In this document: one piece after another, positions 1 through 10,446 of the stretch
How positions within the stretch are numbered: the first letter of the stretch is position 1
Layout: the number at the start of each line of letters is the position of its first letter
Assembly: GCA_018650165.1 (NCBI GenBank)
Contig: JABIGM010000046.1
Span: 1-10,446 of the forward strand
Source: Methanobacteriota archaeon
GTDB lineage: Archaea; Thermoplasmatota; Poseidoniia; Poseidoniales; Poseidoniaceae
DNA length: 10,446 nt
Direction of reading: 5' to 3'
Notes under the pieces: model-generated
The model's input: the letters and a program-made list of their open reading frames with translations, nothing else
Databases searched by the model: none
Told to the model about the DNA's origin: nothing
Position numbers and translations under genes: made by a program

Positions 1-282
1 AGATAACTTGGAAATATTCCGTGCTTTAGTTGGTGCTAATCCAACTTCTCGAATCATCGATTGAATATCTTCTACTGGTAATTCGGACATTCTCTTAGCA
101 TCAGTCCCTCTTCTAAATAATTCAGGAGTTACTTGGTTCACCTTTTTGTCAGTGGTTTGAGCACTCATCAGTACAGCGATTAACAATTGAAATGGAGATG
201 TATGATCCAAAGGTACTGGTGTTTCAGAATATAATTCTTCAAGCATTTGTAATATCTGCGATGCTTTTTCAGACCGCTTCAT
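1..282 (-). CDS. nth: Endonuclease III (HhH-GPD DNA glycosylase/AP lyase), N-terminal 94 aa; runs off the window edge
   Basis: Not in the supplied ORF track; translated by hand from ATG at 282: MKRSEKASQILQMLEELYSETPVPLDHTSPFQLLIAVLMSAQTTDKKVNQVTPELFRRGTDAKRMSELPVEDIQSMIREVGLAPTKARNISKLS. PFQLLIAVLMSAQTTD..VN..T..LF and IREVGL..TKA.NI are typical Nth segments. SD GGTGAT at 291-286. Confidence 0.93.
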   Translation of the reverse strand, partial: MKRSEKASQILQMLEELYSETPVPLDHTSPFQLLIAVLMSAQTTDKKVNQVTPELFRRGTDAKRMSELPVEDIQSMIREVGLAPTKARNISKLS

Positions 283-285
283 AGT

Positions 286-291
286 ATCACC
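286..291 (-). promoter_or_regulatory. Shine-Dalgarno GGTGAT for nth, overlapping the upstream TGA stop
   Basis: Minus strand reads CAA GGG TGA TACT ATG. GGTGAT is complementary to the archaeal 16S 3' end (AUCACC) and lies 3 nt before the ATG. Confidence 0.7.
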
Positions 292-502
292 CTTGATAGT
301 TCACGCCGTATTCTTCGCCACTCGCCCATGCCCAAAGGAATCCCATAATTATGGATCCAAATGGAATAATGTTGCAGAAGAATACAACTTCGAGTGAATA
401 ATTATCCTCACTAGCTCCTACCAATAGCCATCCCAAATAGCCAATAATTGTGCCAGGGAATATAGAAAGAAGCCCAATAATCAATGCTCTTAGAAACCTC
501 AT
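287..502 (-). CDS. Small hypothetical membrane protein, 71 aa, 2 predicted TM helices
   Basis: MRFLRALIIGLLSIFPGTIIGYLGWLLVG...VVFFCNIIPFGSIIMGFLWAW. ATG 502 is preferred over the track's GTG 526 (inside polX) because SD GGTGAT (511-506) precedes it. It fills the polX-nth gap exactly. Confidence 0.72.
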   Translation of the reverse strand: MRFLRALIIGLLSIFPGTIIGYLGWLLVGASEDNYSLEVVFFCNIIPFGSIIMGFLWAWASGEEYGVNYQG

Positions 503-505
503 TAA

Positions 506-511
506 ATCACC
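506..511 (-). promoter_or_regulatory. Shine-Dalgarno GGTGAT for the 71-aa ORF, overlapping the polX TGA stop
   Basis: Minus strand reads TTG GGG TGA TTTA ATG, the same geometry as the nth junction. Confidence 0.7.
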
Positions 512-2438
512 CCAAGAGCTTTCCACTCATTTCTTCTGCGGTCAAGGAATTAAGAATATCTTCTCTTTCAAGCCAACCCTTTCGTGCAATCATCACACCA
601 TAGTCGATGTCGCCTAACCCTTTGATAGAGTGGGCATCGGGATTGATTACTACGGGTACGCCTAATTCTTTGGCGCGTTTGCAAAGCCTCCAATCCAAGT
701 CGAGCCTATATGGTGAAGCATTGAGTTCTACTGCCTTTAGAACACCCGATTTATTGTATTCAGACATATGTTCGAGAACAGTATGGAGGTCTACCTCATA
801 GCCATCTCTTCCCTGCAAGATTCTCCCGGTTGGGTGGCCTAGAACTGTTGTAGCTGGGTGCTCAATACACTTCAGTAAGTCTTCAGTGTTCTGTGATTCA
901 TCCCGACTTCTCCATTTTCCCATCGCATGAACGCTGGCAACCACATAATCGATTTGTGCTAGAACATCATCCGGATGATCGAGTTTTCCATCCTCAAGAA
1001 TATCAGATTCAACTCCACTAAATAATCGGAAGTCGACTCCTTCATTTTTCCATTTAGAATTATATTCTTGCATCTTAGCATGCTGTGCTAGCAGGTCATC
1101 TGCACTTGCTCCATGGGCAACTTGCAAGGTAGGTGAATGGTCTGCGATACCTAGCCAATTCCAACCCATTCGTTGTGCTGCGTCTGCCATTTGCTCCAGA
1201 CTAGCCTCGCCATCTGAAAGTGTAGTATGATTGTGTAGTGCCCCCCTTATGTCAGATAGGGATGTTAATTCAGGTAGCATTTTACTTGCAGAAGCCTCAA
1301 TTTCACCCATATCCTCTCGTAGTTCAGGTATGACAAATTGTAATCCTAGGTGTGCATAAATTTCAGATTCTGTTGTGGCGGAAAGTGACGTTGCTGCAGC
1401 CTCTAAGCCAGTCAATTCGGTTTCTGGCATCAAACCAAATTCATTTAATTTCAAGCCCTTGTCTTGTGCAACTTGTCGCATTCGAATATTGTGTTCCTTT
1501 GAACCAGTGAAATACGCCAAGGTAAATGCGAATACATGCGGCGGGACCAATCTCACTTGGGCATCGATAGTTCCACCCGACTCCAATTGTTCGTAGCCTT
1601 CTCCACCAATAGCGTCCAGTACATTAGCATCTAAGTGGCCTAGACTAAACCCACCGTCAAATATCGAGGTGTCAAGAATGACAGATACCTTTGAATCTCC
1701 AGCACCCTTAACGTCGGCAATACCGTTCAAAGAAAGAATGTCTGCAGTAACTCGTTCAACATCCTCGGGCTGTACTGCTGCAACAATATCTAGGTCACCT
1801 ATTGTTTCACGCCGTCTACGTGCGGAACCTGCTAATTCTGCTCTTTCAACTCCTACTAAATTTTGAATCATTGCAAGGAATGTTTGGCCATACCGTAATC
1901 CTATATCCAAACGTCTTCGCTCAGAAAATCGTGCTAGTAGGTCAATACCATCCAAGATTTTCTGCTGGCTTTTGGCACCAAATCCTTTCATCGGCGCCAC
2001 TTCATTTTTGACGCATACTTCCTGCAAATCAGCTATCGTTTGAACGCCTAATACGTCATGTAGAATTTTGATTTTCTTAGGCCCAACTCCAGGTATGCCG
2101 AGCATTTGGATTAGCCCTTCAGGAGTTTCATCATGCAGAGTTGTCCAATCTTCGGGCCACCTACCTTCACCTACTGCTTGGCTTATCGCTGAACCTAATC
2201 CCTTGCCGATTCCTTTCAATTCGAATAACTCTCCACTAGCAACCAATTCCCCAAGGTCTTGGGATAATGAACCAATTAGGCGTGAGCCATTTTGATAGGA
2301 ACGCGTGCGGAACATATTGGCTCCTGATAATTCGAGTAGGATTGCCATTTGATGCAAGGCGGTACTGATTTGGTTCCTGCTAAAGAAGGGTGGACCGTTG
2401 ATGCGGGGCTTGGGTAACTTCCACGATCCGCCTGCCAT
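507..2438 (-). CDS. polX: Family X DNA polymerase fused to a PHP 3'-5' exonuclease domain (PolX/PHP), non-canonical catalytic triad
   Basis: N-terminal LELSGANMFRTRSY, two HhH motifs (KGIGKG, IPGVGPKK), palm GSARRRRETIGDLDIV, thumb YFTGSKEHNIRMR...KGLKLNEFGL, and PHP ligands HNH/SDG/DHS/GVESD/SVH/GHPTGR/DAH. Start 2438 (MAGGSW) is preferred over 2453 because a TTCAAC hexamer lies 26-21 nt upstream; 2453 remains possible. Confidence 0.95.
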   Translation of the reverse strand: MAGGSWKLPKPRINGPPFFSRNQISTALHQMAILLELSGANMFRTRSYQNGSRLIGSLSQDLGELVASGELFELKGIGKGLGSAISQAVGEGRWPEDWTTLHDETPEGLIQMLGIPGVGPKKIKILHDVLGVQTIADLQEVCVKNEVAPMKGFGAKSQQKILDGIDLLARFSERRRLDIGLRYGQTFLAMIQNLVGVERAELAGSARRRRETIGDLDIVAAVQPEDVERVTADILSLNGIADVKGAGDSKVSVILDTSIFDGGFSLGHLDANVLDAIGGEGYEQLESGGTIDAQVRLVPPHVFAFTLAYFTGSKEHNIRMRQVAQDKGLKLNEFGLMPETELTGLEAAATSLSATTESEIYAHLGLQFVIPELREDMGEIEASASKMLPELTSLSDIRGALHNHTTLSDGEASLEQMADAAQRMGWNWLGIADHSPTLQVAHGASADDLLAQHAKMQEYNSKWKNEGVDFRLFSGVESDILEDGKLDHPDDVLAQIDYVVASVHAMGKWRSRDESQNTEDLLKCIEHPATTVLGHPTGRILQGRDGYEVDLHTVLEHMSEYNKSGVLKAVELNASPYRLDLDWRLCKRAKELGVPVVINPDAHSIKGLGDIDYGVMIARKGWLEREDILNSLTAEEMSGKLLG

Positions 2439-2456
2439 GTAATGTCGACGCATGTC

Positions 2457-2470
2457 GGGTTGAAGAACCC
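2457..2470. promoter_or_regulatory. Candidate shared bidirectional TATA-like element within a GGGTT-N4-AACCC dyad
   Basis: TTGAAG (+, 2460-2465) is at -29..-24 from ATG 2489. TTCAAC (-, 2464-2459) is at -26..-21 from ATG 2438. Confidence 0.45.
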
Positions 2471-2488
2471 CTGCCTACTCCCGCAACT

Positions 2489-2818
2489 ATGGTTGAAGCG
2501 GGAACCATCGAAATATTGGCTCAGTCAATGTGCTTCATTTCGCTATTTGGATTCACATTTATCGCTACTTTTTCACGCAGTGAAAAGGTTGAGTTGATGG
2601 CTCAAAATCTCATTATGTCATCATTATTACTTACAGCAGCCGTACTTTGGTGGCTTTCACTTTCGGGTGGAGAGTTGTGGGGTTCGAATTATTTGCCAAA
2701 GCCCCTATCTGTACTTTGCATTATCATTGCAATAGCGGCTAGGTTGAATATCAAAGGACAAAATGTTTCCTTTGGTGCAAATCCTCACACGATTGGAAAG
2801 AATGGTGAAGACGAATAA
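2489..2818 (+). CDS. Hypothetical membrane protein, 109 aa, about 3 TM helices
   Basis: Three hydrophobic stretches (LAQSMCFISLFGFTFIATF; LIMSSLLLTAAVLWWLSL; PLSVLCIIIAIAARLNI) and a polar tail. It fills the polX-nifU gap and has a promoter-like hexamer at the leaderless distance. No family recognised. Confidence 0.75.
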   Translation: MVEAGTIEILAQSMCFISLFGFTFIATFSRSEKVELMAQNLIMSSLLLTAAVLWWLSLSGGELWGSNYLPKPLSVLCIIIAIAARLNIKGQNVSFGANPHTIGKNGEDE

Positions 2819-3124
2819 TCAGATTATTTCGCCTTCAGTCTTTGCATCATCTACCATCTTTTGGTCAATGAATGTACGCATATATTCTGGTAATTCGCCG
2901 TTGACGAAAATCACATCATTCACAGTATCGAGTTGCTTGAGGGAATAATAGATTTGCATAGCAGTCATTGGAGTAGAGGAGCAGCCAACACAGCCGCCAT
3001 CAAGGGACAGCATAACATTTCCATCAGCAGTATCAATCACAGTAACAACGCCATCATGGGCATCAAGAATCTCTTGAACAGGTCCAATCTCTTTGAGAAC
3101 CTCATCAGCAGTGATTGCCATCAT
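2819..3124 (-). CDS. NifU/NfuA C-terminal-like Fe-S cluster carrier domain protein
   Basis: PVQEILDAHDGVVTVIDTADGNVMLSLDGGCVGCSSTPMT matches the NifU_C pattern (P.L..hGG.v.l.......v.l.l.G.C.GC.SS..T). The start is uncertain among 3145, 3124 and 3121; AAGGT precedes 3124. Confidence 0.85.
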   Translation of the reverse strand: MMAITADEVLKEIGPVQEILDAHDGVVTVIDTADGNVMLSLDGGCVGCSSTPMTAMQIYYSLKQLDTVNDVIFVNGELPEYMRTFIDQKMVDDAKTEGEII

Positions 3125-3160
3125 ACCTTGGCGATAGCCACCCATCTATCAACCATCGCT

Positions 3161-3181
3161 TTCAAGATGTAGAGCATTTTG
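3161..3181 (+). promoter_or_regulatory. TATA-like TTCAAG for copZ plus an overlapping imperfect inverted repeat (candidate operator)
   Basis: TTCAAG 3161-3166 is at -30..-25 from ATG 3191 and reads CTTGAA toward nifU. The repeat CAAGATG-tagag-CATTTTG (3163-3181) has 6/7 dyad symmetry. Confidence 0.4.
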
Positions 3182-3190
3182 CAGTAAAGC

Positions 3191-3409
3191 ATGGGCTTAT
3201 TTTCGCGAGCAGAGGAGTTTGAATTCAAAGTGTCAGGAATGGACTGCGGTGGATGTGAACGTAAGATTTCCAAGGCATTGACGGCAATACGTGGCGTTAA
3301 GAAAGTTGCAGCATCATCTTCAGAAGGTTCTGTTTCTGTGACTGCAAAAGGAGTTGAATCCACAGTTCTTACCGGCACAATTGAGAGCGTCGGCTTCAAA
3401 GTAGAATGA
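3191..3409 (+). CDS. copZ: Heavy-metal-associated (HMA) domain protein, CopZ-like metal chaperone
   Basis: 72 aa with [23 protein letters not shown] (GMxCxxC) and a C-terminal IESVGFKV, the standard HMA layout. The metal is not provable from sequence. Confidence 0.88.
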
Positions 3410-3416
3410 TGCTAAA

Positions 3417-3440
3417 ACGCCTCATAGCGTAGTTTTCCTT
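3417..3440 (+). terminator. Possible weak terminator after copZ
   Basis: ACGC-ctcata-GCGT 4-bp stem followed by AGTTTTCCTT. The stem is short, so support is weak. Confidence 0.25.
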
Positions 3441-3491
3441 AGGGATGTCCTTATGAAGGGGACTTTGGTCGGCGGGCAAGAAGGTGTAATC

Positions 3492-5651
3492 ATGATGGAC
3501 ATCGCATTAATTGCCGTGATAGTATCCCTAGTAGGGCTAGCTATTGCTGCATTGTTATACAAGAAAGTAATTAGCGTAGAGATAGACAACCCAACTGTTG
3601 CAGGTATTACGCAACAAATTCAGGACGGAGCAATGGCTTTCCTTAAAGCCGAATATAGATATCTGTCCATATTTGTTGCCGTCGTAGCAGTTCTGCTGTA
3701 TTTCATAACCGAAACAGATGGTCATTTGACCGCACTGGCATTCCTTGGAGGAGCCGTAGCAAGCGTACTTGCCGGTCTTTCAGGAATGAAAGCAGCAACT
3801 GCTGCTAACGGCCGTACAGCAATGGCTGCACAAAATGAAGGTCAAGCAGGCGCTCTTGCCGTTTCGTATAATGGTGGAGCAGTTATGGGACTTTCAGTAG
3901 GTGGTCTCGGATTACTTGGTATCTCTTTAGTGGCTTACTTCTTAGGAGCAGGCGATGAAGGTTCCAATATCACACACGCTGCAGGATTCGGAATGGGTGC
4001 TTCTTCTATTGCACTATTCGCTCGTGTCGGTGGCGGTATTTACACTAAGGCTGCAGATGTAGGAGCAGATCTAGTCGGAAAGGTCGAAGCAGGAATCCCT
4101 GAAGACGACCCTCGTAACCCTGGTGTTATCGCAGATAACGTCGGAGACAACGTAGGTGACGTAGCCGGAATGGGTGCTGATATCTTCGAGTCTTTCGTTG
4201 GTTCTATTATCGCTGCAATGGTTATCGCAGACTCTAGCGCTAACATGAATGTAGATTACGTCATTCTTCCAATCTTCTTAGGATTGGTCGGTTACCTCGC
4301 ATCCTTAGTTGGTGTCTTCTCCATGGAATTCTTGAAGAACGGCGAGCCTGGTGCTGCGCTACGAAACACTACATTCATCGGTGCAGGATTATTCTGGGTT
4401 GTTGGATGGTTCGGAATTGGTTTCATGGACCTAGATACAGGCACAGATCCAATGATTGCAGTAATTATTGGTTCAATCGTTGGTATTCTAATCGGCCTAG
4501 TAACAGAGTACTATACTGGAATTGAAGATGTATTTGGCCTCAAGCCAAAAGCAATCCCTCACATTGGACAGATGTCCAAGACAGGCCCTGCTACAAACGC
4601 AATCGCAGGCCTATCTGTTGGAATGATGTCTACTTTCATCCCGATTATCCTAATCTGTTTCGGTATATTCGGAGCTAACCACTTCATGATGGATGGTCAT
4701 ACTTCCAGTAGCGCTGGCGGATTCATGCCAGAATTCGGCCTATACGGAATCGCAATGGCTGCTATGGGAATGCTTGCAACAGTTGGTGTTACAATGACCG
4801 TTGACGCATATGGACCAGTTGCAGATAACGCTGGTGGAATCGCAGAGATGAGCGGTCTAGGAAAGGAAGTCCGTGAAATAACAGACGGTCTTGATTCAAT
4901 AGGTAACACTACTGCAGCAATCGGTAAAGGATTTGCAATTGGTAGTGCTGCACTAACAGCACTCGCATTATTCGCTGCATACTCTGCAGCAGCAGGCCTC
5001 GGCCTCTCTCAACTAGCCCTATCGGACCCTAAGGTAGTTATCGGGCTATTGATTGGTGGTGCTCTACCATTCGTAGTTGCTGCAATGACCATGACATCTG
5101 TTGGCAAGGCTGCTAACGAAATGGTAAATGAAATCCGCCGACAATTTGGTGTAATGAGAGAAGCGCTAAGGGCAGATACTCCAGAGGGAGTAGATCTCGA
5201 GGTTGTATCTACATGGCCAAAGGTAATCGAACACAAAGGTACCTCGTACCCAGACAGTGCAAAGTGTATTGAAATTTCAACAGATGCTGCATTAAAGGAA
5301 ATGGTTGGGCCAGGAGTTGTGGCAATTATCGCTCCAGTTATCGTTGGATTCGCTTTAGGTGCTCCTGCACTTGGTGGTCTTCTTGCTGGTTCTCTAGTTA
5401 CTGGAGTTCTAATGGCTCTATTCATGGCTAACGCTGGTGGTGCTTGGGACAATGCCAAGAAAGCAATCGAGCAAGGCCACATCGAAGGTGCACAAAAGGG
5501 CGATGCTGCTCACGAAGCAGCCGTCATTGGAGACACAATTGGTGACCCATTCAAGGACACCAGTGGGCCTTCTCTAAACATTCTAATCAAGTTGATGAGC
5601 ATTGTAGCAGTAGTAATTGCTCCAAGCCTAACAATCACTGGTTGGCTCTGA
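3492..5651 (+). CDS. hppA: Membrane-bound ion-translocating pyrophosphatase, K+-dependent, Na+-pumping signature
   Basis: [95 protein letters not shown] and [21 protein letters not shown], with many TM helices. Start 3492/3495 is preferred because SD-like AGGTG is at 3482-3486; the track's ATG 3453 falls in the TATA-like TTATGAAG. Confidence 0.97.
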
Positions 5652-5704
5652 TTGTAATATTATTGATGCGGTGGACTCAAATCCCAAAGGGCATAGGCGC
5701 TACC

Positions 5705-6646
5705 ATGCGGGCACTACTTACGGCTTTGCTAATGGTCTCCATCAGCATGTCTGGTTGCATCAGTGGCGGAGATGGCTCGGAAGAGTTCGAAGTAGACGCT
5801 ACCGAAAAACCCGGTTGGGAAGTTGGAGATTGGTGGTTATACACCTTCGAGACATCACAATTTGGTGAAGACACAGCGCGCCTAGTGGTTACCGAGATTG
5901 ACGAAGATGAGAATCAATACATGCTTGGAATATCCTCTGAAAGGGAAGCGCAAAGGCATGCAGTCATCAATCATAATCCCTTTTTGGGTCGTGTGATAAT
6001 CGATGATTTGGCAGTCTATGAAAATGGTGAGCCTCAATCGGTATTCAATTTCCCTTGGAATGAGGGCGATACCTGGTTGTTTACTTTGCTGGGTGAATCT
6101 TGGATGGCGGAAACCACTGGCTCCCTCAATGGAATGGCAGTTGTAAAGGCAAGTAGCAGTTCTGGTCATTCACTAGAATACCACTTTGATGGGACTCACG
6201 GATTTATTGACTACTTTGAATGGCTAGACCAGGATGACGAATTACAGTTCAGAATGTCACTGACCAATACCGGTAGTGACTACAGAGGCGAAGCTTGGTT
6301 TATTCGGGCTACCGACCTGAAAGACCGTGTATTCGAAGGGCCTATCGATGGTGAAGTTACAGACACGTTCGTAGATAGCGGTCATCCTTCAGGAATCGAT
6401 TTCAACTATTATGTATTCTATATTGATGTAGCAATGCCACAAGGTGGAACTGGAACTTTATCGGTTAAAGACCACGCTGGAAATAGTATACTGACTCGAA
6501 CCTATACTGCGGGCACCCAATCTCAAGAATTGGCAACAATACAGAGCCGTACCGATGAATATACGCTTGAAGTAACTCTTACCGGTGGTCAGAGTTCAAT
6601 CCACTTCATGATCGCAGGTGGAATAGAAAACTACTGGGAACTATGA
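5705..6646 (+). CDS. Secreted/lipid-anchored beta-rich acidic protein (putative lipoprotein), 313 aa, function unknown
   Basis: MRALLTALLMVSISMSGC is a signal peptide with a lipobox-like SMSG|C. The mature part is D/E-rich with two P-W-x-x-GD-x-W-x-[YF] motifs. Start 5705 is preferred over 5642 (inside hppA); CTCAAA lies at -28..-23. Confidence 0.82.
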   Translation: MRALLTALLMVSISMSGCISGGDGSEEFEVDATEKPGWEVGDWWLYTFETSQFGEDTARLVVTEIDEDENQYMLGISSEREAQRHAVINHNPFLGRVIIDDLAVYENGEPQSVFNFPWNEGDTWLFTLLGESWMAETTGSLNGMAVVKASSSSGHSLEYHFDGTHGFIDYFEWLDQDDELQFRMSLTNTGSDYRGEAWFIRATDLKDRVFEGPIDGEVTDTFVDSGHPSGIDFNYYVFYIDVAMPQGGTGTLSVKDHAGNSILTRTYTAGTQSQELATIQSRTDEYTLEVTLTGGQSSIHFMIAGGIENYWEL

Positions 6647-6656
6647 GGGGAGTGTC

Positions 6657-7232
6657 ATGCCAACATTGGTGATGATGCACGGCATGACGGGTACTGCTGA
6701 AATGATGCGGCCACTTGCCGAAAAGATACTGCCTGACAATTGGGACTTATTGGTCCCAGAGGCGGGTTTTGAACACCCTAGTCGTGGATTTACTTGGTGG
6801 CGCTATGAAGGCGGAGATAACCCTCGTCGCAGAATACTGTCAGCAACAGAACTTTCCGATGTCGATTCATCTTTGCTTAAACTCTCCAACATACTTCCCG
6901 ATGACAAACTGGTCCTAGGTGGATTTAGCCAGGGTGGAGCAATGGCCCAAGAGTTATTGCAGTTTGACCACCAAGTAATCGGGATTATCGCAATGGGTAC
7001 TCGAGTTGTAAGGCCCATGGAAATCAAGCAGAGATTACTCGAAATACCAACTGGAAAGATGCTATGGATGCACGGCGAGTCCGACCATAGAGTGTCACTT
7101 GAAGCGGGTTTGGAAATACCGGAATTATTCGAAGAATCAGGATGGGATGTTACTAGGATCCAACACCCCAAGGGCCACATGATTCCAATTGAATTTCATT
7201 TTTCAATCAAAGAATGGCTTGAATCTTTATAG
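6657..7232 (+). CDS. Alpha/beta-hydrolase, phospholipase/carboxylesterase family
   Basis: LVMMHGMTG oxyanion region, GGFSQGG nucleophile elbow (GxSxG), MHGESDHRV (Asp) and HPKGHMI (His). SD-like GGGGAGTG sits between the upstream stop and the ATG. Confidence 0.9.
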   Translation: MPTLVMMHGMTGTAEMMRPLAEKILPDNWDLLVPEAGFEHPSRGFTWWRYEGGDNPRRRILSATELSDVDSSLLKLSNILPDDKLVLGGFSQGGAMAQELLQFDHQVIGIIAMGTRVVRPMEIKQRLLEIPTGKMLWMHGESDHRVSLEAGLEIPELFEESGWDVTRIQHPKGHMIPIEFHFSIKEWLESL

Positions 7233-7234
7233 TG

Positions 7235-7304
7235 TTTTTTCCAATTGGATTTTTAATTTTTCAATTAGAGTTTAATTTAATTTTTTGGGCTTTTGCTACA
7301 TTTT
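7235..7304 (+). terminator. Multi-T-tract archaeal-type terminator region
   Basis: T runs on + at 7235-40 (6), 7250-54 (5), 7257-61 (5), 7281-86 (6), 7291-94 (4) and 7301-04 (4), directly after the esterase stop. Confidence 0.65.
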
Positions 7305-7341
7305 AGGTAGGAGACTTAAGCCCCCGCCTTCTGCCACAACC

Positions 7342-8160
7342 ATGGTCACCGCGAAAGCACCTGTTAGAATCGATCTTGCAGGGGGATGGTCTGATGCAGC
7401 GCCTTTCTGTGAGCAAGTGGGAGGAGATGTTGTCAATGTCGCAATCAATCATTATGCACATGCAGAAATGACTACAGATTCAGATGGCAAAATCAGTGTT
7501 AACTACGGTTGTGATATTCCAGTTGGTAGTGGCCTTGGGACTTCAGGTGCTATCAATGTGGCATTGATGGCGGCCATCAAAGGTGCTGAAAATTCTGAAG
7601 AATTGGCTTTCAAGTTTGAACAAGTACTGGGTAATCACGGTGGACGCCAAGACCAGTGGGCAGCCAGATATGGGGGAATCCAACATCTCAAATTCATAGG
7701 GCAACATGTAGAGAGAGTACATCTTGTTCCTCCGCCATCATTCAATCGATGGTTGGAGAAACATCTCATTCTTGCAGACACAGGTGTGCGCCATAGTTCA
7801 GGAGACTTACACGATAGTGTGTGGGCTCGTTATGAGGAAGTTTTACCACACCTAATGGATATACGTCAAAGCGGTAAAGACATGGCGACCCATGTCCAAA
7901 GAGATGACCGATTCAATCTATGTGTGGCGATGAAATCCTACACTGCGGCAGTAGGCCGCTTGGATCCTGCATTGAATGCACCTTACCTGATGCTAGAGGA
8001 TATGGCAGATGTTCTAGCCTGGAAAGGCATGGGTGCAGGTGCGGGTGGTTATGTCGGTATTATTTCCCGAAACCCCGAGGCGACTAAAGAAGCGATTCCT
8101 TGGGATATTCTCGACTGGAAAATCGATTATGATGGACTAGTACTTACGGATGATGATTAA
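7342..8160 (+). CDS. GHMP-family sugar kinase, L-fucokinase/HddA-like, stand-alone, 272 aa
   Basis: APVRIDLAGGWSD, IPVGSGLGTSG (ATP-binding loop), EQVLGNHGGRQDQ, LILADTG and KGMGAGAGGY. ATG 7342 is preferred over the track's TTG 7285 (inside the T tract); CTTAAG lies at -27..-22. Confidence 0.88.
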   Translation: MVTAKAPVRIDLAGGWSDAAPFCEQVGGDVVNVAINHYAHAEMTTDSDGKISVNYGCDIPVGSGLGTSGAINVALMAAIKGAENSEELAFKFEQVLGNHGGRQDQWAARYGGIQHLKFIGQHVERVHLVPPPSFNRWLEKHLILADTGVRHSSGDLHDSVWARYEEVLPHLMDIRQSGKDMATHVQRDDRFNLCVAMKSYTAAVGRLDPALNAPYLMLEDMADVLAWKGMGAGAGGYVGIISRNPEATKEAIPWDILDWKIDYDGLVLTDDD

Positions 8161-8195
8161 CATACATTCAAGAAGGGTCACCCTGACAACCCGCC

Positions 8196-8465
8196 ATGAG
8201 TCGTGTGGTAGATGATGCCAAATCCTCGGATGCAGATTTCATTGTGTATTCTACGACATTTTGCCCATACTGTGTAGCAGCAAAGCGTTTATTCGATGCT
8301 AAAGGTTTGACTTACCACGAAATTAATTTCGATCATGAACCCGATGTTCGCAATGATGTCGTGTCCGAGACTGGTCATCGTACAGTTCCTGTAATTATCG
8401 ATAACAGGGGCGATAACCCAATGTTCATCGGTGGCTTTGATGAGACTCAAAGATATCTAAAATGA
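8196..8465 (+). CDS. grx: Dithiol glutaredoxin (GrxC-like)
   Basis: YSTTFCPYCVAAKRLF (CPYC), TGHRTVPVI (cis-Pro loop) and FIGGFDE. TTCAAG lies at -29..-24. Confidence 0.92.
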   Translation: MSRVVDDAKSSDADFIVYSTTFCPYCVAAKRLFDAKGLTYHEINFDHEPDVRNDVVSETGHRTVPVIIDNRGDNPMFIGGFDETQRYLK

Positions 8466-8535
8466 CATTTGAGAAATTTGTTGATACTGCTAAATCAACT
8501 GATTAACCTAAATGCAACCTCTATGACGACATCAC

Positions 8536-8964
8536 ATGGACCGGAGGGGTATTGTTCTATGCATCATCCTGTTTTTTTCATTTTCAACACCTGGATGCTT
8601 TAGTGAGCCAGAATCATTTTACTATTCAGTCGAAGACCCCGAAAAGAATACTAATTCGGTTGAAACATCAGACGTTCTTTTCAATCTAATTTTGGACGAT
8701 GATGGTGGTGTCGACATGGATATTTCAGATTTGGTCGTCACTATCGAACGCTCAGGATCTCACATTTGCTCTACATCACCCTCGGAGGGAAATTGTACAC
8801 TTATTCAATCAGGTGATGATGATTCAACTTGGGAAATCGGAGAAACATTGAATGTTACAGAAAATGGATTCAATATCTGCTCTCAGCACTGCATTATAGC
8901 TTTCAGCGTCGAAGGTCCTGAAGGTGCGAAAATAGTCGGTCCAACAATTCTTAATTCTACATAA
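8536..8964 (+). CDS. Small secreted acidic lipoprotein-like protein, 142 aa, four extra Cys
   Basis: MDRRGIVLCIILFFSFSTPGC has a basic n-region, a hydrophobic h-region and a lipobox-like Cys. The mature part is beta-rich with HICSTSPSEGNCTL, NICSQHCII and GDDDSTWEIGETLNV. Confidence 0.8.
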   Translation: MDRRGIVLCIILFFSFSTPGCFSEPESFYYSVEDPEKNTNSVETSDVLFNLILDDDGGVDMDISDLVVTIERSGSHICSTSPSEGNCTLIQSGDDDSTWEIGETLNVTENGFNICSQHCIIAFSVEGPEGAKIVGPTILNST

Positions 8965-8965
8965 G

Positions 8966-8987
8966 AACACAGAATATTGTGGTTTTT
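8966..8987 (+). terminator. Possible hairpin plus T5 terminator between convergent genes
   Basis: AACACA-gaatat-TGTG(G)TT stem with one bulge, followed by TTTTT (8983-8987), in the 27-nt gap between two stops. Confidence 0.35.
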
Positions 8988-8991
8988 GATG

Positions 8992-10137
8992 TCACGACTC
9001 ATGTGCCGAAAACTTAGCTGAAATAATGCAATGGTCAGAGGCTTCTACTTCACAATCAGTTGAGTATGAACCTAGGAACTCTTGAGTTCCACCATCACCG
9101 ATAATCATCCGATCATATGCACAGGATGACGATTCAGCAGTGTTGGTATTAGTTCCATCAGGTATTATCCATTGATAGTCTCCATTACGAATATCTAATT
9201 CATCTAATTCAGATGAACTTGCATAACTACAATCTGCATTCAGGTCCCCAAGCAAAATGAAATCATCCTCATTGGGGTATTGAAATTTAGCCCATTCGAA
9301 TACATTTACCAAAGCGTTGATCTCATCCACTGCATCATCTGGTTTCACATGTAAGGTGATTAGGACAAATGTATAGTCGTATTCAGTTGATTGAAATCTA
9401 GCAGCGAATGGTTCCCTAGAGAACTCACAATCGGTGTCTGGATAGTGGTGTCCTTCTTCAAGTGGTTTGATTGTATCGTTATTGTAAAAGAAAGCATACT
9501 GCTCTGAGGCATATGGGTTTTCTTCGCAATAAACTCCAGTTCTGTTAGATAGAATCATTCCATATTCACCATATGTCTCAACTTCATCTTGAAGGATGTA
9601 GGGCGCAGTTCCTGGATTTTTGTCCTTTATTTCCTGAACAGCAATAACATCATAATAACTAATTTTTTCTGCAATCTCAGAAAGTTCCTGTTGATTATTG
9701 GCTTTAGATTGTCCAAATACTTCCAAATTCCATGAACCGATTTTAACTTCATGGGGGCACACTTCCTCTTGGTTTTCAGATTCACTAACTGTTGACTCTG
9801 CTTCAAAACCTGACACTAAGTTTGTATTATTGGCAGAGCAATCGGTTACTGGAGCATGACTTTCTGAAATAGGGGACAACGATGCAAGCACTATAATTAA
9901 TGATAAACAAATAGATACCAAACAAACTCCACTAAAGATGTACAACTTTTGTTTGGGCTTCAATTTAGCAAAGAAACTGGTATTGCCCGATCTCTCTTCA
10001 AGTGAAGTAGAATTTGTGATTACTGTGCCGTGAGGAACAGCTCCATTCTCTAAAGCCAATGTCTGCTTTTCGCTAGCAACCCATTCTCCATCATCCAATT
10101 GCCAAAACCCATCTGGACTCAAGACAGGGTCTGACAT
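8992..10137 (-). CDS. Membrane-anchored DNase I-like endonuclease (EEP superfamily), 381 aa
   Basis: IGSWNLEVFGQSK, YDVIAVQEIKD, EQYAFFY, FSREPF, TLHVKPDDAVDEINAL, LLGDLNADCSY, QWIIPD, CAYDR and SDH align in order with bovine DNase I motifs as I recall them. One TM helix (LYIFSGVCLVSICLSLIIVLASL) follows the basic patch KLKPKQK. Confidence 0.92.
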   Translation of the reverse strand: MSDPVLSPDGFWQLDDGEWVASEKQTLALENGAVPHGTVITNSTSLEERSGNTSFFAKLKPKQKLYIFSGVCLVSICLSLIIVLASLSPISESHAPVTDCSANNTNLVSGFEAESTVSESENQEEVCPHEVKIGSWNLEVFGQSKANNQQELSEIAEKISYYDVIAVQEIKDKNPGTAPYILQDEVETYGEYGMILSNRTGVYCEENPYASEQYAFFYNNDTIKPLEEGHHYPDTDCEFSREPFAARFQSTEYDYTFVLITLHVKPDDAVDEINALVNVFEWAKFQYPNEDDFILLGDLNADCSYASSSELDELDIRNGDYQWIIPDGTNTNTAESSSCAYDRMIIGDGGTQEFLGSYSTDCEVEASDHCIISAKFSAHES

Positions 10138-10157
10138 ACTTTGTCCTCAATGCTAGG

Positions 10158-10340
10158 ATGTATCAACAATCCGCTTACCTTGAAGCATATACTATGGTGA
10201 TGGAAGACGGTGTTCTAACTGAAAATGAGCAAAAGTTGCTGAAGTTACAGGCCAAGAATCTCGGACTAAACCAGGCTCGTGTTGATTCTCTAGAAGCATG
10301 GTATGCAGAATCATTGGTATCTTCTAGTGAAGAAGAATAA
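10158..10340 (+). CDS. Small hypothetical protein, 60 aa, TerB/DjlA-N-like helical hairpin motif
   Basis: YLEAYTMVMEDGVLTENEQKLLKLQAKNLGLNQARVDSLE fits the A..DG.lt..E..lL...a..LGl....v..le pattern of TerB-like domains. Confidence 0.7.
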   Translation: MYQQSAYLEAYTMVMEDGVLTENEQKLLKLQAKNLGLNQARVDSLEAWYAESLVSSSEEE

Positions 10341-10446
10341 TCCAGTGGACGCTATTCGTCAGTACCCCGTTTGAGTAAAAGGTAGTCAAAGTGCTCGCGC
10401 CGGGGTGCGCTGAAATTATATTCTGCGCAATTCTCGAATCATTTCG

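Follow-up and report, generated by a model that had tools for sequence, protein, structure and literature searches.

Prokaryotic family X DNA polymerases of the PolX-PHP type are best described from T. thermophilus PolX (ttPolX; 3AU2/3AUO) and Bacillus subtilis PolX. Prostova et al. (2022; PMC9226535) separate canonical, polymerase-active PolXs, with three acidic triad residues, from noncanonical ones, in which at least one triad residue is not D/E. Their criteria for a canonical dNTP pocket are R183, a YF/HF steric gate, a GS cis-peptide, K/R at the D276 position and N279 (pol beta numbering), and the consensus of the PHP ligands is HHHEHHEDH. Noncanonical PolXs, such as that of Deinococcus radiodurans (DrPolX; 2W9M, triad AEE), combine an incomplete triad and an intact PHP domain with a degraded pocket (N279, the K and the steric gate lost, often GS too) and frequent palm/fingers deletions. 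Altered triads occur in about a quarter of prokaryotic PolXs, in bacteria conservation is higher at the PHP site than at the polymerase site, and loss of polymerase activity with PHP kept is common. Noncanonical PolXs in this sense are Mn-dependent 3'-5' exonucleases that lack polymerase activity, and broken-triad PolXs are currently read as exonucleases without synthesis.

Substitutions at the polymerase site can be severe. In B. subtilis PolX, D203A abolishes synthesis and leaves the exonuclease intact. In pol beta, which has no PHP domain, D256E lowers activity by about three orders of magnitude, and R254, whose side chain contacts D256, also matters for catalysis, R254A reducing kcat from 51 to 1 per min (PMC5499815). 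I found no PolX or pol beta variant in the literature that lacks the third carboxylate and has been shown to polymerise. Searches combining PolX with Thermoplasmatota returned nothing; a Poseidoniales AP endonuclease is the subject of a 2026 preprint, but that enzyme belongs to the ExoIII family and is not a PolX.

The window, the whole 10,446-nucleotide stretch of DNA analysed here, contains a polX gene (Table 1) whose product is a PolX-PHP family X DNA polymerase, a base-excision-repair enzyme, from a Poseidoniales (Marine Group II) archaeon. The preliminary description had framed the protein as bacterial, which does not hold: the lineage is archaeal, and relatives at 87-90% identity bear the names Candidatus Poseidoniales archaeon or Poseidoniaceae archaeon. 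Residues are numbered from the 648-aa ORF; most relatives' gene calls start at M6, giving 643 aa.

Table 1. Features of the polX region, in positions of the window
Feature	Position	Strand	Evidence and remarks
HhH-GPD (endonuclease III-like, nth) gene, 5' part, leaves the window	1..282	(-)	Pfam PF00730, E 3e-12
Small hydrophobic ORF between polX and nth	287..526	(-)	tblastn: present in 38/50 loci
polX (648-aa ORF)	507..2453	(-)	8-kDa HhH, HhH/thumb, palm, fingers, C-terminal PHP
PHP nuclease domain	510..1247	(-)	Ligands H407, H409, H439, E482, H509, H540, E576, D606, H608
F339, clade-specific Tyr-to-Phe	1437..1439	(-)	Signature scan: F predominates in the clade (96%), Y in canonical outgroups (81%)
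Y314-F315-T-G317-S318-K319-E-H-N322-I-R-M-R326	1476..1514	(-)	Y314 to N322 and R326 invariant, 51/51
R301, pol beta R258 equivalent	1551..1553	(-)	Clade-invariant, six different Arg codons
D297-A298-Q299	1557..1565	(-)	Q299 at third catalytic Asp; D297 at canonical Gln (pol beta R254)
Residues 262-294, insertion of ~32 aa, beta4-beta5 hairpin (pol beta Loop II)	1572..1670	(-)	Alignments, DSSP
G219-D220-L221-D222, first two catalytic carboxylates (DxD)	1788..1799	(-)	phmmer alignment, clade conservation
G209-S210-A-R212-R213, triphosphate-binding motif	1815..1829	(-)	Invariant, 51/51; corresponds to ttPolX 187-GSARR-191

All the marks of the prokaryotic PolX-PHP type were found: HhH, thumb and fingers, a palm with GS-x-RR and D-x-D, PHP, and the fold, in the five-domain architecture of ttPolX and B. 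subtilis PolX. Pfam matches above the curated cut-offs cover HHH_8 (residues 28-97), HHH_5 (117-169) and DNA_pol_B_thumb (312-380), and PHP is matched as well. No Pfam palm-domain family was among the matches at E <= 0.01, and the palm is seen instead in GSARR (209-213) and GDLD (219-222), which align to the same motifs in ttPolX. Against the PDB, phmmer aligned the protein to ttPolX 3au2 (E 7.9e-95, 32% identity), and Foldseek, run on an AlphaFold2 model (pLDDT 94.2), gave 3AUO_A as best match (E 1.9e-49, TMq 0.70, TMt 0.78), a ternary complex of ttPolX with gapped DNA and ddGTP; the match to DrPolX is weaker (TM 0.56-0.57). Besides both palm motifs, ttPolX shares the R258 equivalent, YFTGSKEHN..R and the full set of PHP ligands, all nine of which are intact and fit the consensus, as the preliminary description had judged.

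The first two catalytic carboxylates are canonical, exactly at the residues and coordinates given earlier (G219 at 1799-1797, D220 at 1796-1794 and D222 at 1790-1788 in the checked translation). D220 and D222 are invariant in 51 Poseidoniales PolXs, with GAT and GAC mixed. The difference from ttPolX lies on the strand of the third. Here phmmer aligns D297-A-Q299-V-R-L-V-P-P (D297 at 1565-1563, GAT; Q299 at 1559-1557, CAA) without gaps to Q241-V-D243-L-R-V-V-P-P, putting Gln in place of D243 and Asp in place of Q241. An alignment of palm/fingers fragments sets Q299 over D256 of pol beta and the third Asp of pol lambda, with D297 over R254, so that Asp and Gln stand where pol beta has Arg and Asp. 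In the MAFFT alignments all 51 Poseidoniales sequences have Q in the column of Q299, where 105 of the 146 outgroup PolXs have D. Four independent alignments confirm, at the level of sequence, that Q299 occupies the third-Asp position, as had been proposed, and none has an Asp of the Poseidoniales protein there. The triad is D220/D222/Q299, one acid short of the three of a canonical PolX (Prostova et al., 2022). Since Q is the commonest residue at position 297 in canonical outgroups (70/107), the change is a literal Asp/Gln swap.

DSSP shows strand 295-303 of the model to be continuous, with no break, and D297, Q299 and R301 are therefore predicted to share one face, in keeping with the earlier placement of D297 two residues upstream on the same side. 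A register shift or beta-bulge that would bring D297 to the canonical position was considered and found no support, the alignments being gapless from the R-x-V-P anchor and the strand unbroken.

The swap was found in every sampled Poseidoniales member possessing polX. The motif [D/E]-[A/V]-Q is present in 51/51 PolXs of the order, which span three families at 50-99% identity, and in all 121 proteins from the initial search, made up of the query itself and 120 relatives at 87-100% identity. Sixteen PolXs from other Thermoplasmatota have the canonical Q-V-D and a tight hairpin. The change from Q-V-D-L-R to [D/E]-A-Q-V-R appears to have taken place on the stem of Poseidoniales, before its families split. 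Synonymous codons are mixed at both sites (28 CAG and 21 CAA for Q299; 31 GAT, 16 GAC and 2 GAA for position 297), and both residues are therefore under purifying selection. Position 297 is D in 49 and E in 2 of the 51 proteins; it evidently tolerates only acids, and the acid there is itself under selection. The preliminary description had allowed that Q299 might be a sequencing or assembly artefact. Its presence in every relative disposes of this, and the wider proposal of an error or a decaying pseudogene is extremely improbable: the 648-aa frame is open, both Gln codons are used, the motif recurs in 121 proteins from numerous independent assemblies, as well as in 49 other genomes, 156 of the 648 positions do not vary within the order, and nothing was found in favour.

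The dNTP pocket is preserved throughout the order. G209, S210, R212, R213, D220, D222, R301, Y314, F315, G317, S318, K319, N322 and R326 are all invariant, and R326 is, by my own assignment, presumably the equivalent of pol beta R283. F339, at what I take to be the position of pol beta Y296, is a further difference from canonical PolX, as is the archaeal lineage itself. The canonical pocket is complete in 51/51 proteins, with R213 (the R183 equivalent), Y314-F315, G317-S318, K319 and N322. Steric gate, cis-peptide GS, basic residue and N279 equivalent all lie in the block from Y314 to N322 (PMC9226535). In the same alignment N322, K/R319, [YH]F, R326 and R301 are retained in 84-93% of canonical and only 5-18% of noncanonical outgroups, a pattern that agrees with Prostova et al. 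(2022). Conservation between families f1 and f3 is 0.695 in the fingers, 0.655 in the palm, 0.574 in PHP and 0.549 in the 8-kDa domain; fingers and palm also rank above the other domains in conservation among the canonical PolXs of Thermoplasmatota.

With Q at the third position, Poseidoniales PolX formally falls under the noncanonical definition, and it shares with those enzymes an incomplete triad and an intact PHP domain. However, its pocket is invariant where theirs is degraded, and its palm carries an insertion instead of a deletion. Membership of the described noncanonical clade is ruled out by pocket conservation and by the tree. The DDQ triad is not among the abundant triads listed by Prostova et al. 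(2022), nor does it occur in the supplementary files searched. That study does match what the preliminary description gave as known on the need for three carboxylates and on the nuclease role of broken-triad PolXs. The preliminary description had set a polymerase-dead scaffold carrying a PHP nuclease against a migrated D297. A decaying polymerase core is excluded because the dNTP-pocket and fidelity residues are invariant order-wide; what stands of that choice is a rewired site or an inert nucleotide-binding core.

The palm insertion is present in all 51 Poseidoniales PolXs (~27-40 aa) and missing from ttPolX, from nearly all of the 146 outgroups and from the 16 other Thermoplasmatota PolXs. 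Where ttPolX has a two-residue hairpin turn, the Poseidoniales protein has ~32 extra residues. An analogy with Loop 1 of TdT and pol mu, judged by where that loop lies in those enzymes, is ruled out by the position of the insertion right before the third-ligand strand. Because it is directly N-terminal to this strand, the insertion is Loop II, the loop joining palm strands 4 and 5, which in human/rat pol beta comprises residues 240-253 (PMC1888816). The 14-residue loop of pol beta is flexible, whereas the Poseidoniales counterpart is a predicted folded module of ~35 residues with two short helices (276-281 and 285-292; DSSP on the model, pLDDT 77-87). The insertion and the D-to-Q change date to the same stem branch, and D275 is the only invariant residue within the insertion, in long and short forms alike. 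Both facts would suit a third carboxylate supplied by D275, with the enlarged Loop II folding back onto the metal site. Yet D275 stands right before helix 276-281 in the model, the pattern of a helix N-cap, and outside D275 the insertion has only 25% identity between families; I consider such a ligand quite improbable.

Does a polymerase site built in this way still work? The residues for gapped-DNA binding, Mg-dNTP binding, rNTP exclusion and checking of the nascent pair are all frozen, from which I infer that it does; what D297 and Q299 do in catalysis is part of the same inference. That the site is rewired yet still fills gaps, D297 acting through Q299 or a water, has in my estimate an even chance of being right. 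That the third carboxylate has moved two residues along the strand, exchanging roles with its second-shell partner in an active polymerase, I would put slightly short of even. On the order's stem the canonical Q at the R254 position and the third Asp exchanged places, at the same time as the hairpin loop ahead of the strand gained ~30 residues. In the rewired site D220 and D222 would hold both metals, the shell of the catalytic metal would be completed by the carbonyl oxygen of Q299 or by a water between Q299 and D297, and D297, as a second-shell residue, would provide negative charge and a proton acceptor. The enzyme may be less active than canonical ones, or may prefer Mn2+.

Against a rewired site, the residue replaced is the very one specific to the catalytic metal and to 3'-OH activation, the literature offers no polymerising variant without the third carboxylate, and D256E and D203A show what its tested relatives lose. 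Moreover, the residues kept are also needed merely for binding Mg-dNTP and DNA, so that an inert binder fits the pattern equally well. The core would then be catalytically dead, binding a gap or nick with Mg-dNTP and closing without adding a nucleotide, and PHP would do the enzymatic work. I hold this to be possible, though on balance doubtful. As 3'-phosphodiesterase, AP endonuclease and 3'-5' exonuclease, PHP would clean the ends left by Nth, the core would position the DNA or gate the nuclease, and the gap would be filled by PolB or PolY; genes for a B-family and a Y-family polymerase are present in the same genome and could serve. Such a core would have lost a single catalytic residue, and D220, D222 and the triphosphate and base contacts would be required even if it did no more than bind. 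Tested PolXs with one triad residue substituted lose synthesis and keep the exonuclease, altered triads and loss of the polymerase with PHP retained are common enough in prokaryotes, the PHP ligands are intact, and the ttPolX exonuclease is reported to require both POLXc and PHP (PMC2665239); the 2009 ttPolX paper gave nothing usable on triad residue numbers or on the effect of dGTP on the exonuclease. A dead core does not, however, explain why an acid was gained and fixed at 297 beside Q299, nor why conservation is highest in palm and fingers. Exonuclease-only lineages drop the equivalents of the steric gate, N279, R283 and K, which PHP does not need and which are invariant here.

The neighbouring HhH-GPD gene bears out the earlier mention of Nth, and nth lies directly downstream of polX on the same strand in 46/49 related loci. 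The small hydrophobic ORF between the two is context and no part of the active-site finding. A link to NHEJ, as proposed for bacterial PolXs, was rejected: no Ku was found in this genome, which is 80% complete. With the rewired site, repair would run from an Nth cut at the damaged base, through removal of the blocked 3' end by PHP, to filling of the one-nucleotide gap by the polymerase core.

To judge from its sequences, the Poseidoniales clade is an exception to the usual pairing of a broken triad with decay of the nucleotide pocket. If the polymerase is active, the third in-line Asp (pol beta D256) would not be universally required in family X, and the enzyme would be a natural template for first-shell/second-shell exchange at a two-metal site and a case in which the Pol beta nucleotidyltransferase superfamily had naturally evolved another geometry for nucleotidyl transfer. 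If it is inactive, it would be a pseudo-polymerase kept nucleotide-binding by selection, pointing to an unrecognised regulatory or DNA-clamping role for the PolX core while PHP cleans the ends. In both cases the finding bears on how base-excision repair is annotated in Marine Group II, in which polX and nth form a conserved module; these are among the ocean's most abundant archaea and live at the sunlit surface under a heavy oxidative and UV load.

The polX gene encodes a protein with the Pfam domains HHH_8, HHH_5, DNA_pol_B_thumb and PHP that matches both Thermus thermophilus PolX (ttPolX; phmmer E 7.9e-95) and D. radiodurans PolX (3.9e-73). The preliminary description had located an intact D-x-D motif and an altered third ligand at coordinates that proved exact, and had called the PHP ligands intact, as they are at nine of nine positions of the HHHEHHEDH consensus. 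Its central claim, that Q299 stands in place of the third catalytic Asp, is agreed by every alignment made (ttPolX, pol beta, pol lambda and MAFFT). An ungapped phmmer pairing sets DAQVRLVPP against 241-QVDLRVVPP of ttPolX; with the palm/fingers fragment alone, the pol beta alignment begins at Q299 = residue 256, and Q299 pairs with the Asp in strand D-I-R-V-V-P of pol lambda. The MAFFT alignment (197 sequences) has D in this column in 105 of 146 outgroup PolXs. An AlphaFold2 model from a 149-sequence alignment (mean pLDDT 94.2, pTM 0.88) has as its top structural match 3AUO_A, in which ttPolX forms a ternary complex with gapped DNA and ddGTP (E 1.9e-49, TM 0.70/0.78). Strand 295-303 is unbroken in the model and so places D297, Q299 and R301 on a common face, bearing out the suggestion that D297 shares a strand face with Q299.

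Coordinates of polX, its discussed residues and neighbouring genes
Feature	Position	Strand	Details
polX ORF	507-2453	minus	648 aa; relatives called from M6, 643 aa
A89 (8-kDa domain)	2187-2189	minus	
G219-D220-L221-D222	1799-1788	minus	D-x-D motif
D297-A298-Q299	1565-1557	minus	Q299 codon CAA
F339	1437-1439	minus	
Small hydrophobic ORF between polX and nth	287-526	minus	79 aa from GTG, about 71 aa from internal ATG
HhH-GPD (endonuclease III-like) gene, nth	starts 225 nt downstream of polX	minus	

Matches at 87-90% identity carry the names Candidatus Poseidoniales or Poseidoniaceae archaeon, which places the host in archaeal Marine Group II rather than among bacteria. DAQ occurs in the query and in all 120 relatives from an initial search (87-100% identity; 121 proteins in total), and T-[I/M]-[D/E]-[A/V]-Q-[V/I]-R in all 49 further polX genes taken from Poseidoniales genomes of about 20 genera. 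Conservation in the lineage had been proposed as a check, and Q299 was found in every Poseidoniales relative sampled (51/51), with D at 297 in 49 and E in two. Q299 is encoded by 28 CAG and 21 CAA codons, position 297 by 31 GAT, 16 GAC and 2 GAA, and R301 by six different Arg codons with the residue unchanged. An artefact or a decaying gene is excluded, the swap being kept in all relatives with mixed synonymous codons. The E-A-Q sequences (codon GAA) belong to two family f3 loci, L036 and L037, whose close relative L050 has D; either acid is thus tolerated at 297, and nothing else in the sample. PolX is present in 133 of the 151 Poseidoniales genomes searched (74/74 in family f1, 2/2 in f2, 56/74 in f3). 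Within f3 it was not found in genus g12 (0/10 genomes) or in six of nine genomes of genus g17. These genomes are 83-93% complete and 1.2-1.6 Mb in size, and secondary loss in streamlined f3 lineages is suggested.

Canonical outgroups have D at 299 and, in 70 of 107, Q at 297, whereas Poseidoniales have Q and D respectively. Among 15 clade-specific fixed differences found in a scan, those at 297 and 299 alone are radical. The conservative ones include F339, Phe in 96% of Poseidoniales PolXs and Tyr in 81% of canonical ones, at what I take, from the pol beta sequence INEYTI, to be the position of pol beta Y296. On enzyme closure pol beta Y296 and a neighbouring Glu receive R258, and the Y-to-F change may be coupled to the swap. 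Where Poseidoniales PolXs have residue 297, pol beta has R254, whose side chain forms a salt bridge to D256 and sets it for catalysis; kcat falls from 51 to 1 per min in R254A, and D256E lowers activity by about three orders of magnitude (PMC5499815). D297 is therefore no random neighbour, since it occupies the single position from which a side chain ordinarily reaches the third ligand. The Asp/Gln exchange at the third-ligand and second-shell positions is order-wide and selected.

It is accompanied by expansion of Loop II, full conservation of the nucleotide pocket, an intact PHP site and linkage to nth. Between strands 255-260 and 295-303, where pol beta has Loop II (the stretch 240-253 that joins palm strands 4 and 5; PMC1888816), Poseidoniales PolXs carry about 27-40 extra residues. 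The window PolX has 32 residues more here than ttPolX, and its insertion is predicted to form two short helices (pLDDT 77-87). Its sole invariant residue is D275, the remainder having just 25% identity between families. D275 might donate the third ligand, but in the model it directly precedes helix 276-281 in the manner of a helix N-cap, and I consider such donation possible but very unlikely.

Altered-triad PolXs are already known: noncanonical enzymes make up 27.5% of prokaryotic PolXs, with 302 triad variants, and 12 are archaeal, of which 11 are from Methanomicrobia (PMC9226535). Those of D. radiodurans and D. gobiensis, like the B. subtilis D203A mutant, lack synthesis and keep a Mn-dependent PHP exonuclease (PMC9226535). 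The main rival explanation is an inert polymerase core that would still bind gap and nucleotide and serve the PHP nuclease. The single residue lost is the catalysis-specific one, the single triad mutants tested do not synthesise, PolXs have commonly lost synthesis, and the genome (80% complete) has other polymerases, of the Y and B families. This explanation is a serious contender, albeit one I would not bet on. In described noncanonical PolXs the steric gate is gone, as are the counterpart of N279 and the basic residue found where pol beta has D276; the GS cis-peptide has often been lost too, and many have palm or fingers deletions (PMC9226535). The outgroup sample reproduces this pocket loss: N322, K/R319, [YH]F, R326 and R301 are kept in 84-93% of canonical (N=107) and 5-18% of noncanonical outgroups (N=39). 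Poseidoniales PolXs, in contrast, combine an altered triad with a fully kept pocket (100% for the same residues, N=51). Invariant in 51/51 are G209, S210, R212, R213, G219, D220, D222, R301, Y314, F315, T316, G317, S318, K319, E320, H321, N322 and R326, among 156 invariant positions of 648 overall. Identity between f1 and f3 is 0.695 in the fingers, 0.655 in the palm, 0.574 in the PHP and 0.549 in the 8-kDa domain; canonical Thermoplasmatota PolXs likewise conserve fingers and palm above the other domains. Judged by these sequence comparisons, constraint on the Poseidoniales polymerase core is not relaxed. The triad DDQ is missing from the abundant-triad list of PMC9226535 and from its supplementary files as searched. 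Judging by the literature searched, three features are new: the D/Q exchange itself, its combination with an intact pocket and Loop II expansion, and its fixation across Poseidoniales.

All 16 PolXs sampled from other Thermoplasmatota families are canonical (x-Q-V-D-L-R-V-V, tight hairpin, YFTGSKEHN), and none was found in seven genomes of the class's sister order. In a maximum-likelihood tree, unrooted and made by a quick method, Poseidoniales PolXs form a single clade (SH-aLRT 100) whose long stem measures 0.74 changes per site, apart from the Thermoplasmatota PolX clade (separating branch SH-aLRT 98). They weakly adjoin two clusters, and some members of one of these, P0125, bear the name Planctomycetota. 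Splits within the clade track families; thus, the swap and insertion had a single origin on the stem and have persisted. As a lead only, the unrooted tree and the seven sister-order genomes with no PolX found suggest that the ancestor of Poseidoniales gained polX by horizontal transfer.

Of 49 related loci, drawn from all three families, 46 have nth directly downstream of polX, and the small hydrophobic ORF lies between the two genes in 38 of 50 Poseidoniales loci, f2 and f3 included (tblastn). No Ku was found in the genome (80% complete). If G81-I-G83 is set by eye on the G64-V-G66 motif of pol beta, A89 would correspond to K72, the dRP-lyase nucleophile; in this alignment ttPolX has Lys. If so, a pol beta-type dRP lyase may be lacking, which would suit repair that begins with a glycosylase of the lyase type, Nth for instance.

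Exonuclease-only lineages show decay of the pocket, of the steric gate and of the minor-groove residues; here all of these are frozen, and an acid has been gained and fixed directly beside the lost one. For these reasons I favour, at about an even chance, a rewired yet working gap-filling site. Both metals would be bound by D220 and D222. The shell of the catalytic metal would be completed by Q299 or by a water that Q299 and D297 hold, and D297 would supply charge and proton acceptance. After incision by an Nth-type enzyme the 3' end is blocked and the 5' phosphate is normal, so on this reading cleaning of the 3' end by the PHP domain followed by one-nucleotide filling would complete the repair pathway.

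What the first reader, a model, noticed from the sequence alone, without database searches (positions are those of the whole stretch)
8992..9750. Archaeal-context nuclease retaining animal DNase I catalytic set and its signature disulfide
Seen: equivalents of bovine DNase I N7, E39 (QEIKD), E78 (EQY), R111 (SREP), H134 (H263, 9351-9349), D168/N170 (GDLN), D212 (YDR) and H252 (H369, 9033-9031) are all present. ADCSY (C303) and CAYDR (C339) are exactly 36 residues apart, as are C173-C209 in bovine DNase I, with QWIIPD between them. Further Cys (YCEE, TDCEF, TDCEV, DHC) could form extra bridges. Known: prokaryotic MnuA/DNase1-like EEP proteins exist, but I recall them often lacking this Cys pair. 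Inference: a close prokaryotic relative of secretory DNase I, relevant to the family's origin or to cross-domain transfer.
Basis: partly seen in the sequence, partly recalled or inferred. Interest (0 to 1): 0.75.

Follow-up and report, generated by a model that had tools for sequence, protein, structure and literature searches.

The report
Membrane-anchored archaeal DNase I-family nuclease
A marine Group II (Poseidoniales) archaeon encodes a cell-surface DNA-cutting enzyme of the same family as animal DNase I, signature cysteine pair included, but hundreds of bacterial and archaeal species carry such enzymes, so it is an ordinary, somewhat divergent member and not a special link to animals.

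Summary
ORF 8992-10137(-) encodes a 381-aa protein whose C-terminal domain (residues 130-381) has every DNase I catalytic and metal residue at the stated codons. C303/C339 align with bovine C173/C209. The best solved-structure matches are DNase1L3 and DNase I (E 1e-31; model TM 0.85).

- At least 507 prokaryotic species genomes encode relatives.
- 91 of 103 sampled prokaryotic domains keep the Cys pair, and 101 of 103 keep the full catalytic set.
- One third of Poseidoniales genomes sampled carry the family.
- Microbial DNase I homologues are already described, and one is characterised (PMC4486849).

In a mixture-model ML tree, eukaryotes form one side of a branch (100/99). The window's clade (100/100, long stem) nests among marine archaeal, myxobacterial and proteobacterial enzymes. 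Forcing it next to eukaryotes is rejected (AU p 0.034). The contig is not chimeric.

What is particular here is a rare subclade with six further invariant ectodomain cysteines. One replaces the Ca-site II Asp107 equivalent. The subclade also has a W-rich cytoplasmic tail and a signal-anchor helix.

Most likely function: a tethered, outward-facing Ca2+/Mg2+-dependent endonuclease.

An earlier scan note on this window (anchor and stalk) agrees.

The parts
8992..10137 (-). Complete gene, 381 aa plus stop: membrane-anchored DNase I-family nuclease
   Evidence: The start 'MSDP/MPDP' is conserved across the clade.
10030..10119 (-). Residues 7-36: W-rich N-terminal cytoplasmic motif (S-P-D-G-F-W-Q...G-E-W-V...E-K-Q...A-L-x-N-G-A-x-P-H)
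   Evidence: Conserved in the clade and duplicated in some members. The same motif heads unrelated membrane proteins in this and related genomes. No Pfam match.
9874..9942 (-). Residues 66-88: single transmembrane helix (signal anchor), preceded by the basic patch KLKPKQK
   Evidence: GRAVY 2.33 with no charged residue. Basic flank on the N side and acidic flank on the C side give N-in/C-out.
9751..9873 (-). Residues 89-129: acidic stalk bounded by invariant C100 (9838-9840) and C127 (9757-9759)
   Evidence: 8 D/E and 0 K/R. Both Cys are present in 29/29 clade members.
8995..9750 (-). Residues 130-381: DNase I-type EEP catalytic domain
   Evidence: PF03372 41 bits. PDB DNase1L3/DNase I at E 1e-31. 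AF2 pLDDT 94. Foldseek TM 0.85 to DNase I, against at most 0.70 for the next fold group.
9349..9351 (-). H263, equivalent to catalytic His134
9031..9033 (-). H369, equivalent to catalytic His252
9229..9231 (-). C303, equivalent to Cys173
   Evidence: Cys in 239/261 family domains.
9121..9123 (-). C339, equivalent to Cys209
   Evidence: Cys in 242/261 family domains.
9526..9528 (-). C204, subclade-specific Cys in an enlarged loop before Y209/E212
   Evidence: Cys only in the 34 subclade domains of 261. 29/29 in the clade.
9427..9429 (-). C237, subclade-specific Cys in the column that is Asp in 200/261 domains (Asp107 equivalent, Ca2+ site II)
   Evidence: The assignment to Asp107 comes from the family consensus Y-x-D-x-x-D-x-F-x-R-E-P and bovine numbering from established knowledge.
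9052..9054 (-). C362, subclade-specific Cys at the end of a beta-strand
9028..9030 (-). C370, subclade-specific Cys next to the catalytic H369
   Evidence: This column is Tyr/Trp/Phe in most other members.
10145..10148 (-). GAGG, Shine-Dalgarno-like, 8-11 nt upstream of the ATG (inference only)
   Evidence: Read from the sequence.
10187..10191 (-). TATAT, possible archaeal TATA box about 50 nt upstream of the ATG (inference only)
   Evidence: Read from the sequence. It lies inside orf60.
8536..8964 (+). orf142: small Cys-containing protein with an N-terminal hydrophobic segment, convergent with the nuclease gene, found with it only in this lineage
   Evidence: Present with the nuclease on the independent contig L087. 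Not found next to it in L007-L009 or L088, nor after Grx in genus relatives. No Pfam or NCBIfam match.

Best explanation
The gene encodes a type II (N-in/C-out) membrane-anchored ectonuclease of the DNase I family in a Poseidoniales (Marine Group II) archaeon. A roughly 65-aa cytoplasmic tail with a lineage-specific W-rich motif and one transmembrane helix hold an acidic stalk and a DNase I-type EEP domain on the outer face of the cell. By homology, H263 and H369 act as the general acid/base pair, oriented by E212 and D342. N137, E169, D298, N300 and D368 hold the catalytic divalent metal. R241 and Y209 contact the DNA minor groove. The enzyme would cut duplex DNA endonucleolytically, leaving 5'-phosphate and 3'-OH ends, using seawater Mg2+/Ca2+. 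The C303-C339 pair, and probably three further pairs (C100-C127, C204-C237, C362-C370), would stabilise the exposed domain; the pairings are inferred. C237 takes the place of a Ca2+-site II aspartate. The most likely biological role is breakdown of dissolved or particle-bound DNA at the cell surface, for nutrients or for clearing DNA-rich matrices; this role is inferred. In evolutionary terms it is a rare, fast-evolving offshoot of a large prokaryotic DNase I-like family. It sits in a variable genome region and is not a special sister of animal DNase I.
For: Family and fold: (E 1e-31 to DNase1L3/DNase I; pLDDT 94; TM 0.85 to DNase I, at most 0.70 for other EEP folds). The catalytic set is complete and aligned. 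Topology: a hydrophobic 23-mer with a basic N flank, and an ectodomain with 57 D/E against 14 K/R, pI 4.05. All sampled relatives carry an N-terminal signal peptide, lipobox or anchor. Eight Cys are invariant in 29/29 clade members, and four of them are found only in this clade. Archaeal context: the flanking orf334-hydrolase-GHMP kinase-glutaredoxin block is syntenic at 71-86% aa identity in same-genus genomes. An independent ENA contig repeats orf-nuclease-orf142-Grx-GHMP with a 98% identical nuclease. Distribution: 507 confirmed loci in prokaryotic species genomes; 100/301 genomes of the order, 89/149 in the window's family, 3/16 others in its genus. Only G000, G192(=G312), G313 and G070(=G314) carry the subclade type, and G314 also has the common type. 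Trees and AU test. A bacterial DNase I homologue is a proven DNase and an archaeal one was modelled (PMC4486849). MnuA H-to-Q mutants confirm the shared mechanism in a sister family (PMC12848938).
Against: No biochemical data exist for any Poseidoniales member. Partner functions expected for a nutrient-scavenging route were not found in this 80%-complete genome: 5'-nucleotidase, Bmp nucleoside-binding protein, PhoD, PhoX, PhoA and a CNT nucleoside transporter. The physiological role therefore stays open. The DNA-contact Arg9 equivalent is Glu139 in this protein, and the surface is very acidic, so affinity for DNA may depend strongly on cations. The promoter elements are guesses.
Confidence: 0.85

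Rival explanations
1. One reading: an exceptional archaeal protein specially close to animal secretory DNase I, marking the family's origin or a recent cross-domain transfer involving this lineage.
For: Top PDB hits are animal DNases. In the word-indexed protein search, animal tandem-domain proteins rank just after the clade, but their scores sum two domains. The Cys pair is shared with animals.
Against: Identity to eukaryotic domains is 31-37%, against 34-42% to other prokaryotic ones. Eukaryotes are one side of a 100/99 branch, and the window's clade lies two starred branches away inside a prokaryotic group. The AU test of window clade plus eukaryotes gives dlnL 26.2, p 0.034. The Cys pair and catalytic set are routine in prokaryotes. 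PDB simply holds no prokaryotic member of this family.
Confidence: 0.04
2. Assembly or binning artefact: a eukaryotic or bacterial DNase gene joined to, or binned with, archaeal DNA.
For: The window is a whole 10.4-kb contig of an 80%-complete MAG. The gene sits near the contig end, in a region of lower GC (0.38-0.40 against 0.44-0.47), and is patchy in the genus.
Against: An independent ENA assembly repeats the same junctions. The flank is syntenic with same-genus genomes. The subclade occurs on contigs of three other genomes titled Poseidoniaceae or Methanobacteriota archaeon MAGs. Its N-terminal motif is shared with other proteins of this and related genomes.
Confidence: 0.02
3. Same enzyme, different role: the surface nuclease serves mainly as a barrier against incoming foreign DNA (viral or transforming), or as a dispersal factor cutting DNA-rich aggregates, rather than for nutrition.
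For: No nucleotidase, phosphatase or nucleoside-uptake partner was found in the genome. The gene lies in a variable region that in relatives holds other exported or surface proteins, a GH57-glucodextranase-type protein and a PKD protein. It is a flexible, patchily distributed gene, as defence and niche genes often are.
Against: The genome is 80% complete and only six partner families were searched. Tethered nucleases in other microbes (mycoplasma MnuA) are linked to nucleotide salvage (PMC12848938). No defence genes flank it in the window.
Confidence: 0.3
4. An EEP-fold hydrolase that acts on a non-DNA substrate (RNA, phospholipid or a phosphoester) despite its DNase I likeness.
For: MnuA2, a DNase I-like enzyme, also cuts RNA (PMC12848938). 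The Arg9 equivalent is Glu, and the loop before Y209 is enlarged.
Against: The DNase I-specific DNA-contact residues R241 (R111) and Y209 (Y76) and the whole active site are kept. The fold match to DNase I is far better than to any other EEP enzyme.
Confidence: 0.05

Closest known systems
Animal DNase I / DNase1L3 (PDB 1dnk, 4awn, 7kiu)
   Same: Same fold (TM 0.83-0.86). All catalytic and Mg2+ ligands match. Cys pair equivalent to C173-C209. Ca-site residues D99 and E112 equivalents are present. Extracellular location.
   Different: 29-37% identity only. Signal-anchor helix plus cytoplasmic tail instead of a cleaved signal peptide. No C101-C104 pair. Asp107 equivalent replaced by Cys. Six extra invariant Cys. 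Arg9 equivalent is Glu. Phe at the Ala114 position, as in most non-mammalian members, so actin inhibition is not expected (inference; PMC9208542 states that actin inhibition is a placental-mammal trait). Very acidic surface.
Prokaryotic DNase I-family enzymes (InterPro IPR016202 microbial members; DNaseTA of Thioalkalivibrio sp. K90mix; Methanohalobium evestigatum homologue; PMC4486849)
   Same: Same family. Secreted or anchored. Acidic surface in salt-adapted members. Active-site residues conserved. Prokaryotic origin.
   Different: The window's protein has no C-terminal HhH or lamin-tail DNA-binding domain. It has a cytoplasmic W-rich tail, a TM anchor and extra cysteines. I did not have the DNaseTA sequence, so its distance to the window's protein was not measured.
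Common Poseidoniales DNase I-like type (e.g. loci L021, L033, L072; the original MG-II genome CM001443)
   Same: Same order of archaea. Same domain, Cys pair and catalytic set. N-terminal hydrophobic anchor.
   Different: Only 35-44% identical. Lacks the six extra Cys and the W-rich tail. Separated from the window's clade by a long stem of 0.76 substitutions per site. The two types coexist in one genome.
Mycoplasma MnuA membrane nucleases (NCBIfam NF045851; CDD cd10283)
   Same: Membrane-associated DNase I-like EEP nuclease with the same two catalytic His. Ca2+/Mg2+-dependent (PMC12848938).
   Different: Scores 59.5 bits against a 185-bit cut-off, and only over residues 133-263. MnuA is lipoprotein-anchored and longer. 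Not the same subfamily.

Membership tests
DNase I family (DNase1-type EEP nucleases) | EEP fold whose nearest solved structures are DNase I / DNase1L3 | tested here: met
   AF2 pLDDT 94. The top ten Foldseek matches are all DNase I/1L3 chains, TM 0.80-0.86; the next group has TM at most 0.70.
DNase I family (DNase1-type EEP nucleases) | Catalytic His134/His252 with partners Glu78/Asp212 | tested here: met
   H263, H369, E212 and D342 are aligned.
DNase I family (DNase1-type EEP nucleases) | Metal ligands Asn7, Glu39, Asp168, Asn170, Asp251 | tested here: met
   N137, E169, D298, N300 and D368.
DNase I family (DNase1-type EEP nucleases) | Conserved Cys173-Cys209 pair | tested here: met
   C303 and C339 align to C173 and C209. 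Formation of the bond itself is not testable with these tools.
DNase I family (DNase1-type EEP nucleases) | Structural Ca2+ site II (Asp99, Asp107, Phe109 carbonyl, Glu112) | tested here: inconclusive
   D234 and E242 are present, but the Asp107 column holds C237 in the whole subclade.
DNase I family (DNase1-type EEP nucleases) | Export signal / extracellular location | tested here: met
   Signal-anchor helix with positive-inside flank. Predicted only.
DNase I family (DNase1-type EEP nucleases) | Score above curated CDD cd10282 / SMART SM00476 / InterPro IPR016202 thresholds | not testable with these tools
   These libraries are not on hand. Pfam offers only the superfamily model.
DNase I family (DNase1-type EEP nucleases) | Ca2+/Mg2+-dependent endonucleolytic DNase activity | not testable with these tools
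   Needs a bench assay.
Pfam PF03372 Exo_endo_phos (EEP superfamily) | Score above the gathering cut-off | tested here: met
   41 bits against 24.5.
MnuA family membrane nuclease (NCBIfam NF045851) | Score above the curated cut-off of 185 bits over the full model | tested here: not met
   59.5 bits, model positions 1-148 of 317 only.
ExeM/NucH extracellular endonuclease (NF033681) | Score above the curated cut-off of 300 bits | tested here: not met
   16.8 bits.

The most novel reading that the evidence does not exclude
The disulfide-bearing DNase I fold is old and widespread in prokaryotes. The narrow eukaryotic DNase1 family (animals and a few unicellular relatives) descends from one ancient transfer out of this prokaryotic pool, a possibility that the published DNase1-origin study does not consider. 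Within that pool, the window's subclade would be a re-engineered form in which a structural Ca2+ site is replaced by a disulfide (Asp107 to Cys, paired with C204) and three further bridges are added, giving a cation-independent, hyper-stable tethered ectonuclease.
Probability: 0.25. Interest if true: 0.5.

Novelty: new member of a known kind. Interest (0 to 1): 0.25.

Why it matters
It corrects an attractive but mistaken impression. An archaeal protein with the full DNase I catalytic set and the C173-C209 cysteines is not a rarity or a bridge to animals. It is one of hundreds of prokaryotic members of the family.

Two modest points remain useful.

- DNase I-type ectonucleases are common in surface-ocean Marine Group II archaea: 100 of 301 genomes sampled, and nearly all genomes in some genera. 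I found no paper in the searchable library that discusses this. It bears on who degrades dissolved DNA in the sea.
- The published account of DNase1 origins (PMC9208542) contains none of the words bacteria, archaea or prokaryote. A rooted cross-domain phylogeny is therefore an open and easy question.

The cysteine-rich subclade could also interest enzymologists looking for salt-tolerant, stable DNases.

Tried and rejected
- **Chimeric or contaminant contig:** rejected by the independent contig L087 and genus-level synteny.
- **Virus-borne gene:** no match in 50,697 phage records. Only 7 distant loci (at most 41% identity) in IMG/VR.
- **Conserved RNA behind the highly conserved 10168-10347 segment:** no Rfam family and no tRNA. 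It is better read as the retained 3' end of a protein gene.
- **Conserved partner gene:** orf142 and glutaredoxin are not linked to the nuclease in other clade members. A glutaredoxin gene also neighbours the nuclease gene in L002/L011, in a different orientation. I treat that as coincidence.
- **Downstream scavenging enzymes:** PF02872, PF02608, PF09423, PF05787, PF00245 and PF07662 were not found in the 80%-complete genome.
- **Pfam identity of the N-terminal motif:** none at E <= 0.01.
- **Pairing of the extra cysteines:** not testable. All four domain Cys co-occur in exactly the same 34 domains, so covariation gives no information, and model coordinates are not exposed.
- **Rooting the tree:** no suitable outgroup sequence (MnuA, CdtB) was available by reference, so the direction of any interdomain transfer was not tested.
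- **CDD cd10282 versus cd10283 scoring:** not available.

Full report
**1. The observation**

The window holds one long ORF on the minus strand at 8992-10137 (381 aa).
- N137, E169 in QEIKD, E212 in EQY, R241 in SREP
- H263 at 9351-9349, D298/N300 in GDLN
- C303 in ADCSY, C339 in CAYDR, D342
- D368-H369 at 9033-9031

phmmer against all PDB chains returns only DNase I-family proteins: human DNase1L3 7kiu at 8e-32 and bovine DNase I 1dnk at 1.4e-30. These hits align residues 130-349 and put C303 on C173 and C339 on C209. The identical 36-residue spacing results from two compensating single-residue indels.

An AlphaFold2 model of residues 125-381, built on a 50-sequence alignment, is confident (pLDDT 94, pTM 0.92). 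Its ten best Foldseek matches are all DNase I or DNase1L3 chains (TM 0.80-0.86). The next fold group (EEPD1, TDP2, CNOT6L and others) reaches at most 0.70.

**2. Anatomy of the protein**

- Residues 1-65 form a hydrophilic tail. It carries a W-rich motif (residues 7-36) and ends in the basic patch KLKPKQK.
- Residues 66-88 are an uncharged hydrophobic helix (GRAVY 2.33).
- Residues 89-129 are an acidic stalk with no K or R.
- Residues 130-381 are the nuclease domain.

The whole ectodomain has 57 D/E against 14 K/R, with pI about 4.05. The positive-inside rule gives N-in/C-out, so this is a tethered ectoenzyme. An earlier scan note on this window (e1-5715365) reached the same reading.

All sampled relatives, bacterial and archaeal, also start with a signal peptide, a lipobox or an anchor. 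The family as a whole is therefore exported.

Pfam sees only the EEP superfamily model (41 bits). The NCBIfam MnuA model scores 59.5 bits against a cut-off of 185, and only over half the model. This is not an MnuA-type protein.

**3. Is the context archaeal, and is the contig sound?**

The window is the whole contig C14 of a 1.75-Mb, 66-contig, 80%-complete genome. Three lines of evidence support the assembly.
- The neighbouring block orf334, alpha/beta-hydrolase, GHMP kinase and glutaredoxin is found in the same order in same-genus genomes, at 71-86% (orf334 49-85%) amino-acid identity. The kinase is found in 39 of 41 related genomes.
- An independent ENA assembly (L087) carries a 98% identical nuclease. 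It is flanked in the same way by orf142, an identical glutaredoxin and the kinase.
- Public records that carry close relatives are titled Candidatus Poseidoniaceae or Poseidoniales archaeon.

The contig is not chimeric.

Downstream of glutaredoxin the genus is variable. Relatives there carry a GH57/glucodextranase-type 1246-1497-aa protein or a PKD-domain protein instead. The last 180 bases of the window (orf60) are 91% identical at protein level to the C-terminal end of a 461-aa ORF in one relative. The nuclease gene and orf142 thus look like cargo of a variable region that tends to hold exported proteins.

**4. How common is this?**

Of these, 507 were confirmed by tblastn. The 80 loci listed include complete genomes of cultured organisms:
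- Methanosarcina sp. Mfa9
- Methanococcoides sp. FTZ1
- Desulfoluna limicola

Also listed are draft genomes of cultured Microbulbifer donghaiensis, Tistlia consotensis and Methanolobus vulcani. Other listed groups are ANME-1, Methanoperedens, Bathyarchaeota, Micrarchaeota, Myxococcota, Proteobacteria and dozens of Poseidoniales, among them the original MG-II genome CM001443.

An exhaustive HMMER search of 1.84 billion cluster representatives found 2389 at E <= 1e-3 and 147 at E <= 1e-30.

Within the order, 100 of 301 genomes carry the family. That is 89/149 in the window's family, 9/149 in the other large family, and 46/49, 19/19, 4/4 and 3/3 in four genera. In the window's own genus only 3 of 16 others have it.

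**5. Is the cysteine pair special?**

It is not.
- In the 261 closest domains, 239 have both cysteines.
- In the labelled set, 91 of 103 prokaryotic rows and 20 of 21 eukaryotic rows have both.
- All 12 prokaryotic rows lacking the pair are methanogens (Methanosarcinales or Methanomicrobiaceae).
- 101 of 103 prokaryotic rows keep the full nine-residue catalytic and metal set.

**6. Phylogeny**

The window's domain is 31.0-36.9% identical to eukaryotic domains (median 33.9). It is 33.7-42.1% identical to prokaryotic domains outside its own clade (median 36.7).

I built a quick LG+G4 tree of 124 rows and a careful LG+C20+F+G4 (PMSF) tree of 58 rows. They agree on three points.
- The eukaryotes (animals plus one protist transcript) are one side of a branch (100/99).
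- The window's clade is monophyletic (100/100) on a long stem (0.76).
- That clade sits inside a 100/99 group with the common Poseidoniales type, Myxococcota and Proteobacteria.

Holding the window's clade together with the eukaryotes costs 26.2 log-likelihood units (AU p 0.034). This is a rejection, though not an overwhelming one, and long branches are involved. The tree is unrooted, so it says nothing about which domain had the family first.

**7. What is particular to the window's clade**

About 33 clusters at 90% identity and four species genomes (G000, G312=G192, G313, G314=G070) carry this type. G314 also carries the common type, so the two are paralogues or xenologues rather than orthologues.

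All 29 full-length representatives share eight ectodomain cysteines: C100, C127, C204, C237, C303, C339, C362 and C370. C204, C237, C362 and C370 occur in no other of the 261 domains. C237 occupies the column that is Asp in 200 of 261 domains. By the consensus Y-x-D-x-x-D-x-F-x-R-E-P and bovine numbering (established knowledge), that column is Asp107, a ligand of structural Ca2+ site II.

My inference is four disulfides, with C204-C237 replacing part of that Ca2+ site. This could not be tested, because no model coordinates are available and the four Cys are invariant together.

The N-terminal motif is conserved, is duplicated in some members, and heads unrelated membrane proteins. One example is a 674-aa protein on contig C39 of the same genome. 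It has no Pfam match.

**8. Mechanism and role**

By homology with DNase I and with the mutationally tested MnuA2 (PMC12848938), the domain should be a Ca2+/Mg2+-dependent endonuclease leaving 5'-phosphate ends. That is shown only to the level of conserved residues and fold.

The strongly acidic surface matches the pattern reported for salt-adapted microbial DNase I homologues (PMC4486849). Phe at the Ala114 position and the lack of the mammalian actin-contact residues predict no actin inhibition. PMC9208542 states that actin inhibition is a trait of placental mammals.

The physiological role is inferred. It could be DNA scavenging, a barrier to foreign DNA, or cutting DNA-rich aggregates. Six families expected for a scavenging route were not found in this incomplete genome.

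**9. Literature**

- Microbial DNase I-family proteins (InterPro IPR016202) were surveyed phylogenetically. A bacterial member (DNaseTA) was characterised and an archaeal one (Methanohalobium) modelled in PMC4486849. That paper does not mention cysteines.
[quoted passage not shown] It contains no occurrence of bacteria, archaea or prokaryote.
- I found no paper in the searchable library that discusses DNase I-type nucleases of Marine Group II archaea.

**10. Verdict**

The protein is a bona fide DNase I-family ectonuclease in an archaeon. It is a member of a large, already recognised prokaryotic family in which the catalytic set and the cysteine pair are the rule, and it is not specially related to animal DNase I. 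Its subclade is a divergent, cysteine-enriched, differently anchored variant of modest interest.

Noticed in passing
window 10030-10119 (-); L100:348-2372 (-); L101:180-2165; L102:83-1204; L103:60-1355: A roughly 30-aa W-rich N-terminal motif (S/E-x-D-G-F/Y-W-Q/K...G-x-W-V/I-P/A-T/S-E/Q-K-Q...A-L-x-x-G-A-x-P-H) heads several unrelated membrane proteins of this and related genomes. One is a 674-aa protein with Asp-rich DxDxDG-type repeats on contig C39 of the same genome. It has no Pfam match. It may be a lineage-specific cytoplasmic module for membrane-anchored surface proteins.
   Followed up: partly
window 8466-10446; L096-L099: The region downstream of the conserved glutaredoxin gene differs among genomes of the same genus. 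The window has orf142 plus the nuclease. Relatives have a GH57 plus glucodextranase-C-module protein of 1246-1497 aa, a PKD-domain protein, or small ORFs. This is a variable region that tends to hold exported or surface proteins.
   Followed up: partly
window 10158-10340 (+): orf60 starts only 20 bp from the divergent nuclease start codon. It is 91% identical to the C-terminal ~45-57 residues of a 461-aa ORF in a same-genus genome (L099:2099-3484). It may be a retained 3' remnant of a gene truncated when the nuclease cassette arrived. No Rfam or tRNA match.
   Followed up: partly
L038, L044-L047, L061, L066, L069, L070, L079, L082, L085: All 12 sampled prokaryotic DNase I-like domains that lack the C173/C209-type pair belong to methanogens (Methanosarcinales, Methanomicrobiaceae); nine have Gly and Tyr instead. 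Their anaerobic relatives ANME-1 and Methanoperedens keep the pair.
   Followed up: no
window 8536-8964 (+): orf142 is a small protein with an N-terminal hydrophobic segment ending in a lipobox-like T-P-G-C and several Cys. It has no family match. It is found with the nuclease only in this lineage (also on L087).
   Followed up: partly
window 7285-8160 (+): The listed TTG start of the GHMP-kinase ORF is probably too far upstream. Matches in relatives begin near residue 18-20, and several show an in-frame stop before that point. The ATG at residue 19 (about 7339) is the likelier start.
   Followed up: no
proteins P0035, P0036, P0122, P0126, P0140: Several eukaryotic or unlabelled proteins carry two or three tandem DNase I domains (for example Owenia fusiformis 586 aa, a Ciona DNase gamma-like protein 540 aa, and unlabelled proteins up to 1551 aa). 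This inflates their whole-protein scores in searches.
   Followed up: no
L063 (record titled Salipiger bermudensis MAG): A contig binned as a Roseobacteraceae MAG carries a DNase I-like gene that nests deep inside the common Poseidoniales clade. This is probably a binning error in that MAG rather than a transfer.
   Followed up: no
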